Assembly: GCA_017405875.1 (NCBI GenBank)
Contig: JAFQZM010000013.1
Span: forward strand, 1,709 to 65,708
Reading direction: 5' to 3'
Source of the DNA: a bacterium
GTDB lineage: Bacteria > UBP6 > UBA1177
Length of the DNA stretch: 64,000 nt
Part shown: piece after piece, positions 1 through 64,000 of the stretch
Position numbering within the stretch: the stretch's first letter is position 1
Layout: every line of letters starts with the position of its first letter
Program-made: the position numbers and the translations under genes
The notes under the pieces: generated by a model
Told to the model about the DNA's origin: nothing
The model's input: the letters and a program-made list of their open reading frames with translations, nothing else
The model's database searches: none

Positions 1-367
1 CAAAATCTTGCGAACCGGAATCATCATCTTGGGTTTCGGAATCCTGCGTGTCTTCATCAGAATCAGAAATCATGTCGGAATCGTTCTGCGACTTTGACGA
101 AGAGCAGGAAAAAAGAAGAAAAACTAATAAAACAACCGATAAATTCAAAAACCTTTTCATCTTTCGGAACCCCGGAAACACATTATATGTAACAATCAGG
201 CTCACATTATACCGGATATTGGAAAATTAACAAGGGAAAAATGTTGAGTTTTAATAAAACGGATTTTAACCTTAAAAAATTGCCGGATCTCATAATTTTT
301 GCCGTAAAAAAGAAAATCGCTATAATCTTTCGTTTTTGTTTTTTTAACAATCATTTCGGAGGGAAAA

Positions 368-1801
368 ATGAACAACAAAATCCAGGCAGTTCTTGATTTG
401 TTCGCAGAACTCGACAAGGTTCCGAGACAGAGCAAACACGAAGAAAAAATCAGCGCATGGCTCGTTGAATGGGCAGAAAAACACGGTCTCAAGGCTGAAA
501 GAGACGAGTTTATGAACGTTCTCGTCCACGCTCCGGCAACTCCCGGCTACGAAAACAAACCGACGGTCGTTATCCAGGGCCACATGGACATGGTCTGCGA
601 AAAAATCGCGGGAAGCGCTCACGATTTCAGCAAAGATCCGATCAAATGCATCGTTGACGGCGAATGGCTCAGAGCTGACGGCACGACGCTCGGCGCTGAC
701 GACGGTATCGCTCTCGCTATGGGCCTTCTTCTTGCAACGGATAAAGACGTCATTCATCCGCCGCTCGAACTTCTCTTCACTATCGACGAAGAGACAGGTC
801 TTACCGGCGCAAACACCGTTAAACCGGGCTGGCTCAAAGGAAAGATCATGCTCAACATCGATACCGAGGACGAAGGCGTTTTCACGATAGGATGTGCAGG
901 TGGAAGAGACACCAAAATCGAAATGACCTACACTCCGGCTGAAATTCCCGCTGCATACAAAGCTTACGACCTCAGAGTATGGGGACTTTACGGCGGTCAC
1001 AGCGGCGTTGACATCAACCTTCCGAGAGGAAACTCCAACATCATCGCTGCAAGATTCCTCGATGAATTTTTGAGAAACGCGAAAATGCAGATCGTCTGCA
1101 TCAACGGCGGAAGCGCACACAACGCGATCCCGAGAGAAACCAACGTCCGTTTTGCTTCCGACAAGGACATCACGGCTCAGTTCAACGCTCTCAAAGAGAA
1201 GATTTTCGGAGAAATCGGCTACGCTGAAACCGGAATGAAAATCGACCTCACGCCGGCAGAAAACAAAGGTTTGAAAGGTCTGAGCCTTGAAGATTCCAAA
1301 AAATTCACAGGCATCATGATGGCGATGCCTCACGGCGTTGCTGCAATGAGCAAGGATATCGAAGGACTTCCGGAAACTTCCAACAACTTCGCGACAGTCA
1401 AAACGACCGAAAACACCGTTTCGATACTTTCGAGCCAGAGAAGCTCCGTTGAAAGCAAACTTGACTGGCTTTCAAGAAAAATCGAAGGAATCGCAGTCGC
1501 TGCAGGCGCAAAAACGGCAACAAGCGACGGTTATCCGAGCTGGGAACCCAATATGGAAAGCGCTCTCAACAAAAAATGCGTCGAAATCTACACGAAACTT
1601 TTCGGCAATGCTCCGAAAGTCGAGATCATCCACGCAGGACTTGAATGCGGAATCATCGGCTCGAAGCACGAAGGAATGGATATGGTCTCCTTCGGCCCGA
1701 CCATCAAGAACCCGCACACTCCCGATGAAAGACTCGAGATCGCGACAGTCGGCAAAGTTTGGGATTTCTGCGTAGAACTGCTAAAAGAACTTTCGTTATA
1801 A
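368..1801 (+). CDS. pepD: Aminoacyl-histidine (Xaa-His) dipeptidase, M20 metallopeptidase family
   Basis: 477 aa ORF with M20/PepD motifs (HMDMVCEK, ADDGIALA, TIDEETGLTGA) and a GGAGGG RBS. The long antisense ORF 344-1333 is a shadow ORF. Confidence 0.85.
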   Translation: MNNKIQAVLDLFAELDKVPRQSKHEEKISAWLVEWAEKHGLKAERDEFMNVLVHAPATPGYENKPTVVIQGHMDMVCEKIAGSAHDFSKDPIKCIVDGEWLRADGTTLGADDGIALAMGLLLATDKDVIHPPLELLFTIDEETGLTGANTVKPGWLKGKIMLNIDTEDEGVFTIGCAGGRDTKIEMTYTPAEIPAAYKAYDLRVWGLYGGHSGVDINLPRGNSNIIAARFLDEFLRNAKMQIVCINGGSAHNAIPRETNVRFASDKDITAQFNALKEKIFGEIGYAETGMKIDLTPAENKGLKGLSLEDSKKFTGIMMAMPHGVAAMSKDIEGLPETSNNFATVKTTENTVSILSSQRSSVESKLDWLSRKIEGIAVAAGAKTATSDGYPSWEPNMESALNKKCVEIYTKLFGNAPKVEIIHAGLECGIIGSKHEGMDMVSFGPTIKNPHTPDERLEIATVGKVWDFCVELLKELSL

Positions 1802-1829
1802 CGAGCGGCTTTGACTGCTCCCGGAATAA

Positions 1830-1874
1830 GGCTCCACTGAGGCAGGGGAGCTGCCGCAAAGCGGCTGAGGGGTC
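1830..1874. repeat. Copy (inverted orientation) of the dispersed ~48 bp hairpin repeat family (CCTCTCAG..CAGCTCCCCT..GGGGAGCC type)
   Basis: ggctccactgaggcaggggagctgccgcaaagcggctgaggggtc matches the family consensus seen at 26956-27003 and 27449-27538. It lies between the pepD stop and the guaA start. Confidence 0.5.
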
Positions 1875-1898
1875 TTGGTAAGTTATTTGGAGGTTTTC

Positions 1899-3431
1899 AT
1901 GGATAAGATTCTCATTCTCGATTTCGGTTCGCAGTATAATCAGCTCATCGCAAGAAGAATAAGGGAGATGAATGTTTACTGCGAGCTTAAGCCGTTTGAT
2001 GTAACACTTGATTTTATTAAGGAATTTAACCCTGCAGGTATAATTTTCTCAGGAGGTCCCTCATCTGTAAACGATGAAGGTTCGCCCGATGTTGACCCTA
2101 AGATTTTCGAGCTCGGAATCCCGATACTCGGCATCTGCTACGGAATGCAGCTCACTTCATCTCGCCTCGGCGGAAAACTGAGCAGCGGGAAAAGCCGCGA
2201 ATACGGAAGAGCTTACATCGAAAACCTCGCACCGGATTCACCTTTTTTCAAGGGGATTTCGCCTAAAACACAGGTCTGGATGAGCCACAGCGACTATGTT
2301 TCCGAGATTCCGCAGGGATTCTACCCGATCGCAAAGACAGACACTATTCCCTTTGCAGCAATAGGAAACAACGAGAAAAAAATCTACGCCGTTCAGTTCC
2401 ATCCTGAAGTAAACCACTCTCTCGAAGGGCGCAAAATGCTTTCGAATTTCCTTTTCGAAGTCTGCGGAGCAAAGGCTGAGTGGAAAATGGAAAACTACAT
2501 AAAGATCGCTACTGAAAACCTCAAAAACACCATTCAGGATAAAAAAGTGGTCCTCGGTCTTTCGGGCGGAGTCGATTCGTCGGTAACTGCGGCGCTTTTA
2601 GCCAAAGCGATAGGCAAAAATCTCACCGCGATATTCGTTGACAACGGCCTTCTGCGCAAAAACGAGCGCAAAGAGGTCGAAGCAAACTTCAAGGACATGC
2701 TCAACCTCATCGTAGTTGACGCCCGTGACGAATTTTTGACCAAACTCGCAGGTGTCACCGAGCCCGAAAAGAAAAGAAAGATCATCGGAAACACTTTCAT
2801 CGAAGTTTTCGAGCGCGAAGCAAACAAGATAAAAGACGCGGATTTCCTGGCGCAGGGAACGATTTATCCCGACGTAATCGAAAGTTCCGTCAACAAAAAA
2901 GGTGCTTCGACCACGATAAAAAGCCACCACAATGTCGGCGGACTTCCCGAAAACATGAAACTGAAACTCGTCGAACCGCTTAGAGACCTCTTTAAAGACG
3001 AAGTGCGCGAACTCGGGCTCAAACTCGGACTTCCAGAAAAGCTCATCAAGCGCCACCCCTTCCCCGGACCGGGTCTTGCTGTCAGAATTTTGGGCGAAGT
3101 CACGGGTGAAAAGTGCGACATACTCAAGGAAGCCGACCACATTTTCATCGAGGAAATCAGAAACGCGGGGCTTTACGACGAGATTTCGCAGGCATTCGTC
3201 GTGCTCCTTCCCGTCAAAACCGTAGGCGTCATGGGCGACTGCCGCACTTATGAATACGTCGTAGCGCTGCGCGCTGTCAAGACGGACGACTTCATGACAG
3301 CCGACTGGTTCGAGTTCGATCCGAAATTCCTCAAAAAAGTCAGTTCGCGTATCATCAACGAAGTCAAAAGAATAAACCGCGTCGTCATGGATATCAGCTC
3401 CAAACCGCCGGCAACTATCGAGTGGGAATGA
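1899..3431 (+). CDS. guaA: GMP synthase (glutamine-hydrolysing), GATase + ATP-pyrophosphatase domains
   Basis: [23 protein letters not shown] start, [10 protein letters not shown]-loop and a C-terminus typical of GuaA. GGAGG RBS 5 nt upstream of the ATG at 1899; the ORF-track start at 1875 is probably upstream of the real start. Confidence 0.95.
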
Positions 3432-3901
3432 AGAAAACAGAAAAAACCAATGTCATGCGTGTTCTGGAGAGCAAAAAAATCTCTTACACCGCGCATGAAT
3501 ACGAGCCCGACGCCACTTTGACAGGCGTTCAGATCGCCGCGATCTTAGGCGAAGACACGTCCAATGTTTTCAAAACGCTCGTCACCCAGGGAAAAAGCGG
3601 CCAGCACTATGTTTTTGTAATTCCCGTCCACGCCGAGCTTGACCTCAAAAAAGCGGCGAAAGCATCAGGTGAAAAATCGATCGAAATGATAAAACAGAAA
3701 GAGCTTCTTCCGCTCACCGGATATGTCCACGGCGGCTGTTCGCCGATCGGAATGAAAAAACAGTTCCCGACATTCCTGCACATAACCGCGGAAAATCTCG
3801 AAAAAATCTATGTCAGCGCAGGGAAAGTCGGCTTTCAGGTCGAGCTTTCACCGGTTGATCTCATCAATGCGGCGGGATGCGTTTTGGCTGATATCGTGTA
3901 G
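3428..3901 (+). CDS. ybaK: YbaK/ProX-family aminoacyl-tRNA (Cys-tRNAPro) deacylase
   Basis: ~158 aa with YbaK-like sequence ([11 protein letters not shown]). ATGA overlap with the guaA stop. Confidence 0.8.
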
Positions 3902-3911
3902 ACATTCAACT

Positions 3912-3935
3912 ACGTCATTTTTGCGAAAATGACGT
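3912..3935. promoter_or_regulatory. Perfect 24 bp palindrome ACGTCATTTT-TGCG-AAAATGACGT; candidate terminator hairpin for ybaK or operator ahead of the RM operon
   Basis: 10 bp stem / 4 nt loop read directly, 11 bp after the ybaK stop and ~135 bp upstream of hsdM. Confidence 0.3.
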
Positions 3936-4068
3936 AATTGACTTGATTTTTGAGGCAGTTGAATAGGATTTTTTCATCCAAATCAATTGATTTTTCATAA
4001 GAAATATGACAAATTTGAATGGAAATTTGGTGACTTGAATGAGACAAGGCAAAATAAAGGAGTAAAAC

Positions 4069-5646
4069 ATGATCACGGGTGAACTTAAAAACAAAATCGA
4101 CAGTCTTTGGGAAATTTTCTGGACGGGCGGGCTCACGAATCCGCTTGATGTCATCGAGCAGATGACCTATCTGATGTTTATCCACGATCTTGACGAGACT
4201 GACAATCTCCGTGCGAAAGAGGCTGCGATGCTGGGCTTGCCTTATGAGAGCATTTTTGCCAAGGAGGTGCATGCCGGCGAGCGCACTGTTGACGGAAGTA
4301 TGCTCAAGTGGAGCGCTTTCCACGATTTTCCGGCTGCGAAGATGTATTCCACGGTGCAGGAATGGGTTTTCCCGTTCATCAAAAACCTGCACGGCGACAA
4401 GGAAAGTGCCTATTCAAAATATATGGGCGACGCTATTTTCAAGGTGCCGACTCCTCTCATGCTTGATAAGATCGTGACGGCGATGGACGGTATCTACGAG
4501 CAGATGGCACAGCTCAAGACCACGGACACACGCGGCGATGTCTATGAGTATCTCCTTTCCAAAATCGCGACTGCCGGTGTAAACGGGCAGTTCCGCACTC
4601 CGCGCCACATTATCCGGATGATGGTCGAACTTATGGATCCCAAGGCTGACGAGATCGTCTGCGACCCTGCCTGCGGCACATCGGGCTTTCTTGTTGCTGT
4701 CAGCGATTACCTCAAGGAGAGGCGCAAAGAGGAGGTTTTCTTCAACCGTCAGAACAAAGACCACTACATGAACTGCATGTTCCACGGTTTTGATATGGAC
4801 CGCACGATGCTCCGTATCGGCGCGATGAACATGATGACGCACGGTGTTGACAATCCTTTCATCGAATACCGCGACAGTCTTTCCGACCAGAATCCAGACC
4901 GCGACAAATATTCCCTTATTCTCGCGAATCCCCCTTTCAAAGGGAGTCTGGACGCGGATATCGTCTCGACCGATCTGCTTAAAGTCTGCAAAACCAAAAA
5001 GACGGAACTTCTCTTTTTAACACTTTTCCTGCGTATGCTCAAAGTGGGCGGACGCTGTGCATGCATCGTTCCCGACGGCGTTCTTTTCGGGTCTTCGACT
5101 GCGCACAAAGCCATCCGCAGTGAACTTATTGAAAACAACCGTCTTGAAGCGGTTATTTCGATGCCCTCAGGCGTGTTCAAACCGTATGCTGGTGTTTCGA
5201 CTGCGATCCTCATCTTCACCAAAACAGGGCACGGCGGCACCGACAAAGTCTGGTTCTACGACATGAAAGCTGACGGATACAGCCTTGATGACAAACGCAG
5301 TCCCGTCAAAGAAAACGATATTCCGGATATAATTCAGAAGTTTACCCTCTCAGTCGCTTCGCGCCAGCTCTCCCAAAGGGCGAGCCAAGAACTTGCCTCC
5401 CACTCAGGGGGAGGTGTCGCCGCAGAAAGCGGTGACGGAGAGGGCGACCGCACCTCGCAATCCTTCTTCGTTCCGAAAGATGAAATCGTCGCCAACGACT
5501 ACGACCTTTCCATCAACAAATACAAACAAACGGAATATGTGGCGGTAGAATACCCGCCCACAAGCGAAATCATGGCAAAAATCGATGAACTCGAAAGCGA
5601 GATCCAGACAGAACTTGCAGAGTTGAAGAAGATGATTGGAGAATAG
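4069..5646 (+). CDS. hsdM: Type I restriction-modification system, N6-adenine DNA methyltransferase subunit M
   Basis: 525 aa with an HsdM N-domain, AdoMet-binding region and the NPPF catalytic motif (LILANPPFKGS). RBS GGAG upstream. Carries an in-frame 40-codon repeat insertion (see 5344-5452). Confidence 0.95.
   Translation: MITGELKNKIDSLWEIFWTGGLTNPLDVIEQMTYLMFIHDLDETDNLRAKEAAMLGLPYESIFAKEVHAGERTVDGSMLKWSAFHDFPAAKMYSTVQEWVFPFIKNLHGDKESAYSKYMGDAIFKVPTPLMLDKIVTAMDGIYEQMAQLKTTDTRGDVYEYLLSKIATAGVNGQFRTPRHIIRMMVELMDPKADEIVCDPACGTSGFLVAVSDYLKERRKEEVFFNRQNKDHYMNCMFHGFDMDRTMLRIGAMNMMTHGVDNPFIEYRDSLSDQNPDRDKYSLILANPPFKGSLDADIVSTDLLKVCKTKKTELLFLTLFLRMLKVGGRCACIVPDGVLFGSSTAHKAIRSELIENNRLEAVISMPSGVFKPYAGVSTAILIFTKTGHGGTDKVWFYDMKADGYSLDDKRSPVKENDIPDIIQKFTLSVASRQLSQRASQELASHSGGGVAAESGDGEGDRTSQSFFVPKDEIVANDYDLSINKYKQTEYVAVEYPPTSEIMAKIDELESEIQTELAELKKMIGE
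5344..5452. repeat. Inverted pair of the ~48 bp hairpin repeat family, inserted in-frame within hsdM
   Basis: ccctctcagtcgcttcgcgccagctctcccaaagggcgagccaag followed by its imperfect reverse complement. Encodes TLSVASRQLSQRASQELASHSGGGVAAESGDGEGDRTSQS inside HsdM without breaking the frame. Confidence 0.6.
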
Positions 5647-5648
5647 GG

Positions 5649-7046
5649 ATGGAAAATCAGAATATTGAATACAAGCAGTCTTGGCGTGACGAATATCTCA
5701 AATGGGTCTGCGCCTTTGCAAATACAGACGGAGGCAGGCTTTATATCGGTGTAAAGGATGACGGCACTGTCTGCGGCGTGGATGATGCACACAAACTGAG
5801 CGAAGATATTCCGAATAAAATCCGTAATTCCATGGGTCTGATCTGCGCTGTCAATCTGCTTTCCGAGAACGGTCTTGATTATTTTGAAATCGTTATCGAA
5901 AAATATCCGTTTCCTGTAAGTTATCACGGCAGATATTACAAGCGCACAGGCTCTACGATTCAGGAAGTAAGCGGTATCGAGCTGGATAAAATGATTCTGG
6001 GAGTCCAGGGCCGCACATGGGATTCGGTTCCGGTTCCGCATATTTCGGTTGCAGATCTGGAAAATGACGCGATCAGACTTTTCAAGAAAAAGGCTAAAGA
6101 ATCGGGTCGTCTTGATGACGAGGCTTTAGATGTGACAAACGAAACTCTCATTCAGAATCTGCACATTACGGAAGGTCACTACTTGACCCGTGCCTGTATG
6201 CTTGCGTTCCATCCCGACCCTGAAAGATGGGTAACAGGCGCATATATCAAAGTCGCCTATTTTGAAAATGATGCAGACATTCTCTATCAGGATGAAATTC
6301 ACGGCCCGCTGATTCTTCAGGTCGAAAAAACAATGGAGCTGATTTATACAAAGTATATGAAAGCTCTCATTTCCTATGATGACCTCTACAGAAAGGAAAC
6401 CTTTTTCTTCCCGAAATCGGCGTTTCGTGAGCTGCTTCTGAATGCCGTGATCCACAAAGATTATCTTTCCACCACGCCGATTCAGATCCGTATTTACAAA
6501 GACAAAATCCGTCTCTGGAACGACGGAGCGCTTCCCAAAGAAGTTCCGGTCGAGGATTTGTTTAAGGAACACGTTTCAAAACCGTGCAATCCGAACCTTG
6601 CGAATGTCTTCTTCAAATGCGGCATGATTGAAAGCTGGGCTCGCGGCTTCAACAAAATTACAAGATACTGCGAAGAGGAAAACGCAAAACTACCGGTAAT
6701 CGACCTTTCTCTCGGCGGTGTAACTGCCCGCTGCTATGCGTCGGATGTCTATCTGGCACTGATGAATGAGTATGAAAATGCAGAAAAGTTCACAGAAAAT
6801 GACCAGAAAACTGTGGAAAAGACAGAAAAAGTGCCCAAAAGGTGCCCAAAAAGTGCCCAAAAGACATATCTTGCTATTGTAAAAAATCCCAACGCAACTA
6901 TCGAAGAATTAAGCAAAGAACTTGGGATATCTGAACGAGCTGTAAAAAAACATCAAAAATTACTCAAGGATGCAAATTTGATAACACGTCTGGAAGGAAG
7001 AAAATCTGGTTATTGGGAGATTGTGCAGGGGGAAGAGAATGAGTAA
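5649..7046 (+). CDS. AlbA_2/Schlafen-like putative DNA-binding domain protein with a C-terminal HATPase_c_4-like region and a winged-HTH (RecG-like transcriptional regulator family commonly embedded in Type I RM loci)
   Basis: N-terminus EYKQSWRDEYLKWVCAFANTDGGRLYIGVKDDGTVCGV is the AlbA_2 'divergent AAA' signature. C-terminal HTH (IEELSKELGISERAVKKHQKLL). Sits between hsdM and hsdS. Contains an in-frame 11 bp triplet repeat near its 3' end. Confidence 0.75.
   Translation: MENQNIEYKQSWRDEYLKWVCAFANTDGGRLYIGVKDDGTVCGVDDAHKLSEDIPNKIRNSMGLICAVNLLSENGLDYFEIVIEKYPFPVSYHGRYYKRTGSTIQEVSGIELDKMILGVQGRTWDSVPVPHISVADLENDAIRLFKKKAKESGRLDDEALDVTNETLIQNLHITEGHYLTRACMLAFHPDPERWVTGAYIKVAYFENDADILYQDEIHGPLILQVEKTMELIYTKYMKALISYDDLYRKETFFFPKSAFRELLLNAVIHKDYLSTTPIQIRIYKDKIRLWNDGALPKEVPVEDLFKEHVSKPCNPNLANVFFKCGMIESWARGFNKITRYCEEENAKLPVIDLSLGGVTARCYASDVYLALMNEYENAEKFTENDQKTVEKTEKVPKRCPKSAQKTYLAIVKNPNATIEELSKELGISERAVKKHQKLLKDANLITRLEGRKSGYWEIVQGEENE
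6781..6862. repeat. Short-period motif array (AGTTCACAGAAAA, ACTGTGGAAAAG, 3x GTGCCCAAAAR) inside the 3' part of the AlbA_2-like CDS
   Basis: Read directly; same motif repertoire as the arrays at 7058-7280 and 10978-11200. Translated in-frame as KTVEKTEKVPKRCPKSAQK. Confidence 0.6.
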
Positions 7047-7057
7047 AAAAATGTCCG

Positions 7058-7280
7058 AAAAAACTGTGGAGAAGAACTGTGGAGAAAAACAGAAAACTGT
7101 GGAGAAAACTAGGGAGAAAATCGGACTGAAGGTCACCAAAAAGGTCACCGAAAAGGTCACTATAAAAACTACCCAGAAAATAAAAAGTGGCCAAAAAAGT
7201 GGCCTGAAAACGCTAAAAAGTGGCCAGAAAAACGGCCTAAAAAGTTCGCAGAAAGGTTCACAGAAAAGTGGACAGAAAAT
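7058..7280. repeat. Array of ~12 bp units of form [variable 6-mer]+(A)GAAAA, each 6-mer repeated 2-3x in tandem (ACTGTGGAG, ACTAGGGAG, GGTCACC x3, ACTACCCAG, AGTGGCC x3, GTTCACAG, AGTGGAC)
   Basis: Read directly, between the AlbA_2 gene end and the hsdS start. ORF 7021-7290 (K-rich tetrapeptide repeats KTVE/KVTK/KSGQ) is its translation. Confidence 0.7.
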
Positions 7281-7296
7281 TGCGGGGTGACGAGAG

Positions 7297-8439
7297 ATGA
7301 AAACGGTAAGACTTGGAGATATATGCGATATTGTTTCTGGCGGAACCCCATCGCGGTCAAAGCCAGAATTTTGGCAGGATGGTACTATTCCTTGGATTAA
7401 GATCGGAAACATAAGGGGAAAATATGTATCGAAAGCAGATGAATACATTACAAAGGCTGGTTTGGATGCTTCTTCTGCAAAGATGCTGCCCAAAGGAACA
7501 ATTCTCTATACTATCTTTGCGACGCTGGGAGAGGTCTGTATTCTGGACATTGAAGCTTGCACAAATCAAGCTATTGCTGGCATTTCAATGCGAGAGTCAT
7601 CAGGAACTAAATCTGACTATTTATACTATTATCTAAAATCAAAAAAAAGCTATGTTAATGGAATTGGTCGTGGTGTTGCCCAAAACAACATTAACATGTC
7701 AATGCTACGTGATTTTAGAATACCATTACCAACAATTGAGCAACAAGATAAAATTGTTTCTGTCCTTGACAGAATATCCTCAATAATAGCACTACGTCGC
7801 CAGCAGCTCACCGCCCTCGATGAGCTCGTCAAAGCAAGGTTTGTGGAGATGTTTGGGGATGGGAAATATGATTTGAAGTCGGTTGAAGAATTGTGTTCTG
7901 AAATAGTAGACTGCCCACACACAACGCCTAAATATGATGGGGAATTGAAAAATCCTGCTATCAGAACTTCAGAAATAAAAAAGGGTTATATTGCATGGGA
8001 ATCTATGAAGTTTGTTTCTGATGATGAATATGAAGAAAGAATTGCCAGACTTCGCCCAGAAGCTGGAGATATCGTATATGGACGAGAAGGAACATTTGGA
8101 AATGCAGCAATACTTCCTGCAGGATATAAATTTTGTTTAGGACAGAGAGTTATGCTACTTAGACCAAATTATAAAAAAACTTCTTCCGAATATTTACTTC
8201 ATGCCGTTATCTCAGATGATGTTTACAAACAGGCCTTGGATAAAAATAATGCTTCTACTGTGGCACATGTAAATGTGAAAGATGTAAAGCAGTTTAAAGT
8301 ACCTTTGCCACCATTAGATTTACAGAAACGATTTGCTGATTTCGTTTCTCAGGTTGACAAAACTAAAGCAAACATTCAAAAATCCCTTGAAAAATCGCAG
8401 CTTTTGTTTGATAGTTTGATGCAGGAATATTTTGGGTAG
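7297..8439 (+). CDS. hsdS: Type I restriction-modification system specificity subunit S (two target-recognition domains)
   Basis: 380 aa with duplicated TRD architecture and conserved central/C-terminal HsdS repeats (LPPLDLQKRFADFV..). Position between hsdM and hsdR. Confidence 0.9.
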   Translation: MKTVRLGDICDIVSGGTPSRSKPEFWQDGTIPWIKIGNIRGKYVSKADEYITKAGLDASSAKMLPKGTILYTIFATLGEVCILDIEACTNQAIAGISMRESSGTKSDYLYYYLKSKKSYVNGIGRGVAQNNINMSMLRDFRIPLPTIEQQDKIVSVLDRISSIIALRRQQLTALDELVKARFVEMFGDGKYDLKSVEELCSEIVDCPHTTPKYDGELKNPAIRTSEIKKGYIAWESMKFVSDDEYEERIARLRPEAGDIVYGREGTFGNAAILPAGYKFCLGQRVMLLRPNYKKTSSEYLLHAVISDDVYKQALDKNNASTVAHVNVKDVKQFKVPLPPLDLQKRFADFVSQVDKTKANIQKSLEKSQLLFDSLMQEYFG

Positions 8440-8448
8440 GAGGGAAAA

Positions 8449-9828
8449 ATGAACAGCATTGATAAAATACAAGAACTTTTTAAGCAATTATCTGAGAATC
8501 GTGACAAATTATCTGTCATTCTGCCTCAGTTATACCCGATAGCATTAGAGCAAAAAGACTTCGTCGGCTTCTGTTTGCTATATCTATGGGGAACACCGTT
8601 GGGTACATGCAACGAAGCGAATCAGTTATATTTTCAAGATGCTACTAACATGATGCGTTTAGCAGGAATAAGTGAAGAAGACGCTACGAAGATCGAAGCA
8701 ACAGCTGCGAAACAATATTTGTCAATGAGAGACATAAACAAAGATAATGTCCCGAAAGATAAGATAAAAATATGGTCTGCACGAGAACTTGAAGATTTCC
8801 TTCAGCGTTGCGATGTGCAAATTGCCGACTTGAAAGTTCCGGACGGATTAAATCCACTTGCTTCTTATCATATGGAGCAGAGGATTAACTATCAAAAATT
8901 ATCAATCCGTTCAAGCAAAACACAGGCTGAAAAGCAGTATGCTATTTTACATCAGTTAATAACCTCAAAACTTGCTGAGTATCAGACAAAATTATCACAA
9001 ATGGAAGAAATAGGAACAACGCAGGAGAACAACATGACACCATATGAGAAATTAAGGAAATTACGCGACGAAATAGATGAGTTGATTGATAAACAGATGA
9101 CATATTCATTGCCTGAATTCAAAAACTGGCATAAAGAACTCGGATTATTTTTGTCAGAAAAATACGGCACACAAAGCAAGCAATATAAGAATTTTATCGG
9201 GCGGAGTTTTGCACCAAGTCTTCCGCATACTTCAGCACAAGATTATATTGATTCTTGCAAGCGTGGTTTGGAAATAACTCGAACCGAATTATCAGCATAC
9301 TTGGATGACATGAAAGGAGAAACTACGGAATTAGCAATAAATATCCCTAAAGAAAAAGGAGAAATAAGCATGGGAAAAGAAACAAAGGACAGAAAAAAAG
9401 TTTTTATTGTTCACGGGCATGATGAAGCAAAAAGACGGGAATTAAAAGAATTCCTAAAAGACAAACTTAAATTAGATCCTATTGTGTTATCTGACCAATT
9501 GCCCGAAAAAACACTGATTGATAAATTCGAAAAATATGCAAAGCAGTGTTCATACGCTTTTGTTATATATACTCCTGATGATCAAGTCTCCAATCAAGAA
9601 CAAAAATATTTTCAAGCTCGTCCGAATGTTATTTTTGAGTTGGGTTGGTTCTATGCACATTTTGCGGGTTCTCCTAATATTTGTATACTGAAGCAAGAGA
9701 CGGATGCTAAAGATAACTTGATTTTTTCAGATCTACAAGGAGTCGAATATCTTACTTTCAGAAAAGATATTGAGGAAAAATTTTATAAAATTCAAGAAAT
9801 ACTTAAGGCAAGAGGAATTATTAACTAA
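8449..9828 (+). CDS. Two-domain protein: ~300 aa alpha-helical N-terminal domain of unknown function plus a C-terminal TIR-like nucleotide-binding domain (COG4271 / PF10137, CAP12-PycTIR type)
   Basis: C-terminus KKVFIVHGHDEAKRRELKEFLKDKLKLDPIVL...YAFVIYTPDDQ...QARPNVIFELGWFYAHFAGSPNICILKQ...SDLQGVEYLTF follows the PF10137 consensus as I recall it (VFIVHGhD...vvLlTpDD...RaRqNVifElGyF...vEiPSDlsGv.Y), including the conserved Glu. Excellent RBS AGGAGGGAAAA. Very AT-rich. 10 bp after hsdS. Confidence 0.7.
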   Translation: MNSIDKIQELFKQLSENRDKLSVILPQLYPIALEQKDFVGFCLLYLWGTPLGTCNEANQLYFQDATNMMRLAGISEEDATKIEATAAKQYLSMRDINKDNVPKDKIKIWSARELEDFLQRCDVQIADLKVPDGLNPLASYHMEQRINYQKLSIRSSKTQAEKQYAILHQLITSKLAEYQTKLSQMEEIGTTQENNMTPYEKLRKLRDEIDELIDKQMTYSLPEFKNWHKELGLFLSEKYGTQSKQYKNFIGRSFAPSLPHTSAQDYIDSCKRGLEITRTELSAYLDDMKGETTELAINIPKEKGEISMGKETKDRKKVFIVHGHDEAKRRELKEFLKDKLKLDPIVLSDQLPEKTLIDKFEKYAKQCSYAFVIYTPDDQVSNQEQKYFQARPNVIFELGWFYAHFAGSPNICILKQETDAKDNLIFSDLQGVEYLTFRKDIEEKFYKIQEILKARGIIN

Positions 9829-9858
9829 GACGAGGGACGCAATTGACAGGAGAACAGA

Positions 9859-10857
9859 ATGGGTAAAATCGTTGAAATAGCTAAAATATTAGTTTCACCT
9901 ACTGAAAAATTAATTGATGTAATTCGAGCTGCAATTGGTAAAGCCTATGAACCAAGATATGAGAAAAGGATGAGTGATGCTAAAGCATATGAAATTACAA
10001 CTGTTGCAAACGCATTAAGAGATTCAAGCGACATTCCTATCACATATAGTAAAGAAGGCTTGACAATGAGCACAACAGATTTTGATGAGTTCAAAAAACG
10101 AACTCAAAGCCGTTTGGCATATCAAGAGCTGACAAAACAAAAAAATATAGAGTCTGTAGCTGATTACGCCTACGCACAATTAGAAGGTGCGGCAGATGTT
10201 CCTAATGATCCTGTTGATCAAGATTGGATAAATAGATTCTTTAATTCTGTTGCTGATGTCAGCAATGAAGATATGCAACTTTTGTGGGGAAAAATTCTTG
10301 CAGGTGAAGTTAAACAACCAGGGAGCTTTTCATTGCGTACTTTGGAAACTTTAAGAAATATGAGCAAAAAAGATGCTGAACTTTTTGTTAAAATTGCTCC
10401 ATTTTTAGTTTCTATCACTTCTGACTCTCAAAAAGTACTTTCTTCAGATGACGAATTATGTGAAAAGTATGGTTTGTCTTATGGAAAGATTATTATGATC
10501 TTGGATGAATGTGGATTGATTAATTCTTCAGCATTTCTGACTTTCAATCTTTCGCTTACTAAAGAACAAGAAATTCCTGTGTATACTCTCGAAAGAGTTG
10601 CTTTGCTGAGAGGACTAAACGATAACAGTGTAAAAATTTCATTTGGGGTCCACACTTTAACAAAAGTAGGATTGGAATTGTTTAATCTTATTGATGCAAA
10701 ACCAAACAATGAATATTTTAGTGATTTCATAAAGAACATAGAATCAGCTAACAAAGGAAAAGTTGTTGCAACTATTCATAGTGTAAATACGATACAAAAT
10801 GGTGGCATAAATTATAAAAAGGAACCTATCGAAATTATTAAAAGTGATAATAAATAA
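9859..10857 (+). CDS. DUF2806-like protein (uncharacterised; assignment from recalled motif)
   Basis: 332 aa; central DQDWINRFFNSVADVSNEDMQLLWGKILAGEVKQPGSFSLRTLETLRNMSKKDAELF resembles the DUF2806 (PF10987) core as I remember it. RBS AGGAGAACAGA. 30 bp after the TIR-like gene, same strand. Confidence 0.5.
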   Translation: MGKIVEIAKILVSPTEKLIDVIRAAIGKAYEPRYEKRMSDAKAYEITTVANALRDSSDIPITYSKEGLTMSTTDFDEFKKRTQSRLAYQELTKQKNIESVADYAYAQLEGAADVPNDPVDQDWINRFFNSVADVSNEDMQLLWGKILAGEVKQPGSFSLRTLETLRNMSKKDAELFVKIAPFLVSITSDSQKVLSSDDELCEKYGLSYGKIIMILDECGLINSSAFLTFNLSLTKEQEIPVYTLERVALLRGLNDNSVKISFGVHTLTKVGLELFNLIDAKPNNEYFSDFIKNIESANKGKVVATIHSVNTIQNGGINYKKEPIEIIKSDNK

Positions 10858-10977
10858 ATTGCAAGGCAAACCAATGACCGGCTTTATTAAACAAATTCTC
10901 TACGCAGCGTGTAGCGAATTAAGCAGGTCACATATCCGTGAAACAGCGGCGGTTATTGCTTCTTTTGGCAATAGCAC

Positions 10978-11200
10978 CAAAAAACTACCAAGACAAATGC
11001 GAAAAAACTAGGGTAGAAAGCGAAAAAACTAGGGTGGAAAATGAGAAAACTAGGGTAAAAAACTGTGGAGAAAACCAAGAAACTGTGGAGAAAAACTGTG
11101 GAGAAAACTAAAACAATTACCCAAAAAACTACCCAAAAAAGTTCACAGAAAAGTACAGTGAAAGGTACAGTGAAAAGTACGGTGAAAAGTTCGGAAAAAA
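10978..11200. repeat. Second ~12 bp motif array (ACTAGGGT x3, ACTGTGGAG x3, ACTACCCA x2, GTTCACAGAAAA, GTACAGTG x2, GTACGGTG, GTTCGG)
   Basis: Read directly. Shares ACTGTGGAGAAAA, ACTAGGG, ACTACCCA and GTTCACAGAAAA units with the 7058-7280 array, so the two arrays bracket hsdS plus the two embedded genes. ORF 11065-11388 is its translation. Confidence 0.7.
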
Positions 11201-11226
11201 TAATGGAACTCGTTAAAATTGTAGAA

Positions 11227-11272
11227 CCCCTCTCAGTCGCTTTGCGACAGCTCTCCCTAAGGGCGAGCCAAG
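11227..11272. repeat. Copy of the ~48 bp hairpin repeat family
   Basis: cccctctcagtcgctttgcgacagctctccctaagggcgagccaag. Confidence 0.6.
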
Positions 11273-11364
11273 AAAGAGGAGCGAGTCTTAGTAGTTACTA
11301 CCAAGACAAATGTGGAAAAACGAATTTAAAAAAATGCGGTAATTTTGGGGTGTTAGAAATAAAA

Positions 11365-11557
11365 GTGAACTTTAAAAGTGTACTTTAAGTAGCCTTTAAG
11401 TGTACTTTAAAAGTAGACTTTAAGTAGACTTTAAGTAGCCTTTAAGTGTACTTTAAAAGTATACTTTAAGTAGCCTGAGTAGACTTTGAGTAGACTTTGA
11501 GTAGACTTTGAAGTAGACTTTGAGTAGACTTTAAGTGGTCTTTAAGTAGACTTTGAA
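11365..11557. repeat. Tandem array of ~17 copies of an 11 bp unit GTAGACTTTRA (variants GTGTACTTTAAAA, GTAGCCTTTAA, GTGGTCTTTAA)
   Basis: Read directly; period 11 (occasionally 12-13). Ends ~35 bp before the hsdR start codon. Confidence 0.8.
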
Positions 11558-11589
11558 ATGGAAGACGAGAAGGTAAATGCGGAGAAAAC

Positions 11590-14397
11590 ATGATGCCGGA
11601 AGAAGTTAAAAAGTTTGATGTTTCAAACCCCTCTCAGTCTGCTGCGCAGCCAGCTCTCCCTAATGGCGAGCCAAGCGAATACGCGACCCGCAAAAAATAC
11701 ATCGACACGATGCTGCGTGATGACGGCTGGATAGAGGGAAAAAACTGGCTCAACGAATACGAACTCCCTGGTATGCCGAACAAGTCGGAAGTGGGTTTTG
11801 CCGACTATGCGCTGTTCGGTGACGACGGCCGCATCCTTGCTGTAATCGAGGCGAAACGCACCTGCGTCGATGTTTCAAAAGGGAGGCAGCAGGCAAAACT
11901 TTACGCCGATCTGATTGAGAAGAAGCAGGGATTCCGCCCGGTTGTTTTTCTTTCAAACGGTTTCGAGACGCGGATCGTTGACAACCAGTATCCTGAGCGG
12001 AAGGTCGCAAGGATCTATTCAAAACGCGATCTTGAAAAGTGGTTCAATCTTCAGCGGATGCGCAGCATCCTGAAAAACATTATGGTGGATAGAAATATCG
12101 CCGGACGTTACTATCAGGAAGCTGCAATAAAAGCGGTATGCGACAGCTTCGGAGAGAAAAACCGCAGAAAGGCTCTCCTTGTCATGGCGACAGGTTCCGG
12201 CAAAACAAGAACCGTCATCGCTCTCGTAAAAGTGCTGATGGACAAGGGCTGGATCAAAAACGTCCTCTTCCTCGCAGACAGAAATTCCCTCGTGACCCAG
12301 GCGAAACGCAGCTTTGTGAACCTTCTCCCCGATCTTTCTGTCACAAATCTCTGCGAAGAAAAATGCAACATAGAAGCTCACTGCGTCTTTTCGACTTACC
12401 AGACAATGATAAACTGCATCGATTCAGTGCGCGACAAAGAAGGAAGAGTCTTTTCCTGCGGACACTTCGACCTTCTGATATGCGACGAAGCGCACCGCTC
12501 GATCTACAACAAATATCAGGAAATTTTCAACTACTTCGATTCTCCGCTCGTAGGTCTCACCGCGACACCGAAAGACGAAATCGACAAAAACACCTACGAG
12601 GTTTTCGAGCTTGAAAACGGCGTTCCGACTTACGGATACGAGCTGGCGCAGGCAGTAAAAGACGGCTATCTGGTCGATTTTCTTTCAGTCGAAACGACAC
12701 TCAAATTCATCCAGCGCGGAATAGTTTACGACGAACTGAGCGATGAAGAAAAAGAGGAATACGAAAAGACTTTTGCCGATGAAAGCGGCGAAATCCCCGA
12801 AAGCATCACCCCGTCAGCACTGAACGACTGGATCTTCAACGAAGACACCATCCGCAAAGTCCTGCGAATCCTGATGAACGACGGACTTAAAATCGACTAC
12901 AACAGCAAAATCGGCAAAACGATCATCTTTGCAAAAAACCACAGACACGCCGAAAAAATCCTCGAAGTTTTCGGGAAGGAATTTCCCCACCTGAACAACT
13001 ACGCCAAAGTGATCGACAACACCATAAACTATGCCCAGAGCGCGATCGACGAATTCTCGGACGCAAAAAAACTGCCGCAGGTAGCCATTTCAGTCGATAT
13101 GCTCGATACCGGAATCGATGTTCCCGAAGTGCTGAATCTGGTTTTCTTCAAAGTCGTTCTCAGCAAAGCAAAATTCTGGCAGATGATAGGACGCGGAACA
13201 CGCCTATGCCCGGGACTTATCGACGGATTCGACAAGACAAAATTCTATATCTTCGATTTCTGCGGGAACTTCGAGTTTTTCCGCATGAACAAAGGGCGCG
13301 CAAGTGCCGAAACTGTGGCTCTGCAAGGGGCTCTTTTCCTTCTCAAAGCGCAGATCGCCTTCAAACTTCAGGAGATCATCTGGCAGACACCTGAACTCAT
13401 CGCTTTCCGCAAAAAACTGGTTGAGGAAATGGTGAAAAAAGTGCGCGAACTCGACCGCGGCAATTTTGCCGTAAGACAGCATCTGAAATATGTCGAACTC
13501 TATTCAGACCCTGAAAACTACAAGGCTTTGACTTACGAAGAGACACTCAACATGAAGCGCGAACTCGTGCCGCTTATCCAGCCCGACATCGATGATGTCA
13601 AAGCACTGCGTTTCGATGCCCTTCTTTACGGAATAGAGCTTGCATTATTAGCAGGAAACAAATACGGCGCGGCGCGGAACGACCTCATGAAAAAGGTGAA
13701 TGCCGTGGCAAATATCGCCAATATTCCCGCAATTATGATGCAGTCAGAACTTATAAACAAAATCCTCCACACATATTACCTGGATACCGCAGGAATCATG
13801 GAATTTGAGGAGATCCGCATAAATCTGCGCAATCTGATGACGTATGTCAACTATTCGCACAGTCTATACGACACGAATTTCAGCGACGAAGTGCTTTCGA
13901 CAAAATGGAGCGTCGCAGAAGCCGAAACTACCTATCTCGCAACTTACCGCGAACGGGCGGAATACTTTGTCCGCAAGCACCAGAACGAAGGAGTCATCGC
14001 CAAACTCAAAAGCAATCTTCCTCTCACAGGCAAAGATATGACCGATCTCGAGGCGATACTCTGGAGCGAAGCAGGAACCAAGGAAGATTACGAAGCTTTG
14101 TATAAAGCAAAACCGCTCGGCGAATTCGTGCGTGAAATCGTCGGACTCGACATGAATGCGGCAAAAGAGGCTTTCGCGGAATTTCTGAACAACACCAGCC
14201 TTGACAGCCGCCAGATCTATTTCGTCAACCAGATCGTGGAATACATCGTTCACAACGGCATGATGAAAGACCTTTCAGTCCTTCAGGAAGCACCGTTTAC
14301 CGACCGCGGCAGCATCGTGGAAGTCTTCACCGACCTTTCAGTCTGGGCAGGCATCCGCAAAGTAATTGAGCAGGTCAACGCAAACGCAGCGGCGTAA
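11590..14397 (+). CDS. hsdR: Type I restriction-modification system restriction subunit R (SF2 helicase/endonuclease)
   Basis: 935 aa with an N-terminal RKKYIDTMLRDDGW HsdR motif, PD-(D/E)xK region (VIEAKR), Walker A ATGSGKTRT, DEAH-like LICDEAHRS and helicase C-motifs (QMIGRGTR). The N-terminal 30 aa include an in-frame repeat copy. Confidence 0.95.
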   Translation: MMPEEVKKFDVSNPSQSAAQPALPNGEPSEYATRKKYIDTMLRDDGWIEGKNWLNEYELPGMPNKSEVGFADYALFGDDGRILAVIEAKRTCVDVSKGRQQAKLYADLIEKKQGFRPVVFLSNGFETRIVDNQYPERKVARIYSKRDLEKWFNLQRMRSILKNIMVDRNIAGRYYQEAAIKAVCDSFGEKNRRKALLVMATGSGKTRTVIALVKVLMDKGWIKNVLFLADRNSLVTQAKRSFVNLLPDLSVTNLCEEKCNIEAHCVFSTYQTMINCIDSVRDKEGRVFSCGHFDLLICDEAHRSIYNKYQEIFNYFDSPLVGLTATPKDEIDKNTYEVFELENGVPTYGYELAQAVKDGYLVDFLSVETTLKFIQRGIVYDELSDEEKEEYEKTFADESGEIPESITPSALNDWIFNEDTIRKVLRILMNDGLKIDYNSKIGKTIIFAKNHRHAEKILEVFGKEFPHLNNYAKVIDNTINYAQSAIDEFSDAKKLPQVAISVDMLDTGIDVPEVLNLVFFKVVLSKAKFWQMIGRGTRLCPGLIDGFDKTKFYIFDFCGNFEFFRMNKGRASAETVALQGALFLLKAQIAFKLQEIIWQTPELIAFRKKLVEEMVKKVRELDRGNFAVRQHLKYVELYSDPENYKALTYEETLNMKRELVPLIQPDIDDVKALRFDALLYGIELALLAGNKYGAARNDLMKKVNAVANIANIPAIMMQSELINKILHTYYLDTAGIMEFEEIRINLRNLMTYVNYSHSLYDTNFSDEVLSTKWSVAEAETTYLATYRERAEYFVRKHQNEGVIAKLKSNLPLTGKDMTDLEAILWSEAGTKEDYEALYKAKPLGEFVREIVGLDMNAAKEAFAEFLNNTSLDSRQIYFVNQIVEYIVHNGMMKDLSVLQEAPFTDRGSIVEVFTDLSVWAGIRKVIEQVNANAAA
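11628..11675. repeat. In-frame copy of the ~48 bp hairpin repeat within the first 30 codons of hsdR
   Basis: cccctctcagtctgctgcgcagccagctctccctaatggcgagccaag encodes NPSQSAAQPALPNGEPSE upstream of the conserved HsdR N-motif. Confidence 0.55.
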
Positions 14398-14559
14398 CCC
14401 TCTCAGCCAGCGTTGCGAAGAAACCCTCTCAGTCGCTTCGCGCCAGCTTCCCCTGAGTGGGAGCCATGTGGGTGAGAGGCAAGTCTTGGCTCGCCCTTTG
14501 GGAGAGCTGTCTGCACAGCAGACTGAGAGGGCAAAGTGTCACGCAGTGACGGAGAGGGC
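14398..14559. terminator. Cluster of 3-4 copies of the hairpin repeat family in inverted orientation immediately after the hsdR stop; likely transcription terminator / island boundary
   Basis: ccctctcagtcgcttcgcgccagcttcccctgagtgggagcca ... cttggctcgccctttgggagagctgtctgcacagcagactgagaggg form a long inverted repeat, plus partial flanking copies. Confidence 0.5.
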
Positions 14560-14571
14560 ATCAGCCGATTT

Positions 14572-15804
14572 TTAAAACACCGCTGAAACCAGCACGAAAA
14601 GCCAGTGTGCGGAAATGCCGGCACAGAGACCGCCGATGGTGTGGCTGAATATCGCCTTGCCGATGAGTTCTTTGCAGTCGAGGCTGTCCATCATCGAAGT
14701 GTGGGTGCTCAAATATCCGCTCCAGCACATGCACATTGCGGTAAAAACTGCGATGTCGCAGGGACCGACGAGTTTTGCGTGAACGAGGCGTTCCGCAAGG
14801 CTGAGTGAAGCTCCTGCCGCTCCGAGAGCGGTTACCGGAATACCGATGGCTTCGGGGGACGAGAAACCGAAGAGCGGTTTCAATATGAAATTTACTTTTG
14901 CCGCGAGTACGGGAAGAAGCCTTATGCCTTCGTAGGCCGCGCCGGTGTAGGCTCCGCTTTCCGAGGGGCCGTTGATGAGCATCATGACGAGCGTGCAGAT
15001 GACGAGGACGCCGGGAACTATCGCAAGTCCCATTTCAACACCGCCGTGGCCGCCTTCAAGTATCGCGTCGATGATTCGTCTGCCGAGACCTCCAGCTCTG
15101 ACCGGACGCATATGCAGAGGCGGCATTTCCATTGTCTGACAGTCAGGAACCATTTTTTCTTTCGTGCCGAAAATCTTCTTCGTAAATCCGAGCATTAACC
15201 TCGTGCTGATGAGGCTGCCGATGACTGCTCCGATGATACCGATTATTACTGCCATTCCGAGCGGCTGCCCCATTGCCGGAGAAAGGCTGTACATATATGA
15301 ACAGACGATAAGCCCCATTCCGAAAGCGGTTCCCAGATTGGTGAGAGCCGGGAACTGGTATTTTTTGAAAAAGCGGCGGAAGTTGTTGTCTTCGGCAAGT
15401 GCAAGTATCGCCGGATTATCTGAAAGAAATGTCGTGACGATACCGAGCGACGCGGCTCCGGGCATACCGAAAAGCGGTTTCATGAGCGGCTGGAGAAGCC
15501 TGTTTGCAAGCGAAACGAAACCGAATTCCGAAAGCAGCGCCGAGACCGAGCCCATGATGACACAGACCGCAGTCAGATAAAGGACTGTGTCAATGAGCAG
15601 GCGGTAAGCGGTGTTCATCATCGTGTTGAGCGTGTTTTCAAGCCCCATCTGGGTGGCAAAAAGGGCGAAAAATCCGAAAAATATTACGGGAAAAATAAAA
15701 GTTTCAAGCCCGAGTTCTTTTTTGTAGTAAATCTTCGAGCCGGGAATTCTCTGCATAGCGTGTTCAACCTCCGATCCAAGCAAGCCAACAACAAAAAACA
15801 GCAT
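14572..15804 (-). CDS. Polytopic membrane protein with nucleoside-recognition (Gate) domains, YjiH/SpmA-B-like
   Basis: 410 aa, hydrophobic throughout; a second Gly-rich Gate-like segment (AIVPGVLV...). Start may be the internal Met (MQRIPGS). Confidence 0.5.
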   Translation of the reverse strand: MLFFVVGLLGSEVEHAMQRIPGSKIYYKKELGLETFIFPVIFFGFFALFATQMGLENTLNTMMNTAYRLLIDTVLYLTAVCVIMGSVSALLSEFGFVSLANRLLQPLMKPLFGMPGAASLGIVTTFLSDNPAILALAEDNNFRRFFKKYQFPALTNLGTAFGMGLIVCSYMYSLSPAMGQPLGMAVIIGIIGAVIGSLISTRLMLGFTKKIFGTKEKMVPDCQTMEMPPLHMRPVRAGGLGRRIIDAILEGGHGGVEMGLAIVPGVLVICTLVMMLINGPSESGAYTGAAYEGIRLLPVLAAKVNFILKPLFGFSSPEAIGIPVTALGAAGASLSLAERLVHAKLVGPCDIAVFTAMCMCWSGYLSTHTSMMDSLDCKELIGKAIFSHTIGGLCAGISAHWLFVLVSAVF

Positions 15805-15890
15805 TCAGCCAAAGAGCGTTTTGCGCCGCCCTTCTATAGAGTTGCATGCAAAAGTCAACCAAAATTTACTTTTTTTGAAAAATCGAAGAG

Positions 15891-16679
15891 CTACCAGACC
15901 ATTCCTTCGAAAGTTTCAGGAAATTTATAGGTGAGCATCTCTTCGGGAGTTCTGAAAAGCTTGTAGAGGAAAAGCCCGCTTCCGGGAAGTGTGTGCGGCA
16001 CGAGATTGCGGTTTTTCGCTTCGATGAGTCCGGGAATCTCAAAAGGCTCGATCCTGCCTCGCCCTACTCCGACCAGGGTTCCCGCCATGATTCTTATCTG
16101 GTGCTTCAAAAAACCGTCGCCTGAAAAATCGAGCGCTAAATATCCCTCAAATTCTGTGATTTTTGCCTGATGGATCGTGCGGACTGTCGTTTTGACGTCG
16201 CTTCCTGCCGACATGAATGACGCGAAATCGTGAATTCCGACAAAATGACGCATCGCTTCTTTCATTTTCGGGATATCGAGCGCATATCCGCTGTGCCACG
16301 AATAATCGGCTGCAAAAGGAGATGCTGCCGGTTTTGTGCAGATCATGTAGCGGTAGTGCTTTCCTGCGACAAATTCGCGCCCGTCGTGCATTCCTTCGAC
16401 CGTTTCGACCTTGGTCACGCGGATATCACTAGGCAGAAATGAGTTCAGCCCTTTCTGAAAATTTTCGGGCGGAATATTCCTGAGCTCGGGAACTGTCGCG
16501 ATGAATTCAAGAGCGTGGACACCCGCGTCTGTCCTGCTGCAGCCCGAAGGAAACGGCGTTTCAGTCCTGAAAATCTCAGAAACGACGTCTTTCAGAACGC
16601 GCTGAATCGTAACCGCGTTTTCCTGCGACTGCCAGCCGTGATAATTTTTGCCGCAAAAAGCCAAAGTGAGAACGTACAT
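15891..16679 (-). CDS. truA: tRNA pseudouridine(38-40) synthase
   Basis: 262 aa; MYVLTLAFCGKNYHGWQSQ N-terminus and the catalytic RTDAGVHA motif. Confidence 0.9.
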   Translation of the reverse strand: MYVLTLAFCGKNYHGWQSQENAVTIQRVLKDVVSEIFRTETPFPSGCSRTDAGVHALEFIATVPELRNIPPENFQKGLNSFLPSDIRVTKVETVEGMHDGREFVAGKHYRYMICTKPAASPFAADYSWHSGYALDIPKMKEAMRHFVGIHDFASFMSAGSDVKTTVRTIHQAKITEFEGYLALDFSGDGFLKHQIRIMAGTLVGVGRGRIEPFEIPGLIEAKNRNLVPHTLPGSGLFLYKLFRTPEEMLTYKFPETFEGMVW

Positions 16680-16822
16680 TTTTCCTCTGCAAAAACCAAA
16701 AACGGGCGATTATACTCACAAATCCTGAAATTGAAATTGAAGCGCAAAAAAATCTTTACACTTTTCTGCATTGGTGAAAAATAGAGCGTTATTTGCTGAT
16801 TTTGTTGAGAAAAGGGGGATTT

Positions 16823-17389
16823 ATGAAAAAAAGTGCTATTTTAGGGATTTTGATTTCGGTTTTTCTTCTTTTTTCGTGCCAGAACGGTGACAGTAAGGAA
16901 AATCCGAAAGAAAACAGCGTAAAACCGGCAGAAGAGGCGACTATCAGTCCTGCAAAACCTGAAAAAACAGAAGAAACGGAGGAATTAACAATGCAGTCAG
17001 TTTATGAATTTATCAAAGAGTGCAAAACTTATTACCTGGCGACAGTTGAAGCAGACGGTCAGCCGAGAGTACGTCCTTTCGGAACGATCGACATTTTCAA
17101 CGGCAAACTTTACATCCAGACAGGCAAGAAGAAAAACGTCTCGAAGCAGCTCGCAGCCAATCCCAAAGCGGAACTCTGCTGCTTTGACGGCAAAAAATGG
17201 CTCAGACTTTCGGGCGAACTCGTAAACGACGACAGCGTCGAAGCAAAAAAGCACATGCTTGACAACTATCCGAATCTCCGCGGAATGTACAACGAAAACG
17301 ACGACAACACTCAGGTTTTGTACTTCAAAAACGCAACTGCTGTTTTCACGAGTTTCGGCGGCGGAGAACCGAAAACGGTTAAATTTTAG
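16823..17389 (+). CDS. Lipoprotein with a C-terminal pyridoxamine-5'-phosphate-oxidase-like (split-barrel, FMN-binding/general stress protein 26-like) domain
   Basis: MKKSAILGILISVFLLFSC lipobox signal; RBS AAGGGGGA. C-terminal domain with a PNPOx-like pattern (YLATVEADGQPRVRPFG...). Confidence 0.55.
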   Translation: MKKSAILGILISVFLLFSCQNGDSKENPKENSVKPAEEATISPAKPEKTEETEELTMQSVYEFIKECKTYYLATVEADGQPRVRPFGTIDIFNGKLYIQTGKKKNVSKQLAANPKAELCCFDGKKWLRLSGELVNDDSVEAKKHMLDNYPNLRGMYNENDDNTQVLYFKNATAVFTSFGGGEPKTVKF

Positions 17390-18894
17390 TTTCCAAAGCG
17401 AAGTTTATAGATCGTAAAATCACCGTTATCACTGATTTTTTCAAGATTTCCCGTATATTCCTGCGGCATTTCGATACCGTTTTTGAAAGCGCAGTAAGTG
17501 CCCGACTGCCTTGATTCGACTGCTTTGCGCATCATCTTTCTCACATCTTCCGGATTCGAAGTAAAAGAAATGGGTGCATTTTTGTGAAAATAAGCGTACC
17601 CGCCTGTCCAGATCTGCGGAATCCCGAAAAGGTAAGCCCGCTTCAAGTCTGCAATACGCCCAAGTTCCGCTTCAGTTTCCAAAACTCCGCCGAAAAGTTT
17701 TTCCACCCCCCTGTCGTTCCCGTAGAAATTATCTACAGATGTCGCCGAATGGTTCCAGAGCCGCGCGTATTTTATGTGTGTAAAGGCGTCAAGCGAAAAA
17801 AGGAGGCAGATCGCAAGAAAAAGAGCGGCATTTTTTCTGTTGTTTCCGTATTTTCGAACCAAATTGGCGAAAAATTCGGCTGAAAGCGCCAGAATCACGA
17901 AAAAGCAGACAAAAACAAAGCGCGGTTCTTTGTGACCGATCGCGCTGTGAACGATAAAAAACAAAAGAAACGGGAAGAAAAAAAGAAATATCTGCCTGTT
18001 TTTCTTGAAACTGACTACTCCGATTGCCATTATCAAAACCGCAGAGATCCAAGTTACAGGATGGAAAGTCTTAGCAATATCGGATAGATAATAATACCAA
18101 GGCGAAACTCCGTGTTTGTTTGCGACTCCGCGGAGAACATTGTAGTCGAAATAGGTGATAAAAGACTTGAAAAAACTTCCCCACGTAAAAATATCGAGAA
18201 GCCCCTGAAGCGCCACCATCCCCAAAAATCCGAAACCAAATATGAGAGAGGACTGAAAACGCTTTTTTGCAGTCAGGAACAGTGCGACCGCGATCCCGAA
18301 AGAGAAGGCTGCGGTCTGGAAACGGACCATAAAGGCGATTCCGGCAGTCACAAAGGCGAAAACAAGGTCTCTGATCCGCTCGTTTTTGATGTAGTTCGAA
18401 GCAAAATAGACGGCAAAAACCATGAAGGGAAGCGAAGCAGATTCCGTCAGCGTCCTCACAGAAATATACGAAGCCAGATAACTTGCGGCAAGCGGAAGCG
18501 TGAAAAGAAAAGCCTCTTTTTTCGCAAGACCGTGCTTCCTGAAAAGAAGATATACGACCGAAACAGCCAAGCTGCTGAATATACTTAAGAAAATCTTTAT
18601 TCCGATATTTATTGAAAGCGGGTCTTTAACACCTATAGTATCAAGAATTTTGTAAACTCCCGCCAGAATTCCGGGAAAAAACCAGCTCCTTGCCCCGTAT
18701 TTGAATTCCCAGTAAGTTATTCCACGCCCAAAAACCAGTTTGTGCGCCGGCTCGATCGTCTGAAAAATCTCATCGGGGTATATCTGGGCGATGCTCGTGT
18801 GTGCGGCGTAAATGCGGACAAGCAGCGAGAGCGCAAAAATTATAAAAAACGGCAACACCTCTGAATCATTGATGATCTTTTTATTTTCGTTCAT
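17386..18894 (-). CDS. GT-C fold membrane glycosyltransferase (PMT_2/Alg9-like mannosyltransferase family candidate)
   Basis: 502 aa with multi-TM N-terminal two-thirds, an HKEPRF motif (the GT22 HKExRF signature) and a soluble C-terminal domain. Confidence 0.5.
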   Translation of the reverse strand: MNENKKIINDSEVLPFFIIFALSLLVRIYAAHTSIAQIYPDEIFQTIEPAHKLVFGRGITYWEFKYGARSWFFPGILAGVYKILDTIGVKDPLSINIGIKIFLSIFSSLAVSVVYLLFRKHGLAKKEAFLFTLPLAASYLASYISVRTLTESASLPFMVFAVYFASNYIKNERIRDLVFAFVTAGIAFMVRFQTAAFSFGIAVALFLTAKKRFQSSLIFGFGFLGMVALQGLLDIFTWGSFFKSFITYFDYNVLRGVANKHGVSPWYYYLSDIAKTFHPVTWISAVLIMAIGVVSFKKNRQIFLFFFPFLLFFIVHSAIGHKEPRFVFVCFFVILALSAEFFANLVRKYGNNRKNAALFLAICLLFSLDAFTHIKYARLWNHSATSVDNFYGNDRGVEKLFGGVLETEAELGRIADLKRAYLFGIPQIWTGGYAYFHKNAPISFTSNPEDVRKMMRKAVESRQSGTYCAFKNGIEMPQEYTGNLEKISDNGDFTIYKLRFGN

Positions 18895-18940
18895 TGTTTT
18901 CCCAACTTTTCACGTGAAACATTCTCAAAAAAACAAGCAA

Positions 18941-19669
18941 TTATAATGACTTTTGCGAAAATTTCGACAAATTCGAACGTATTTCTGCAATTTTTTCAAG
19001 AATCAGCAGAATATCCTGAGGTTTTGAAAAATTCTCCCCTTTTTTAGGCTGATAAGGCGCGTCAGTTTCAGTCAGAATCCGGTTTTCATGCAGAATTTTG
19101 ACCGTTTCCAGCGCTTTTTTATGCCCGTTGAGAAGCGCGTTTCCGAAACTGAAAAATGCGTTGACACCGTGATTTAAAATGCTTTCCGCCTCTGCCGCAG
19201 TCCCCGAATAAGAGTGAAAAATCACTTTTCCTATTTTTTTAAGTTCCTGAATTCGCTCAAAAATTTCAGGAATCGCCTTGCGGATGTGCAGAGTCACCGG
19301 AAGTTTTGCATTTTGAGCGATTTCAAGCTGTACAGCAAAAAGTCTTTTCTGCAGTTCAATCGTTGCGGCAAATTCTTCATTAAACCGGTCAAGCCCGATC
19401 TCTCCGACTGCTGCGATCCGCTTTTCCGAAACGAGTTTTTCCAGTATTTTCAGCTTTTTTTCATCTGGCGCCTGCGGGTGAATTCCGAAAGTTATTTCCA
19501 GCTTTTTTTCAGTTCCAGGATTTTGGGCAATGAAGTTTTCAACAAATTCGACTTCTTCCAACGTGTGACACGAGCAGAAGCCGAAAAAGTCGTTTTCTTT
19601 AATAAATTCAGCTGATTCATGAGAAACTTCAAGAAGCTGCTTTAAGTGAAAATGGGCGTCAGAAATCAT
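18941..19669 (-). CDS. tatD: TatD-family metal-dependent hydrolase/DNase
   Basis: 242 aa; N-terminal ISDAHFHL and TatD-like conserved His/Asp positions (HSYSG, TETDAP). Confidence 0.85.
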   Translation of the reverse strand: MISDAHFHLKQLLEVSHESAEFIKENDFFGFCSCHTLEEVEFVENFIAQNPGTEKKLEITFGIHPQAPDEKKLKILEKLVSEKRIAAVGEIGLDRFNEEFAATIELQKRLFAVQLEIAQNAKLPVTLHIRKAIPEIFERIQELKKIGKVIFHSYSGTAAEAESILNHGVNAFFSFGNALLNGHKKALETVKILHENRILTETDAPYQPKKGENFSKPQDILLILEKIAEIRSNLSKFSQKSL

Positions 19670-20445
19670 TGGAGCGTAATTGTCAGCGGATTATTCTGAT
19701 TTGCGATAAACGCCTTGAAATCAAGGGAGTGCGCCGTTCTGAAACTCTTCACGAGCTCACGCAGCATCTGCGGAGAGTTGTTTTCTTCACTCAAATGGCT
19801 GAAAATCACGGTTTTCGGGTGATTTTCCCCCATTCTTTCAAGGGCATCCAGGCTCTGATCATTTGAAAGATGACCGAACTGGCTCCTGATACGCTCCTTC
19901 AGAACAGGCGGATAGTGCGTATTCTGATAAAGCATTGCCGGATCGTGGTTTGCCTCTAAAATTATGCGCGTTCCCTGATTTATGTAGCTCATCATTCTGT
20001 TCGTCACTTTGCCGGTATCAGTCGCAAAACAGACCGTCTCGCCGCACGGAGCCGAAATAAGGTAACCGACCGGATCGACCGCGTCGTGCATGATTTCGAA
20101 CGGAGTAAATTCAAAAGCTCCGAGCTTGATTTTCCTGTCTTTTTCGACAGCTCTGCAATGGATCGGATGTTTTGTGTTTTCGTTAAGGATTTCAAGCGTT
20201 TTTGCCGTTGAAAAAACCGGGGCGTCAAGTTTGTATGCGGTGTATGCGACACCTTTTATATGGTCTTCGTGCTCGTGGGTAAGCAGAATTCCCTTTATCC
20301 GCGAAATGTCGATCCCAAGCATGTCGGCACGCCTTGAAAATTCACGAAAACTCAAGCCCTGATCGACGAGAAGCATTGAATTTTCGTATTCGATTATGTA
20401 GGCGTTAGCCTTGGAACCGCTGGCGAGAATGTGTATCGCGCTCAA
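19666..20445 (-). CDS. MBL-fold metallo-hydrolase (YycJ/PhnP-like)
   Basis: 259 aa with the THEHEDH metal-binding motif; 4 bp overlap with tatD. Confidence 0.8.
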   Translation of the reverse strand: MSAIHILASGSKANAYIIEYENSMLLVDQGLSFREFSRRADMLGIDISRIKGILLTHEHEDHIKGVAYTAYKLDAPVFSTAKTLEILNENTKHPIHCRAVEKDRKIKLGAFEFTPFEIMHDAVDPVGYLISAPCGETVCFATDTGKVTNRMMSYINQGTRIILEANHDPAMLYQNTHYPPVLKERIRSQFGHLSNDQSLDALERMGENHPKTVIFSHLSEENNSPQMLRELVKSFRTAHSLDFKAFIANQNNPLTITLQ

Positions 20446-20939
20446 TCCGAAATCCCCAGAAAATCTTTAATATCGTCAACAAAATCAGGCATTTCGCGTT
20501 CAAGCAGGAACGTGTTGAAAAGAGCTTTCATGATAAGTTCGAGTTTCGTCATCGCAAGAAGTCTCACCGAAATCATCTCATCCTCACTCTTTTCGCCCGT
20601 GATCGGAAGTTTGACCGAGCTGATTTTGAAGGGCATCGCCTTCACCTGAAAACTCCACTCGAGTTCTTTGGAAGCTATTCTGATTTTCGCCGCTTCCGGA
20701 AGTCTCCCCTTTTTGATCGACTCACGCACTGACGGTAGCGTTGTGATTTCCTGAGATTTTATAGTTTCGCAGTAACCGTCACCCGTGACCGAAGCCAAAG
20801 TGAGAGAATCTTCAATAAAAACGGATATTTCACCAAGGCCCAAATTGTTAAGTGACATTGTTTCGTCGGTCGCGCTCTTCCAGAAAAGCCAGAGCAGAAA
20901 TTCCGAACCCAAGTATCCGATACCGCTTTCTTTTGTCAT
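20442..20939 (-). CDS. Hypothetical protein; possibly the C-terminal part of a split RdgC-like recombination-associated protein
   Basis: 165 aa; the EFLLWLFW segment resembles the mid-RdgC region. ATGA overlap with the upstream ORF. Confidence 0.3.
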   Translation of the reverse strand: MTKESGIGYLGSEFLLWLFWKSATDETMSLNNLGLGEISVFIEDSLTLASVTGDGYCETIKSQEITTLPSVRESIKKGRLPEAAKIRIASKELEWSFQVKAMPFKISSVKLPITGEKSEDEMISVRLLAMTKLELIMKALFNTFLLEREMPDFVDDIKDFLGISD

Positions 20940-21547
20940 TTTTCACCCCAGATTTTCGTAAAAACAGGTTCCATTTTGTCCGCGCCGCCGAGTTCTTTCA
21001 CCGAATCGAAAAGGCTGACCTGATTGATTGAAATTTCGAAACTTTTCTCAAAAATATCGGTAAATTTTGCGATAGTTGCGCCCGACTGCGAAAAAAGATA
21101 AATCAGCTTCGAATCCATATCCCACGCGACTTCCGTGATCGTCGTTTTCGGATAGGAATTTGTCTTCATGCGCCTGATGACCTGCTCGCGGAGCTCCTTT
21201 TTCTGCTGCGCCGCAATGTATTCAAGATTGTTTTCGCGTTTGAAAACGAACTCCGCCTCTTCGATGTACGGACGAAGCTGCGCCGCCGTGAAGGAATATT
21301 TGTCCTCGCGGAGAGCGAAAACGAAAAAACTGTCGTGCAGAAGCGACGAAAAATTCTCGTTGTCAAAGCAGAGCACCGCATCGACCCAGCCGACGGACTC
21401 GTCTCTCAGATCTGTCGGATCAAGCCTCTGAAACGCACTTCCGGCAAGAGCCTCGCGCGCTTTTTCAATGCTATCGGGAGTTTTTTCCGGCATGAACACC
21501 GTGAAAGAAACATTTCCCTTCAACAATCTTGTCATCTTAAACCTCAA
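20936..21547 (-). CDS. RdgC-like recombination-associated protein, N-terminal portion
   Basis: 203 aa; MRFKMTRL...EALAGSAFQRLDPTDLRDESVGWVD parallels the E. coli RdgC N-terminus (MLWFKNL...LASMAFTPCG...MGWVPP). Confidence 0.4.
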   Translation of the reverse strand: MRFKMTRLLKGNVSFTVFMPEKTPDSIEKAREALAGSAFQRLDPTDLRDESVGWVDAVLCFDNENFSSLLHDSFFVFALREDKYSFTAAQLRPYIEEAEFVFKRENNLEYIAAQQKKELREQVIRRMKTNSYPKTTITEVAWDMDSKLIYLFSQSGATIAKFTDIFEKSFEISINQVSLFDSVKELGGADKMEPVFTKIWGEK

Positions 21548-21571
21548 TATTTAACATAAAATTTTCAAGAA

Positions 21572-21757
21572 CTAAGCCTTTTTGAAAGGATCTGGCGGTG
21601 GAGGTGGCGGCGGATCGGGATTTCCGGGAGGCGAAGGCGGCGGATCGTAGGCTCCGGCAACGAGCGGAGTCTGCTGAGAAGAGTGCAAACCACCGAAATC
21701 ACTGACCGAAAAAATCATTAAAAGCGCCGCTGAAACGACAATCGGAACGAATTTCAT
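21572..21757 (-). CDS. Small secreted proline-rich peptide (signal peptide + PPPSPPGNPDPPPPPPPDP)
   Basis: 61 aa ORF with a hydrophobic N-terminus. No homology recognised; could be spurious. Confidence 0.25.
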   Translation of the reverse strand: MKFVPIVVSAALLMIFSVSDFGGLHSSQQTPLVAGAYDPPPSPPGNPDPPPPPPPDPFKKA

Positions 21758-21868
21758 TATTACCCCGACTATATAAAACGAAACTATTTTAAAAGCTTCG
21801 CGGGCAAAGTCAACCTTTTATTTTTCGGAAAGCACAAACACGTAAAGTGTATGAGAAAACATTATCTA

Positions 21869-22885
21869 TTACTTGGTTAATATTTCTCTTATCCGTTTAA
21901 AAACACCTGGCAAACCTTCCATTCTGAGAACACACAAAGCCTTTTCAGTAAGAGAACGATTTAATGTTGATCTCGCCGCTTGAATATAAAATTTGCCCCA
22001 ATATTCCCTATTTCTTCTGAAAGCACTCTGTTTTTCCTGACTGAAAATATGATGAAAAAAATTACCCAGCTGCTTAACTTGGACTTTTCTATCGAATTTT
22101 TCCGGATCAAGCAAGGCCGGAGTACCAAGATACCTTAAATAAAGTTCATCATTTTCATCAATTTCTTTAACCTTATTAACGACTGCATCCAATGATTCGA
22201 AATCATTAACAAAAACAAAAGATTCCGAGTTGAAAACTTTTTTTACTTCAGGATCTCCCCAATATATCGGAACCGTGTTTGCCGCAAAAGATTGAATTAA
22301 TTTTTCCGTTGTGTAACCGGGATGTGACGAATTTTCAAAAGCGATAGAAAATTTATGCCGGCTTTCAAATTCAATTTTATCTTTGACACCTTCAGGTATC
22401 CCGACATTGTTCATATAGCGGCCGCCGGAATCGACTTTTTTATATTTTGAAAGCTCTTGAAAAAATTGCTCTCTACTCGGATTTCCATTGTTGTTTGAAT
22501 AAACAAAATTGCAAAAATCGGTCTTTTTTGCCAGTTTTTTTTGAGGATCGATATGTTTTGACATAAAAGCGTCCCACAATTCCTGACCATAGGCATAATA
22601 CAAAGGCCATCGTAAATATCTGTCGCCAAAATCCAAATACTCAAAACCGATGGCGTAGTCATACAAATTAAAATCAGGACAGATGTTCTCTCCCGTGAAA
22701 AAGATTTTTACGCAGTTGTCATATTTTTTGTTTAAGGCTTCGTGTCCGAAAACACTGCATATCAGATAATCAGGTTCTTCGGAAAGTTCCGTTTCATATC
22801 CGATAGAACCTGCTATTCTATGCAAAAAATTATTGTTTGGATTAAAACCTTTGTAAAAATCTACATATTTTATTCTCTTCGACAT
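21869..22885 (-). CDS. GT10-family alpha-1,3-fucosyltransferase-like glycosyltransferase
   Basis: C-terminal HKFSIAFENSSHPGYTTEKLIQSFAANTVPIYWGDPEV matches the GT10 signature (cf. H. pylori FutA YKFNLCFENS..GYVTEKI....IPIYWG). Start chosen at MSKRIKY with a GGGAG RBS. Confidence 0.8.
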   Translation of the reverse strand: MSKRIKYVDFYKGFNPNNNFLHRIAGSIGYETELSEEPDYLICSVFGHEALNKKYDNCVKIFFTGENICPDFNLYDYAIGFEYLDFGDRYLRWPLYYAYGQELWDAFMSKHIDPQKKLAKKTDFCNFVYSNNNGNPSREQFFQELSKYKKVDSGGRYMNNVGIPEGVKDKIEFESRHKFSIAFENSSHPGYTTEKLIQSFAANTVPIYWGDPEVKKVFNSESFVFVNDFESLDAVVNKVKEIDENDELYLRYLGTPALLDPEKFDRKVQVKQLGNFFHHIFSQEKQSAFRRNREYWGKFYIQAARSTLNRSLTEKALCVLRMEGLPGVFKRIREILTK

Positions 22886-22950
22886 GACTTTCTCCCGAGA
22901 ACACTTCAAAGACTGAAAAAAATAGTTTATTCCCGATTTTTTTCAAGAAA

Positions 22951-24375
22951 TCATCTTATATCGCAGATCACGACTTGTTTAAGTCGGTAGTATTCGGCAA
23001 AACTGACATTTTCTTTTTTTAACGGATCTTCAAAAAGGTCTTTGTAAAAAATAGACCTCGGAATTTTTTCAATTTTCGGCAAACAAAGAAGACCGCTTTT
23101 ATAATTTTTGATTTTTTCTTCGCGTTCCAACATCGTTTTTCTAAAATCAGATGCCTTGCCTGAAAAAAGATCGGCACAGACATGATATAAATTATTCTGA
23201 CCGTAAGTAATCACAGTCCATCTTGCTCCTTCAAAAGGATGCTCCAGATAAAAAGAAAAATCGCGTTTCTGCATCGAATCAAGAGAAGAAACGTAAAGAT
23301 TTCCAAAAAACCAAACAACAAAAACGGTGAAAAGCAGAAATTTTTTGTTCAATATTTTAACCATTACAGCCTGTGTTTTTTCAAGAGAAACGATGTAGAA
23401 AAAAAGAAATATGAAGACGAAACACGAAATATTCAAAGTTCTTCCCGGCGCAGGCACTCCTGTCGACCAAAAATGTGTAAAAGGTGCACAAAAAATCAAA
23501 AACAGCAGAAATAATATCACAAAAATCGGTTTTTCTTTCGGTAAAACAATTTTGACATTCAGTTTTTGCCTGAAACAGCAAAACAGAAAAGCCGCGCCCC
23601 AAAGCAGAGGATTAAGAAGCCAAACTCCAACCAAAGTTCCGGTCAAACCAAATGACGCAACTAAGGAAAACAAAAAATCGTGTTCTTTTGCAGCGCGCAC
23701 GGCATTTCCGGGAGCTAAAATGACAACTAAAGAAAACAGTGAGAAAACCGCAGCCATCAGCCAAAGTCTCTTGTTTTTACGATCTCTTAAAAGAGAGACA
23801 AACACAAAAATCATTAGAAGGAGCATCGAGACTTCATTGGAGCCGATCACAAAAATACCAATCAAAATCAATAAGATACAAATTTTATTGTTTTTGATTG
23901 AGTCAAAACATGAAAGAAAAATTACTATCGCAATATTTGCCGGAGCATAAGTCGCCCATCCTGTAAACCAATAAATTTCCTGCGAGAGTGAAGGCATTCC
24001 GCTTACATAAAGCAAAAATAGCGTGATTGCAGAAACAAGCCGGAATTTCCTGGAAATATCAGGAAAAACTTTCTTTGAAACGAGGTGAAATGCAAAAATA
24101 TAACCGAAAATCGCCGAAACAGGGAAGAGCTTGTATAAAATCGAAAAATCGATGTAACATCCTGAAATTAATAGCATTGTCGAAGAAAATCTGCCGAACC
24201 AGGTTTTATACCAGTTTATTTGCGAGCCCAGCCAACCAAATTGATAAAGCGAATTGGCAAAAATAAAGTCATCTGCTTGCGGATAGGAAAAAAAACTGAT
24301 GATAATCAACAATATCAAAGTGATAATTTCGAAATACAGAAGAATTTTTGCTGTTTTAGTCATAACTTGCCTCAA
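22951..24375 (-). CDS. Polytopic membrane protein (>=10 TM), candidate GT-C/O-antigen-processing membrane protein
   Basis: 474 aa, hydrophobic throughout; sits in the polysaccharide locus. Confidence 0.45.
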   Translation of the reverse strand: MRQVMTKTAKILLYFEIITLILLIIISFFSYPQADDFIFANSLYQFGWLGSQINWYKTWFGRFSSTMLLISGCYIDFSILYKLFPVSAIFGYIFAFHLVSKKVFPDISRKFRLVSAITLFLLYVSGMPSLSQEIYWFTGWATYAPANIAIVIFLSCFDSIKNNKICILLILIGIFVIGSNEVSMLLLMIFVFVSLLRDRKNKRLWLMAAVFSLFSLVVILAPGNAVRAAKEHDFLFSLVASFGLTGTLVGVWLLNPLLWGAAFLFCCFRQKLNVKIVLPKEKPIFVILFLLFLIFCAPFTHFWSTGVPAPGRTLNISCFVFIFLFFYIVSLEKTQAVMVKILNKKFLLFTVFVVWFFGNLYVSSLDSMQKRDFSFYLEHPFEGARWTVITYGQNNLYHVCADLFSGKASDFRKTMLEREEKIKNYKSGLLCLPKIEKIPRSIFYKDLFEDPLKKENVSFAEYYRLKQVVICDIR

Positions 24376-24387
24376 ACAAATATTCCA

Positions 24388-24471
24388 GCGAATTTATTAC
24401 CCGAACCACAGATATTTGCAACAAAATACATTGATTTGACCTTGACATCCGTCGCAACTTGTGGGATTTTA
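24388..24471. promoter_or_regulatory. Divergent promoter block, copy 1: 40-mer GCGAATTTATTACCCGAACCACAGATATTTGCAACAAAATA plus 30-mer TTGACATCCGTCGCAACTTGTGGGATTTTA, 30 bp upstream of wzm
   Basis: Both blocks recur at 26719-26759 and 27572-27601 respectively. The 30-mer begins with a TTGACA-like hexamer. Confidence 0.45.
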
Positions 24472-24500
24472 CACCGTTTTGAGACTCGGAGAAGTCACTT

Positions 24501-25352
24501 ATGAGCGCAGAAAAAGAAAATTGGACGACGATAATCACCCCTAGAAACAGTTTTTTCCGGCTCAACTTGAAAGAACTCTGGCAATACCGCGATTTAATTA
24601 CATCTTTTGTAAAAAGAGATATCTCTGCAACATACAAACAAACGATTCTTGGTCCTTTGTGGTTTTTCATCCAGCCGATTTTTACTACGATCATGTTTCT
24701 CATAGTTTTCGGCAACATAGCTAAAATCCCGACTGACGGCGTTCCTCAGGTTCTCTTTTACATGAACGGCATTATCTTGTGGAACTATTTTTCCAAATGT
24801 CTGGTTTCGACATCAAACACCTTTGTCACAAATTCTGCGATTTTCAAAAAGGTCTATTTTTCAAGGCTCACCATGCCTATCTCCAATGTAATTTCGGCAT
24901 TGGTTCAGTTCATTATTCAATTTATTCTTTTTATAATAATTCTAATTGCTTACAAAATATACGGTGCCAACTTTAAATTGAGCACTGCTGTTTTTGCAGT
25001 TCCGCTTTTTGTGCTTCAGATGGCAGTTCTCGGGCTGGGACTCGGACTTATCATAACATCTTTGACAACAAAATACCGCGATTTGACCCATCTTGTAGGC
25101 TTTGCAGTGCAACTTTGGATGTATGCAACACCTATTGTTTATCCGCTTTCGATGGTTCCTGAAAAATGGCGCACTATTTACGGCTTGAATCCAGTCGTCC
25201 CGATTCTGGAAGGCTTCAAACACGCATTTTTCTCAACCGGAATGCCGTCATTCACCGAATACGGAATCAGTGTGGCAACGACTATTTTTCTCCTTTTTGC
25301 CGGAATTTTTATCTTTAACAAGGTCGAAAAAAATTTCGTGGATACGGTTTGA
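24501..25352 (+). CDS. wzm: ABC-2 type polysaccharide/O-antigen exporter permease
   Basis: 283 aa with 6 TM helices and an ABC-2 permease signature; wzt lies downstream. Confidence 0.85.
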   Translation: MSAEKENWTTIITPRNSFFRLNLKELWQYRDLITSFVKRDISATYKQTILGPLWFFIQPIFTTIMFLIVFGNIAKIPTDGVPQVLFYMNGIILWNYFSKCLVSTSNTFVTNSAIFKKVYFSRLTMPISNVISALVQFIIQFILFIIILIAYKIYGANFKLSTAVFAVPLFVLQMAVLGLGLGLIITSLTTKYRDLTHLVGFAVQLWMYATPIVYPLSMVPEKWRTIYGLNPVVPILEGFKHAFFSTGMPSFTEYGISVATTIFLLFAGIFIFNKVEKNFVDTV

Positions 25353-25438
25353 CGGACAAATCAAAATATAGTTCTTTTAAAATTATTTAATTTTCTGGAA
25401 TCTAACTTTAATTTTTACTACATACCAAAATAGAATCT

Positions 25439-26692
25439 TTAAAACGAGTGTAATTTAAATTTGTTGTTAAAAATTTTCCCAATATCGCTGCATACAAAAA
25501 ACAGCAGTAAAACAAACAAAGCCCATGCAAAAAATTCATCAACAAAATTAAATACAATGATGATTTCAGGGAAAAAAGTTAATGTGTGACGTATGATTTT
25601 AGCAATCATAGGTTCCCAGAGCAACCACATTACTAAAAAGAATGCTGTAAAAGACAAAATTTTGTATTTACCAGAAAAAGATTGTATCCAAATTACTAAC
25701 TGCGGAATAACAAAAATCAAAAACATCAACCGATAAATGAAATTTGAACCAAGTAAAAAAGTGCCGATATAAATTATTGCTCCGGCTCTAAAAGAATCCA
25801 AAGCCAGCGATTCTTCAAATTTCACAGGAAGCGAATTTCTAAACAACATAAAAAAAGCTGTCACAGCACAGATTGCCAGAATAAGATATGAACAATATTT
25901 AACAAACACACCAAAACTTTCATTTATCATAAGAGTTTTTATCCATACGACATCTTTACCGAATGCGAAAAAAACAGGTCGCGGAGTTCCCTTACTTATC
26001 AAAATAAGATCCGGAAAAGTCACCGCAAGATAAACTATAAAAACAACAGTTACTATTCCCAAAAACCTAAAACTTCGTTTTTTGTCGCTTCTAAAAAAAG
26101 TGACGGCAGCAAATATCGGAAATAATTTAAGAAATACCGCTGACAAAATAACAATTGATGAAAGAAAAAACTTGTTTTTATTTATCAAAAATACAGCAAG
26201 AGCAATCAAAAAAAACATAAAAAGATCTGTGTTTCCTCTTTCGATTCCTAGTAAAACAACCGGTGATAAAAGAGCCAGAATTGTAGTCAAAATTGTCACA
26301 TTTGGAGCATTCGGCAAAACAAGGCAAACTCCGAATAAAAAAAGCGAAACAAACAGAATGCCTATCGAAACAGTATCGCTTTCATCAATTCTAAACAAGT
26401 AAAGTGATTGCCAGATTCGCGGATAGTTCATAACCCTGTTCCATGGATCTCCAGGATTTTTTATCATGGGATCGAATCCCTGCTTTCTTGATTCAGCTCC
26501 AGCTGTTATAGTTCTTAAATCAGCAAAACACGGTTCCCTAACAGGAACTGCAAAAAAACGAAATAGGTAAGACGAACCGCCATAAGAAGTGCAAGCTCTT
26601 GAACACAAAAGAAAAATCGACACTAATAAAACAATTGATGCTATGATTTTTTTTCTGGATTTGACTTCCTTTATTATTTTTACAAACAACAT
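25439..26692 (-). CDS. Polytopic membrane protein, unknown function
   Basis: ~417 aa from MLFVKIIKEV, with an AAGGGA RBS. The longer ORF start at 26752 would run into the duplicated 40-mer promoter block, so the shorter start is preferred. Confidence 0.45.
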   Translation of the reverse strand: MLFVKIIKEVKSRKKIIASIVLLVSIFLLCSRACTSYGGSSYLFRFFAVPVREPCFADLRTITAGAESRKQGFDPMIKNPGDPWNRVMNYPRIWQSLYLFRIDESDTVSIGILFVSLFLFGVCLVLPNAPNVTILTTILALLSPVVLLGIERGNTDLFMFFLIALAVFLINKNKFFLSSIVILSAVFLKLFPIFAAVTFFRSDKKRSFRFLGIVTVVFIVYLAVTFPDLILISKGTPRPVFFAFGKDVVWIKTLMINESFGVFVKYCSYLILAICAVTAFFMLFRNSLPVKFEESLALDSFRAGAIIYIGTFLLGSNFIYRLMFLIFVIPQLVIWIQSFSGKYKILSFTAFFLVMWLLWEPMIAKIIRHTLTFFPEIIIVFNFVDEFFAWALFVLLLFFVCSDIGKIFNNKFKLHSF

Positions 26693-26718
26693 TCCCTTTG
26701 TCCTCGAACTACATACCG

Positions 26719-26759
26719 GCGAATTTATTACCCGAACCACAGATATTTGCAATAAAATA
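26719..26759. promoter_or_regulatory. Copy 2 of the 40-mer promoter block (GCGAATTTATTACCCGAACCACAGATATTTGCAATAAAATA)
   Basis: 39/41 identical to 24388-24428; immediately upstream of the minus-strand membrane protein gene. Confidence 0.4.
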
Positions 26760-26955
26760 GTATGATTTCTATCCCTTCAAAGCCGTGAGTGATGCGATAT
26801 AGATACCGTCAGAAGGTAATTCTTTCAAAAAAGCGCCGTTCTTCAAAGTTTTTGGCAACCTCACCCTCAATCCCTCTCCAATGTGGCGAGGGAAAATGCG
26901 GTGCCACTTTTTCCCGGTATTTTCGGATGGTTTTTGCCACTTTTTCCAGGTAAAT

Positions 26956-27538
26956 GACCTCTCAGACAACCTGCGGTTGCCAGCTCCCCTACTTCAGGGG
27001 AGCCTAGACGGGGAGCCAAAATATATCGACAATTTTTTGTCATTAGATATTTGTGTTTGATTTATTTGCCATTTGAGTTTTGTGGTAAAATGAGAAAGAG
27101 ACCGCTTCTTGTAGAAGCAGCAAGAATACTGCGTAAAGATATGACTCCTCAGGAAAAACATCTATGGTTTGATTTTTTGCGTCATTATCCCGTAAAGATC
27201 TACAAACAAAAAATTATAAATGATTTCATTGCTGATTTTTACTGCGCTAAAGCAATGTTGATTATAGAACTTGACGGCAACCAACATTATACTGAAGACG
27301 GCTTGGCTCATGATGCTGAAAGGACCAATGTTTTAAACGCATTAGGCTTTTTGGTCATTCGATTTCCGAACTCGGAAATCGATAATAATTTTTCGTCAGT
27401 CTGCAATCAAATCGACAACATCATACAAACTAGAATTAAGGTCCCAATGACCTCTCCGTCACGTAGTGACTGAGAGGTTTAAGGCTCCCCTGAGGTAGGG
27501 GAGCTGGCTGCGTAGCTGTCTGAGAGATCTGAGAGGTC
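26956..27538. mobile_element. Mini element: DUF559 endonuclease-like gene bracketed by ~50 bp terminal inverted repeats of the hairpin-repeat family
   Basis: Left end GACCTCTCAGACAACCTGCGGTTGCCAGCTCCCCTACTTCAGGGGAGCC; right end (reverse complement) GACCTCTCAGATCTCTCAGACAGCTACGCAGCCAGCTCCCCTACCTCAGGGGAGCC. Inserted between the duplicated 40-mer and 30-mer promoter blocks. Confidence 0.45.
27090..27473 (+). CDS. DUF559 (Vsr-like PD-(D/E)xK endonuclease fold) protein
   Basis: MRKRPLLVEAARILRKDMTPQEKHLWFDFLR...FIADFYCAKAMLIIELDGNQH...RTNVLNALGFLVIRFPNSEI has the classical DUF559 layout. Confidence 0.75.
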   Translation: MRKRPLLVEAARILRKDMTPQEKHLWFDFLRHYPVKIYKQKIINDFIADFYCAKAMLIIELDGNQHYTEDGLAHDAERTNVLNALGFLVIRFPNSEIDNNFSSVCNQIDNIIQTRIKVPMTSPSRSD

Positions 27539-27571
27539 TAAAAAAAACACCTTCAAACCCCGTTTTCCCTA

Positions 27572-27601
27572 TTGACATCTGCCGCAACTTGTGGGATTTT
27601 A
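27572..27601. promoter_or_regulatory. Copy 2 of the 30-mer promoter block (TTGACATCTGCCGCAACTTGTGGGATTTTA), 31 bp upstream of wzt
   Basis: 28/30 identical to 24442-24471, with the same spacing to the start codon. Confidence 0.4.
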
Positions 27602-27631
27602 TGGCGTTTTTGTTTTGTGTTGCTGGTGCTT

Positions 27632-28876
27632 ATGAGCGAAACCGTCATCAAAGTCGAAAATATCTCGAAATTTTATCAGTTGGGTCTCATCAATCACGGT
27701 ACTCTTGCCAAGGATCTGCAGGGATGGTGGGCAAAAATACGCGGAAAAGACGACCCGAATTCACGCATTTCCATGGTCTCAAACAAAAACACCAATTCCG
27801 ACACCGATTTCATCTACGCCCTGAAAGATGTCTCGTTTGATGTCCAGCAGGGAGAAGTTCTGGGGATCATCGGAGCCAACGGTGCCGGCAAATCGACCCT
27901 TCTCAAAATTTTGAGCCGCGTCACCTCACCCACAAGCGGCTGCATCAAGATCAAAGGGCGCATCGGCTCTCTCCTTGAAGTCGGGACCGGCTTCCACCCC
28001 GAACTTACAGGCAGAGAAAACATCTATCTCAACGGTGCGATCCTCGGCATGAGACGCCATGAAATAGACAAAAAACTTGATGAAATCATTGACTTTTCAG
28101 GAGTTGAAAAGTTCATTGACACACCCGTAAAAAGATATTCTTCCGGAATGTATGTCCGTCTCGCATTCGCGGTAGCGGCACACCTCGACCCCGAGATCCT
28201 CGTAGTTGACGAAGTTTTGGCAGTCGGAGATGCTGATTTCCAGAAAAAATGCCTCGGAAAAATGGATGATGTCAGCAAAAAAGAAGGCCGGACAGTGCTG
28301 TTTGTCAGCCACAACATGGCGGCAGTGAAGCAATTATGTGATCGTTCGCTTATCATAGAAAAAGGCAGTATTATTTTTGACGGAGATTGTGGAGAAGCAA
28401 TAGATAAATACACAACGGATGAAATGTCTGAATTCAACAAGTTTCTTCCGTCTGTAAAAAGATATGGTAGCGGCGAAGCTAAAATAGTTGATTTTATTGT
28501 TGATCCTAAAAAACCAGAGTGCGCAAAAGAGATAAAATTTACTTTTGTCATTAACTCTTCCTGCGAAATAAAAGATGCCTCTTGTGCTGTTTCTTTCAGA
28601 GATTCGATGGGAAATCTTTTGTTTCAGTTCTTTTCTGAAAATATGAATAAAACTTATGTTTTAAAGCCAGGAATCAATAAAATTTCTGTTTCCGTGCCGC
28701 AATGTCCACTTGTAGAAGGTATTTATCGTTCTTCTTTGTGGCTTGGGAAAAATTCAAAAAATGTTCTTGATTTTTGTGAAGATTCACTCTTTCTTAAAGT
28801 TTTTTATAATCAGGAAGGCAAATTTATAGATAATAGAAAATATCATATAATCTTTGACAGCAACTGGAGTGATTAA
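27632..28876 (+). CDS. wzt: ABC polysaccharide/O-antigen exporter ATP-binding protein with C-terminal glycan-binding domain
   Basis: MSETVIKVENISKFY..., Walker A GANGAGKST, signature YSSGMYVRL, Walker B ILVVDEVL and an ~150 aa C-terminal extension typical of Wzt. Confidence 0.9.
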   Translation: MSETVIKVENISKFYQLGLINHGTLAKDLQGWWAKIRGKDDPNSRISMVSNKNTNSDTDFIYALKDVSFDVQQGEVLGIIGANGAGKSTLLKILSRVTSPTSGCIKIKGRIGSLLEVGTGFHPELTGRENIYLNGAILGMRRHEIDKKLDEIIDFSGVEKFIDTPVKRYSSGMYVRLAFAVAAHLDPEILVVDEVLAVGDADFQKKCLGKMDDVSKKEGRTVLFVSHNMAAVKQLCDRSLIIEKGSIIFDGDCGEAIDKYTTDEMSEFNKFLPSVKRYGSGEAKIVDFIVDPKKPECAKEIKFTFVINSSCEIKDASCAVSFRDSMGNLLFQFFSENMNKTYVLKPGINKISVSVPQCPLVEGIYRSSLWLGKNSKNVLDFCEDSLFLKVFYNQEGKFIDNRKYHIIFDSNWSD

Positions 28877-29637
28877 TGGTGTTTCATTCAAAGAAATTAC
28901 AAAGGTATAAAAAGAACTTTTTGCACAAGATGCTGAAATTGGTTTATGAACAAACAGATTTTCTTTTTAGAACTCAGGCGAAAAAAGATATTTCTTTTGA
29001 AGAATGGGAAAAAATAACGAATTATGCAAGGCTTTCTTTTTCTCAGGAAGGCGAAGATGCCGTTCTGCAAACTATTTTTGCAGGCAAAAATAACGGTTTT
29101 TTTGTAGATGTCGGTGCTCACCATCCATATCAGATAAGCAATACTTTTGCTCTTTATCTAAAAGGTTGGAGAGGAATAAATATTGAACCGAATCCTGAAT
29201 TATTTGAACTTTTTAAAATGAGGTCTGAGGATATAAATTTAAATGTCGGTGTCAGTGAAACAGCTGGGAAATTGCCATATTACATGATGGATCAGCCGGC
29301 ATGTAATACTTTTTCTGAGTATCATATGAAAACACATGAAAACATGGGATTTGCTTTAAAAGAAATCAAAGAAATTGAAGTCTTGCCTCTTTCTGAAATA
29401 CTTGATAAACACCTCGGGAACAACACGATTGATTATATAAATATAGATGTGGAATGTTTTGAAATGCAAATTCTAAAATCCAACAATTGGGAAAAATATT
29501 TGCCGAAAATAATTACTATAGAAGAACTTGATTTTAATGATGATAGTAAAAATATAGATTTGTTTTTAAAAAATAAAGGATATGAATATCTGTTTAAGAC
29601 AGGCAGAACTTGTTTTTATAAATTGAAAGAGCAATAA
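28876..29637 (+). CDS. FkbM-family methyltransferase
   Basis: GFFVDVGAHHPYQISNT ... INIEPNP motifs; TAATG overlap with wzt. Confidence 0.75.
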   Translation: MVFHSKKLQRYKKNFLHKMLKLVYEQTDFLFRTQAKKDISFEEWEKITNYARLSFSQEGEDAVLQTIFAGKNNGFFVDVGAHHPYQISNTFALYLKGWRGINIEPNPELFELFKMRSEDINLNVGVSETAGKLPYYMMDQPACNTFSEYHMKTHENMGFALKEIKEIEVLPLSEILDKHLGNNTIDYINIDVECFEMQILKSNNWEKYLPKIITIEELDFNDDSKNIDLFLKNKGYEYLFKTGRTCFYKLKEQ

Positions 29638-29640
29638 GAA

Positions 29641-29715
29641 TTATGATTAACCCCAAAATCTCAATAATCATCCCTGCTTATTTTATCGGAAAAATTTTAA
29701 AGAGAATATTTAGAT
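29641..29715 (+). pseudogene. Remnant of a GT2 glycosyltransferase N-terminus (MINPKISIIIPAYFIGKILKRIFR*)
   Basis: 24-codon ORF reproducing the GT2 start motif (KISIIIP.Y) seen in the intact GT2 genes of the locus. Confidence 0.4.
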
Positions 29716-29745
29716 GAAGACTTTTTTACTATTTGGAGATTTTTA

Positions 29746-31303
29746 ATGTCGCTAGCTCCAATCGTCCTTTTTGTTTACAACCGCCCGTGGCACACACAAC
29801 AAACTGTTGAAGCTTTGCAAAAAAACGAACTGGCAACAGATAGCGAACTTTTCATTTTTGCTGATGGCCCCAAAATAAACGCAACTGAAGAACAAAAAGA
29901 AAAAATCAGGCAAGTCAGAGAATATATTCACAAAATATCGGGGTTTAAATCTGTAACCATTTCAGAAAAGGAAAAAAACTGTGGTCTGGCAAATTCTGTG
30001 ATTGCTGGTGTGACGGAAATCATCAATAGATTCGGCAAAGCCATAGTTGTTGAAGATGATATTGTGACAAGTAAAGGTTTTTTAAAATATATGAATGATG
30101 CCTTGGAGTTATATCAATATGAAGAAAAGGTAATGCATATATATGTACCCAATAAAGAATAATAGATTGCCAGAAACTTTTTTTTATCCAGCAACATCAT
30201 GTTGGGGATGGGCTACATGGAAAAGGGCTTGGGATTGTTTTAATTCTGATGCCAAAGACCTGTATCTCAAAATAACAAATAACAAATTGATAGATCTTTT
30301 GAATATTAATACAATTCACGACTTTGAGAAACAGTTGGTTGATAATGCAAACAGAACCTTAAACACATGGTTTATCAAGTGGAATGCTTCAGTGATTATT
30401 AAAGGTGGATATTCGTTGTATCCTAAATTTTCTTTAGTTCAAAATATTGGTTTTGACGGTACTGGCGAACATTGCGGTGAAAATAATAAATTTTATTGGG
30501 AAAAACTTGCCCAAAGTATTGCTGTAAAAAAAATAAAAATAAAATTTTCGAACGAAGCTATTGATGCCTTAAAAAAATTTAATCGCAATAAAACGCAAAT
30601 TTCGATAAAAAATTGTTTAATAAAGTTAGCTCCTGAATTTCTTAAAAAAAGTATCAAAAACATAATTCGAAAACTGGTTTATGCCACTTGTCCAGAAATA
30701 AATGTACTCTCTCAACATCATAATTGGGATTTTCTGGATGATTATTGCCCGCAGAACAATAAAGTCGGAAAACATGTCTTGGTCTACTCCCCATCTCACA
30801 TCTCTGATTCAAGCATAGGAGATTATACATATATCGCTATGAATCCCTATATTTCCAAGACTAATATTGGTAAATTTTGCTCTATTGGACCTAATTTAGT
30901 TTGTGGTTGGGGAATCCATCCGTTAAACGGCATTAGCACGGCTCCAATGTTTTTTTCAACTAGGAAACAAAACGGTATGTCGTTGTCATCTGTTGACAAG
31001 GTTGACGAACGGAAAGAAATAAGCATAGGAAACGATGTGTTTATCGGGGCTAATGTTACTATTCTAGATAGTGTAACTATTGGTGATGGCGCGGTAATTG
31101 GTGCTGGGGCGGTCGTTTCTAAAGATATTCCACCTTATGCGATAGCAGTAGGGTGTCCGATTAGAATTATACGATATCGTTTTGAACAAAGTCATATTGC
31201 TGAATTGCAAAGAATAAAATGGTGGGATTTTGATGATGAAAAATTAAAAGAAGTAGAGAAGTATTTCTGGAATATTGACAAGTTTATTCAACAAAATAAA
31301 TGA
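29746..31303 (+). pseudogene. GnT-I-like (GT-A) glycosyltransferase fused to a C-terminal hexapeptide-repeat acetyltransferase, interrupted by a frameshift near 30140-30165 (or sequencing error / programmed shift)
   Basis: ORF 29746-30162 (MSLAPIVLFVYNRPWHTQQ...) aligns to the N-half of paralogs 35379-36299 and 39231-40154. ORF 30143-31303 continues in another frame with [11 protein letters not shown] (paralogs: WGWGTWKDRWD) and ends with a left-handed beta-helix ([31 protein letters not shown]). Confidence 0.5.
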
Positions 31304-31356
31304 TAGAAGATCATAACAAAACAAACAATTGGGATAAAGAATCTAAGCGAATACAA

Positions 31357-32169
31357 ATGAAGATCTCAATAATCACCGTCTGCAAAAACGCTGAAAGCGC
31401 TATTGAAAGAACAATGCTGAGCGTTGTGACACAAAGTTGTTTTGTAGAAAACATTGAATATTTGATCATTGACGGAGCTTCTACCGACAAAACTATCGAA
31501 ATCATTAAGAAATATGCTGACAAATATCCGATAAAATGGATAAGTGAACCCGACTCCGGAATTTACAATGCAATGAACAAAGGAATAAAAATTGCAAGCG
31601 GAGATTATCTTCTTTTTCTCAATGCCGGAGATTATTTTGTTCACTATAACACACTAGGATTACTAGTTAATTTGTTGAAAGATTCAGTTTTTGATGTTAT
31701 ATATGGGGACCTTTTATGCGTAGATCCTAAATCTGGTGAATACAGTATAAAAGCAGTTGGAGAAGCACTTGGAGTAAATTTCTTTTTCGTAAATACACTA
31801 CCGCATCAAGCAACGTTTTATAACAAAAATGTCTTTAAAAAATTCGGCGGTTATGAGGAAAATTTCAAAATAATTTCAGACAATATCATAAACAAAAAAC
31901 TATTATGTGATCACAAAGTTTCTACAAAATATGTCAATCAAATAATTTCAGTATTTTTAAATGACGGAATAAGTTCAACGAACAAAGAACTTGATCTGCA
32001 GGAAAGAAAAATATTTCAAGCAAAATACTTCAGCGAAGAAGAAATTAAGGAAATAGAAAAACAAAAACAAAGGGAAGAAACGTTAAGGTTACGAAAAGAA
32101 CAAAAATCTTTACTTCGTTTCTTATCAAAAATATTTGCGAAATTTTATGAATTATGGGTCACCCGATGA
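31357..32169 (+). CDS. GT2-family glycosyltransferase
   Basis: MKISIITVCKNAESAIERTMLSVVTQ... with a DxD-type region (IIDGASTD). ~88% nt identity to paralog 37507-38313. Confidence 0.85.
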   Translation: MKISIITVCKNAESAIERTMLSVVTQSCFVENIEYLIIDGASTDKTIEIIKKYADKYPIKWISEPDSGIYNAMNKGIKIASGDYLLFLNAGDYFVHYNTLGLLVNLLKDSVFDVIYGDLLCVDPKSGEYSIKAVGEALGVNFFFVNTLPHQATFYNKNVFKKFGGYEENFKIISDNIINKKLLCDHKVSTKYVNQIISVFLNDGISSTNKELDLQERKIFQAKYFSEEEIKEIEKQKQREETLRLRKEQKSLLRFLSKIFAKFYELWVTR

Positions 32170-33140
32170 CAGGACCAAAAATCTCAATAATAATCCCTGT
32201 TTACAATGTCGAGATTTATTTAAGGGAATGTCTTGATTCATGTGTCAACCAAACATTGGAAGATATTGAAATCATTTGCGTTGATGACTGCTCGACAGAT
32301 AATTCTTATGAAATTCTTGAAGAATATCAGCAAAAAGATTCTCGAATAAAAATATTCAAGCAGGAAAGAAATAATAAGCAGGGTGCCGCCAGAAACAAAG
32401 GATTAGAAGTTGCTACAGGAGAATATATCTGGTTCGTAGACAGTGATGATTATATTGACACCAAAGCCTGCCAGATCCTCTATAACGCAATAAAAGAGTT
32501 TGGAGTTGATATGCTTTGCTTCAGTGCGACACAATTTTCAGAAGAAAATGGTTATAGAAAATATTTTTATGATGGTTACTTCCATCAAGGTATTCAGATC
32601 AACAAAATTTATCATCCTCAAACCGATTGGAGAAAGATTAAGTTTGCACACATGAATGTCACACCTTGGGCCTACATAACCAAAGCATCTATGATTCAGA
32701 AATTTAGATTTCGTGAAGGCGTGTGGCACGAAGACATTGATTTTACTCCGATTTTGTTGGCATCGGCAAATTCCTTTTGTTTTATTCCGTATTCTGCATA
32801 TTTTAGGAGAAACAATCCAAGTTCAACAACGCAAACAGCAATCTCACAAAAAAGGTCTGAAGATTTAGTTAAGACTCTTGAATATTTAGATAAGTTTGTA
32901 TCTGACAAAAAAATTTCAAAGAATCATTTTTTATACAATCAGCTTGTTGCTGAAATTTATGGCATATCAAAAACATTACTATCTCTCAATGACATACAGC
33001 CGAATAATGTTAGTGTGTTACCCCATTTGCTTAAAAAATATCACAGAAGTTTGGATACATATATAAAAACACTTCGACCGCCGAAATACTCATTGAAAAG
33101 GTTCGTAGGGAAAGTTTTGAAAAGAATCCGAGGCAAATAA
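32166..33140 (+). CDS. GT2-family glycosyltransferase
   Basis: KISIIIPVYNVEIYLRECLDSCVNQTLEDIEIICVDDCSTDNS. Confidence 0.85.
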   Translation: MTGPKISIIIPVYNVEIYLRECLDSCVNQTLEDIEIICVDDCSTDNSYEILEEYQQKDSRIKIFKQERNNKQGAARNKGLEVATGEYIWFVDSDDYIDTKACQILYNAIKEFGVDMLCFSATQFSEENGYRKYFYDGYFHQGIQINKIYHPQTDWRKIKFAHMNVTPWAYITKASMIQKFRFREGVWHEDIDFTPILLASANSFCFIPYSAYFRRNNPSSTTQTAISQKRSEDLVKTLEYLDKFVSDKKISKNHFLYNQLVAEIYGISKTLLSLNDIQPNNVSVLPHLLKKYHRSLDTYIKTLRPPKYSLKRFVGKVLKRIRGK

Positions 33141-33268
33141 TGTCTGAAACTAAAATTCCAACAATAATTCCTGTTTATAATATCGAAAAATATTTGAGAG
33201 AAAGCCTTAAGTCCTGTGCAAGTTTACGTCAAAGCCCCTTGGTATATTTAAAGGATATATGCAAATGA
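33140..33268 (+). pseudogene. Remnant of a GT2 glycosyltransferase N-terminus (MSETKIPTIIPVYNIEKYLRESLKSCASLRQ...*)
   Basis: 42-codon ORF with the GT2 N-terminal motif and a premature stop; TAATG overlap with the previous gene. Confidence 0.45.
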
Positions 33269-34332
33269 AAGTTTATCAAGCTGTTCAAAATCCATATATG
33301 GATACCAATCAATATGTAATGACATTGATGGATGGTATCGATGCTCAATTTGATGATGTTGAGTGGGGATGGGGACTGGAAAAATTCTGGCAGAATGATA
33401 TATTTGACTATGATATCATTCATATTCAATGGCCAGATTTATTGCTGTGGCCAAATCGTACCCCGATGCAACTTGAGCACAGGTTGTCAAAGTTGAAAGA
33501 AAACGGAAAGAAAATAATCTCTACTTGTCATAATTTGGAACCGCATTATTGTTCAGATATTAATAGAAAAGAAGCCTATGATGTCGTATATAGAAAGGCT
33601 GATATGATGTTACATTTAGGGAATTATAGTTTAGATATTATGAAACAGCGCTTCCCTGAAGCAAATCATGTGTTGTTACCTCATCAGACCTATGATTCAA
33701 TATATGACAATCTGCCAGATCGAGATGCCGCATGTCATAAGATAGGACTAAATCCAAAGCATAAGTATGTAATTTGTTTTGGTGCATTCCGTGATGACGA
33801 GGAAAGGTTGATGGTTAAAGATTTAGCGGACAAATTAAAAAATAATGGCGTTTATTTTATAGCCCCGGCATACAATGAGATAAGAAAAACAGGCATTGCA
33901 GGTCGATTGTTACGAAAATATGAAAAAATCAAAATTTATTATTGTAATCATATCATAATGACAGGACATTCAAGCGCTCCTGTAGCAGTAACAATGGTTC
34001 CATATTATTATGCTGCCGCAGATGTCGCGTTAATACAAAGAAAGAAAATATTGAATTCCGGTAATTTACCGTTGGCTTTCTTGATGAAAAAAGTAGTTGT
34101 GGGTCCCAATATCGGTAATGTTGGATTATTGTTAAAGGAAACAGGGAATCCGACGTTTGACGTTAATGATGACAATATTATTGCTGCTGTCAGAAAAGGA
34201 TTTGATTTGGCAAAAGAAAATTATGGAAACAAAAATAGGCGCTATGCATTGGAGAATTTTTCAACCACCATTATTGCAAAGCAATTACATAGATATTACC
34301 TGTTACTAACAAATGATGTAAAATGGCAGTAA
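33259..34332 (+). CDS. Hypothetical protein of the glycan locus (possible glycosyltransferase, family not recognised)
   Basis: 357 aa ORF with codon usage like its neighbours; no motif recognised. Confidence 0.4.
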   Translation: MQMKVYQAVQNPYMDTNQYVMTLMDGIDAQFDDVEWGWGLEKFWQNDIFDYDIIHIQWPDLLLWPNRTPMQLEHRLSKLKENGKKIISTCHNLEPHYCSDINRKEAYDVVYRKADMMLHLGNYSLDIMKQRFPEANHVLLPHQTYDSIYDNLPDRDAACHKIGLNPKHKYVICFGAFRDDEERLMVKDLADKLKNNGVYFIAPAYNEIRKTGIAGRLLRKYEKIKIYYCNHIIMTGHSSAPVAVTMVPYYYAAADVALIQRKKILNSGNLPLAFLMKKVVVGPNIGNVGLLLKETGNPTFDVNDDNIIAAVRKGFDLAKENYGNKNRRYALENFSTTIIAKQLHRYYLLLTNDVKWQ

Positions 34333-34372
34333 GATCGTTGCGGGAAAATTACTTTTAAATATTGGAAAAAAT

Positions 34373-35368
34373 ATGATTACTCCTCTGATTTCAGTAGTTA
34401 TGCCAGTTTATAACCGAGAACAATATCTGAAAGAATCAATAGAAAGCATTCTGAATCAGACTTTTACCGATTTCGAATTCATCATCGTTGATGATCAGTC
34501 AACTGATTCTTCGTGGCAGATAATTCAGGAATATGCCAACAAAGATTCCAGAATTGTTGCAGTAAAAAACACTGGTAAAAAAGGATGTTTTTCTGCTAGA
34601 AATTGTGGACACAGATTGGCAAAAGGAAAATATATAGCGGTAATGGATTCAGATGATATCTCCTTGCCACACAGACTTCAAACTCAGTTCGACTTTATGG
34701 AAAAAAATCCTGGAATCGGTATTTGCGGAAGCTGGGCAAAAAATTTTGGAACTCGAAACGATATCATAGAATTGCCAACAACTCATTCAGAAATTAAAGA
34801 TAGCATCTTTTTTTATTGCGCTATAATTCACCCGACTATTATTTTTGCAAACAAAAGGATTTTCTACTCTGAAGAATACCATTCAGCACAAGATTATGAA
34901 TTGTGGTGCCGAGAAATTGACAATTTACAATTCGCAAACATTCCTGAAACATTATTGCTTTACAGAAGACATTTAACCCAAACAAATGGAAAAAAACAAA
35001 ATGATACCGCCAACATTACTCGTCTTAGGAATGTTAAAAAAATCGGTGTAATATTGTCAGAAGAAGAAAAACAAATCTATCAGGATTTATTTTCAGACAC
35101 ATTTTTACCACAAAATATTAAAGAAATAAGTATTGCAATAAACATTTTTGAAAAAATAGCTATTGCCGGAAAAAAATTCGGTTATGGGAAAAAATTCCAA
35201 GCACTCACAAAACTCTCTCAGAAAAAAATTTTGGATTGCGGCATAAAAAATCATAAAACTTCTCTGATGCTCTATGTTACCACTTTCAGAAAATTGAAAA
35301 TTTTTAACAATCCAAGGGCGCATTTGCGATATGTTTATCATTGTTTTAGAAATTTACTACATTTATAG
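34373..35368 (+). CDS. GT2-family glycosyltransferase
   Basis: ISVVMPVYNREQYLKESIESILNQTFTDFEFIIVDDQSTDSS ... DSDD. Confidence 0.9.
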   Translation: MITPLISVVMPVYNREQYLKESIESILNQTFTDFEFIIVDDQSTDSSWQIIQEYANKDSRIVAVKNTGKKGCFSARNCGHRLAKGKYIAVMDSDDISLPHRLQTQFDFMEKNPGIGICGSWAKNFGTRNDIIELPTTHSEIKDSIFFYCAIIHPTIIFANKRIFYSEEYHSAQDYELWCREIDNLQFANIPETLLLYRRHLTQTNGKKQNDTANITRLRNVKKIGVILSEEEKQIYQDLFSDTFLPQNIKEISIAINIFEKIAIAGKKFGYGKKFQALTKLSQKKILDCGIKNHKTSLMLYVTTFRKLKIFNNPRAHLRYVYHCFRNLLHL

Positions 35369-35378
35369 GTATTTAATT

Positions 35379-36299
35379 ATGGTGTTAGCTCCCATCGTAC
35401 TTTTTGTTTACAACCGTCCCGTGCACACACAGCAAACAATTAAAGCTCTGCAGAAAAATGAATTGGCAAAAGATAGCACCCTCTATATTTTTGCAGATGG
35501 TCCAAAAGAAAATGCAACTGACGAGCAAAAAGAGAAAATTAAACAAGTTCGAGAATACATTCATCAAATTGATGGATTTAAGCAGATAATAATTTACGAA
35601 TCAGAACAAAACATCGGCTGTGCAGATTCAATAATTGCAGGCATTTCCTCTGTTTTAAAAAAATATGAAAATATTATTGTTGTAGAAGACGACATCGTAA
35701 CTTCAAGATATTTTCTTAGATTCATGAATGAATCCTTAGATTTTTTTGAAAAAGATAAAATGATTTTTTCTGTCAGCGGATATAACTATCCCGAAAAAAT
35801 AATGAAAATCCCGAGAAATTACAAAAATGACATATATCTTGCCTACCGTCATGGAGCTTGGGGCTGGGGAACATGGAAAGACAGATGGGACAAAGTCGAT
35901 TGGAAAATGATTGATTTTAATAGTTTTTTGAAGAATAAAAAACTGCAAAAAGCATTTAACAGAGGTGGCTCTGACATGAGCGAGATGCTTAAAGCACAGA
36001 TGGATGGAAAAATTGATGCGTGGGACATAAGATTCGATTTTTCACTTTTTAAAAATAATTGTTTTTGCGTAAGACCAGTGAAATCTCTAGTAAACAATGT
36101 CGGTTTGGACAACAGCGGCACCCATACAGGGAAAGATGAAAGACTTAACAATATTTTGGATAACAACTGGAATCCAAGAATTGAAACTGTTGAACCAAAC
36201 AAAACGATATTGAAAAATTTTAGAAAAGTTTTTAATCCACCGCCGAGATATTCATTAAAGCGTTTTATCGGAAAAGTTTGGAAAAGGATATCTAAGTGA
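35379..36299 (+). CDS. GnT-I-like (GT-A fold) glycosyltransferase
   Basis: MVLAPIVLFVYNRPVHTQQTIKALQKNELA...VVEDDIVTS...WGWGTWKDRWDKVDW; paralog of 29746-30162/39231-40154. Confidence 0.75.
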   Translation: MVLAPIVLFVYNRPVHTQQTIKALQKNELAKDSTLYIFADGPKENATDEQKEKIKQVREYIHQIDGFKQIIIYESEQNIGCADSIIAGISSVLKKYENIIVVEDDIVTSRYFLRFMNESLDFFEKDKMIFSVSGYNYPEKIMKIPRNYKNDIYLAYRHGAWGWGTWKDRWDKVDWKMIDFNSFLKNKKLQKAFNRGGSDMSEMLKAQMDGKIDAWDIRFDFSLFKNNCFCVRPVKSLVNNVGLDNSGTHTGKDERLNNILDNNWNPRIETVEPNKTILKNFRKVFNPPPRYSLKRFIGKVWKRISK

Positions 36300-37510
36300 A
36301 AATTTTACATATTAACACTTCTTACGACAAAGGTGGAGCCGCATTGCTTATGAGGGCTCTTGCAAAAAATATTGTACAAAATCAAGATGTTGAGCAACTT
36401 TTTATAGTTAAAGGATCTACTAAAGAAAAAACTAGGGACATCTTTCAGGCAAAAGATGTCTCTAATGTTTTGGGTTATCAAAAACTTTCGCGTATTGCAT
36501 CAGAATATGGTTTTTTATACCAATTTCTACCACTTGAGACGCATTTTATTTTGAAAAAAATGCACGAAACAGCTCCCGATCTGATTCATATTCACAATAT
36601 TCACGGGGGATATTTTCAAACCAATCTGCTCCCCAAACTTTCAAAAATCGCGCCCATAGTTTGGACATTTCACGATATGTTCCCGATAACAGGGCATTGC
36701 GCATACTCTTTTGAGTGTGAAAAATGGAAAACCGGATGCGGAAACTGCGAAAGGTTGGATATTTATCCATCGATCAAAAAAGACCGCACAAAATTTTTGT
36801 GGAATTATAAAAACAATATCTTCAATTCAGCCGATTTCACTATCGTTACCCCGTCGCTCTGGCTGAAAAAATGTGTCGAGCAGAGTTTTTTGAAAAATAA
36901 GGATATCCGCCTAATCTACAATGGAATTGATTTGGAAACCTTCAAAAAAACGGACAAATATCAAGCAAGAAAAACGCTCAAACTGCCGGAAAATAAAAAA
37001 ATCGTTCTCTTTTCGGCAAATGGCGGAATCAAAAACCCTTTCAAAGGCGGAGAATTTGTCTTTCATACATTTGAAAAACTGAAAAACCGCAATGATATTC
37101 TATTCTTAAACATTGGCGGAAAAAACGAAGAAAAGCCCGAAAACTGGCTTGATTTCGATTATGTCAAAGATTCTCAAATCATGGCAAAACTCTATTCTGC
37201 CGCAGATATTTATCTTTTCCCCACTTTGGTGGACAACTGCCCCTTGACCGCCATAGAATCACTTGCCTGCGGTCTTCCTGTTATCACTTTTGAAACAGGC
37301 GGGGTGCCTGAAATCGTTGAAAACAATAAAACCGGTTTTGTTGTTGAATATAAAAAAGGAGGAATGCTAACAAACGCACTTGCAAAACTTTTGGATGACA
37401 ATGATTTAAGACAAAAAATGGCTGAAAACGCAGTTGAAGCAAGCAAAAAATTTTCTTCCGAACGAATGGCACTAGAATACTTGAAGCTTTATGAGGAACT
37501 TTTGCAATGA
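36296..37510 (+). CDS. GT4-family (GT-B) glycosyltransferase
   Basis: MKILHINTSYDKGGAALL...; C-terminal FPTLVDNCPLTAIESLACGLPVITFETGGVPEIV (E-x7-E-like region). Paralog of 40151-41362. Confidence 0.9.
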   Translation: MKILHINTSYDKGGAALLMRALAKNIVQNQDVEQLFIVKGSTKEKTRDIFQAKDVSNVLGYQKLSRIASEYGFLYQFLPLETHFILKKMHETAPDLIHIHNIHGGYFQTNLLPKLSKIAPIVWTFHDMFPITGHCAYSFECEKWKTGCGNCERLDIYPSIKKDRTKFLWNYKNNIFNSADFTIVTPSLWLKKCVEQSFLKNKDIRLIYNGIDLETFKKTDKYQARKTLKLPENKKIVLFSANGGIKNPFKGGEFVFHTFEKLKNRNDILFLNIGGKNEEKPENWLDFDYVKDSQIMAKLYSAADIYLFPTLVDNCPLTAIESLACGLPVITFETGGVPEIVENNKTGFVVEYKKGGMLTNALAKLLDDNDLRQKMAENAVEASKKFSSERMALEYLKLYEELLQ

Positions 37511-38313
37511 AAGTCTCGATAATCACAGTCTGTAAAAACGCTGAAAGCGCGATAGAAAGAACAATTTTGAGCGTTGTGACTCAAAATTGCTTCTCTGAAA
37601 ATATTGAGTATTTGATTATTGACGGAGCTTCCACCGACAAAACAGTCGAAATCATTAAACAATATGCCGACAAATATCCGATAAAATGGATAAGTGAGCC
37701 TGATTCCGGAATTTATAACGCAATGAATAAAGGAATAAAATTGGCAACTGGAGATTATCTCCTTTTCCTCAATGCCGGAGATTATCTCATCCACTATAAT
37801 GTCGTAAAATCATTAACGAATTTGTTTGAGAGCGGCACATTCGACTTGATCCACGGAAACACTTTTTGTGTGGATCCCGAAACTGAAAAATATGCCGTAA
37901 AAGCAGTCCCCGAAACACCTGAAGTAGATTTTTTCTATCTGGATACCCTTCCCCACCAGGCAACATTTTATAAAAAAGAGGTCTTCGAAAAATTCGGCGG
38001 TTATGAGGAGAATTTCAAAATCATTTCAGACAATATCCTTAATAAAAAGTTGATCTGCGATTACCATGTTTCCGCAAAACACGTGGATCAAGTGATTTCA
38101 GTCTTTGTAAGTGACGGAATAAGTTTCACAAACACCAAACTTGATCTGGAAGAAAGAAAGACTTTCCAGAAAAACTATTTCAGCGAGGAAGAGATAAAGC
38201 AGATAAAGGCAAAACACATAGTTCTGCCAAGCAAAAAAAAGAAATCCCTGCCTCGATTCTTGGCGAAAATTTTAATAAAAATACGCACTTTACGAAATAA
38301 TAGCGGAGAATGA
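37507..38313 (+). CDS. GT2-family glycosyltransferase (paralog of 31357-32169)
   Basis: MKVSIITVCKNAESAIERTILSVVTQ...; 4 bp overlap with the upstream GT4. Confidence 0.85.
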   Translation: MKVSIITVCKNAESAIERTILSVVTQNCFSENIEYLIIDGASTDKTVEIIKQYADKYPIKWISEPDSGIYNAMNKGIKLATGDYLLFLNAGDYLIHYNVVKSLTNLFESGTFDLIHGNTFCVDPETEKYAVKAVPETPEVDFFYLDTLPHQATFYKKEVFEKFGGYEENFKIISDNILNKKLICDYHVSAKHVDQVISVFVSDGISFTNTKLDLEERKTFQKNYFSEEEIKQIKAKHIVLPSKKKKSLPRFLAKILIKIRTLRNNSGE

Positions 38314-38314
38314 T

Positions 38315-39238
38315 TTGCCTATAGAGTTTTCAATCATAGTCTGCACCTACAACAGGGCATCAATGCTTGCCGACTGCATTGATTCTCTCCTTAACCAAAC
38401 TGCAGATAAAAACCGCTTTGAAATAATAATCGTTGACAACAATTCAACTGACAATACCGAAGAAATTGCAAAAGAATTGGTCAAAAACCATAACAATATC
38501 AAGTGCTTTAAAGAACCGATTGCTGGCTATTCCGCTCCCAGAAACTGCGGTTGGAAGAACGCAACAGGCAACATAGTTGCCTATATCGATGATGACGAGA
38601 TCGCCTCTCCATACTGGCTCGAAAGCATTGAAAAGGCTTTTCAAATAGAAAAAAAACCTGATATTGTCGGCGGAATTTGTCTGCCAAAATATGATGCGGC
38701 CCCACCTGATTGGTTTACCGAATCAATGGGAGGAACCAACAGAAACCGGCAAAAAGGGATATTAAATCAACGAAATGATTCGTATCTTGGTTGCGGCAAT
38801 ATCGCGTTCAAAAAAGAAGTTTTGGAACAATTGAACGGATTTTCCAATGATTTCGACATGAAGAATGGTTTTCTCATGATGGGCGAAGACACAGATATAT
38901 GCCAAAGAGCAATGAAAGCGGGATTCCAACTTTACTACGATTCTGACATAAAAATCTATCACCGAATGAATCAAAACAACTACGATATTGAAGTTAGAAA
39001 ACAAAAAGCTGAAAAAACCGGAATGACCGCAAGATTCATCTTCGGCAGAAAACCATTTTTCAGCCATTATTTCAAATACTTAACTTACTTCTCAATGATT
39101 TTGGCTGATACACTAAACGACATTTTTTCTAAAAAGATAACAACTAAATCCGTCATTCTCAAAGAAAAGATCGCATACCGAAAAGGCTATTTTGAAATGG
39201 ATCAAAAGTTGAAAACTCAGGAGCAAAAAAATGACTGA
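38315..39238 (+). CDS. GT2-family glycosyltransferase
   Basis: FSIIVCTYNRASMLADCIDSLLNQT...IIVDNNSTDNT...YIDDDE. Confidence 0.85.
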   Translation: MPIEFSIIVCTYNRASMLADCIDSLLNQTADKNRFEIIIVDNNSTDNTEEIAKELVKNHNNIKCFKEPIAGYSAPRNCGWKNATGNIVAYIDDDEIASPYWLESIEKAFQIEKKPDIVGGICLPKYDAAPPDWFTESMGGTNRNRQKGILNQRNDSYLGCGNIAFKKEVLEQLNGFSNDFDMKNGFLMMGEDTDICQRAMKAGFQLYYDSDIKIYHRMNQNNYDIEVRKQKAEKTGMTARFIFGRKPFFSHYFKYLTYFSMILADTLNDIFSKKITTKSVILKEKIAYRKGYFEMDQKLKTQEQKND

Positions 39239-40154
39239 CCTCGCCCCGATAATTTTATTCGTCTACAATCGGCCGAAACACACTGAAACTGTGCTTAACG
39301 CGCTGAAAAAAAACTCTCTCGCAAAAGATTCAATTCTTTATGTTTTTTCCGATGCCGCGAAAAAGGAAAAAGACTTTGAAAATGTGAATAAAGTTCGCGA
39401 GATCATTAGTAAAGTCAGCGGTTTTAAAGAAGTTGTCGTGACTGAGGCCGAAACGAACATAGGATGTGCCGATTCAATAACATCCGGCATCACAAAAGTG
39501 ATAAACGAGCACGGAAAAGCGATAATCGTTGAGGATGACATCCTCACCGCACCAAACTTCCTCGAATTCATGAATGAAGCACTGAACAGATACGAAAGCG
39601 ATAAGCGGATATACTCAGTTTCAGGCTTTGTTCCCAACGAAAAAATGGCAGAAATATGCAAAGATTTTCTGTTTTTAGCTTACCGCAACTCAAGCTGGGG
39701 CTGGGGAACATGGGCCGATCAATGGAACGATGTCGACTGGGACATGCTGCTATGGGAAAAGATAAAAAAAGACAAAAATCTTTGGAAAAAACTCCAACGC
39801 GGAGGAGAAGATGCGCCATATTTGCTGAAATTGCAGATGGAAGGATTTATTGATTCCTGGGCAATCCGGTTTTATGCTGACAATGCTTTGAAGGATAAAT
39901 ATACCGTTTTCCCGACAAAAACTTTTGTCACAAATATTGGTCTTGACGGCAGCGGAACCCATTGCGGAAATGTGAAAAACAACAAATCTTTATTCTCAGA
40001 AAATCTTCCGGCAGTCGATTTCAGTTTTCCCGGAAAATTGGAATTCAACAATGAAATTAACAACTTGTTTGCATCAAACTATAAATACAGCTTGAAAGAT
40101 ATCATCAGGCGCAAGATCAAAAACTGGCTCATAATTTTAAAGAGAAAAGGATGA
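39231..40154 (+). CDS. GnT-I-like (GT-A fold) glycosyltransferase
   Basis: MTDLAPIILFVYNRPKHTETVLNALKKN...IIVEDDILTAP...WGWGTWADQWNDVDW. Confidence 0.75.
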   Translation: MTDLAPIILFVYNRPKHTETVLNALKKNSLAKDSILYVFSDAAKKEKDFENVNKVREIISKVSGFKEVVVTEAETNIGCADSITSGITKVINEHGKAIIVEDDILTAPNFLEFMNEALNRYESDKRIYSVSGFVPNEKMAEICKDFLFLAYRNSSWGWGTWADQWNDVDWDMLLWEKIKKDKNLWKKLQRGGEDAPYLLKLQMEGFIDSWAIRFYADNALKDKYTVFPTKTFVTNIGLDGSGTHCGNVKNNKSLFSENLPAVDFSFPGKLEFNNEINNLFASNYKYSLKDIIRRKIKNWLIILKRKG

Positions 40155-41362
40155 AAATTCTTTTTATAAATACTGCAGATATTACCGGTGGAGCAGCACT
40201 GCTTGCCGACAGTCTGGCGGAATCTCTTTCCAGCAGATACGGTGTTGAAACATCGTTTCTGGTTTCAGAAAAATTTTCCAATAAAAAAAATGTCATTCAG
40301 ACCAGATCAAAACCTCTTTGGTTTATGGAAAAATGTTTTGACAAGTTTTTGAATTTATTCGGTTTTCAATATTGTTTTATACCGTTGTCATCGAATAAAA
40401 TCTTGAAAGAAGCTAAAAAAACCGCTCCCGATATCATTCATATTCACAATATTCATGGTGGATATTTTCAAACAAATTTACTACCCAAACTTGCCGAAAT
40501 TGCTCCCATCGTCTGGACTTTTCATGACATGTTCCCGATAACTGGTCACTGTACACACTCTTTTGAGTGCGAAAAGTGGAAAACCGGTTGCGGAAACTGC
40601 AAAAGATTGGATATTTATCCTTCAATCAAAAAAGACAGAACAAACGCTCTTTGGAATTACAAAAATAAAGTCTTCAACTCTGCTGATTTTACGATCGTTA
40701 CCCCTTCACTCTGGCTGAAAAAATGCGTTGAGCAGAGTTTTTTGAAAAATAAGGATATCCGCCTCATCTATAACGGAATTGATTTGGAAACCTTCAAAAG
40801 AACAGATAAACAGGAAGCAAGAAAAGCACTTAAACTGCCTGAAAATAAAAAAATTATCCTTTTTTCCGCAAACGGCGGAATCAAGAATCCATTCAAGGGC
40901 GGAAAATTTGTTTTCCAAGCTTTTGAAAAATTGAAAAACCGTAGTGATATTTTGTTCTTAAATATTGGCGGAGACAGCAATCAAACTTCTGAAAACTGGC
41001 TTGATTTCGGATACGTCAAAGAAACAAAAACCATGGCGATGCTTTATTCCGCAGCAGATGTTTATTTTTTTCCGACTTTGGCTGAGACTTTCGGAATGAC
41101 CATTGTCGAAGCAATGTCGTGCGGGCTCCCAGTTGTAACTTTTGAAACAGGCGGAGTCCCCGAAATAGTTGAGAACAATAAAACCGGATTCGTTGTTGAA
41201 TACAAAAACGGAGAAATGCTTACATCCGCACTCGAAAAACTTCTTGATGATGACAGTTTAAGAGAAAAAATGTCAGAAAATACGGTTGAAGCAGGCAAAA
41301 AATTCTCTTCAGAAAGAATGACTACAGAATATTTGCGGCTTTACGATGAACTTTTAAAATGA
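40151..41362 (+). CDS. GT4-family (GT-B) glycosyltransferase (paralog of 36296-37510)
   Basis: Long stretches >90% nt-identical to 36296-37510 (e.g. CTCTGGCTGAAAAAATG.GT.GAGCAGAGTTTTTTGAAAAATAAGGATATCCGCCT). Confidence 0.9.
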   Translation: MKILFINTADITGGAALLADSLAESLSSRYGVETSFLVSEKFSNKKNVIQTRSKPLWFMEKCFDKFLNLFGFQYCFIPLSSNKILKEAKKTAPDIIHIHNIHGGYFQTNLLPKLAEIAPIVWTFHDMFPITGHCTHSFECEKWKTGCGNCKRLDIYPSIKKDRTNALWNYKNKVFNSADFTIVTPSLWLKKCVEQSFLKNKDIRLIYNGIDLETFKRTDKQEARKALKLPENKKIILFSANGGIKNPFKGGKFVFQAFEKLKNRSDILFLNIGGDSNQTSENWLDFGYVKETKTMAMLYSAADVYFFPTLAETFGMTIVEAMSCGLPVVTFETGGVPEIVENNKTGFVVEYKNGEMLTSALEKLLDDDSLREKMSENTVEAGKKFSSERMTTEYLRLYDELLK

Positions 41363-42582
41363 ATACCGAAACAAAAGAACTGAAATTTTTTTATATCGGA
41401 TCTTTTCTGATTTCTTTACTATCCTCATATTTTATCTGGCTCCAAACATCAAAATACGGAGTTGATTTATCTCCTGACTCAATTGTTTATATGAAATGGG
41501 CTCAAAATATTTTAGATAATGGTTTGGGTTTTATTATAAGCAACAACGATGCTAAATGGCCTCCTTTGTATCCGCTTATAATTGCTGTTTTTTCAAAAAT
41601 ATCCCATGCTGACATTGTATCTGTTGCAAGACACTTCAGTTGTTGCTTGATATTTTTCACCTGTTTTTTATTAACATTATTATTGAAAAAATTATCAGGG
41701 AAACGATTTGTTTCTGCTATAGCATTTGGACTATTTATACCTTTTTCTATACCGCTTAATCTTGTCTATTCTTTTGCTTGGAGCGAACCTTTATTTATTT
41801 TTCTTTTAATACTTATTGCCTTTTCTATTGAAAAAACGACCTATAGCCGGCTAGTTCTATGCGGTTTTCTAAGTGCATCAGCAATACTTACCAGATATGC
41901 AGGGGTCACAATAGTTCCGGCAGTATGTTTGCTAATTTTCATTCAAAAAAGCAGCTTGACAGACAAAATAAAAAAATGTTTTTGTTATGCAATAATTCCC
42001 ACATTAATTTACATAACCTATATTTTTAGAAATTACTATTTTACAAAAACATTAATGGGACCGAGAGTCGCCTCAAGCACCGGATTAATTTTAAATGCCA
42101 CAAGAGCCTGTGCAACAATTGCTCTTTGGTTTTCAGGCAAAAATTTTTTTGTAGCCACGCTTTTTATTTTGATTTTTATTATAGTTATTTTAAATCACAA
42201 AAAACAGATCCCATCATACTTTGTTAAATGTTCAAGCATAGCGATTTTTTCGATAAGTTTTTTGGTAATTTATTTCATTTTTATTGTAATATCTTCAACA
42301 ACCACTGCTTATGATCCAATAGATGTCAGACTTATGTCACCTGCATTCCCATTTATACTAATCACATTATTTTCAGCATTTGTTTCGATGGATTTGTTAC
42401 AGCAAAAAACAAAATTTTATTACGCTGGACTCTTACTATATTTATTTCTAATATCAATATCTGTCGTAACAACCATAGAAGATTTAGAATATAGAAAAAA
42501 CCACGGAACATACGGATATAATTCTGTTTCCTGGCAAGAAAACAAACTTATCCTATATTTATTCAGTCTTCGGACCCAGTAA
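41359..42582 (+). CDS. Polytopic membrane protein, GT-C (GT39/83 ArnT/PMT-like) candidate
   Basis: 407 aa with ~11 TM helices and an N-proximal loop ...DAKWPPLYPL... reminiscent of the ArnT/PMT family. Confidence 0.45.
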   Translation: MNTETKELKFFYIGSFLISLLSSYFIWLQTSKYGVDLSPDSIVYMKWAQNILDNGLGFIISNNDAKWPPLYPLIIAVFSKISHADIVSVARHFSCCLIFFTCFLLTLLLKKLSGKRFVSAIAFGLFIPFSIPLNLVYSFAWSEPLFIFLLILIAFSIEKTTYSRLVLCGFLSASAILTRYAGVTIVPAVCLLIFIQKSSLTDKIKKCFCYAIIPTLIYITYIFRNYYFTKTLMGPRVASSTGLILNATRACATIALWFSGKNFFVATLFILIFIIVILNHKKQIPSYFVKCSSIAIFSISFLVIYFIFIVISSTTTAYDPIDVRLMSPAFPFILITLFSAFVSMDLLQQKTKFYYAGLLLYLFLISISVVTTIEDLEYRKNHGTYGYNSVSWQENKLILYLFSLRTQ

Positions 42583-42882
42583 TTTCAAACGATCCTTTCG
42601 CCTTATTTATAGTTAATAAAAAAATTTATGCCGACTCAGCATATCAAAGTTCAACCTCAATATGTCAAAAATTTGGAGGGTATTTTTTTGTCTTTTTTTA
42701 TATTCCGACATCATCACCTTTAGAAAGATTATTTTCTGAGTGTGAAATGGAAACAATTACAAAAACATCAGACGGATCCCTTTTTAGAATCACTAACCCC
42801 AAGCAATAAAGTAATTAATTTGGGAAAATAGAAAATAATGGAAAAAACGTGTTTTCCAACTTTTCAATATTTCGGTCTTATT

Positions 42883-43808
42883 TTACAGATTCGATTCCGA
42901 CTCTTCTTCACGGCTCACTACCGAGCATCTTTTTTTGACCAACTCAAAAAACGGTTCCGTCAGATCTTCCAAAAAATACTCAACAAACTCACGGTCTATT
43001 TTTTTTGCAACCTCGACACTCCGTTCGATCATTCTGCGTGCAGCTTTTTCATTCAAACCCAAATTTTCCTCTTTTTTCCGTTCAGAGTTAACGCCGTCTC
43101 CTCCGTATCCGCCGGATTGACGATCTGAACAGAAAGAAGATCGTAGGCGGCAGAAAGCACAAAAATCGAATCCCCGCTCTCGATCAGTGAAAAGTTTTTC
43201 AAATGCATATCGTTGTTGCCGATTATAAAACAAAAAAGCAAGCGGTTGAAAAAATCACTTTTGTCTGCAACCGGCATTGCTGAATATTTTGAAATAATTT
43301 TGCCGCACTGTTCATAAGAACCCTTGTATTTGTCTTCCGTCAGACGTTCACCGAGCTGACAGAAATCCTCCATGGCAATTTTTTCATCGGTTCGGTCTAT
43401 CCGTTTGGCAATATAGGCCAGGCTGCCGTCAGCCATTTGAAAAAGCGCGTTAGGCACTGTTTTGATCTTCCACAACTCAGCAAGTTTCATTGCAACGAAC
43501 TCGCTTTGAGGCAGCTTCTGAAACTCGCTGCTTTCCGGTTTCAAAATGTAGCCTGCAGGATACCCCACAAGAGTAAGACGCGATCTTCCTGCCGAAGATT
43601 CAAGGTGAAGAGAGAGCTTCTTTTGCACTCCGGCGACCGTTTTACCGATTTTTACCGATCTTTCAGCGAGATCTTCAAGATTTTCCTTTTTGAGTTCGAT
43701 AGCCGGTAGCTCTTTTGTACCGAAAAATCTTTTGATGCAGCTCAAATGATAATGCGAATTCGTATCCTCAAGTAGTTTTCCGCAACAAAGGCAACGGTTC
43801 TTATTCAT
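42883..43808 (-). pseudogene. HipT/HipA-like Ser/Thr kinase toxin lacking the HipA N-subdomain; reading frame interrupted in an A6/T6 homopolymer near 43072-43090
   Basis: Frame 1 (43053-43808): MNKNRCLCCGKLLED... with the HipA_C catalytic core CFIIGNNDMHLKNFSLIESGDSIFVLSAAYDLLS...LTLNGKKRK. The C-terminal remainder continues in another frame (ORF 42883-43233: ...NLGLNEKAARRMIERSVEVAKK...). Strong RBS CGGAGGGAAAAC. Confidence 0.55.
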
Positions 43809-44145
43809 GTTTTCCCTCCGTATTTTCCGGGACAACGCTAACCGCACCGATGCAGTCCCTGCAGGCCGCAAGAAGGATCCCCATCCGGTCACGAGTATCA
43901 AGTTTCCAGCTTTTCACAGTAACCTCCAAAAGCCAGCCCTCGGGAATAAGCCCGTCGAAAAAAGGAAAAAGCGTCTTTGAAAAATAAGCCTCCTCTCTAA
44001 GCGGAAGAGTCAGACTGACAGCGTGAGATCGCGGACTTTCAAGGAATTTTTTATCGTAGACGAACTCATATCCCCTCTCTGTCTCCGAGATCACACCCGC
44101 TTTTTTATCCTTGAAAAAAACTGTTCCGCGACGAAATTCACTCAT
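43801..44145 (-). CDS. HipS-like protein (stand-alone homolog of the HipA N-terminal subdomain)
   Basis: 114 aa: MSEFRRGTVFFKDKKAGVISETERGYEFVYDKKF...SLTLPL...FFDGLIPEGW parallels the HipA N-terminus (...FKYAPEWL...LSLSLPL...FFDNLLPD). Overlaps the hipB-like stop (ATGA) and the kinase start. Confidence 0.6.
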   Translation of the reverse strand: MSEFRRGTVFFKDKKAGVISETERGYEFVYDKKFLESPRSHAVSLTLPLREEAYFSKTLFPFFDGLIPEGWLLEVTVKSWKLDTRDRMGILLAACRDCIGAVSVVPENTEGKHE

Positions 44146-44366
44146 TTTTTATCTTCCTCTTCATTTTTCCGTTCGATCCTGACCACACCGAGGCAGCAGC
44201 CGAACATCTCCAGCGCCTGGTTGACTTTATCCGTGCGGCAGCTCTTTTTCCCTTGTTCAAGCTCACGGACAAAGCGCAGCCCCAAGCCCGAACGCAGAGC
44301 AAATTCCTCTTGTGTCAGTCCCGCCTCCTTTCTTTTTCTTTTGAGAAATTCCGAAACCCTTTCCAT
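44142..44366 (-). CDS. HipB-like XRE-family HTH antitoxin/repressor
   Basis: 74 aa; LKRKRKEAGLTQEEFALRSGLGLRFVRELEQGKK is a classic XRE HTH. First gene of a three-gene operon. Confidence 0.7.
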   Translation of the reverse strand: MERVSEFLKRKRKEAGLTQEEFALRSGLGLRFVRELEQGKKSCRTDKVNQALEMFGCCLGVVRIERKNEEEDKK

Positions 44367-44380
44367 TGCACGCCTCTAAC

Positions 44381-44474
44381 ACCCTATCGGGTATAAACTC
44401 ATTAAAAAATATACTTCAACACCCTTTCGGGTATAAAACAGCAACGAAACACATAAATTATACCCTAAAAGGTA
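44381..44474. promoter_or_regulatory. Three palindromic candidate operator sites (ACCCTATCGGGTA, ACCCTTTCGGGTA, TACCCTAAAAGGTA) spaced ~40 bp apart, upstream of the hipB-like gene
   Basis: Read directly; TACCC-N4-GGGTA dyads at 4-helical-turn phasing, analogous to HipB operator arrays. Confidence 0.45.
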
Positions 44475-44505
44475 TTATTTGCAACTATTATTTCCAGATA
44501 TCAGA

Positions 44506-45795
44506 TTATTTTACCGCATTCATTCCGTCTAAAATCGCGTCTTCCATCGCGGAATAGGTCCATTTTCCGTATCTTCCGGCGAGTTTGACGGAGTTTTTTT
44601 CGCACCAGTTTTTGATAAGTTCCATGTCATCGAAATATTCTTTGTGGTAGATGACATATCCGGCATCGATTTTGCGGTAATCCATGAATTCGATGTCGTT
44701 TTCAGTTGAAATGAGTCCCATCGCAAGAAGAAGTTCGATGCTTTTCTGCCTGAATTTTTCGATGTCAATAGTTTCTTCCTGATGAGTGAATTCGATATAG
44801 GCACTTCCCTTGCCCGATGGTGCCAACTTATTGAAAATATTGGAGAAAGATCCAACTCTGTAAGGCATGAACTTTTCTTCGGGAATGTAGAACCAGTGCC
44901 CTTTGTGCCCGCACGGCTTTTTGAAAGCGGCATTGAAATAGCTGACGTGCGCGATCTTCATTCTGCCGGCGATCTCGCATGCCGGAAGCGAATCCGAAGC
45001 GGTCAGAAGTCTCAGAAATCTGTTGAGCGGGATAGTGTTTATGAGTTTTTCATACTCAATTTCAGTGCCGTTGCTCAGTTTCACCAGCTTCTTTGCCGCG
45101 TCGATCGAAACAGGCTCCGTGTTGAAGATGAATTTTTCCTTTTCGCACTGGTCAAAAAGTTTATTCGGCAGCTCTCCGATCCCGTTTTCGGATGGATAGA
45201 AAAACTTTGCGTTGTAACCGATATTTTTCTGTTCCGGTGCGGTTACGGCACCTTCGATCACCTGCTCCAGCGTGGGTTTCGGCACATAGTAGTCGCACCA
45301 GTGGCTCGCGTAATCCTTCGGGTGGACGGTATAGATTTTGGTGTTGTAGGGGATCATGAAGTGCTTCGAAATTCCCTCGCCGAGATAGGCCATGCACCAC
45401 TCGTAGAAGTTCTCCTTCGCTTTAGATTTGTCGTTTTCGTAGTATGCCTTGACGAAACCTAGAACACACTCTTTTATGACCTGCGGCGGCAAGCCGAAAG
45501 TGTTCGACTGGAAGGGATACTGCGTAAAAACACCGTGCGAAAAAACAAAAGTTCTGCGTTCTATTTCAACGAAATTTTCCCCGAGAAGCCGCGTCATCAG
45601 TGAACGAACCTCAGGAGTTTTCACGTGAAACCAATGTCCGGTCTGGTCGAAAATGAAGCCGTTTTTTTTCTCGCTCGTGCAGATCCCGCCGACGCGGTCA
45701 CTTTTCTCGACGACAAGAAAATCTGTTCCTTTCGCGTGGTATGCAGCCGAGAGACCGGTGAGGCCGGCTCCTAAAATAAGTGTATTTGTTTTCAT
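44506..45795 (-). CDS. FAD/NAD(P)-binding oxidoreductase of the amine-oxidase/UDP-galactopyranose-mutase-like superfamily
   Basis: N-terminal dinucleotide-binding motif LILGAGLTGLSAAYHAKGTDFLVVEKSDRVGGIC. Confidence 0.55.
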   Translation of the reverse strand: MKTNTLILGAGLTGLSAAYHAKGTDFLVVEKSDRVGGICTSEKKNGFIFDQTGHWFHVKTPEVRSLMTRLLGENFVEIERRTFVFSHGVFTQYPFQSNTFGLPPQVIKECVLGFVKAYYENDKSKAKENFYEWCMAYLGEGISKHFMIPYNTKIYTVHPKDYASHWCDYYVPKPTLEQVIEGAVTAPEQKNIGYNAKFFYPSENGIGELPNKLFDQCEKEKFIFNTEPVSIDAAKKLVKLSNGTEIEYEKLINTIPLNRFLRLLTASDSLPACEIAGRMKIAHVSYFNAAFKKPCGHKGHWFYIPEEKFMPYRVGSFSNIFNKLAPSGKGSAYIEFTHQEETIDIEKFRQKSIELLLAMGLISTENDIEFMDYRKIDAGYVIYHKEYFDDMELIKNWCEKNSVKLAGRYGKWTYSAMEDAILDGMNAVK

Positions 45796-45810
45796 GACTA
45801 TCTCCTACTT

Positions 45811-47172
45811 TCACCCATTCAAAACATCCGAATCGATTTTGTATATCATTTTTTCATCAATGGAAACGTTTTTGACAAACATCATCATGTAGACCGGCAG
45901 ATAAGTTATTTTGCCGCGCTGCTCCACGTTGCCGTTGTGAAAGACAAAAGCGTTTCTGATGCCGTAATCTTCATTGTTGCAGACATTGCTCAAAGCCGCG
46001 TGTTTCGCGTAATCCTTGCCCGATTTTATCTCGACCGGAACGACTTCACCGTTATGTTCTATCACAAAATCAAGCTCGCCCTGCTTTTTGCTGTTGAAAT
46101 AAAAGAGGTTGAAGCCGTGCGCCTTCAGCTCCTGCGCCGCCGCGTTCTCATAAACAGAACCGAAGTTTATGTCTGCTTCATTGTTAAGGATTTTCAGTTG
46201 TATCCCGTCCATGTACATGCTTGCAAGAAGCCCGACATCCGCTAAAAAAAGTTTGAACAGGTTCGTGGTTTTTGAAAGAAGGAGAGGGATCTTAGGCTCG
46301 CTCACGCAAAAAACAGGAAGTGCGACTCCCGCATCCTTAAGCCATACAAAGCTATTCTCGAATCTTGAAAAACGTTGGTTTTCATTAAGATTTTTCAGCA
46401 GAAAACGCTTGTTTTTGGAATTGAGTTCGCTCGGGATCAGATCAAAAATGTCTTCTAAATAAAGTTTGTTCTGCGGATCGTATTTCGCGATATCCTTTTT
46501 ATAAAGCCTGATTATGCTTTTCTGCTCGCTTACGACATCGGCAATGTTGTTCGTATCGAGATACTTCTGCACCACCGCGGGCATGCCGCCGACAATTAGG
46601 TAGAGGCGGAAAAATTCCAAAAGTTTGTTGTGAACAAGCTGATCAACGGGGGTTTTCTTCTCAAATGAATCGCGTAAAGCGTCAAAAACCCGTTTCGAAA
46701 CGCAGTTAGCAGTCAAAAATTCCTCGAAATCGAGCGGGAACATCTCTTCCACATCCATATAACCGACAGGAACTGAACGGATATCCTTCAGATCGACACC
46801 GAGCAGAGAACCGCTCATAATGTACTGGTAACTTCCCTCTTCAACTAAAAATTTTATGGCAGTCGCAATGTTTTTACATTCCTGAACTTCATCAAAAAAG
46901 ATAAAAGTCTCGTTTTTGACAAGCTCTTTTCCGGCAAAAACGGAAATCCGAAGCAGCATCTCGTCAACACTCGAAGCATTTTCAAAAAGAGATGCCGCCG
47001 CGGGATTTTCGATAAAGTTGATCCTGACATAATGCCGGTATTTTTTGGCGAACTGCTCAATAATAAAAGTTTTTCCGACCTGCCTTGCTCCAGTTATCAG
47101 GAGAGCTTTTTTCTCTTTTTTCTCGTAAAACCGCTCCAACCTTTTCGCTATTTTTCGCTCTAACATAGGCAC
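45811..47172 (-). CDS. AAA+ ATPase with C-terminal DUF4143 domain
   Basis: Walker A ALLITGARQVGKTF and Walker B IFFDEVQ; family layout AAA_14 + DUF4143. Confidence 0.8.
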   Translation of the reverse strand: MPMLERKIAKRLERFYEKKEKKALLITGARQVGKTFIIEQFAKKYRHYVRINFIENPAAASLFENASSVDEMLLRISVFAGKELVKNETFIFFDEVQECKNIATAIKFLVEEGSYQYIMSGSLLGVDLKDIRSVPVGYMDVEEMFPLDFEEFLTANCVSKRVFDALRDSFEKKTPVDQLVHNKLLEFFRLYLIVGGMPAVVQKYLDTNNIADVVSEQKSIIRLYKKDIAKYDPQNKLYLEDIFDLIPSELNSKNKRFLLKNLNENQRFSRFENSFVWLKDAGVALPVFCVSEPKIPLLLSKTTNLFKLFLADVGLLASMYMDGIQLKILNNEADINFGSVYENAAAQELKAHGFNLFYFNSKKQGELDFVIEHNGEVVPVEIKSGKDYAKHAALSNVCNNEDYGIRNAFVFHNGNVEQRGKITYLPVYMMMFVKNVSIDEKMIYKIDSDVLNG

Positions 47173-47226
47173 CTCTTTTCAAAAAAGAATCAACAAACTG
47201 AAATCACAATATAAAATAGCATACCC

Positions 47227-47310
47227 TTAACGGTTTTCCAAGCTTTTTTTTGAAAAATTTAACGGTTTTCCATGAATTTTTCGGAAAATTTTAACGGTTT
47301 TCCAAGATTT
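47227..47310. repeat. Three phased direct repeats of TTTAACGGTTTTCCA(A/T)G, 32-33 bp centre-to-centre, plus a partial inverted half-site ACCGTT
   Basis: Read directly in the 146 bp gap between the polA stop and the AAA+/DUF4143 gene start. Confidence 0.5.
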
Positions 47311-47317
47311 TTACCGT

Positions 47318-49813
47318 TTATTTGAGTTCTGCCCAATTGTCGCCAATGGAATAGTTGACATCGAGCGGCACTTCAAAATCTTTGCCCGCAGCCCGCATTT
47401 TCTCGGCACACAGTTCTGCGATATCGCTTCTGTTTTCCGGGAATTCGATGATGAGTTCGTCGTGGATCTGAAGCAGAATACGCGCTTCGGGGCAGACACT
47501 TTTAAGCATGTTGTAGACTGCGACACTTCCCTGCTTGATCACGTCCGCAGCAGTTCCCTGGATCACGGTATTTACCGCCATTCTTTCGCCAGATTTCGCG
47601 ATATTTTTGTTTGAATTTGCGATCTCAGGGATGTAGCGGCGGCGTCCGAAGTAAGTCTCGACATAGCCTTCTTCGCGGGCATTCCTGATGGTGTCGTCGA
47701 TGAACTGCTTGATTTTCGGGTAGCATGCGAAGTAGTTGTCGATATATTTTTTCGCAAAAGCAATGTCGACACCCGTATCGACCGAAAGTTTGTAGGCCTG
47801 CATCCCGTAGATTATGCCGAAGTTGACCGCTTTCGCGTTGCGGCGCATTTCTTTGTCCACGAATTCGGGAAGAGTGCCGAAAATCGCGGCTGCGGTACGT
47901 CTGTGAATGTCTTCTCCGTTTTTGAAAGCCTCGATAAATTCAGGCTCTTTGCTGAGTGCCGCCAGGATCCTGAGTTCGATCTGGCTGTAGTCGAGAGAAA
48001 GGAGTTTGAACCCTTTTTCTGCAACAAAAAGAGAGCGGATCTTCTGGCCGTCCTCAGTGCGCGTCGGAATATTCTGCAAATTTGGCTCCCTGCTCGCAAG
48101 TCTGCCCGTAGCGGCGTAAGTCACGATGTAGGAAGTGTGCAACCTGCCGTCGGATGCGGTCTTCGCGGCGATCGGCTCGAGATAGGTAGAGACGAGCTTC
48201 GAATATTTTCTGTTTTCGATGATGAGTTTGGGAAGCGGATGGTCGTTTTCCTCGGCGACTTTTTCAAGAATATCGTGACCTGTGCTGTAGCCTGTTTTCG
48301 TCTTTTTGCCGCCCGAAAGCTGAAGTTTGTCAAACAAAATCTCGGCAAGCTGTTTCGGCGAATTCGGATTGAAAACAGTGCCAGCTGCCTCGTAAATCTG
48401 CTTCGTCAGCTCGTTGATCCTGCTTAAAAACTCGCTTCTGAGCCTGCTCGTTTCACTAAGATCTACCTTTATTCCGTTCTGCTCCATCGCCCTGACGACC
48501 TCAAGGTGCGGCATCTCTATTCCGTTCAGAAGGAACGACTTGTCTTCATGTTTTTCCTCGATTTTCGCGCGGAGCTTTTCCAGAAAAGCAAAAAACTGCT
48601 CGGGAGACTCTTTGTTCACTTCGCCAAAGCCCAGCGCCTCTGCGATCTCTTCAGGCGAATAGCCGTGACGGCCGCTGTCGTGACAGAAGTAGTAAATCTG
48701 CAAATCGATGAACTTTATCCCTTTAGGAAAAGGCGCATCAAGGAACTCTTTCACTTCAAAAGAATAAACCGTCGAATCAGCAGGCAGTTTTGCGATCTCA
48801 AGCGGCATAAATTTGCCATCTTTTCCGACATAAAAACTGCCGTAAAAGGTGCTTCCGTAAAGGGTTTCATCGCTTTTTACATAAAATTCGCCAGTTTCCC
48901 ATTTTTCGTGAAGTTCGATCGTTTTTTTAGGTTCCGGCACCGACTCTTTTTTTGCCGGAAGATCGCTTTCAATTTTTCTTAAGATAGACGCGAAACCTAA
49001 TTCGGAACAGAGTTTCACGATTTTTTCGGTGTCAGGATTCGTCCATGGATCAAAACATTTCTGACAGCCCTCCAGCTTTACCGAAGAATCAAGACGGATC
49101 AGAAATTTCGAAAACTCAAACTGTTCCTTATTCTCCGCAAAACCCTTTTGCAATGCAGGTTTCAGAGCACTCAGATTCTGATAGATGTTATCAGCCGAGC
49201 CGTATTTGTTGAGAAGTTCTGCCGCAGTTTTGAGCCCGACTTTCGGCATTCCCGGAACATTGTCGGAGCTGTCGCCCAAAAGAGCGAGGAAATCGAGCAT
49301 CTGAGTCGGCATAACGCCGTATTTTTCCTGCACAGCCGCAGGATCGATGATTTTATCCTTCATGCTGTCATACATCAGGACATTCCCGCCCACGAGTTGC
49401 ATCAAGTCCTTGTCGGAAGAGATGATGACGATTTCTTTGTCGGGATTGTTGGCTACGATCGAAGCAATGACGTCGTCAGCCTCGAAGCCGTCACAGGCAA
49501 AAACCGGAATGTTGAGCGCCTCAAGCATCGGCATAATCAGCTCAAACTGCGATTTGAGCTCAGGATCGACCTCCTTCCGGTTCGCCTTGTATTCGGGATA
49601 AGCCTTTTTTCTGAAGGTCTCCGTCTTGCTGTCAAGTGCCGCGACCGCCGCAAAACCTTTGAACTTCGATATCGTCCTAAAAAACATGTTGATAAAGCCG
49701 TATATTGCGTTCACCGGCTCGCCCTTCGGCGAATACATCGGCGGAAGCGCGTGAAAAGCCCTGAAAATATAAGAACTTACGTCAAGTATCGCGATTTTCC
49801 CCTCGTTCTGCAT
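47318..49813 (-). CDS. polA: DNA polymerase I
   Basis: 5'-3' exonuclease N-domain (IAILDVSSYIFRAFHALPPM) and polymerase motifs (RRTAAAIFG, KAVNFGIIYG, QIHDELIIE). Start set at MQNEGK, preceded by a GAGGAGG RBS; the ORF-track start at 49999 is upstream of it. Confidence 0.9.
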   Translation of the reverse strand: MQNEGKIAILDVSSYIFRAFHALPPMYSPKGEPVNAIYGFINMFFRTISKFKGFAAVAALDSKTETFRKKAYPEYKANRKEVDPELKSQFELIMPMLEALNIPVFACDGFEADDVIASIVANNPDKEIVIISSDKDLMQLVGGNVLMYDSMKDKIIDPAAVQEKYGVMPTQMLDFLALLGDSSDNVPGMPKVGLKTAAELLNKYGSADNIYQNLSALKPALQKGFAENKEQFEFSKFLIRLDSSVKLEGCQKCFDPWTNPDTEKIVKLCSELGFASILRKIESDLPAKKESVPEPKKTIELHEKWETGEFYVKSDETLYGSTFYGSFYVGKDGKFMPLEIAKLPADSTVYSFEVKEFLDAPFPKGIKFIDLQIYYFCHDSGRHGYSPEEIAEALGFGEVNKESPEQFFAFLEKLRAKIEEKHEDKSFLLNGIEMPHLEVVRAMEQNGIKVDLSETSRLRSEFLSRINELTKQIYEAAGTVFNPNSPKQLAEILFDKLQLSGGKKTKTGYSTGHDILEKVAEENDHPLPKLIIENRKYSKLVSTYLEPIAAKTASDGRLHTSYIVTYAATGRLASREPNLQNIPTRTEDGQKIRSLFVAEKGFKLLSLDYSQIELRILAALSKEPEFIEAFKNGEDIHRRTAAAIFGTLPEFVDKEMRRNAKAVNFGIIYGMQAYKLSVDTGVDIAFAKKYIDNYFACYPKIKQFIDDTIRNAREEGYVETYFGRRRYIPEIANSNKNIAKSGERMAVNTVIQGTAADVIKQGSVAVYNMLKSVCPEARILLQIHDELIIEFPENRSDIAELCAEKMRAAGKDFEVPLDVNYSIGDNWAELK

Positions 49814-49953
49814 CGTTTCCTCCTCAAAAAAACGGCAGATTTTATTAAAAAACCGATTTTTCTCAAATATGTCACTAAAACTTTTTTTCTTGCCTATTTT
49901 GCAAAGTGGGATATAATCAAAAGTGGGATTTCCTACTGCAAAGGAGGTGCAGA

Positions 49954-50211
49954 ATGCAGGCTGTAGCAATGAGATCTTATGATGCAAAAATCGATTCAAA
50001 GAAAAGAATCACTTTGCGAAACACTATTTACGAGTATTTTCACGTTGAAGAATACGATGACGGAAAAATCGTTCTTGAACCGCGTGTCCTGACCAAACCT
50101 TTCACTATTTCTGAGAACTCCCTTTCCATGATGGATGCGAGCATGAAAAACTTCAAGGAAGGTATGGTTGCGGAACCGATCGATTTTTCTGAATACGAGG
50201 ATATCAAATAA
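49954..50211 (+). CDS. AbrB/MazE/SpoVT-family antitoxin-like protein
   Basis: MQAVAMRSYDAKIDSKKRITLRN... (swapped-hairpin KIDSKKRITL signature); RBS AAGGAGG. TAATG overlap with the downstream ORF. Confidence 0.5.
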   Translation: MQAVAMRSYDAKIDSKKRITLRNTIYEYFHVEEYDDGKIVLEPRVLTKPFTISENSLSMMDASMKNFKEGMVAEPIDFSEYEDIK

Positions 50212-50573
50212 TGTTCAATATAAGAATGGGAATTCCGGAAATGAAAAATTTCTGGGAAACGCTTTCTCAAAAAATCAAAGAGGAAAAAGCCGGCAAAACC
50301 GAAAAAATTTTATTCAAAAAACTCCTTGCATGCTTCAAAAAACTGGCATCCGATCCAAAATATCCGGGACTTTGCACCCATGACATAGAGGTTTTGTCCA
50401 GAAGGTACGGAATAAAAGTCTGGGAATCCTATCTTGAGAACAAGAAACCAGCTGCCGGACGAGTTTTCTGGGTTTACGGCCCGAATCAATCCGATATTAC
50501 GATCATAGCGATAGAGCCTCACCCTGATGACAAAAAATCGGCTTACAAAGAAATAACTCTTTCCTCAATGTGA
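50211..50573 (+). CDS. Putative RelE/ParE-superfamily toxin partner
   Basis: 120 aa, basic, translationally coupled; C-terminal ...GRVFWVYGPNQSDITIIAIEPHPDD resembles the RelE/YafQ-type C-terminus. Weak assignment. Confidence 0.35.
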   Translation: MFNIRMGIPEMKNFWETLSQKIKEEKAGKTEKILFKKLLACFKKLASDPKYPGLCTHDIEVLSRRYGIKVWESYLENKKPAAGRVFWVYGPNQSDITIIAIEPHPDDKKSAYKEITLSSM

Positions 50574-50596
50574 GAAATGTATTGATAAGTTTCAAG

Positions 50597-51397
50597 ATGA
50601 AAAAAATCTTCTGCATATTTTTTCTGATTTTATTAGCTTTCCCTTTGTTTGCCGAAGAACCGGAAAGCAAAAAGATTTTCGCGCTTGACCCGCTGACTGA
50701 CGGGATCCTGCTCGGAACAGGCGTTCTGCTTACCGGCGGAGAGCTGCTTCTTGATGATGTAATGGAGCTAAACCGCAGAAAATACGAAGAAAAAAGTTAT
50801 TCCAAAAGCGATGTGAACGCTTTCGACCGCAAACTTGTCAGACCTTATTCGAAAATTCACGACGGCGCATCCGATTTTCTCATCATGGCTTCACTGGTGA
50901 CACCTGTCGCGCTGCTTTCCACCGACAAAAATGAGTGGTTCGCAAACGGCGTGATGTATCTCGAAACGATACTTATCGCAAACAGTTTGAAAGAGACGCT
51001 TAAACTCGCCGTCAACCGCCCAAGGCCTTACATCTATTCCGGCTCGGAGAATTTGCCCGAAAGCGATCTCAACGACGGCGGCTGGGCAAAATCCTTTCCT
51101 TCCGGACACACGACTTTAGCTTTCGCGAGCGCGACTTTTCTGACCTACACTTTCTGCAGATACTTCCGCAATTCACCGTGGCGTATCCCCGTTTCCATCG
51201 GAAGTTACGCACTTGCCACAGGTGTCGCAGTCTTGCGAGTTTCCAGCGGAAGCCACTTTTTGAGCGACGTTCTTGTCGGTGCGGCAATAGGAAGTGCTGT
51301 CGGATTTTTAGTGCCGTTTTTCCACACTTTAAACACGAAAAACGACATGAGCGTCGCCGTGACGGGAAACGGATTAAGTTTTACGGTGAAGTTTTAG
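50597..51397 (+). CDS. PAP2-family (type 2 phosphatidic acid phosphatase) membrane phosphatase
   Basis: All three PAP2 motifs: KLAVNRPRPY, SFPSGHT, SRVSSGSHFLSDVLVGA. Confidence 0.85.
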   Translation: MKKIFCIFFLILLAFPLFAEEPESKKIFALDPLTDGILLGTGVLLTGGELLLDDVMELNRRKYEEKSYSKSDVNAFDRKLVRPYSKIHDGASDFLIMASLVTPVALLSTDKNEWFANGVMYLETILIANSLKETLKLAVNRPRPYIYSGSENLPESDLNDGGWAKSFPSGHTTLAFASATFLTYTFCRYFRNSPWRIPVSIGSYALATGVAVLRVSSGSHFLSDVLVGAAIGSAVGFLVPFFHTLNTKNDMSVAVTGNGLSFTVKF

Positions 51398-51418
51398 GAA
51401 ACTACTGAGATAAACACC

Positions 51419-52243
51419 ATGATTCAGGACATAGAGCCAAGTAAATTCGATATCGCTTTCAAAAATCTCAAGCCACAAGGCGCTGATTCTATTATATTTT
51501 TCAATCAAAAAGGTGAAATTCTAGTCAAAGCGGCAGGGGACTCGCTTTTGTTCCCGACTGCAAAAGATTCACCTAAGTCTAAGCAGATAATTTACCTGTT
51601 TTCTGCGGATGAAAAACGTTTTTTTCTTGCCGTAACTCAGGATGAAATTTCGCTCGAAGGCTTCAGCTATCAGGAGTTGCGTGAGCTGCGCGGAACATGC
51701 AGAAATGTTGATCTTCTCGCTGCATTCACCGCTTATCACTTGTGGCGCTGGTACACAGACAACCGTTTCTGCGGAAAGTGCGCCGAAAAACTCTCTTTTT
51801 CCGAGACTGAACGCGCACTCGTCTGCAAAAAATGCGGAAACACGATCTATCCGCGCATAAATCCGGCAGTTATCGTGGCAGTCACGAAAGGTGACTCTCT
51901 TTTGGTAACACGCTATCGCAACGGCTACAACCACAACGCCCTTGTTGCAGGTTTTACAGAGATCGGCGAAACTCTTGAGCAGACCGTGGCACGCGAAGTG
52001 ATGGAAGAAACCGGCATAAAAGTGAAAAACATCCGCTACTACAAATCGCAGCCATGGGGCATCGCGCAGGACATTCTGGTCGGTTACTTCTGCGAAGCCG
52101 ACGGCGACGACAAGATCCGTCTTGACGAAAACGAACTGAAATTCGCGCAGTGGCTCAAACGCGATGAGATCGAACTGCAGCCGGACAGCATCAGTTTAAC
52201 CAACGAAATGATGAAGATGTTTAAAGAGAGGAAAAATCCATGA
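51419..52243 (+). CDS. nudC: NAD+ diphosphatase (Nudix hydrolase with zinc ribbon)
   Basis: CGKCAEK...CKKCGN zinc ribbon followed by a Nudix box (GFTEIGETLEQTVAREVMEETG). Confidence 0.8.
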   Translation: MIQDIEPSKFDIAFKNLKPQGADSIIFFNQKGEILVKAAGDSLLFPTAKDSPKSKQIIYLFSADEKRFFLAVTQDEISLEGFSYQELRELRGTCRNVDLLAAFTAYHLWRWYTDNRFCGKCAEKLSFSETERALVCKKCGNTIYPRINPAVIVAVTKGDSLLVTRYRNGYNHNALVAGFTEIGETLEQTVAREVMEETGIKVKNIRYYKSQPWGIAQDILVGYFCEADGDDKIRLDENELKFAQWLKRDEIELQPDSISLTNEMMKMFKERKNP

Positions 52244-52566
52244 TCGGTTACTGCGGTCTTGACTGCGAAAAGTGCGACGCATACATCGCGACGAAAAACA
52301 ACGATGACGCCCTGCGTGAAAAAACGGCGAAACTATGGAGTGAACTGAATCACGCCACAATTCTGCCGGAACAAATCAACTGCGACGGATGCCGCGCGGA
52401 CGGAATCAAAACATTCTACTGCGAAAACCTCTGCGCTGTCCGTAAATGCGCTTTGCAAAAAGGTTTTGCGACCTGCGGCGACTGCCCCAAAATGGAAAAA
52501 TGCCCGACTCTCGGAGTCATCACCGCGAACAATCCCGATGCGTTGAAAAATTTGAAATCATCATAA
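52240..52566 (+). CDS. Cys-rich DUF3795-family protein
   Basis: MIGYCGLDCEKCDAY...CDGC...CENLCAVRKCALQKGFATCGDCPKMEKCP. Confidence 0.55.
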   Translation: MIGYCGLDCEKCDAYIATKNNDDALREKTAKLWSELNHATILPEQINCDGCRADGIKTFYCENLCAVRKCALQKGFATCGDCPKMEKCPTLGVITANNPDALKNLKSS

Positions 52567-52638
52567 TGCTAACATTTTATCAAAAACTTGACTTTTAAGC
52601 CTATAATCGCTAATATATTGACGATTTTGAGGTGCAAA

Positions 52639-52914
52639 ATGATAGTGCTGAAAACTCCGCAGGAAATGGCGGTTGATGCCGCAAAACGCTTCAAGGAAAT
52701 GAGAAAAGCGAAAAAAATAACGATAAAAAAGTTGAGCGAAAATAGCGGCGTTCCCTATTCCACAATCAGACGTTTTGAAAGCAGCGGCGAAATATCGTTT
52801 CTTTCACTCGTTAAAATCGTTTCGACTGTCGGTGAAGATGAAGAGATCACAAACCTGTTTGCCAAGCGCATACCAGCATCAATAGAGGAGATCATCCGTG
52901 AAAACCGCAGATAG
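52639..52914 (+). CDS. hipB: HipB-like XRE HTH antitoxin (second hip locus)
   Basis: KKITIKKLSENSGVPYSTIRRFESSGEISFLSLVKIV; overlaps the downstream hipA start. Confidence 0.6.
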   Translation: MIVLKTPQEMAVDAAKRFKEMRKAKKITIKKLSENSGVPYSTIRRFESSGEISFLSLVKIVSTVGEDEEITNLFAKRIPASIEEIIRENRR

Positions 52915-54034
52915 AATTGAAGTTTTTTTGAACGGGAAAAAAGTCGGAACAATGGTTCCCTACCAGAAACGGCTGACCGCTTTTGAATATTCCGAGGAAT
53001 GGCTTCGGGACGGATTTTCCATAAGTCCTTTTTCGCTTCCGCTGCAGGCAGGTGTAAAAATCGCAAAGGTCGATCCCTTCGACGGAATTTTCGGGATATT
53101 CGCCGATTCGCTTCCTGACGGCTGGGGCAAATTGTTGGTCGACCGGATGCTCAGAAAAGCGGGAGAACGCCCTGAAGAAATCGATCCTTTTTCCCGCCTT
53201 TCCATTGTCGGAACATCAGGAACGGGAGCATTGGAATACAAACCTGTTTACAACTTGAAAACAAATGAACATATTGACGATCTCGACCGCCTTGCCGAAG
53301 AATGCCGGAAAATCCTGCAAACAGAAGATTCGGGCGACCTTGACACGCTTTTTGCGATGGGCGGTTCTTCCGGCGGAGCGAGACCGAAAGTGACAATTCG
53401 GCTGAACGGAGAAGAGTGGATCGTGAAATTCCCGTCGTCGGGCGATCCGGCAGATATCGGTTTTATGGAATACGAATACAACCTCTGTGCAAGAGACTGC
53501 GGCATTGATATTCCGGGAATCAGGCTTTTTCCGTCTGATTTATGTCCAGGATATTTCGGTTGCATTCGCTTTGACAGAGTGAAAACCCCGCTCGGTGAAA
53601 AAAAAATCCACACCGCTTCCGTTTCTGCGCTGCTCGAAACTTCCCACAGGATCCCTGCACTTGATTACTGCTCGCTGCTCTCTCTGACCTGGCAGCTCAC
53701 GAAGCGTGAAGATGAAGTTGAAAAAATGTTCACTCTCATGTGTTTCAATGTTTTTGCGCACAACAGAGACGACCACTCAAACAATTTTTCATTTGTTTAT
53801 GACGGCGGCTGGCGGCTCTCTCCAGCTTATGACCTGACTTATTCGAACTCTGTCGGCGGTGAGCATGCGACGACCGTTGCAGGAGAAGGAAAAAATCCCA
53901 CAATAAAGGATATTCTTGCTGTCGCGAAAAAAATCGGCATGAAAGAATCCCGTGCAAAGCAAATAGAGGAAAAGGTTAGTGAAACCGTGAATGAACGACT
54001 GTTTGGAATTATGAAAAAATCGAGGCTTTCATGA
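52898..54034 (+). CDS. hipA: HipA-family Ser/Thr kinase toxin (full length, with N-subdomain)
   Basis: N-terminus [19 protein letters not shown]...SLPLQAG...[10 protein letters not shown]; catalytic core [34 protein letters not shown]. Confidence 0.85.
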
Positions 54035-56565
54035 AACACTACATTGTTACCGGAATGAGCTGCGCAGCGTGTCAGGCGCGTGTTGAAAAGGCTGTATCAA
54101 AGGTGAGCGGCGTTGAGTCCGTAAGCGTGAGTCTGCTCACCAATTCGATGGGTGTCGAAGGTTCAGCCAGCGATGAAGCGGTCATCAAGGCGGTCGTTGA
54201 TGCGGGTTACGGCGCAAAACTCAAGGATGAAAATCGGGAAAACTCGGTTTTTGAGAGCGAAAAAGAGTTTTTAAAAGACCGCGAAACCCCAGTTCTTAAA
54301 AGGCGTCTTGTCATTTCGGCAGTTTTTCTACTTCTTCTCATGTATATCACGATGGGGTACAACATGCTGCACCTTCCCCTGCCCGCTTCTCTGCACGGAA
54401 ACTTCATCGTTCTCACTTTCTTGCAGATGGTGATCGCACTTATTGTGATGTTTGTAAACAGGAAATTTTTCACGAACGGCTTTTCTGCGCTTTTTCACAG
54501 ATCCCCGAATATGGATACTCTCGTCGCGCTCGGTTCCTCGGTCTCTTTCGGCTGGAGCCTTGCTGTAATCTGTGAAATGTTCACGCACGCAGAGAATATC
54601 GCAGAGCTTTATCACTCGAGCCTGTACTTTGAATCGGCAGCGATGATCCCGGCATTGATCACAGTCGGAAAGATGCTCGAAGCAATATCGAAAGGAAGAA
54701 CAACGAACGCGCTGAAAGGGCTCATCGAACTCGCTCCGGTGAAGGCAATCATCGTGAAAAACGGTGCCGAGATCGAGGTGAAAGCTGATGAAGTCAGGGT
54801 CGGAGACTTATTTATAGTCCGACCGGGTGAAAAGATCCCTGTCGACGGAGTCGTCGTTTCGGGAGAGAGTTCAGTTGACGAGTCGGCTCTGACGGGCGAA
54901 TCGATCCCCGTTGACAAAAATGTCGGCGAAAACGTGAGCGCGGCGACGATAAATCAGACCGGCTGCATTACCTGCAGAGCGACGCAAGTCGGCGAGGACA
55001 CCGCTCTGGCACGCATCATCCGACTTGTTTCGGATGCCGCTGCGACAAAGGCGCCTATTGCCCGGATAGCGGACAAAGTTTCGGCATATTTTGTTCCCGC
55101 CGTCATGATCATCGCCGTGATCGTATGCGCCGGCTGGCTCATCGCAGGTGAAACTTTGGCATTCGCGCTGGCGAGAGCGATATCGGTGCTCGTCATTTCG
55201 TGCCCGTGCGCTCTGGGGCTTGCTACACCCGTTGCGATAATGGTGGGAAACGGTGTCGGAGCAAAAAACGGTATCCTTTTCAAAAGCGGCGAAGCCTTGG
55301 AATCTGCAGGAAAAACTGCGATCGTTGCACTCGACAAAACGGGGACCATCACTTCGGGAGAGCCGAAAGTCACAGACATTCTGCCGGCTTCGGGGATCAC
55401 CGAAGAAGAACTTCTCAAAAAAGCCTCTTCTCTTGAGAAAAAAAGCGAGCATCCTTTGGCGAAAGCGATAGTCAGAAAGGCCGAAGAGATGAATCTGGAA
55501 GCGTTTGAAACAACAGATTTCCGCATCCTGCCGGGTAACGGAGTGGAAGCGAAACTCGAAGGCAGGCTCTTTCGCGGCGGCAGCGAAAAATATATAAGCG
55601 ATTTTCTCAAAGTGTCTGAAAACTTTACGAAAGCCGCATCAATTCTAGCTGAAGCAGGCAAAACGCCTCTTTATTTCTGTAAAAACGAAGAAATTCTCGG
55701 AATAATCGCGGTAGCCGACACGATAAAGCCCGATTCTGCAAAAGCGATCGGAGAACTGCACAAAATGGGGCTCAAAGTGATTATGCTCACCGGCGACAAC
55801 GAAAGAACGGCACGCGCAATAGGCAGAGAAGCGGGAGTTGACGAGATTATCGCGGGAGTCCTCCCCGAAGAAAAAGCGGCGGCAGTCGTTTTGATGCAGA
55901 AATACGGAAAAGTCGCATTCGTCGGTGACGGGATCAACGATTCACCCGCATTGATAAAGGCCGATACCGGCATCGCGATAGGCGCCGGGACCGACATCGC
56001 GATAAAGAGCGCCGACATTGTTCTGATGAACAGTTCGCTAACCGATGCCGCAGCAGCAATAAGGCTCAGCCGAAAAACCTTGAAAAACATTCACGAAAAC
56101 CTCTTCTGGGCGTTTTTCTACAATGTCGTCTGCATTCCTCTTGCAGCAGGACTTTTTGCTTGGAAAATGAACCCCATGATCGGAGCTGCGGCAATGAGCC
56201 TTTCAAGTTTCACAGTCTGCATGAACGCACTCAGACTAAATCTGTTCAAAATATACAACACAAAGCACGATAAACCTCTTAAAGTATTAGGTTTTTCAGC
56301 AACAGATATAAGTAAGGAAATTTCGGAAAACTTCAACAAAAAAAGGAGAAAAAAAATGAAAAGAACAGTAAAGATCGAAGGAATGATGTGCCCGCACTGC
56401 GAAGCGAGAGTAAAAAAAGTGCTCGAAGGACTTCCTTTCGTCACCTCTGCCGATGTCAGCCACGAAAAAGGCGAAGCAGTCCTTACCCTTTCAGGCGAAT
56501 TTGATGAAGCGGCAGTCCGCAAAGTTATTGAAGATAACGGATACAAAGTCGTTTCGGTAGGATAA
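54031..56565 (+). CDS. copA: Copper-translocating P1B-type ATPase with N- and C-terminal HMA metal-binding domains
   Basis: [12 protein letters not shown] (HMA), CPC motif ([11 protein letters not shown]), DKTGT phosphorylation site, [10 protein letters not shown], and a C-terminal [15 protein letters not shown] domain. Confidence 0.9.
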
Positions 56566-56660
56566 TTTCACTCTCTTCGCCTTAAAAATTTAAAGAAAAT
56601 ATTCCGTTTATCCGCTTTTTGTGCTATAAACAGGCAGTTTTTTTAATTTCGGAGAAAAAA

Positions 56661-58298
56661 ATGTTCGAACAGATCGAGATCCTGCCGCTCGGCGGACTGA
56701 AAGAGATCGGAAAAAACTGCATGCTCATAAAAGCGGGCGAAGACGCGATAATGATCGACTGCGGCATGGGTTTTCCGGGCAATGACGACTTTATGGAAGA
56801 TGATTTTTTCATCCCCGATTTTGATATAATCGAAGAACTGGGGATAAATCTGCTCGGCTGCGTGATAACCCACGGGCATGAGGACCACATCGGCGGCGTG
56901 CCGTATCTCCTGCAGGAATTCGATGTTCCGGTCTATATGACTAATTTTCCTGCGCTCGTTCTTGCCGAAAGGATCGACCGTTTTGCAGTTTACAAAAAGA
57001 ACATCAGGACTTTGAACTACAAACATCCTGAGACAATAAAACTCGGCGATTTCACGATCGACATGATCGACGTTCCCCACTCTATTCCAGAGGCGAAGGC
57101 GCTTGTCATCAAAATCGGCGACTTTACTATCCTCCACACCGGTGATTTCAAGTACGAACCGGGTAAAGGTTCTCCTTTTACCGGGAAAATTCCTGAAAAT
57201 ATCGACATTCTCCTTTCAGACAGCACGAATATCGAGCGTCAGGGTCACTCCGAAAGCGAAGAATCGATCCTCGGAAACATCGCCGACATTATTGAAAACG
57301 CCACGGGGCGCGTGATTGCGACCGGTTTTTCGTCAAATACGACGAGGATAGGAAACATCATCAACATTTCGCTGCTCAAAGGCAGAACTGTAGGCCTTCT
57401 CGGACGCAGCGTAAACACTTACATGCAAATCGCTTCTGAGCTCGGCCACATCAAGCTGCCGGCATCGGTCCTCACCGACCAGACGAAGATAAACCGTGTT
57501 CCCGAAAACAAGATAACCCTCATAGTTACGGGCTCTCAGGCAGAACCGCGCAGCGTCATGAAGCGGATGAGCCTCGACATGATGAAGTCAGTCTCTGTCC
57601 GTTACGGCGACACCATCTTTTTCAGCTCGAAAAACATTCCCGGAAACGAACTTTCGATCGGCAGAATGATCGACAAGCTCATTGAAAAGGGAGCTGACGT
57701 CTACTACGAAAATACCGACAAGATCCATGTTTCGGGACATGCTTTCCAGGATGACATCGTCCAGGCTTTCAAAGACGTTCATCCGCGCTATGTCGTTCCG
57801 GTGCACGGCCACAGAAGATTTTTGGATCTCAGCGCGAGACTTGCCGAAAAGAACGGTTTCAGCTCAGTAGTAATCAGCGACGGCGACATGCTCTGCTTCA
57901 AAAAAGGGAGACGTCCTTTCATTTCGCACACTTTCGAACTTTCGACAAAAGTCGTTTCCAACGGCGAATCGGATCTCATTGATTTTGAGAACATAAAAGA
58001 GCGCAAACGTATTGCCAAAGCGGGTTTCATGACAGTTATGATGACTGTCGACTTCTTCTCGAACGAACTTTTGGCGGCTCCGAGAATAATTTCAGCAGGT
58101 ATCGCGAACGCGGCTAAAATGAAGCAGATAGAGCGCGAGATCAAGGATATGATCGAAGACTACTTCAAAGACGAACTTGCCGAAGAGCCCATCTGGAAGG
58201 ATGTCGAAGAGGATATCCGCATCATGGTCCGCCACTATCTCACCGAACTCACCGACAAAAAGCCGGTGGTTCATGCAATCATTGTAAATCTGGATTAG
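56661..58298 (+). CDS. rnj: Ribonuclease J (MBL/beta-CASP)
   Basis: HGHEDHIGG motif and the beta-CASP region; RBS GGAGAAAAAA. Confidence 0.9.
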   Translation: MFEQIEILPLGGLKEIGKNCMLIKAGEDAIMIDCGMGFPGNDDFMEDDFFIPDFDIIEELGINLLGCVITHGHEDHIGGVPYLLQEFDVPVYMTNFPALVLAERIDRFAVYKKNIRTLNYKHPETIKLGDFTIDMIDVPHSIPEAKALVIKIGDFTILHTGDFKYEPGKGSPFTGKIPENIDILLSDSTNIERQGHSESEESILGNIADIIENATGRVIATGFSSNTTRIGNIINISLLKGRTVGLLGRSVNTYMQIASELGHIKLPASVLTDQTKINRVPENKITLIVTGSQAEPRSVMKRMSLDMMKSVSVRYGDTIFFSSKNIPGNELSIGRMIDKLIEKGADVYYENTDKIHVSGHAFQDDIVQAFKDVHPRYVVPVHGHRRFLDLSARLAEKNGFSSVVISDGDMLCFKKGRRPFISHTFELSTKVVSNGESDLIDFENIKERKRIAKAGFMTVMMTVDFFSNELLAAPRIISAGIANAAKMKQIEREIKDMIEDYFKDELAEEPIWKDVEEDIRIMVRHYLTELTDKKPVVHAIIVNLD

Positions 58299-58307
58299 GA
58301 GGAAAAA

Positions 58308-58760
58308 ATGGAATCTCTGGCCGTTGCTCCCTGGATAATCTGGACGGTTATCGCCGTCGCTTCGTTCATTTTAGAAATTTTCATTCCCGGTTTCTGGGTT
58401 GCGATTTTAGGTATCGGTGCGCTTGCAGCAGTTCCTTTAGCTGCTCTCGGAGCGGGAACGACCTGGCAGATACTCGTTTTTGCCGTCGTTTCGATAATTG
58501 CCGGAATATTTTTCAGACCGCTCGCCCTCAAATATTTCTTCAAATCGTCCGAAAAACGCGAGGCCAACACCTATGCAATGATCGGCAAAAAGGCGAAAGT
58601 CCTTTCAAAAATAACTTCCGACGAGCCGGGAAAGGCAAAGATCGGAAGCGAAGTCTGGACAGCTGTTCCCGAAAACGAGGAGGCCGTTTTCAATGAAGGC
58701 GAAACAGTAGAAATCACTGCCGTTGACGGCGCAAAAATTATAGTAAAATCTCACAATTAG
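58308..58760 (+). CDS. NfeD-family membrane protein (partner of SPFH protein)
   Basis: 150 aa with an N-terminal TM segment and a C-terminal OB-fold-like region (KAKIGSEVWTAV...GETVEITAVDGAKIIVK). Confidence 0.8.
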   Translation: MESLAVAPWIIWTVIAVASFILEIFIPGFWVAILGIGALAAVPLAALGAGTTWQILVFAVVSIIAGIFFRPLALKYFFKSSEKREANTYAMIGKKAKVLSKITSDEPGKAKIGSEVWTAVPENEEAVFNEGETVEITAVDGAKIIVKSHN

Positions 58761-58769
58761 GAGGCAAAA

Positions 58770-59750
58770 ATGGTTTGGGTAATCGTTGTTCTCTGCGTTT
58801 TTGCAGTAATCATCATCGCAAAAGGAGCGAAAATCGTTCCTCAGGCGAAAGTCATCATCGTTGAAAGGCTCGGAAAGTATCACTGCACGCTTCAGAGCGG
58901 TTTCAACATCATCGTTCCGATCATCGACAAGCCGCGCAAAATGGAAACAAGAGTGATGAAACAGCTCTACGACGGCAGAAAGATCATGGTCACGACGGAG
59001 CAGACCTTCATCGATCTGCGCGAGACCGTTCACGACTTCCCGAAGCAGAACGTTATTACGAAAGATAACGTCGTAATCGAAATCGACGCGATCCTTTACT
59101 ACCAGATCACCGATCCGTTCAAGGCGATGTACGAAATTTCGAACCTTCCCGATGCTATCGAAAAGCTCGCTAAAACGACTCTTAGAAACATCATCGGAAA
59201 CATGGACCTCGATCACACCTTGTCGAGCAGGGACGATATAAACTCGAAAATGACCGAGATCCTTGATGAAGCGACCGACAAATGGGGCGTAAAAGTCAAC
59301 CGCGTCGAGATTCAGGACATCAACCCGCCGCAGGACATCAAAAACGCGATGGAAAAGCAGATGCGTGCAGAGCGCGACAAACGTGCTGCAATACTCACGG
59401 CTGAGGCTGACAAACAGTCGAAGATCCTTGAATCGGAAGGTGAAAAGCAGAAGAACATCAACTACGCTGCCGGCATGAAGGAATCGAACATCCTCGAAGC
59501 CGAAGGTCAGGCTGCGGCGAAAATCAAAGTCGCAACGGCTGAAGCTGAGTCAATCAAACTCATTGCTGACGCAATAAAAGACACGAAAATGGATCCGGCG
59601 CAGTATCTCATCGCACTCAAATACATCGAAACCTTAGCTGCAATCACTTCGGGCAAGGATAACAAAGTCGTCTACATGCCTTACGAAGCAAGCGGGATAC
59701 TCGGTTCGGTCGGCTCGATTCAGGAAATGTTCAAAAATCTGCCGAAATAA
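58770..59750 (+). CDS. SPFH/band-7 (stomatin/slipin-like) protein
   Basis: N-terminal TM segment plus SPFH domain (IVPQAKVIIVERLGKY...TKDNVVIEIDAILYYQITDP). Confidence 0.9.
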   Translation: MVWVIVVLCVFAVIIIAKGAKIVPQAKVIIVERLGKYHCTLQSGFNIIVPIIDKPRKMETRVMKQLYDGRKIMVTTEQTFIDLRETVHDFPKQNVITKDNVVIEIDAILYYQITDPFKAMYEISNLPDAIEKLAKTTLRNIIGNMDLDHTLSSRDDINSKMTEILDEATDKWGVKVNRVEIQDINPPQDIKNAMEKQMRAERDKRAAILTAEADKQSKILESEGEKQKNINYAAGMKESNILEAEGQAAAKIKVATAEAESIKLIADAIKDTKMDPAQYLIALKYIETLAAITSGKDNKVVYMPYEASGILGSVGSIQEMFKNLPK

Positions 59751-59825
59751 GCGGCAAAAATACAAAAAATCAATCCGTCAAATCAATTTATGAATCCAAA
59801 AATTATCGGGATTTTATTTAAGAAG

Positions 59826-59912
59826 TGGTGCCGAGAACAGGACTTGAACCTGCACGGAGTTGCCCCCACTAGAACCTGAATCTAGCGTGTCTGCCAATTC
59901 CACCATCCCGGC
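59826..59912 (-). tRNA. tRNA-Leu (anticodon CAG), type II with long variable arm
   Basis: Reverse complement GCCGGGATGGTGGAATTGGCAGACACGCTAGATTCAGGTTCTAGTGGGGGCAACTCCGTGCAGGTTCAAGTCCTGTTCTCGGCACCA: 7 bp acceptor stem (one G-U), anticodon loop UUCAGGU, T-loop GTTCAAGTCC, encoded CCA. Coordinates +/-2. Confidence 0.85.
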
Positions 59913-59966
59913 ACACAAAAAGCGCGGTAATTATACTCAAAATGCGTTATAGTCAAGAATTTTCGG

Positions 59967-61721
59967 CTAATCGCCCGCAAGATGCTTGAGCTGCTCCTTG
60001 AGAGCGTTGAATTTTTCGGCCTCTTTTTTCATTTTTTCGACCTCTGCCGAAAGCTCTGCAGCTTTTTTCTCAGCCGCAGCAAGTTTCTCCGCAGATTCTG
60101 CCGCACTCTTTTTGAGAGCTTCCAACTCGGTGTGAGCCGTTTCTAAAGCCTCTTTCGTTTCCATGAGTTTGTCGATCTGCTCGTTGAGAGTTTTGATCTT
60201 GTCGAGTTTTTCGGCATTTTTGCTTTTCAAAGACTCGTTTTCTTTAACAAGTTCATCGTTCTGGTCGGTGATTTCAGCCGCTTTCGCTATAGCTTCGCCG
60301 AGTTCCTCGATTTCGCTTTTCTGAGTCGAGCAAACTTTTTCAAGTTCCGCTTTTTCACTGCGGACTTTTTCAAATTCATCGGCGATGATCGTCAGATTCG
60401 ATATTGTATCCTTGAGTTCAGCAGCCTCGGACTCGGATTCTTTGATAAGAGCTTCCTTTTCTTCGACAAGGCGGGATTTTTCGGCTGCCTCGTCTGTTGC
60501 TTTTTTCAGCGAAGTTTCAAGATTTTTCTTCTCAGCCGCAACCGCATCTGCCGCTTTCTTAAGATCAGCTATTTCGGAATCATTCTTTTTTACTTTGGCA
60601 GTTTCTGCTTCGAGAGCCTTCTTCAATTCTTCGGCTTCCTTTTTGTGCGCCTCAACCAGCTTTTCTTTTTCGGAAGCAGCGGATTTTTTGGTTTCTTCCA
60701 GTGATTTTGCAAGTTTATCTTTTTCCGTTGCAACTTCTTTGGTTTCCGCCTCAGCCTTTTTGACTCTCTCTTTCATCTCTTTGTTGTAAACCGAAAGAAC
60801 ATCGTTCTGATCTTTGACTTCGTTGATTTTCTTTTTCAGATCGTCAACGTCTTTCTGGCTGAACGAATTTTTGAGCGTTGCTTCAAGATCCTGAACCGAC
60901 TTTTCAAGAGTAGCGTTTTTCTTTTCGGCTTCTTCAAGTTTTGCGGCGGTTGCAGTTTTCTCTTCCTCAACTTTTTTCATGTCGGAGGCAAGTTTTTCCT
61001 TTTCTGCCGAGGCTGCGTCAAGCTGTTTTTTGAGTTCGTCGCACTCTTTTGCCGTATTTCCGGCAGCGGCAAGCTTTTCTTCGAGATCGGCAACCTGCTC
61101 TTCAAGATTTTTTATGCGAAGTCCTTTCTGTACAATGGCGTCTTTGAGTTCGCCCGTTTCCTCTTCTATTTTTGAAGCATCGGAAAGATTTTTTTCAAGA
61201 GTCGCGATTTTTTCAGCCTGAACGCGGAGTTTTTCTTCACTTTCCGAAACCTGTTTGTTCATCAAATCGATTTTTTCTGCATCCTCGGCAAGTTTTCCTT
61301 TCAAAGCTGAAAGTTCTGCCGCGCTTTCTTCGGCTGCCAAAGCGTCAAGGAAGGGATAAATCGCATTCATCGAAGCAAGGATTGTCTCGTCGTCGGTCGG
61401 AATTTTGAGATAATAATCAGCGTGGTAGTCGAATTCTCTGTGTCTGTCGAAAGTCGCCTCGTCCGCATTGCTCGAAATAAGCAGGATCGGGCGTGATGCG
61501 TAAAGGCTCAGAGCCCTGATTTTTTTGCAGAGCATAAAACCTTGCATTCCCGGATTTTCAGCCCTGATTATAAAGGCGTTGATTTTCGTCCTGTCGAGAA
61601 TTTCCTGAACCTTTGTTTCGGAATCCGCAACAAAAACGGAAAAACCGAATTGTTCAAAAAGAGCCGAAAGATTTCCGGCATTTGCTGAATCGGATTCGTA
61701 AATAAGAAGGTTTTTGCTCAT
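59967..61721 (-). CDS. Response-regulator receiver domain fused to a ~450 aa coiled-coil
   Basis: N-terminal REC (MSKNLLIYESDSANAGNLSALFEQFGFSVFVADS...ILLISS), then E/K/A/L-rich heptad-like sequence. Confidence 0.65.
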   Translation of the reverse strand: MSKNLLIYESDSANAGNLSALFEQFGFSVFVADSETKVQEILDRTKINAFIIRAENPGMQGFMLCKKIRALSLYASRPILLISSNADEATFDRHREFDYHADYYLKIPTDDETILASMNAIYPFLDALAAEESAAELSALKGKLAEDAEKIDLMNKQVSESEEKLRVQAEKIATLEKNLSDASKIEEETGELKDAIVQKGLRIKNLEEQVADLEEKLAAAGNTAKECDELKKQLDAASAEKEKLASDMKKVEEEKTATAAKLEEAEKKNATLEKSVQDLEATLKNSFSQKDVDDLKKKINEVKDQNDVLSVYNKEMKERVKKAEAETKEVATEKDKLAKSLEETKKSAASEKEKLVEAHKKEAEELKKALEAETAKVKKNDSEIADLKKAADAVAAEKKNLETSLKKATDEAAEKSRLVEEKEALIKESESEAAELKDTISNLTIIADEFEKVRSEKAELEKVCSTQKSEIEELGEAIAKAAEITDQNDELVKENESLKSKNAEKLDKIKTLNEQIDKLMETKEALETAHTELEALKKSAAESAEKLAAAEKKAAELSAEVEKMKKEAEKFNALKEQLKHLAGD

Positions 61722-61735
61722 GATAAATCCCCTGA

Positions 61736-62188
61736 TTATTTGTTTTTAAAAGCCGAAAGTTTTTTTTCTATCGCAAAAATCGAACCGACACCGTTATCTT
61801 TCAAAATTTTCCAAAAAGCACTTCCGCCTAAAGAAATGAGTTTCGGATAACCGTGAAGAGTAAGTTTCAAAAAATTCGCGTAAATTACCAAATCCACCTT
61901 TTCTTTTTCGCCCGTAAGCAGTTTTGCAGCAAAAACCAAAAAATCTTCAACACTTAAATTTGAAGAGTATTCAGAAAACAGTTTAGTGAAAACTTCTTCC
62001 TGCATACTTACGACAAAATCAGGTTTTTCAGAACCGGGTTCACGGAACGAAATCCCGCACTTTTCACGTGAAACAATTGCCTTCCCGCCGCATTCTACCG
62101 AGACTCCGAAGGATGCTCCCTTTGAAAGAGAATTTAAGATTTTCATTACCGCGTCATTCTTTCTGACTGCTTCTTCTATAGAAATCAT
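61736..62188 (-). CDS. Hypothetical protein (possible SCP2-like fold)
   Basis: 150 aa; weak resemblance only. Confidence 0.3.
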   Translation of the reverse strand: MISIEEAVRKNDAVMKILNSLSKGASFGVSVECGGKAIVSREKCGISFREPGSEKPDFVVSMQEEVFTKLFSEYSSNLSVEDFLVFAAKLLTGEKEKVDLVIYANFLKLTLHGYPKLISLGGSAFWKILKDNGVGSIFAIEKKLSAFKNK

Positions 62189-62289
62189 GCACTGAACCTC
62201 TCAGCCAAAGAGCGCGTTTTTTTATCATAAGCTCTTTTCTTTTGCAAGAATTTAAAATAATATGCGCCGGGTTTTGCGGCAAAGCCGTC

Positions 62290-62362
62290 AGGGGCGTGTG
62301 TGAAAAACCAACACACTCCACAGTCTGCTAATGCAGCCAACCCCCTAACTTAGGGGAGCAGT
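62290..62362. repeat. Hairpin repeats upstream of the GT2 gene: GTGTGTG-loop-CACACAC hairpin plus a diverged copy of the dispersed repeat (..CAGTCTGCTAATGCAGCCAACCCCCTAACTTAGGGGAGCAG)
   Basis: Read directly. Confidence 0.35.
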
Positions 62363-62377
62363 TGCAAGGAGGTATCA

Positions 62378-63208
62378 TTGAAATTTTCAATAGTTATCCC
62401 GAGTTACAATCAGGGTGAGTTTTTGGAGCGCACTCTCCTTTCAGTCATAAATCAGGGCGTTGACACTGAAATCATCGTGATTGACGGCGGTTCGACCGAC
62501 AATTCTGTCGAAATCATCAAAAAATACGAAGACAAGATCGCCTACTGGGTTTCCGAGCGTGACCGCGGACAGAGCCACGCGCTGAACAAAGGTTTTGCTC
62601 ATGCTACAGGCGACATTTTCGGCTGGCAGAACAGCGACGACGTCTATATGCCCGGCGCGTTCAGGAAAGTTCAGGAAGTTTTTGAAAAATTTCCCGATAA
62701 AAAGATCGTTTACGGCAACTGGTATGAAATCGACGAAAACGACAACGTCATTGACAAAACATATTCTGCGCCGAAACCAAGAGTGCCGCATTTTTCCTAC
62801 GAAGGGTTTGACTGCTACAACCAGACAATGTTCTGGAGAAGAAGCGTTCACGAAAAATTCGGTCAGCACGATGAAAGTCTGCACATGCTGATGGATGACG
62901 ACATGATTTTCCGCTTCATTTTTCAGGAAGGAGTCGATTCTTTTTATAAAATCAATGACTTTTTGGCTGCGTTCAGGCGCACTTCGACGCAGAAAAGCCC
63001 TGATGACCATCTGAACGAAACGACGATTCTGAATGAAAAAATGCTCGCCGAAAAATTCGGATTTCCGCAGGAAAACAGTTTTGTCGGGAAATATTACCGG
63101 GTGCGTCACAGATTCGCGAAACTCTGGTGGCATCTCACTCAGGGCGGTATCCGCTACACCTGGCACAAATTCTGGCGCGGCTATAAAAAAAGAGGAAAAA
63201 TTTTTTAA
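62378..63208 (+). CDS. GT2-family glycosyltransferase
   Basis: KFSIVIPSYNQGEFLERTLLSVINQ...VIDGGSTD...WQNSDD. Confidence 0.85.
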   Translation: MKFSIVIPSYNQGEFLERTLLSVINQGVDTEIIVIDGGSTDNSVEIIKKYEDKIAYWVSERDRGQSHALNKGFAHATGDIFGWQNSDDVYMPGAFRKVQEVFEKFPDKKIVYGNWYEIDENDNVIDKTYSAPKPRVPHFSYEGFDCYNQTMFWRRSVHEKFGQHDESLHMLMDDDMIFRFIFQEGVDSFYKINDFLAAFRRTSTQKSPDDHLNETTILNEKMLAEKFGFPQENSFVGKYYRVRHRFAKLWWHLTQGGIRYTWHKFWRGYKKRGKIF

Positions 63209-64000
63209 ATGAAAGTCGTTTCGATCACCACCGCATTTCCGAGAAGCGATTCAGACGTTCTGATTCCGTGGATAATCCGCCTTATCAATCTTCTGCAAGA
63301 AAAGGGCATAGAAACCTCTGTTTTCACTTCGTCATACTGCGGAAGAAAAAGCGAAATCAGCAACAACATCAAAGTGTTCCGATTTAGATACTTTTTCAAA
63401 AAGAGGGAAAAGTTAAGCCACGATATGTCTGTTCCCGAAAAGCTGAAAAGCAACAAACTTTATTTTTTTGTATTACCGTTTTTTATGATTTTCGGAATGA
63501 TTTCGGCTTGTTTTTATGCAAAAAACAATGATTTTGACATTATTCACGTCCACTTCCCTTTTCCTTTGGCTCTTTTCGGAATTATAATGAAAATTTTTTC
63601 CAAAAAGCCGCTTGTCATGACGTGTCACGGAAGCGAAGTCAACATGGCGAAAAAGAATCCTGTTTTCAGAAAAATCTTCAATTTTATGCTTAAAAAAGCT
63701 GATTTTATTACGGTAAATTCAACTTTTATGAAAAACGAAGTGGAAAAAATCATTGAAAACAAAAATATAGAAATAATCCCTATGGGGGCCGGAATCGGCA
63801 ATGTTTCCGCAAAAGAAACAATAAAAAAAGATCAGAAGGCAAAAACAAACATTCTTTTTGTCGGGCGCTTGATCGAGTGGAAAGGCGCGAAATATCTCAT
63901 TGATGCGCTGAATCTGCTTGATCCGGAAAAATTCGAGCTTCATATCGCGGGAGACGGTCCTGAGCGGGAAAAACTTGAAAAACAGGCGCCTGAAAACGTC
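63208..64000 (+). CDS. GT4-family glycosyltransferase, 5' part (runs off the window end)
   Basis: MKVVSITTAFPRSDSDVLIPWIIRLIN...FVGRLIEWKG; TAAATG-type overlap with the upstream GT2. Confidence 0.6.

What the first reader, a model, noticed from the sequence alone, without database searches (positions are those of the whole stretch)
11365..11557. ~17 tandem copies of an 11 bp unit (GTAGACTTTRA) immediately upstream of hsdR
A clean 11 bp-period tandem array is rare in bacterial intergenic DNA. It ends ~35 bp before the hsdR start. The period is close to one helical turn, so every copy presents the same face. Options: a copy-number-variable (slipped-strand) promoter spacer conferring phase-variable hsdR expression; a nucleation array for a DNA-binding protein; or a source of many overlapping TAGACT/TTTAAG promoter-like hexamers. 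It is not a CRISPR array, since there are no unique spacers. Phase-variable restriction is known for Type I/III systems but usually via homopolymers or 4-5 bp repeats. An 11-mer array would be unusual.
Basis: seen in the sequence. Interest (0 to 1): 0.65.

Follow-up and report, generated by a model that had tools for sequence, protein, structure and literature searches.

The report
Orphaned promoter-operator repeat array before hsdR
The 17-copy, roughly 11-bp repeat in front of the restriction gene hsdR is the leftover, expanded control region of a neighbouring Schlafen-type defence gene that was deleted from this strain, and it does not look like a dedicated on/off switch for restriction.

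Summary
The array is real: 17 head-to-tail units at 11361-11554, ending 35 nt before the hsdR ATG. It is less clean than described, with units of 9-13 bp, 78% matches and a 46-bp higher-order block.

The unit, AAGT-RN-ACTTT (typically AAGTAGACTTT), is not specific to hsdR. It is the conserved cis-element of a family of 434-aa Schlafen(AlbA_2)-HATPase_c_4-wHTH genes ("MNLG...GSKRDGxWxVK").
- In 47 of 47 non-redundant relatives, from Bacillota, Spirochaetales and other MAGs, 2-4 units sit just upstream of the gene.
- The usual layout is -35 TAGACT, a 17-bp spacer, then (TGn)TA(G/T)ACT as -10, with one further conserved unit upstream.
- In most members at or above about 57% identity, units also overlap the stop codon (AAG TAG ACTTT).

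Related strains (hsdR 96-98% identical) carry array-gene-unit-leader-hsdR at this exact position. The window has lost the gene through unit-to-unit recombination, leaving a "solo" array.

Solo alleles with 9, 13 and 17 units exist in different lineages. Within a lineage, 4-5 independent assemblies are identical. The proximal TAGACT pair is preserved in all three alleles, so the "phase-variable promoter spacer" reading is not supported.

The most likely role is a relic promoter/operator array, probably built of wHTH binding sites, that may now drive hsdR. That role is inferred, not shown.

The parts
11361..11554 (+). The tandem array: 17 units of 9-13 bp with core AAGT-RN-(A/C)CTTT, all in one orientation pointing towards hsdR.
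11361..11476 (+). Left part of the array: about 2.5 copies of a 46-48-bp four-unit block [AAAAGTnnACTTT][AA(AA)GTnnACTTT][AAGTAGCCTTT][AAGTGTACTTT]. This block resembles the canonical four-unit promoter of the gene family. One whole block is absent in the 13-unit and 9-unit alleles.
   Evidence: (period 46).
11477..11532 (+). Five G-type units (GAGTAGACTTT or GAAGTAGACTTT). This is the unit type that makes up the arrays in front of the intact gene in L026, L028 and L117. The 9-unit allele has only one.
11533..11554 (+). The last two units, AAGTGGTCTTT AAGTAGACTTT. The last one is the deletion junction: in L117 the same AAGTGGCCTTT AAGTAGACTTT is followed by 4 more units and then the gene, whose stop codon lies in an identical AAG TAG ACTTT unit.
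11525..11552 (+). Proximal promoter-like pair: TAGACT (11525-11530), a 16-bp spacer, then TAGACT (11547-11552). It matches 8 of 12 consensus positions and the second hexamer ends 37 nt before the ATG. It is preserved in the 9-, 13- and 17-unit alleles. Its function is inferred.
   Evidence: The stricter tool scan does not call it.
11555..11589 (+). A 35-nt leader, GAAATGGAAGACGAGAAGGTAAATGCGGAGAAAAC, with GGAG at 11581. It is 100% identical to the sequence that follows the stop codon of the Schlafen gene in L026. It is present twice in L117, once after gene #1 and once after gene #2.
11590..14397 (+). hsdR, the Type I restriction subunit (935 aa). Its first 29 codons are a recruited start plus an in-frame copy of the 46-nt element.
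11298..11360 (+). Left flank of the array (CTACCAAGACAAATG...GTAATTTT...). It is collinear with the left flank of the array in L028, L117 and L118.
11227..11272 (+). A 46-nt dispersed element (CCCTCTCAGTC...GGCGAGCCAAG). It precedes the array here and in L026 and L117. Other copies are at 5345-5391 (+), 11628-11675 (+) and 14485-14531 (-).
11000..11215 (+). Debris of a paralogous Schlafen-HTH gene: linker repeats of 12-21 bp (EKTRV, TVEK, TTQK, STVK) and the first residues of a wHTH (SSEKIMELVKI), cut off by the 46-nt element.

Best explanation
The array is an orphaned ('solo') and expanded copy of the promoter-operator repeat of a Schlafen(AlbA_2)-HATPase_c_4-wHTH gene family. This family corresponds to the pSlfn-HisKinase-HTH class of prokaryotic Schlafens.

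In intact family members, 2-4 units of AAGTAGACTTT lie just upstream of the gene. One unit supplies the -35 hexamer (TAGACT). A degenerate unit fills the 17-bp spacer. A third supplies the -10 hexamer ((TGn)TAGACT or TATACT). A fourth conserved unit lies 13 bp further upstream. One to five more units start at the stop codon.

In the rumen Spirochaetales lineage of this window, the upstream set expanded to 12-13 units in front of such a gene, which lies directly upstream of hsdR. Recombination between a unit of the upstream array and the unit overlapping the stop codon then removed the gene. The array was left fused to the 35-nt leader of hsdR.

The units are most likely half-palindromic binding sites (AAGT-NN-ACTT) for the family's own wHTH, acting in autoregulation. 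In the window the array probably still fires as a train of weak TAGACT/TAGACT promoters into hsdR, with no cognate repressor encoded nearby.

Shown by sequence comparison: the family association, the positional architecture, the collinearity and the deletion junction, and the 9/13/17-unit alleles.

Inferred: promoter activity, wHTH binding, and any effect on hsdR.
For: 1. Association with the gene family.
- A scan of 185,579 genomes for three consecutive units gave 23 loci. In most loci with the GTAGAC or GTATAC word, the array abuts a gene ending ...GSKRDGxWxVK*, with the stop codon inside the first unit. In six loci the gene is flanked by units on both sides.
- Eighty further loci were found by protein search.
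- All 47 non-redundant loci have units upstream at up to 2 mismatches.
- At up to 1 mismatch there are 109 hits in 5,640 bp of upstream sequence (43 of 47 loci), against 10 hits in 285,770 bp of flanks.
- Twenty-eight of 47 loci have units at the stop codon.

2. Promoter geometry.
- In 36 of 47 loci the best sigma-70-like site has TAGACT as its -35 hexamer, nearly always with a 17-bp spacer and TA(G/T)ACT as -10, often TG-extended. Across all 47 loci the -10 hexamer ends a median of 25 nt before the ATG.
- In L024 and L059 an intrinsic-terminator-like hairpin with a T-run lies immediately before the array. The promoter must therefore lie within or after the array.

3. More than a bare promoter.
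- Thirty-three promoters aligned on the two hexamers alone still show a conserved extra unit 13 bp upstream, plus conserved AAAG and TTT flanks.
- Members at about 50% identity carry perfect dyads such as AAAGTCTACTaaaaAGTAGACTTT and GCTAAGTCTACTaaatAGTAGACTTAGC.
- The recognition helix SLGGVKKI is nearly invariant. Variants of GVKK tend to go with variant words (Fisher p=0.03, not corrected for phylogeny).

4. Relic status.
- Both flanks of the window array are collinear with L028 (array-gene-unit-leader-hsdR; hsdR 97.6% nt identity) and with L026 and L117.
- The junction AAGTGGYCTTT AAGTAGACTTT is internal to the L117 array.
- The window holds no cognate gene.
- A second, independent solo array occurs in a Butyrivibrio MAG, L014.
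Against: - No transcription or binding data exist.
- The TAGACT/TAGACT pairs in the window match only 8 of 12 consensus positions. The tool's standard scan (threshold 9 of 12) calls no promoter in the array.
- No terminator-like site was found between DUF2806 and hsdR. hsdR could therefore simply be read through from upstream, with the array an inert relic.
- The direction of the event is not proven. A deletion, or an insertion of a circular gene-plus-units molecule into a pre-existing array, would give the same structures.
- The covariation between the wHTH and the word is weak and confounded by phylogeny.
- The motif logo is biased by the way hits were selected.
- Whether the strain has a cognate Schlafen gene elsewhere in its genome is unknown.
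Confidence: 0.7

Rival explanations
1. Contingency locus. Slipped-strand changes in unit number switch or tune hsdR expression at high frequency, giving phase-variable restriction.
For: Copy number does differ between closely related lineages: solo alleles of 9, 13 and 17 units sit in front of HsdR proteins that are 94-98% identical. Arrays in front of the intact gene have 12-13 units. Perfect arrays of 12 and about 27 units exist in other family members, L056 and L059. These show that the units can expand.
Against: Within each allele, 4-5 independent assemblies from different samples are identical in length, with one SNP. The window array is imperfect, at 78% matches. One of the differences is a whole 46-bp block, not a single unit. 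All differences lie upstream of a preserved proximal TAGACT-16/17-TAGACT pair, so neither reading frame nor -35/-10 spacing changes. The array is inherited from another gene's promoter. Consensus assemblies could, however, hide minority length variants.
Confidence: 0.1
2. Inert fossil. The array is a neutral minisatellite scar of the lost gene with no present function, and hsdR is transcribed by read-through from the upstream hsd and defence genes.
For: No terminator-like site was found in 10800-11700, and the standard consensus scan finds no promoter in the array. The 733-bp gap is largely debris: a linker remnant and the 46-nt element. Array length drifts between lineages.
Against: The proximal unit pair and the 35-nt leader with its GGAG are conserved in all three solo alleles and in L028. 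The same unit geometry is the only candidate promoter of the intact gene in relatives where a terminator precedes the array.
Confidence: 0.2
3. Recombination or integration site. The arrays are the ends of a mobile single-gene cassette and exist mainly to allow excision and insertion of the Schlafen gene. The window shows the empty site.
For: The gene is flanked by units in direct orientation in many phyla. Flanks beyond about 200 bp are unrelated between loci: only 1 of 32 upstream flanks and 0 of 29 downstream flanks find a match. Two independent solo arrays exist. In L117 gene #2 is likewise flanked by two copies of the leader.
Against: No recombinase is consistently linked. The upstream units sit at fixed promoter positions. 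Members at about 50% identity have upstream units but none at the stop codon, so upstream regulation is the conserved role. Deletion between direct repeats needs no dedicated function.
Confidence: 0.1
4. Partition-site or iteron array, as in parC of plasmid R1 (ten 11-bp repeats bound by ParR) or plasmid replication iterons.
For: The 11-bp direct repeats are spaced at about one helical turn and are associated with a promoter, as in R1 parC (own knowledge).
Against: No ParM/ParR, ParA/ParB or Rep gene is among the neighbours annotated. The context is chromosomal, with housekeeping genes next door: truA-like pseudouridine synthase and TatD. There is no match in 72,556 plasmids.
Confidence: 0.02
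5. A structured RNA or a CRISPR-like array.
For: The single strand folds better than shuffles (RNA z = -2.7, DNA z = -4.5), because each unit is a near-palindrome.
Against: No Rfam family reaches its gathering score; there are only sub-threshold eukaryotic miRNA-hairpin matches. There are no unique spacers between repeats. The structure is degenerate and slippable, as expected of any quasi-palindromic tandem repeat.
Confidence: 0.02

Closest known systems
parC of plasmid R1 (ten direct 11-bp repeats flanking the par promoter, bound cooperatively by ParR) and the omega-repressor heptad arrays of pSM19035 (own knowledge)
   Same: These are contiguous short repeats at about one helical turn. They overlap a promoter, occur in variable number and sometimes in both orientations, and are read by a small dimeric DNA-binding domain that autoregulates the adjacent gene.
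   Different: There are no partition genes and no plasmid here. The presumed reader is the C-terminal wHTH of a 434-aa Schlafen-GHKL-type protein. Units also overlap the stop codon.
Simple-sequence contingency loci of restriction-modification systems (phasevarions; repeats in mod or hsd genes or in promoter spacers) (own knowledge)
   Same: It is a tandem repeat next to an R-M gene whose copy number differs between strains.
   Different: The units are 11-13 bp and imperfect. The array lies outside the ORF and outside the -35/-10 spacer, is stable within lineages, and is inherited from a different gene.
Solo LTRs, and other deletions between flanking direct repeats (own knowledge)
   Same: A gene flanked by the same repeat on both sides was lost by repeat-to-repeat recombination, leaving one merged repeat at the site.
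   Different: The repeats are arrays of an 11-bp regulatory unit, not terminal repeats of a transposable element.
Prokaryotic Schlafen defence genes, HisKinase-HTH class (PMC13056530)
   Same: The gene that owns the array has the SLFN_AlbA_2 domain with an intact Ex4ExK motif, a HATPase_c_4 domain and a C-terminal HTH. In this lineage it sits in a defence island.
   Different: That paper did not test the HisKinase-HTH class for defence. In my term searches of its text I found no mention of a cis-repeat or a DNA target of the HTH. The repeat architecture described here is, as far as my searches went, unreported.

Membership tests
cis-repeat of the 'MNLG...GSKRDGxWxVK' Schlafen-HATPase_c_4-wHTH gene family (defined here) | The unit matches the AAGT-RN-ACTTT consensus (AGTAGACTTT). 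| tested here: met
   All 17 units fit the core. Nine of them contain AGTAGACTTT exactly.
cis-repeat of the 'MNLG...GSKRDGxWxVK' Schlafen-HATPase_c_4-wHTH gene family (defined here) | Units are in direct orientation at 11-13 bp spacing, giving TAGACT hexamers two units apart (16-18 bp spacer). | tested here: met
   The same geometry holds in 36 of 47 relatives.
cis-repeat of the 'MNLG...GSKRDGxWxVK' Schlafen-HATPase_c_4-wHTH gene family (defined here) | The array is adjacent to the cognate gene, 15-70 nt upstream of its ATG and/or overlapping its stop codon. | tested here: not met
   There is no cognate gene in the window; the best match is a 22%-identical paralogue at 5649-7046. The feature is met at the homologous position in L026, L028, L112, L113 and L117. 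The window copy is therefore an orphan.
cis-repeat of the 'MNLG...GSKRDGxWxVK' Schlafen-HATPase_c_4-wHTH gene family (defined here) | The units are bound by the family's wHTH and act as promoter/operator. | not testable with these tools
   There is only indirect support: dyad versions, an extra conserved unit, and weak covariation.
Phase-variable (contingency) repeat controlling an R-M gene | A tract of identical short units, typically 1-7 nt. | tested here: not met
   Units are 9-13 nt, with 78% matches and 8% indels.
Phase-variable (contingency) repeat controlling an R-M gene | The tract lies inside the ORF or between -35 and -10, so that a unit change alters the frame or the spacing. | tested here: not met
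   The array is upstream of the ORF. Allele differences lie upstream of a conserved proximal hexamer pair.
Phase-variable (contingency) repeat controlling an R-M gene | Unit number varies within populations and between very close isolates. | tested here: inconclusive
   There are 9-, 13- and 17-unit alleles between lineages. Within a lineage, 4-5 assemblies are identical. Read-level data are not available.
Phase-variable (contingency) repeat controlling an R-M gene | Expression switches with unit number. | not testable with these tools
   This needs reporters or transcript data.
Solo repeat left by deletion between flanking direct repeats | A homologous locus exists with the gene flanked by the same repeat, both outer flanks are collinear, and the junction lies inside a unit. 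| tested here: met
parC-type centromere or plasmid iterons | Adjacent partition (ParM/ParR, ParA/ParB) or Rep genes, and a plasmid location. | tested here: not met
   Neighbours are annotated. There is no plasmid match.
CRISPR array | Repeats separated by unique spacers of similar length. | tested here: not met
   The units are contiguous.

The most novel reading that the evidence does not exclude
The AAGT-NN-ACTTT unit is the cognate DNA site of the C-terminal wHTH in a widespread Schlafen-HisKinase-HTH family. The gene carries its own operator array at both ends. The array autoregulates the gene. It can expand to 12-27 copies. It also serves as the substrate for precise gene loss, leaving solo arrays that place neighbouring defence genes (here hsdR) under a now unrepressed, or trans-regulated, Schlafen-type promoter.
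Probability: 0.4. Interest if true: 0.65.

Novelty: new variant of a known kind. Interest (0 to 1): 0.45.

Why it matters
For this window, the result turns an apparently exotic 'hsdR switch' into an explained relic. It shows that the hsdS-hsdR interval of this rumen spirochaete is a cassette-swapping defence hotspot.

More generally, the comparison reveals a conserved 11-12-bp cis-element tied to one subfamily of the HisKinase-HTH class. That class is the second most common architecture of prokaryotic Schlafens (PMC13056530), and the role of its HTH is unknown. The element gives a concrete DNA sequence with which to test HTH binding, autoregulation and possible signal-dependent release.

I found no description of this motif or architecture in the searchable literature.

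Tried and rejected
- A first pattern for the 46-nt element used the wrong internal spacing and found nothing. A corrected pattern and an alignment found four copies.
- The standard promoter/terminator scan of 10800-11700 called no promoter in the array and no terminator. I therefore used a relaxed script (at least 8 of 12 matches) and say so.
- Rfam at gathering score and at E<=1 gave only a tRNA elsewhere and sub-threshold miRNA-hairpin noise. The RNA reading was dropped.
- A plasmid BLAST of the array region gave no match.
- A viral-contig scan found four short arrays of related words (GTGTAC, GTACAC, GTGGAC), with no family gene in those loci. These were not informative.
- NCBIfam, PADLOC and PDB give no functional name for the family; the only PDB match is the uncharacterised 3LMM.
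- An association with Type I R-M was tested and rejected as a general property. Only the spirochaete loci have hsd genes next to the family gene.
- The orientation of the next downstream ORF was 16 same-strand versus 6 opposite when stop-codon units are present. The method is crude and this was not used as evidence.
- The unit logo is biased by hit selection. It was replaced by the hexamer-anchored alignment.

Full report
**1. Observation**

The repeat is real. Tandem Repeats Finder reports 11382-11554 with period 11, 15.5 copies, 78% matches, 8% indels and score 189. It scores the same stretch slightly higher with period 46.

Reading the sequence and splitting it by script gives 17 contiguous units from 11361 to 11554.
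- Eleven units are 11 bp, four are 13 bp (AAAAGTNNACTTT), one is 12 bp and one is 9 bp.
- Units 1-10 are about 2.5 copies of a four-unit, 46-48-bp block.
- Units 11-15 are GAGTAGACTTT-type.
- Units 16-17 are AAGTGGTCTTT and AAGTAGACTTT.

A two-unit pattern with up to 3 mismatches hits 10 times, only inside the array, and never in 100 shuffles. The single-unit pattern AAGT[AG]NACTTT occurs nowhere else in the 64 kb on either strand.

All six frames contain stop codons. The array ends 35 nt before the ATG of a 935-aa ORF with HSDR_N, ResIII and EcoEI_R_C domains.

**2. Surroundings**

The hsd locus is a defence island:
- hsdM, 4066-5646;
- a Schlafen(AlbA_2)-HATPase_c_4-HTH gene, 5649-7046;
- hsdS, 7297-8439;
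- a TIR protein, 8449-9828;
- DUF2806, 9859-10857;
- a 733-bp gap;
- hsdR.

The gap is not ordinary intergenic DNA.
- 11000-11215 holds 12-21-bp A-rich 'word' repeats. In shifting frames these spell EKTRV, TVEK, TTQK and STVK, then SSEKIMELVKI. They match the linker of a Schlafen-HTH paralogue in a relative.
- A 46-nt element follows at 11227-11272. It recurs at 5345-5391, at 11628-11675 (in frame within hsdR) and, inverted, at 14485-14531.
- Then come a 63-bp flank, the array, and a 35-nt leader with GGAG.

**3. Whose repeat is it?**

I scanned one genome for each of 185,579 species for three consecutive units (ACTTTRAGTNNACTTTRAGTNNACTTT). This gave 23 loci. Many were from rumen or gut Bacillota, with two from Spirochaetales.

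In most loci with the GTAGAC or GTATAC word, the array begins exactly at the stop codon of an ORF ending ...GSKRDGxWxVK* (AAG TAG ACTTT). In six loci a 434-437-aa gene is flanked by units on both sides.

The gene has SLFN_AlbA_2, HATPase_c_4 and a winged HTH. It also has an invariant E6...E11-x-K13. This is the Ex4ExK catalytic motif of Schlafen nucleases described in PMC13056530. That paper lists Slfn-HisKinase-HTH as the second commonest prokaryotic Schlafen architecture (19.2%) but did not test it.

NCBIfam, PADLOC and PDB give no functional name for the family.

**4. Architecture across the family**

A profile search of metagenome contigs returned 80 more loci at 48-98% identity. After removing relatives above 95% identity, 47 loci remain.
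- All 47 have units upstream at up to 2 mismatches.
- At up to 1 mismatch there are 109 hits in 5,640 bp of the upstream 120 nt (43 of 47 loci). The distant flanks have 10 hits in 285,770 bp.
- In 36 of 47 loci the best sigma-70-like site has TAGACT as its -35 hexamer, nearly always with a 17-bp spacer and TA(G/T)ACT as -10, often preceded by TGn. Across all 47 loci the -10 hexamer ends a median of 25 nt before the ATG.
- Thirty-three promoters aligned only on those two hexamers give the consensus aaaaagTAgACTTT.AAAGTAGACTTTaagtag.cTTTatgGTAgACTtta. A further unit 13 bp upstream of the -35 unit, and the AAAG and TTT flanks, are conserved without having been used as anchors.
- In L024 and L059 a terminator-like hairpin with a T-run lies directly before the units. 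The gene's promoter must therefore lie within or after them.
- Members at about 50% identity carry true dyads upstream. Examples are AAAGTCTACTaaaaAGTAGACTTT, GCTAAGTCTACTaaatAGTAGACTTAGC, and a 24-bp-arm palindrome of two units in L087. This is the signature of a dimeric DNA-binding protein rather than of promoter hexamers alone.
- The unit itself is a near-palindrome (AAGT-NN-ACTT), and some loci use the perfect palindrome AAGTATACTT.
- The predicted recognition helix (SLGGVKKI) is almost invariant. Loci with changes in GVKK tend to have variant words (4 of 7 versus 6 of 40; Fisher p=0.03). This count is not corrected for phylogeny, so it is weak support.
- Units at the stop codon occur in 28 of 47 loci, mostly among members at or above about 57% identity.
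- Sequence beyond about 200 bp from the gene is unrelated between loci: one shared pair among 32 upstream flanks and none among 29 downstream flanks. The gene plus its units therefore travels as a single-gene module.
- The link with Type I R-M is confined to the spirochaete lineage.

**5. What happened in this window**

Relatives whose hsdR is 96-98% identical show the intact arrangement at the same site.
- L026, L112 and L113: AbiH, 46-nt element, 13 units, Schlafen gene #1, one unit at its stop plus the leader, Schlafen gene #2, hsdR.
- L028: 12 units, gene #1, unit plus leader, hsdR directly.
- L117: 13 units of the same mixed composition as the window, gene #1, gene #2, leader, hsdR.

The window's left flank (11298-11360) and its right flank (from 11544 on, 97.6% identity over 2.8 kb) are collinear with L028. 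Only the gene is missing.

In L117 the pair AAGTGGCCTTT AAGTAGACTTT is followed by four more units and then the gene. In the window the same pair is followed directly by GAAATGG..., the sequence that follows the stop-codon unit.

The simplest reading is a deletion by recombination between an upstream unit and the stop-codon unit, leaving a solo array. The reverse event, insertion of a circular gene-plus-units molecule into an older array, cannot be formally excluded.

The window contains no cognate gene. An independent solo array at a different site occurs in a Butyrivibrio MAG (L014). There the upstream flank typical of the gene is fused directly to units.

**6. Copy-number behaviour**

Solo arrays with the same junction and leader come in three alleles.

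| Allele | Loci | Samples or contigs |
|---|---|---|
| 17 units | window, L001-L004 | four samples; identical length, one SNP |
| 13 units | L118-L121 | four contigs; followed by a DUF559 insertion |
| 9 units | L122-L126 | five contigs; two HsdR variants |

The alleles differ by a whole 46-bp block, by the number of G-type units, and by point changes. All three keep the proximal TAGACT-16/17 bp-TAGACT pair and the leader.

Short (3-5 unit) arrays in front of intact genes are almost always the same within clusters above 95% identity, differing by one unit, or two in one cluster, in a few. Expanded arrays arose several times: 12 perfect units in L056 and about 27 in L059.

The units can therefore expand and contract over evolutionary time. 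I see no sign of the rapid, spacing-changing or frame-changing variation that defines contingency loci. Read-level data would be needed to exclude low-frequency variants.

**7. How it most likely works**

Shown by sequence comparison:
- the unit is the family's conserved cis-element at promoter positions;
- the window's array is an orphaned, expanded copy fused to the hsdR leader.

Inferred:
- The units are binding sites of the family's wHTH (autoregulation).
- Units two apart form weak promoters. The window has five such pairs at 8 of 12 matches, the last with its -10 hexamer at 11547-11552. The stricter tool scan calls none.
- The array therefore probably contributes transcription into hsdR. 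If no cognate protein is made elsewhere in the genome, that transcription would be unrepressed.
- The resident paralogue (5649-7046) has a similar recognition-helix pattern, SERAVKKHQKLL, so cross-binding is conceivable but untested.

Because no terminator-like site separates DUF2806 from hsdR, read-through transcription with an inert array remains a serious alternative.

**8. Comparison with known systems, and novelty**

Functionally the closest analogues are arrays of contiguous short repeats at about one helical turn that overlap a promoter and are read cooperatively by a small dimeric DNA-binding domain. Examples are parC of plasmid R1 (ten 11-bp repeats, ParR) and the omega-repressor heptads (own knowledge). 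The array is not a member of those systems: there are no partition or Rep genes, the context is chromosomal, and there is no plasmid match.

It is not a CRISPR array (no spacers). It is not a known RNA. It fails the structural criteria of R-M contingency repeats.

Its origin parallels solo-LTR formation.

Full-text searches for the motif, for the domain names, for COG2865 and for prokaryotic Schlafen papers found no description of this repeat.

I rate it a new variant of a known kind (a promoter/operator repeat array). It is of moderate interest. The window's copy is a relic, but the family-wide association gives a testable DNA target for the HTH of a major, uncharacterised class of bacterial Schlafens.

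Noticed in passing
window 5345-5391 (+), 11227-11272 (+), 11628-11675 (+), 14485-14531 (-): A 46-nt dispersed element, CCCTCTCAGTC(T)GCT..GC(A)G.CAGCTCTCCC.AA.GGCGAGCCAAG, has four copies, all around the hsd locus. One lies inside the 3' part of hsdM, one before the array, one in frame inside the first 30 codons of hsdR, and one inverted just after hsdR. There are no other copies in the 64 kb. The same element sits before the array in L026 and L117. It may mark cassette boundaries.
   Followed up: partly
window 6782-6860, 7051-7290, 11000-11215: There are runs of different 12/13/21-bp A-rich 'words', each repeated 2-4 times (AAAACTGTGGAG, AAGGTCACCAAA, AAAAGTGGCC, AAAACTAGGGT, AAAAGTACAGTG). 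They encode tetra- or penta-peptide repeats (KTVE, KVTE, KTTQ, KSGQ, EKTRV). These form the linker before the wHTH of Schlafen-HTH paralogues. They also form an 82-codon ORF made of nothing else (7051-7290), and a frame-shifted remnant in the gap.
   Followed up: partly
L026, L028, L112-L129 versus window 8449-11589: The hsdS-hsdR interval is a hypervariable cassette site in this species group, among strains with 94-98% identical HsdR. Cassettes seen include TIR+DUF2806, TIR+AbiH, one or two Schlafen genes, a split Schlafen pseudogene, a 580-aa unknown protein, DUF559, and an rve transposase.
   Followed up: partly
L117 1896-1940 and 3465-3500: The ~30-nt hsdR leader (GGAAGACGAGAAAGTAAATGCGGAGAAAA) occurs twice, once after Schlafen gene #1 and once after gene #2. 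Gene #2 is therefore also bracketed by direct repeats, and L028 looks like the corresponding deletion product.
   Followed up: no
L059 about 2700-2990; L056 about 575-700: Two very large and nearly perfect arrays lie in front of intact family genes. L059 has about 27 units alternating AAAGTAGACTTT and AAATAGACTTT. L056 has 11-12 perfect AAGTAGACTTT units. These would be better candidates for slipped-strand variation than the window's array.
   Followed up: no
L016 (Anaerovoracaceae) and L018 (Methanomassiliicoccales MAG): Nearly identical family genes (97% aa) appear in a bacterial genome and in an archaeal MAG. Each is flanked on both sides by the same ~190-bp direct repeat, which contains a hairpin, a promoter-like stretch and the unit array. 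This suggests either recent transfer or a binning error.
   Followed up: no
L014 6600-6660 (Butyrivibrio MAG): A second, independent solo array. The upstream flank typical of the Butyrivibrio-type gene (...GGGAAATATAAACAA...ATATACTTTGAAAGTAGACTTT) runs straight into units with no gene.
   Followed up: partly
L108-L111 (IMG/VR contigs): Short arrays of related words (AAGTGTACTTT x3, AAGTACACTTT x6, AAGTGGACTTT) occur in viral contigs, with no family gene in those loci. One lies next to a tRNA-like sequence.
   Followed up: no
window 47227-47312: A 32-bp tandem repeat of 2.7 copies (TTAACGGTTTTCCAAGATTTTTTCGGAAAAAT), score 130.
   Followed up: no
window about 22000-43000 and 8000-11000: Long stretches at 31-38% G+C lie in a window that is otherwise 43-52% G+C. 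This suggests acquired islands.
   Followed up: no

Follow-up and report, generated by a model that had tools for sequence, protein, structure and literature searches.

What relation does a nuclease-fold gene bear to the dispersed repeat whose inverted copies enclose it on both sides? This question is raised by a DUF559 gene in the 64-kb stretch of DNA that we analyzed (hereafter "the window"). The initial annotation described the gene and its repeats as a miniature mobile element. Our analysis points to a different arrangement, in which a stand-alone DUF559 gene and oppositely oriented triplex-type repeats form a widespread, conserved module, and DUF559 would be the nuclease cognate to these repeats. 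We assign a probability of roughly 50% to this reading, which is based on comparisons of sequence. The 583-bp unit in the window would then be one local form of the module.

Anatomy of the DUF559 cassette

Two repeats of ~50 nt in inverted orientation (positions 26956-27005 and 27483-27538) enclose a DUF559 gene on the plus strand (27090-27473), and the complete IR-gene-IR unit spans 583 bp. The gene and its repeats are real features, as first described. The encoded protein matches Pfam family PF04480 (DUF559) with E = 9e-28, and the 27-nt core of the left and right arms is 96% complementary, according to an inverted repeat search. The ~80% match originally given for the arms is also confirmed, because identity over the entire arms is ~80-84%, with a gap that falls in the small second hairpin. 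However, the right repeat does not overlap the gene's 3' end, as had been proposed. It begins 10 nt past the TGA stop codon (27471-27473), and the overlap belongs to a separate 30-nt mini-palindrome that runs across this codon (27449-27478, plus strand; ACCTCTCcGTCACgtaGTGACtGAGAGGT).

The left arm is one "L" unit, whose purine-rich strand is the minus strand. Its parts are a tail' (GACCTCTCAGAC), hairpin B (CAACC-tgc-GGTTG), and hairpin A (GCTCCCC-tacttca-GGGGAGC). The right arm is one unit in "R" orientation on the plus strand, in which hairpin A (GGCTCCCC-tgaggta-GGGGAGCT) is followed by a hairpin B that is weak (GCT-gcgt-AGC) and by a tail present in duplicate (CTGAGAGAT/CTGAGAGGTC). As single-stranded DNA, both arms form two hairpins each, with z = -3.3 to -5.1 versus shuffles; folding was performed with ViennaRNA, which models hairpins only. 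The core pattern GCTCCCCTN5AGGGGAGC, with two or fewer mismatches, occurs in three copies in the 64-kb window, versus zero in 100 dinucleotide-preserving shuffles. The third copy is found at 1826-1875.

An extra copy of the G-rich arm adjoins hairpin A (26997-27018, plus strand; GGGGAGCC-tagac-GGGGAGCC), and in relative L014 this extra arm has grown to five copies. It is followed by an AT-rich leader (27019-27089, plus strand; aTCGACAattttttg...TATTTG) that is conserved with relatives L011 and L014 and that flips along with the DUF559 gene. This leader is the putative promoter region of DUF559, and a promoter and terminator scan of 26700-27700 was uninformative. At the other end of the gene, the mini-palindrome has the layout tail'-hairpin B-tail. 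It is left over from two units that fused, and is what remains of the L unit that, in most other lineages, begins at the last codons of DUF559. The beginning of the left arm recurs here, in the first 11 nt of the mini-palindrome together with the AAT before them (AATGACCTCTC, found at 26953 and at 27446).

The conserved left flank carries a two-copy repeat with 33-nt spacing (26902-26952, plus strand; core TGCCACTTTTTCCNGGTA). This repeat is outside the unit family. In relatives it remains joined to the left arm on its outer side, and it is present in three copies in L011. The cassette as a whole borders a hypervariable polysaccharide locus.

The arms have the layout of intrastrand-triplex repeats

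The arms had been assigned to a family of dispersed hairpin repeats. They do belong to a dispersed family, but its members carry triplex-type blocks and are not plain hairpins. In each unit, the C-rich/G-rich hairpin A is followed by hairpin B, which is small and variable, and then by a tail of purines that is a mirror of the G-rich arm. Such an order of blocks suggests that the arms are intrastrand-triplex motifs of the BoxC/PIT/TM class, and not plain hairpin inverted repeats or ordinary transposon ends. Knowledge of BoxC, PIT, and TM (TMECO) repeats in E. coli goes back to the 1990s (Bachellier, 1990s; Hoyne and Maher 2000; Holder et al. 2015, PMC4666352). Triplex folding of these repeats was demonstrated in vitro, and they mark rearranged loci (PMC4666352).

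As in these published repeats, a pyrimidine block, a complementary purine block, and a mirror purine block lie on one strand in our units. The core words CCCTCTCCC / GGGAGAGGG are shared, as is a recurrent variant with a G.A mismatch (CTCGCCC/GGGAGAG). Both sets of repeats occur as tens of dispersed copies, frequently as inverted pairs of two subtypes, and at rearranged loci. A triplex-motif scan detected both arms, as well as a BoxC-like motif on the minus strand at 26859-26893 (minus-strand reading TCCCTCGCC-acatt-GGAGAGGGA-ttg-AGGGTGAGG), and produced no hits in the reversed-sequence control. The hairpin at 26859-26893 has a G.A mismatch, the same as in the E. coli TMECO type "A mm" (TMECO Table 1, PMC4666352).

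The main structural difference concerns the loops. In both arms, loop 1 measures 7 nt, whereas loop 2, which forms hairpin B, measures 18-25 nt. Only the motif at 26859-26893 has a loop 2 of 3 nt, and the connector of E. coli BoxC is likewise 3 nt. More generally, the arms and the Clostridial units carry a hairpin of 13-25 nt with a GNA triloop as loop 2, in contrast to 1-6 nt in the published class. The published limits on loops are 1-6 nt in ITxF and 0-10 nt in Hoyne et al., and these search rules would miss the arms and the Clostridial units because loop 2 is too long.

Triplex-type covariation is observed among the units. Among purine-armed hairpins, 43% have a tail that mirrors the arm, versus 16% with permuted tails and 7% upstream of the hairpin. 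Changes in the arm are tracked by the tail, as in the arm/tail pairs GGGAGAG/GAGAGGG, AGGGAGG/GGAGGGA, and GGGGAG/GAGGGG. Of 161 distinct units, 76 have the three-way combination C:G*G, 68 have G:C*T, and 17 have something else. The two linked subtypes could reflect two clonal lineages instead of proving triads. Hairpin B is conserved in structure rather than in sequence. It folds at -3 kcal/mol or below in 57% of units (versus 8% of shuffles), and has 96 distinct stems, with 77 GNA triloops compared with two TNC triloops. On single-stranded DNA, hairpin A could accommodate the purine tail in its groove as a third strand of the purine-motif kind. A riboswitch-like alternative, in which hairpin A would pair with the tail through its 5' arm, was rejected. 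This pairing fits type-G units only, whereas the mirror (triplex) register fits both types.

The units are better conserved than the DUF559 gene (for example, Haliovirga and L019 share 95% identity in the unit and 58% in the core of the coding sequence), in an analysis that is partly circular because part of it picks units by pattern. The arms and ten related loci have only chance-level matches in Rfam, and no family match. MAFFT alignment misregistered window-type units, and descriptor scans with reversed-sequence controls were therefore used in place of a covariance model.

The DUF559 protein

The gene encodes a protein of 127 amino acids with the Vsr/EDxHD nuclease fold. The match to PF04480 scores 96.8 bits, compared with a cut-off of 20.6, and covers profile positions 5-108 of 109. 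DUF559 is the sole Pfam match for this protein, which does not qualify as an HUH Y1 (IS200/IS605-like) transposase. Residues D49, E60, D62, H66, D75, R78, and others are invariant in an alignment of 20 homologues and, by analogy, probably have catalytic roles. The protein matches PDB entry 3HRL (E = 1.7e-11). An AlphaFold model of it has a pLDDT of 78.6, and a Foldseek search with this model retrieved 3HRL (E = 5e-5), I-Bth0305I (3R3P; E = 3e-4), and Vsr (1CW0; TM 0.61). Judged by the invariant D/E/D/H/D residues and by the folds that the model resembles, the predicted nuclease looks active.

The fold and the conserved acidic and His residues are common to Vsr, I-Bth0305I, NGO0050 (3HRL), and YcjD. 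However, Vsr is coupled to the Dcm methylase and cuts T:G mismatches in duplex DNA, and I-Bth0305I is encoded in an intron and has extra DNA-binding domains, whereas the window protein is the bare 127-aa domain with neither methylase nor intron. Its score against the NCBIfam YcjD equivalog is 62.8, below the cut-off of 218; thus, it is not a YcjD orthologue.

Units are associated with DUF559 genes in many lineages

The initial annotation raised the possibility that the repeat family is linked to the DUF559 enzyme, and this proposal gains much from a comparison of loci. We scanned 83 non-redundant DUF559 loci, mostly from Clostridia and covering 807 kb, and found 245 units, versus six in the reversed-sequence control. 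Within 100 bp of the gene, with the gene body counted, there are 2.45 units/kb; this density is 1.78/kb at 100-250 bp and 0.03-0.11/kb beyond 500 bp. Units are therefore ~20- to 80-fold denser at the edges of DUF559 genes than >500 bp away, where the baseline is the ±5-kb flanks of the same islands. A unit is found within 150 bp of the DUF559 gene in 70 of the 83 loci. Both sides of the gene have one in 36 loci, and 13/83 loci lacked a unit in the strict scan.

The spacing is fixed: R units end 10-21 nt upstream of Met1, and L units start ~10 nt after residue 115. In the commonest layout, R[gene]L or LR[gene]LR, the unit tails point toward the gene. The window lineage has the opposite layout, L[gene]R, and its arms face the other way at 85 nt from the ATG, with the distinct conserved leader in between. 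The common arrangement is shared by Clostridia, Negativicutes, and Haliovirga, and in Haliovirga L+R doublets of ~105 bp flank the gene on both sides as direct repeats.

The association extends across phyla. Triplex motifs recur at eight distant DUF559 genes from five other phyla (zero hits in controls), in a scan that comprised eight loci only and included several genomes that are rich in such motifs. Lineage-specific motifs adjoin the DUF559 genes of Synechocystis, Picosynechococcus, Pseudanabaena, Deinococcus, and N. gonorrhoeae (3HRL family), which are 35-43% identical. The NGO0050-homologous locus of N. gonorrhoeae has triplex motifs alongside the gene, and so does E. coli ycjD, where TMECO no. 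9 is ~170 bp downstream. The sequence type of the adjacent repeats differs by lineage, and the triplex layout is constant. Most units are nevertheless far from any DUF559 gene, including 22 of 23 in E. coli K-12. Taken together, these sequence comparisons strongly support a link between the DUF559 nuclease and the repeat family.

The fixed positions of the inner units would be equally expected of gene-expression signals. For example, the units might serve as a 5' leader with a ribosome-binding site and as a 3' hairpin or insulator. They might also be passive neighbors, or accumulate in recombination-prone, dispensable DNA in which DUF559 genes reside too, namely defence and glycan islands. DUF559 would then act elsewhere, for example in restriction or defence, or in mismatch repair. 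The inner R unit ends 10-21 nt ahead of the start codon with a tail (GGAGAGG) that resembles a Shine-Dalgarno sequence, and the L unit begins at the last codons. Moreover, DUF559 genes are frequent within R-M and BREX loci, the only PADLOC match of the window protein is a weak one to a methyl-directed restriction enzyme (E = 1e-7), and the window locus and E. coli ycjD are both at variable sites. However, an enrichment calculated over the flanks of the same islands argues against mere accumulation in such islands. In the window lineage, the arms are still present despite being reversed and separated from the ATG by a distinct leader. The repeat sequence shifts with lineage while the triplex layout is kept, and the same units occur in both orientations, as arrays, and in frame inside ORFs. 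Finally, purine-motif triplexes are not formed in RNA (literature cited by Holder, PMC4666352). We regard these explanations as unlikely.

A possible nuclease-repeat partnership

We infer that DUF559 binds or cuts the units, thereby driving their spread or turnover. DUF559 would be a structure-specific nuclease cognate to the units, with a role like that of RAYT toward REP/REPIN, and its gene would occur as a single copy, be inherited vertically, and have substrates of the encoded enzyme on either side. Upon DNA unwinding, the protein would bind the folded unit and nick within it or next to it. Repair or replication at the nick could then copy, delete, invert, or reshuffle the units and their surroundings.

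In the REP/REPIN-RAYT system ("REPtron"), the nuclease gene is single-copy and vertically inherited, as the DUF559 gene would be, and it is likewise placed between inverted, short, structured repeats, which are dispersed elsewhere in the genome, often as inverted doublets. It differs in that RAYT is an HUH/Y1 transposase, whereas DUF559 has the PD-(D/E)xK Vsr fold. Our units also lack the GTAG/CGTC head and have a mirror third block, and action of DUF559 on the units is presumed.

On the repeat side, Holder et al. (2015) tied TM loci to rearrangement and reported neither a mobility gene nearby nor a protein partner or role (PMC4666352). The published work found no associated gene class, in contrast to the nuclease gene that is systematically adjacent here. 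Our literature search, whose coverage was incomplete, found no paper linking DUF559 to triplex repeats. For DUF559, a very large family, a structure has been solved and substrate and function are unassigned; BoxC/PIT/TM repeats are without a partner, so that each would gain a candidate partner.

A broader version of this proposal is more tentative, and we hold it with somewhat less confidence than the module itself. Stand-alone DUF559 proteins, including YcjD and NGO0050, may be dedicated nucleases of BoxC/PIT-type repeats throughout Bacteria. They would then represent a second, independently evolved partnership of the REPIN/RAYT kind, in which a Vsr-fold nuclease reads folded three-stranded DNA and is a source of the spread, inversion, and local genome instability long linked to these repeats. 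If true, this would add a nuclease that reads non-B DNA, and would account for rearrangement hot spots beside defence and surface-polysaccharide loci and for in-frame repeats in R-M genes. The question is testable in E. coli, which has one gene (ycjD) and 23 defined TMECO sites (PMC4666352).

Stability and inversion of the cassette

In the initial annotation, the 583-bp unit is a miniature mobile element, with DUF559 as its cargo or even its mobilizing nuclease. Such an element would be autonomous and move as a whole, and solo units would be its MITE-like derivatives. Terminal inverted repeats are indeed present, the DUF559/Vsr fold includes a homing endonuclease, and the Haliovirga doublets, as direct repeats, have the layout expected from a circle integrating into a solo doublet. 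In addition, contig L009 has a head-to-tail junction (aaggtcccaatgacctctcagacaacctgcgg) at the 11-nt direct repeat AATGACCTCTC. Either a 493-bp circle or a tandem copy would fit this junction, but it was observed only once and the contig could be chimeric. Against mobility, all relatives with 77-100% protein identity have DUF559 at the same chromosomal site beside wzt, with the same flanks and with one copy per contig. At this contig-level view, the gene is apparently single-copy in the window lineage, where the IR-gene-IR arrangement was found at a single locus type and at no further loci.

Empty sites and target-site duplications, both proposed earlier as signs of mobility, did not emerge from the comparison with relatives. 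None of the close relatives fetched has an empty cassette site, and the only candidate duplication at the cassette ends is a 4-nt TAAA with a 1-nt offset that is absent in L011. The neighboring genes encode a GT87-like membrane protein and Wzt, and include no site-specific invertase, transposase, or recombinase. The subfamily is nearly absent from plasmids and phages; the only matches were distant (<45% identity), on plasmids and on two faecal phage contigs that lack annotation. The rearrangements seen are the junction contig and the inversion described below, and a mobile element is very improbable.

Some relatives carry the cassette in the opposite orientation between conserved flanks, and the breakpoints fall within the arms. 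In L011, L101, L102, and L104, segment 27019-27436 aligns in plus orientation, and both flanks align in minus orientation and are swapped. Under the preferred reading of DUF559 as the cognate nuclease, the outer arms would recombine in the window lineage, and both cassette orientations would result among relatives. A programmed or recurrent switch, in which the arms flip the cassette and thereby alter wzt read-through or DUF559 expression, would also produce both orientations. DUF559 is listed among predicted inversion targets (Milman 2023), where "DUF559 domain-containing protein" is 14-fold enriched among predicted targets of programmed inversion. However, no invertase accompanies the cassette, and one orientation is fixed per sub-lineage: all ten contigs read, of 13 with the exact protein, match the window orientation. 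A switch would also leave unexplained the units elsewhere in the genome and the R[gene]L layout of other phyla, with its inverted repeat of ~45 nt. We therefore give a switch little chance.

Equally doubtful is a homing-type selfish gene, in which DUF559 cuts the tail-to-tail palindrome GAGAGGG-CCCTCTC and the gene is copied into this site. Such copying would account for a gene that is usually exactly between R and L units with tails toward it, and is in keeping with I-Bth0305I, a homing endonuclease, among the nearest folds and with the tail'-B-tail mini-palindrome at the 3' end of the window gene; however, no gene-less R-L allele of a DUF559-occupied site was found, the gene position is stable in the window lineage, and the arrangement there is the opposite one.

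Other units in the window

A descriptor scan found at least ten dispersed unit copies in the window. A solo unit of the native GGGGAG-type subfamily (1826-1875, plus strand) is located between an M20 peptidase gene and guaA, and its tail GAGGGG mirrors the arm GGGGAG exactly. In one relative, an L+R doublet is present upstream of guaA, and the upstream neighbor differs. Clean unit boundaries were sought by comparing regions upstream of guaA, but this comparison ran into a break in synteny. The closest named relatives by GuaA, at ~62% identity, belong to Acidobacteriota, Nitrospirota, and Bacteroidota, so that the window is probably not from a Clostridium.

Other copies reside within coding sequences. 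A 99-nt L+R doublet of Clostridial-type units (5346-5444, plus strand) is an in-frame insertion in hsdM, and another in-frame repeat is present in hsdR (11634-11672). L+R doublets that pair a type T unit with a type G unit occur. The in-frame copies distinguish our units from TMECOs, which are reported to be always intergenic. Short structured repeats that are tolerated in frame in protein-coding genes are also exemplified by Rickettsia palindromic elements. These elements are a sequence family unrelated to ours, have unrelated hosts, and are not known to have the triplex layout or an associated nuclease.

Presence and absence of units is observed in closely similar genes, because hsdM alleles that are 85-90% identical contain in-frame units in some cases and lack them in others. 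Simple insertion with duplication was considered for hsdM and rejected. Between the "empty" allele L110 and the "filled" allele L111, 15 nt are replaced by ~190 nt of units.

Inverted repeats around a DUF559 gene

The ORF at 27090-27473 (plus strand) encodes a protein of 127 amino acids that matches the Pfam family DUF559 (E=9e-28). As the initial annotation proposed, the gene lies between inverted repeats. The two flanks, 26956-27005 on the left and 27483-27538 on the right, are inverted copies of each other, with 96% complementarity in a 27-nt core and ~80-84% identity across the whole arms. Three copies of the core pattern are present in the window, versus none in 100 shuffles; the third copy is intergenic (1826-1875). 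Each arm forms two hairpins when folded as single-stranded DNA (z = -3.3 to -5.1). The right repeat had been described as overlapping the gene's 3' end. However, the right arm begins 10 nt past the stop codon, which is itself overlapped by a different element, a mini-palindrome (27449-27478).

The conserved left flank of this cassette also carries a 33-nt-spaced repeat with the core TGCCACTTTTTCCNGGTA (26902-26952). This repeat has three copies in the related loci L011 and L106, and in either cassette orientation it remains attached to the left arm's outer end.

A hairpin-loop variant of triplex-type repeats

The arms belong to a known class of triplex-type repeats, of which they form a new variant with a hairpin loop. 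On the purine-rich strand (plus in "R" units, minus in "L" units), a unit comprises hairpin A (such as GGCTCCCC-7 nt-GGGGAGCT), hairpin B, which is small and GC-rich, and a purine tail, CTGAGAGG(TC). The same layout is found with other sequences in Clostridia, in two versions: GCCTCTCCC-TTT-GGGAGAGGTG-[hairpin B]-ACGGAGAGGG and GGCTCTCCC-TTT-GGGAGAGCTG-[hairpin B]-CTGAGAGGG.

The tail mirrors the 3' arm of hairpin A and covaries with it, as in the arm/tail pairs GGGAGAG/GAGAGGG, AGGGAGG/GGAGGGA and GGGGAG/GAGGGG. When no tail is required for selection, a mirror copy lies downstream of 43% of purine-armed hairpins, compared with 16% when tails are permuted between units, 7% for the upstream side and 19% for copies in direct orientation. 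Moreover, one position varies in three places together: among 161 distinct units, 76 combine C:G with a tail G, 68 combine G:C with a tail T, and 17 have other combinations. Purine-motif triplexes accept both G*G:C and T*C:G as triads.

Hairpin B is kept as a structure rather than as a sequence. In units selected by hairpin A and tail only, the stretch between these two elements folds at ≤ -3 kcal/mol in 57% of cases, compared with 8% of shuffles. It includes 96 different stems, and its triloops on the purine strand are GNA in 77 cases and TNC in 2.

The published relatives of these units are the BoxC, PIT or "TM" intrastrand-triplex motifs found in E. coli as well as other bacteria, defined by a pyrimidine block, a complementary purine block and a mirror purine block (Holder et al. 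2015, PMC4666352). These motifs share their core, CCCTCTCCC-loop-GGGAGAGGG-TTA/CCG-GGGTGAGGG, with the units described here, and have two subtypes that make inverted pairs. A G.A mismatch (CTCGCCC/GGGAGAG) that is frequent in them is found in several window units also. The units described here differ in having hairpin B in place of the 3-nt loop of BoxC. One true short-loop copy is located immediately to the left of the left arm (26859-26893). Rfam has no family for the repeat units.

Association of the repeats with DUF559 genes

Triplex-type repeats are systematically juxtaposed to DUF559 genes in at least six phyla. A scan of GTDB species genomes yielded 80 loci with relatives at 48-67% identity, mostly in Clostridia but also in Megasphaera and Schwartzia. 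Almost all of these loci have an R unit that ends 10-21 nt upstream of the start codon, its tail doubling as a GGAGAGG ribosome-binding-like site, and an L unit that starts ~10 nt past the last conserved residue. A descriptor scan of 807 kb found 245 units, compared with 6 in reversed sequences. Their density is 2.45/kb within 100 bp of a DUF559 gene and 1.78/kb at 100-250 bp, versus 0.03-0.11/kb beyond 500 bp.

A unit lies within 150 bp of the gene in 70 of 83 non-redundant loci, and on both sides in 36. The commonest layout is R[gene]L; LR[gene]LR occurs in Haliovirga, Megasphaera and Schwartzia, and L[gene]R in the window and its close relative L014, with the remnant of an inner L unit at the stop codon. 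In the AT-rich Haliovirga abyssi (Fusobacteriota), the unit beside the gene shares 95% identity with a Clostridial one and the gene core 58%, a comparison that is partly circular for the pattern-selected part of the analysis.

More distant DUF559 genes (35-43% identity to the window protein) were examined at two Synechocystis plasmid loci, in Picosynechococcus, Pseudanabaena and Deinococcus, at the N. gonorrhoeae locus homologous to the crystallized NGO0050, and at E. coli ycjD. Triplex motifs of lineage-specific sequence, such as the cyanobacterial CCCCCC-agaatt-GGGGGG-cta-GGGGGG, lie beside every one; reversed-sequence controls gave 0 matches. In E. coli K-12 (1351029-1351839; L112 3530-4340), ycjD has number 9 of Holder's 23 TMECO sites ~170 bp downstream, and its stop codon is covered by a degenerate CCCTCTCCC...GAGGGGG hairpin. 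We calculate a probability of ~0.004 that, in 4.64 Mb, one of 23 sites would lie no more than 200 bp from a particular 354-bp gene. A 2026 paper places ycjD at a site that holds eefRABCD in other phylogroups, with a 12-nt indel at the ycjD 3' end.

The tie between repeat family and enzyme that the initial annotation suggested is well supported, recurring at 70 of 83 loci and at all distant genes examined. We infer that DUF559 proteins may recognize the folded units and would then nick them, in a partnership resembling that of RAYT with REP/REPIN, a reading to which we assign a probability of about 0.5. Units that act as passive expression signals, as the ribosome-binding-like tails might, or that hitch-hike at hot spots, seem an unlikely explanation.

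Holder et al. reported no functional class among genes neighboring TM sites and no mobility function nearby, and the terms "endonuclease", "DUF" and "ycjD" are absent from their text (PMC4666352). Our search of the literature on DUF559, YcjD, RAYT/REPIN, boxC and intrastrand triplexes found no paper linking DUF559 to such repeats.

Other features were seen at these loci. In N. gonorrhoeae, triplex-motif pairs are repeated three times with a ~281-bp period (L118 1983-2736), 3' of the homologue of NGO0050 (the PDB 3HRL protein), and one more motif lies upstream of the DUF559 gene. In cyanobacterial plasmids (L113-L115), DUF559 genes reside in defense-type loci, adjoining BREX PglX or between DUF499 and DUF1156 genes. 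Several Clostridial DUF559 genes are directly followed by an hsdR or PglX-like gene.

Stability and inversion of the cassette

The cassette is position-stable yet invertible. The exact protein is encoded on 13 contigs, and all 10 that were read have the same locus. Relatives of 77-95% identity always adjoin wzt, which encodes an ABC transporter and belongs to a polysaccharide cluster with otherwise variable gene content; on the far side are variable accessory genes (for example, AAA_14/DUF4143, DUF3800, KilA-N and ORF6N). Neither a target-site duplication nor an empty site was found for the cassette, and plasmids and phages almost entirely lack the window's DUF559 subfamily. The "miniature mobile element" of the initial annotation is therefore not borne out, and we regard a transposing mini-element as improbable.

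In the 866-bp contig L009, the 3' end of DUF559 is fused head to tail to the left arm, at an 11-nt direct repeat (AATGACCTCTC) that occurs at 26953 and 27446. A tandem copy or a 493-bp circle would give such a junction (L009 1-200), but it is a single observation that could be a chimera; the flank is normal in the nine other contigs read for the exact protein.

In L011 and L101-L104, the gene and its leader (27019-27436) keep their orientation, and both outer flanks are swapped and reversed; thus, exchange within the arms has inverted the cassette. In agreement with this, Milman et al. (2023) list DUF559 among predicted inversion targets, which would also favor an inversion switch. However, there is no invertase near the cassette, and the exact-protein strain has a single orientation (10 of 13 contigs read), so that such a switch is hard to credit.

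Predicted properties of the DUF559 protein

Residues D49, E60, D62, H66 and D75 are invariant in 20 homologues. Among solved structures, 3HRL is the closest by sequence, and an AlphaFold model (pLDDT 78.6) has structural matches in 3HRL, I-Bth0305I (a homing endonuclease) and Vsr. The protein is a bare nuclease domain and, judged from sequence and model, looks catalytically competent. That it is the product of a homing gene aimed at tail-to-tail junctions of units is, despite the I-Bth0305I match, a doubtful proposition.

Unit turnover and the type I R-M island

Units come and go in otherwise conserved DNA. A 99-nt L+R doublet (5346-5444) lies in frame inside hsdM (4069-5646). Homologues that are 85-90% identical have no insert, or other unit numbers and insert lengths, at exactly the same linker, and their proteins range from 490 to 699 amino acids. 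Between an "empty" allele (P0146/L110) and a "filled" one (P0124/L111), each ~90% identical to the window hsdM and with sequence variants elsewhere in common, 15 nt are replaced at this point by ~190 nt of units.

This gene belongs to a type I R-M island (4069-14397) with a Schlafen/AlbA_2 ATPase, a TIR protein (CAP12/Pycsar-like) and DUF2806 between hsdM, hsdS and hsdR. A single L-oriented unit (11634-11672) is translated in frame (...NPSQSAAQPALPNGEPS...) near the N-terminus of the hsdR-like ORF (11590-14397), and another unit is intergenic (11229-11269). At the hsdR stop codon begins an array of full and partial units (14397-14560), comprising two L-type starts, an R unit (14488-14530) and an extra hairpin B plus tail (14536-14558).

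The units of the island are Clostridial-type; those of the native GGGGAG type are only the two arms and the 1826-1875 copy. The host is a rumen/gut bacterium, and the nearest named relatives of its GuaA (~62% identity) are in other phyla. The window hsdM is ~80% identical to Clostridial genes even though the host is probably not a Clostridium, which suggests that the island was horizontally transferred along with its Clostridial-type units.

Upstream of guaA, a relative whose GuaA is 91% identical has an L+R doublet (L119 970-1090), compared with a single R unit in the window. The upstream neighbor of guaA differs in that relative, so units mark a synteny break here too. Upstream of hsdR (11000-11560) are two blocks of short AT-rich tandem repeats ("gaaaaaactagggt..." and "gtagactttaagt...") that are unrelated to the units.

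What the first reader, a model, noticed from the sequence alone, without database searches (positions are those of the whole stretch)
42883..44474. Tripartite HipB-HipS-HipT-like toxin-antitoxin operon whose kinase is interrupted at a homopolymer, with phased palindromic operators
On the minus strand, an XRE HTH gene (44142-44366), a 114 aa protein that is clearly a stand-alone HipA N-subdomain (SLTLPL...FFDGLIPEGW), and a HipA-core kinase lacking that subdomain (43053-43808) overlap by 4 and 8 bp. This is the hipB-hipS-hipT order described for E. coli O127 HipBST, in which HipS is the antitoxin. The kinase frame breaks inside GGAAAAAAGAGGAAAA at ~43072-43090, and its last ~60 codons continue in another frame. 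That is either pseudogenisation, slippage-prone phase variation of a toxin, or an assembly error. Upstream are three TACCC-N4-GGGTA dyads at 40 bp spacing, candidate HipB operators. A canonical two-gene hipBA (52639-54034) lies 9 kb away, so the genome carries both architectures.
Basis: partly seen in the sequence, partly recalled or inferred. Interest (0 to 1): 0.6.

Follow-up and report, generated by a model that had tools for sequence, protein, structure and literature searches.

The report
HipBST toxin-antitoxin operon with dead kinase
This is a three-gene HipB-HipS-HipT toxin-antitoxin operon of the already described Legionella-like type whose toxin kinase was recently killed by a real 34-bp deletion, not a homopolymer slip, so it is an ordinary decaying member of a known family.

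Summary
On the minus strand an XRE HTH gene (74 aa), a stand-alone HipA-N-domain protein (114 aa) and a HipA-core kinase overlap by 4 and 8 bp, preceded by three TACCY-N4-RGGTR dyads 40-41 bp apart. A fused hipBA lies 9 kb away. All three proteins match Legionella pneumophila HipB/HipS/HipT best; the model of an intact orthologue superposes on HipT(Lp) at TM 0.87.

The reading of the frame break is wrong. Eight syntenic loci with intact 313-aa kinases show that the window lacks 34 bp. This removes 11-12 conserved codons and shifts the frame, so three confident C-terminal helices are lost. The exact truncated product occurs on at least 13 contigs from independent assemblies, so it is not an assembly error. 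On an identical haplotype a second null allele exists (A6 to A7, 34 bp present). No intact allele of this haplotype was found. The tail's dN/dS (~0.12) says the loss is recent.

The operator idea is strongly supported. Across 69 distant relatives the dyad is ~50-fold enriched upstream of hipB, always at 40-42 bp phasing. Three evenly spaced HipB operators are already shown for Legionella HipBST, with a different motif.

Verdict: a new member of a known kind, pseudogenised. Low to moderate interest.

The parts
44479..44484 (-). Candidate -35 hexamer TTGCAA of the operon promoter
   Evidence: Best sigma-70-like match in the region, TTGCAA-16-TATAAT, 10 of 12. Conserved in orthologues L001-L008. 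This is a consensus match only; there is no transcript data.
44457..44462 (-). Candidate -10 hexamer TATAAT, overlapping the right arm of operator 1
44461..44474 (-). Operator dyad 1 (distal), TACCT-TTTA-GGGTA, lying in the -35/-10 spacer
   Evidence: Conserved in orthologues. Same motif and phasing as in 69 distant relatives.
44420..44433 (-). Operator dyad 2 (middle), TACCC-GAAA-GGGTG
   Evidence: It is 41 bp from dyad 1.
44380..44393 (-). Operator dyad 3 (proximal), TACCC-GATA-GGGTG. It starts 27 nt upstream of the hipB ATG and ends 2 nt before the AGAGG ribosome-binding site (44373-44377).
   Evidence: It is 40 bp from dyad 2.
44142..44366 (-). hipB: 74-aa XRE-family HTH repressor, intact
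   Evidence: HTH_3 E 2.1e-7. TIGR03070 couple_hipB E 2.3e-18, below the curated cutoff. Best solved relative is HipB(Lp) 8ezt, E 8.7e-5. GenBank MBQ3367624.1.
43801..44145 (-). hipS: 114-aa stand-alone HipA N-subdomain-1 homologue, the presumed antitoxin, intact. The Glu69/Trp71 wedge is in IPEGW.
   Evidence: PF13657 E 2.6e-25 and TIGR03071 E 8.8e-29. HipS(Lp) 7vkb_B E 2.4e-15, HI_0666 E 5e-13, E. coli O127 HipS E 7e-11, with PEGW aligned to Glu63/Trp65. GenBank MBQ3367623.1.
43053..43808 (-). hipT remnant: codons 1-246 of the kinase, then 5 out-of-frame codons and a stop (251 aa). It keeps the N-terminal Cys/His minidomain, the Gly-rich loop G-K-T57-V-A-G-V-Q-K-K, catalytic D200 and Mg-binding D223.
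   Evidence: PF07804 E 2e-39, covering profile positions 3-179 of 213. Alignment with intact homologues. GenBank MBQ3367622.1.
43068..43070 (-). Junction of the 34-bp deletion. The lost sequence is GAAATCTTAAAAAAAGTGACTTTTTGCGGCTTGC or the equivalent shifted by one base. About 1 nt of microhomology.
   Evidence: DNA alignment with L001-L008 and with the sister allele in L103/L105.
42883..43068 (-). Orphaned 3' end of hipT in the ancestral frame (E-NLGLNEKAARRM...). It is not translated as part of the kinase. The ancestral stop codon is changed to GAG (42901-42903), so this frame runs 6 codons further.
   Evidence: dN/dS 0.13 and 0.11 against intact orthologues.
52588..54034 (+). Separate two-gene hipBA. 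The HTH gene ends at 52914, with an alternative start at 52639. The 378-aa HipA with fused N-subdomain spans 52898-54034.

Best explanation
What it is: a chromosomal tripartite HipBST toxin-antitoxin operon of the Legionella-like (HipBST-Lp) subclade, in an uncultured bacterium.

How the intact system works (inferred from homology):
- HipT is a HipA-type Ser/Thr kinase toxin. Its target is unknown for this subclade.
- HipS binds HipT and blocks its Gly-rich loop with the conserved Glu-x-Trp wedge.
- A HipB dimer represses the operon by binding three TACCY-N4-RGGTR dyads set about four helical turns apart. In this lineage one dyad lies in the promoter spacer and two lie in the transcribed leader.

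What happened here:
- hipT was inactivated recently by a genuine 34-bp deletion. It removes codons 247-258, most of the first of three C-terminal core helices, and shifts the frame.
- The 251-aa product therefore lacks about 20% of the fold and is most likely non-toxic.
- hipB, hipS, the promoter and the operators are intact. The locus now most likely expresses only an autoregulated repressor, an orphan antitoxin and a dead kinase stub.

Shown here: anatomy, homology, the deletion, its presence in many assemblies, and operator conservation.
Inferred: DNA binding, neutralisation, loss of toxicity.
For: Architecture and domains:
- Gene order, overlaps and domain split.

Best solved relatives of all three proteins are Legionella HipBST components:
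- HipS(Lp) E 2.4e-15.
- HipT(Lp) E 2.5e-43, against ~2e-3 for HipA.
- HipB(Lp) E 8.7e-5.
- The AlphaFold model of orthologue P0001 (pTM 0.87) gives TM 0.87 over 316 of 316 columns to 7vkc; E. coli HipT gives ~0.8 and HipA ~0.65.

The deletion:
- 34 bp are absent relative to eight syntenic loci that encode 313-aa kinases.
- The lost region is helices 251-260, 265-279 and 284-310, with pLDDT 94-98.
- Zhen 2022 (PMC9325769) says the six C-terminal helices form the conserved core shared with HipA.

A real allele:
- The exact 251-aa product is on at least 13 contigs from megahit, scaffolded and Logan assemblies of different samples.
- It is also in GenBank from a MAG.

Recent:
- Tail dN/dS is 0.11-0.13 in the ancestral frame, against 0.09 for intact versus intact.

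Specific to this lineage:
- All 80 genome relatives have kinase ORFs of at least 302 aa.

Operators:
- 130 sites in 25.5 kb upstream of hipB (5.1 per kb) against 41 in 400 kb of flanks (0.10 per kb).
- Spacings are only 40-42 bp, or 80-83 bp where a site is missed.
- Arms are conserved while inter-site DNA drifts in close orthologues.
- Precedent: Legionella HipB binds three evenly spaced operators by EMSA (PMC10653801).
Against: - No experiment shows that the truncated kinase is inactive. It keeps the Gly-rich loop, the catalytic Asp and the Mg-binding Asp.
- No read-level data were available, so within-sample allele frequencies are unknown.
- The promoter assignment is a consensus match only. 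In most distant relatives the best promoter wraps the proximal dyad, not the distal one.
- HipB binding to these dyads is untested.
- The target and toxicity of this clade's HipT are untested. Even for HipT(Lp) the target is unknown (PMC10653801).
Confidence: 0.85

Rival explanations
1. Homopolymer slippage or phase variation. The kinase is switched off and on by length changes of the A-run in GGAAAAAAG, so the toxin is a contingency gene.
For: - A sister allele with A7 instead of A6, 34 bp present, 249-aa product, exists on three contigs. Two are ungapped.
- Its haplotype has 0 mismatches to the window over 1.66 kb.
- Three scaffolded assemblies break exactly at this site, which suggests within-sample heterogeneity.
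Against: - The window's own lesion is a 34-bp deletion, which slippage cannot reverse.
- No in-frame allele of this haplotype was found. It would be 319 aa, and none appeared in the 5.8-billion-protein search or among the 15 cluster members listed, of 34.
- A 6-7 nt tract is short for a contingency locus (own knowledge).
- Orthologues differ here: P0002-type loci have GGAAAGAAG, so the run is not conserved.
Confidence: 0.05
2. Assembly or sequencing artefact. The gene is intact in the organism.
For: The region is A/T-homopolymer rich, and three scaffolded contigs have gaps there.
Against: - The same 34-bp-deleted sequence was recovered by three assembly pipelines from at least seven samples.
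- A 34-bp loss is not a typical homopolymer error.
- Intact orthologues assemble without trouble through the same sequence.
Confidence: 0.02
3. The truncated kinase, alone or together with the downstream 49-aa ORF, keeps a function. It could be a still-active or attenuated toxin, a split kinase, or a HipS/HipB-binding decoy that tunes autoregulation.
For: - All catalytic motifs up to K246 are intact, and every family-invariant residue before the break is retained.
- The allele is common.
- Gene callers find a 49-aa ORF, MIERSV..., in the tail.
- Split hipT genes exist in Legionella (PMC10653801).
Against: - The deletion removes the helix with the nearly invariant D-F, and the frameshift removes two more core helices.
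- The Legionella split HipT pairs were non-toxic, alone or combined (PMC10653801).
- Further null lesions in the same lineage argue that the gene is not under constraint: A7, kinase E154*, and HipB Q38* on the deletion background.
Confidence: 0.08
4. Toxin loss was selected rather than neutral. Independent hipT null alleles swept because the active toxin was costly, and HipB-HipS is kept as an anti-addiction or immunity module against incoming hipBST copies.
For: - There are at least two, probably three, independent kinase-null lesions in one near-identical lineage: delta34, A7 and E154*. The haplotypes otherwise differ by only 0-3 SNPs per 1.66 kb.
- No intact allele was sampled.
- HipS is identical on 24 or more contigs.
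Against: - One contig also carries HipB Q38*, which fits plain decay of the whole operon.
- Too little time has passed to measure constraint on hipB or hipS after the loss.
- The sampling is of metagenome contigs, not a population survey.
Confidence: 0.2

Closest known systems
HipBST of Legionella pneumophila (Lpg2368-2370; PDB 7vkb, 7vkc, 8ezr, 8ezt; Zhen 2022 PMC9325769; Lin 2023 PMC10653801)
   Same: - Order hipB-hipS-hipT.
- Sizes: HipB 74 aa here against 76, HipS 114 against 102, HipT 313 (intact orthologue) against 312-317.
- Best sequence match for all three proteins, and the best fold match (TM 0.87).
- A single phospho-acceptor next to the Gly-rich loop.
- Three evenly spaced operators upstream of hipB.
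- The subclade is already reported as widespread outside Gammaproteobacteria.
   Different: - Operator motif and geometry differ: 5-6-nt arms with a 4-nt spacer at 40-42 bp centre spacing here, against 18-nt sites with 6-nt arms and 53-bp gaps in Legionella.
- The Gly-loop triplet is T-V-A (family mostly T-psi-P) rather than S-V-Q.
- The N-terminal minidomain carries an invariant CxxC...HxxC cluster that the solved HipTs lack.
- Here hipT is truncated.
HipBST of E. coli O127:H6 (Vang Nielsen 2019 PMC6581861; Baerentsen 2023 PMC10627512; PDB 7ab3-5)
   Same: - Same three-gene logic.
- HipS Glu63/Trp65 wedge conserved as PEGW.
- HipT has an N-terminal minidomain and lacks N-subdomain 1.
- HipB is an HTH repressor.
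   Different: - Much more distant: HipT E ~1e-13, about 20% identity.
- E. coli HipT has the S-I-S double site and targets TrpS.
- E. coli HipB is longer, with an N-terminal extension.
Canonical HipBA (E. coli K-12, Shewanella oneidensis)
   Same: The kinase core fold and motifs. An HTH partner that binds phased palindromic operators.
   Different: In HipBA the N-subdomain 1 is fused to the kinase and HipB is the antitoxin. Such a fused version sits separately at 52588-54034 in this window.
Decayed or split hipT loci in Legionella (L. gormanii frameshift; L. pneumophila lpg2377-80; Lin 2023)
   Same: A hipBST operon whose kinase gene is broken while the upstream genes persist.
   Different: Different position and type of lesion. 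Here the P-loop and catalytic motifs survive and the C-terminal helices are lost.

Membership tests
HipBST tripartite toxin-antitoxin system | Three co-directional, tightly coupled genes in the order hipB (HTH), hipS, hipT | tested here: met
   44142-44366, 43801-44145 and 43053-43808, all on the minus strand, with overlaps of 4 and 8 bp. 71 of 80 genome relatives show the same order; most of the rest sit at contig edges.
HipBST tripartite toxin-antitoxin system | HipS is a stand-alone protein of about 100 aa, homologous to HipA N-subdomain 1 | tested here: met
   PF13657 covers residues 9-104 of 114. Full-length matches to three solved HipS proteins, E 2.4e-15 to 7e-11, all better than to the HipA N-domain at 3e-8.
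HipBST tripartite toxin-antitoxin system | HipS carries the inhibitory Trp (E. coli Trp65), with Glu63, that wedges into the HipT Gly-rich-loop pocket | tested here: met
   IPEGW, with Glu69/Trp71, aligns to E. coli HipS P62-E63-G64-W65. PEGW is present in 77 of 77 family HipS proteins. The wedge function itself was not tested.
HipBST tripartite toxin-antitoxin system | HipT lacks N-subdomain 1 but has the Gly-rich loop, catalytic motif and Mg-binding motif, plus a Ser/Thr next to the loop | tested here: met
   GK-T57-VAGVQKK, GNND200MHLKN and AYD223LL are all present in the window ORF. There is no Couple_hipA hit in the kinase.
HipBST tripartite toxin-antitoxin system | A complete HipT kinase able to act as the toxin | tested here: not met
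   A 34-bp deletion plus frameshift removes residues 247 to the end, three core helices. The locus is therefore a HipBST member by descent but not a complete system.
HipBST tripartite toxin-antitoxin system | HipT toxicity is neutralised by HipS, not by HipB | not testable with these tools
   Needs expression assays.
HipBST tripartite toxin-antitoxin system | HipB is an HTH repressor that binds operators in the hipBST promoter | tested here: inconclusive
   The HTH domain is present and HipB(Lp) is its best solved relative. Conserved, phased dyads lie upstream. Binding itself is untested.
HipBST-Lp subclade (Lin 2023) | Closer to L. pneumophila HipBST than to E. coli HipBST in all components | tested here: met
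   HipT E 2.5e-43 to Lp against 9.5e-14 to E. coli. HipS 2.4e-15 against 7e-11. Among solved HipB proteins only HipB(Lp) is a hit. Fold TM 0.87 against ~0.8.
Canonical HipBA | Kinase with N-subdomain 1 fused in one polypeptide | tested here: not met
   In this operon the subdomain is a separate gene. The feature is met by the other locus at 52898-54034.
Phase-variable (contingency) gene | The frame is switched by a length change of a simple-sequence tract, with both ON and OFF lengths present in the population | tested here: not met
   The window's lesion is a 34-bp deletion. An A6/A7 polymorphism exists, but no ON allele of this haplotype was found.

The most novel reading that the evidence does not exclude
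Within one near-clonal gut-bacterial lineage, hipT has been knocked out independently two or three times: a 34-bp deletion and an A6-to-A7 slip within 10 nt of each other, plus a nonsense codon. hipS stays identical and no intact allele is seen. This would mean active selection against the toxin, or a mutational hot spot that serves as a one-way off switch, leaving HipB-HipS as a retained anti-addiction module. Alongside this, the whole HipBST-Lp-like clade shares an undescribed operator code (three TACCY-N4-RGGTA dyads at 41 bp) and a probable zinc-binding N-terminal minidomain in HipT.
Probability: 0.2. Interest if true: 0.45.

Novelty: new member of a known kind. Interest (0 to 1): 0.25.

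Why it matters
For annotation:
- The locus should be labelled hipB, hipS and a hipT pseudogene. GenBank currently has three generic names and a "HipA domain-containing protein" of 251 aa.

For the biology of these systems, modest leads:
- The Legionella-type HipBST subclade is very abundant in gut Bacillota, Treponema and Bacteroidales: at least 598 species genomes carry relatives.
- It has a uniform, easily testable operator architecture and a conserved Cys/His cluster in the kinase minidomain. Neither is mentioned in the HipBST papers I could search.
- The several null alleles on one haplotype are a small natural example of how toxin genes are lost while the antitoxin and repressor remain.

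None of this changes the current understanding of Hip systems.

Tried and rejected
- One-base repair of the A-runs. It restores a 308-aa frame but was rejected as the true history once homologues showed a missing 11-residue block and the DNA showed a 34-bp gap.
- Extra bases in L015, L017 and L018 at the break looked like insertions in the first alignment. They turned out to be scaffold N-runs.
- First pass on architecture gave 13 kinases with no HipS. This was an artefact of ORF starts extended upstream; corrected, the count is 71 of 80 BST.
- First dN/dS for the tail was off by one codon and meaningless. It was redone in register.
- NCBIfam gave no specific HipT or HipS equivalog, only a weak YjjJ hit.
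- PADLOC gave only weak hits to the candidate defence system PDC-M03. I did not pursue a defence role.
- Organism identity: cluster look-ups return only "[bacterium]" MAG names. The best genome-collection relative is 53% identical, so the source species was not recovered there.
- A literature search for experimental C-terminal truncations of HipA or HipT found nothing usable.
- Supplement search of Gerdes 2021 for Treponema or Clostridia HipT entries found nothing; the file was cut when stored.
- The Rfam scan found only a tRNA far from the locus.
- The deleted segment has no long flanking direct repeats, only ~1 nt of microhomology between GAGAAAT and GGAAAAT. It contains a 15-nt quasi-palindrome, AAAAAGT-G-ACTTTTT, which might favour slipped mispairing. 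That is inference only.
Full report
**1. What is in the sequence**

- 44142-44366: 74 aa.
- 43801-44145: 114 aa.
- 43808-43053: 251 aa from the ATG.

They overlap by 4 and 8 bp.

Domain assignments:
- The first is HTH_3 (E 2.1e-7).
- The second is a Couple_hipA domain and nothing else (E 2.6e-25, residues 9-104).
- The third is HipA_C (E 2e-39), covering only profile positions 3-179 of 213.
- NCBIfam adds TIGR03070 couple_hipB (below its cutoff) and TIGR03071 couple_hipA.

A different frame continues from about 43068 to a stop at 42883. It reads (E)NLGLNEKAARRMIERS....

**2. The frame break is a 34-bp deletion**

- A search with a one-base "repaired" protein found thousands of relatives, 305-320 aa long.
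- The closest are 87-92% identical by global alignment and 310-313 aa long. They carry an extra block, NLKKSDFLRLAE, between GKKR and NLGLNEK. This block includes a nearly invariant D-F.
- I fetched eight loci encoding these proteins. They are syntenic: a 429-aa amine-oxidase gene, then HTH-74, Couple_hipA-114 and a 313-aa kinase.
- The DNA alignment shows that the window lacks 34 bp between ...GGAAAAAAGA(G) and (G)GAAAATTT.
- So the lesion removes codons 247-258 and shifts the frame. It is not a change in A-run length.
- The ancestral stop codon (TAA or TAG in the orthologues) is GAG in the window, so the orphaned frame runs six codons longer.

**3. The allele is real, recurrent and recent**

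- The exact 251-aa product is encoded on at least 13 contigs. These come from different samples and from three assembly pipelines.
- It is also in GenBank from a MAG, as MBQ3367622.1. The neighbours are MBQ3367623.1 ("HipA N-terminal domain-containing protein") and MBQ3367624.1.
- Three scaffolded contigs have N-gaps exactly at the deletion site.
- A second allele has the 34 bp present but A7 instead of A6 in GGAAAAAAG. It gives ...GKKEKS* at 249 aa. It is on three contigs, two of them ungapped. Its haplotype has no mismatch to the window over 1.66 kb.
- The deletion allele has A6, so it cannot derive from the A7 allele in one step. The two are independent nulls of a recent intact ancestor.
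- A more diverged variant carries E154* in the kinase.
- One deletion-allele contig also has Q38* in HipB.
- No intact allele of this haplotype was found.
- dN/dS between the window and intact orthologues:

| Segment | dN/dS |
|---|---|
| hipB | 0.05-0.26 |
| hipS | 0.07-0.16 |
| Kinase codons 1-246 | 0.09-0.10 |
| Orphaned tail, ancestral frame | 0.11-0.13 |

- The intact-versus-intact tail gives 0.09. The tail has therefore had almost no time to drift.
- All 80 relatives from reference genomes have full-length kinase ORFs. The decay is specific to this lineage.

**4. What the deletion costs**

- An AlphaFold2 model of orthologue P0001 was built on a 55-sequence alignment. It has mean pLDDT 84 and pTM 0.87.
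- After residue 246 the model has three helices: 251-260, 265-279 and 284-310. Their pLDDT is 94-98.
- The deletion removes most of the first helix. The frameshift removes the other two.
- Zhen 2022 (PMC9325769) describes the six C-terminal helices as the part of HipT(Lp) that superposes almost perfectly on HipA.
- Loss of toxicity is therefore likely, but it is inferred. The Gly-rich loop, D200 and D223 are still encoded.

**5. Family membership**

- The 114-aa protein matches three solved HipS proteins over its full length:
  - HipS(Lp): E 2.4e-15.
  - H. influenzae HI_0666: E 5e-13.
  - E. coli O127 HipS: E 7e-11.
- These are all better than its match to the HipA N-domain (E 3e-8). IPEGW aligns with E. 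coli Glu63/Trp65, the wedge that Baerentsen 2023 showed to be essential.
- The kinase family matches HipT(Lp) at E 2.5e-43, E. coli HipT at E 1e-13 and HipA at about 1e-3.
- The model superposes on 7vkc with TM 0.87 over all 316 columns.
- Among solved structures, HipB matches HipB(Lp) best.
- Across 80 genome loci from Treponema, many Bacillota, Bacteroidales and Cloacimonadota, 71 have the B-S-T order.
- Family features are uniform:
  - PEGW in 77 of 77 HipS proteins.
  - The catalytic motif in 80 of 80 kinases.
  - A Gly-loop triplet of T-psi-P or T-psi-T in 73 of 80, the published T[IV][TP] group.
- Lin 2023 (PMC10653801) already defined the HipBST-Lp subclade and noted its wide distribution outside Gammaproteobacteria.
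- The target of HipT(Lp) is unknown; neither TrpS nor GltX rescues. No target can be assigned here.

**6. Operators**

- The three dyads are the only cluster of this motif in the window: 7 strand-hits against 0.86 expected, and 0 of 100 shuffles reach that number.
- An independent repeat finder gives spacings of 40 and 41 bp.
- In the eight close orthologues the arms are conserved while the DNA between them drifts. TTGCAA-16-TATAAT wraps dyad 1.
- In 69 distant relatives, TACCYNNNNRGGTA with at most one mismatch occurs 130 times in 25.5 kb upstream of hipB. It occurs 41 times in 400 kb of flanks, a roughly 50-fold enrichment.
- Every adjacent spacing is 40-42 bp, or 80-83 bp where a site is missed. 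25 loci have three sites and 21 have two.
- This is strong comparative evidence for a HipB operator array phased at about four helical turns.
- In most distant relatives the best consensus promoter (TTGACA-17-TAAAAT) wraps the proximal dyad. In the window's lineage it wraps the distal one. Which site sits in the promoter seems to vary, and this remains a consensus-level inference.
- Precedent: Legionella HipB binds three evenly spaced operators, with 6-nt arms and 53-bp gaps. That motif is absent from E. coli hipBST.

**7. The second locus**

- The HTH gene spans 52588/52639-52914.
- The 378-aa HipA spans 52898-54034. It has Couple_hipA (E 7.5e-19) and HipA_C (E 6.9e-43) fused in one protein.
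- This confirms that the window carries both architectures.

**8. Verdict**

The homopolymer, phase-variation and assembly-error readings of the break are wrong for this sequence.
- The locus is a recently pseudogenised member of a described subclade. It is of low to moderate interest.
- Three small leads remain: a family-wide operator code, a conserved Cys/His cluster in the HipT minidomain, and multiple independent toxin-null alleles on one haplotype.

Noticed in passing
window 43737-43793 (-), kinase codons 6-24; also L023-L102: The HipT N-terminal minidomain carries a C6-x-(C8)-C9 ... H21-x2-C24 cluster. C6, C9, H21 and C24 are invariant in 55 aligned homologues, and the cluster is present in 79 of 80 genome loci. 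E. coli HipT has YSTQGLKRLSGT where this family has YHLSCIKKFFGT, so the solved HipTs lack the ligands. It looks like a zinc knuckle. 'Zinc' and 'cysteine' do not occur in Gerdes 2021 or Zhen 2022.
   Followed up: partly
L103 3210-3260, L105 1771-1820, L104/L018 (equivalent to window ~43072-43077): A sister null allele on a haplotype identical to the window: the A-run is A7 instead of A6, the 34 bp are present, and the product is 249 aa (...GKKEKS*). It lies within 10 nt of the window's deletion junction.
   Followed up: yes
L015 (equivalent to window 43349) and L014/L021 (equivalent to window 44255): Further lesions in the same lineage. A G-to-T change gives E154* in the kinase, on a variant with 15 SNPs. 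A C-to-T change gives Q38* in HipB, on the deletion background.
   Followed up: partly
L015, L017, L018/L104 at the position equivalent to window ~43068: Three scaffolded metagenome assemblies have N-gaps exactly at the deletion site. In L018 the flank is duplicated on both sides of the gap. This looks like an assembly bubble caused by two alleles in one sample.
   Followed up: partly
window 42901-42903 (-): The ancestral hipT stop codon (TAA or TAG in orthologues) is GAG in this lineage. An intact allele would therefore be 319 aa rather than 313 aa. The change is shared by the delta34 and A7 alleles.
   Followed up: partly
L023-L102 upstream regions versus window 44457-44484: In 16 of 25 distant relatives with clean operator triplets, the best -35/-10 consensus (TTGACA-17-TAAAAT) wraps the proximal dyad. 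In the window and its close orthologues it wraps the distal dyad. The promoter appears to have moved within the operator array.
   Followed up: partly
L040 2593-3963 (Oscillospiraceae MAG JAZSEG010000013.1): One relative has a single 456-aa ORF that matches both HipS and the kinase. This may be a re-fused HipS-HipT, or a frameshift or assembly error that merged the two genes.
   Followed up: no
window 41359-42582 (+) versus L010, L011, L012, L013: The gene immediately downstream of the operon is a 407-aa multi-pass membrane protein with a weak PMT_2 hit, at the end of a glycosyltransferase cluster. In other contigs carrying the same delta34 allele it is replaced by a 488-aa gene. The polysaccharide locus next door is variable within the lineage.
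   Followed up: no
window 54031-56565 (+) and L001-L003 1218-3823: In the window an 844-aa heavy-metal P-type ATPase follows the fused hipBA directly, overlapping it by 4 bp. In the P0001-type orthologous loci the equivalent 842-aa ATPase sits next to the amine-oxidase-hipBST block. This suggests a rearrangement between the two hip loci.
   Followed up: no
window 45811-47172 (-); L005-L008 both flanks: AAA_14/DUF4143 ATPase genes flank the amine-oxidase-hipBST block: one copy in the window lineage and copies on both sides in the P0002-type loci.
   Followed up: no
L002 ~6735-6770 (the 34 bp absent from the window): The deleted segment contains a 15-nt quasi-palindrome, AAAAAGT-G-ACTTTTT, between the imperfect repeats GAGAAAT and GGAAAAT. 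This might have promoted the deletion by slipped mispairing.
   Followed up: no
window 43801-44145 and orthologue P0001: There are weak PADLOC hits to the candidate defence system PDC-M03: HipS-like to PDC-M03B (E 4e-5) and the kinase to PDC-M03A (E 9e-6). They hint that related split Hip kinases are catalogued as candidate anti-phage systems.
   Followed up: no
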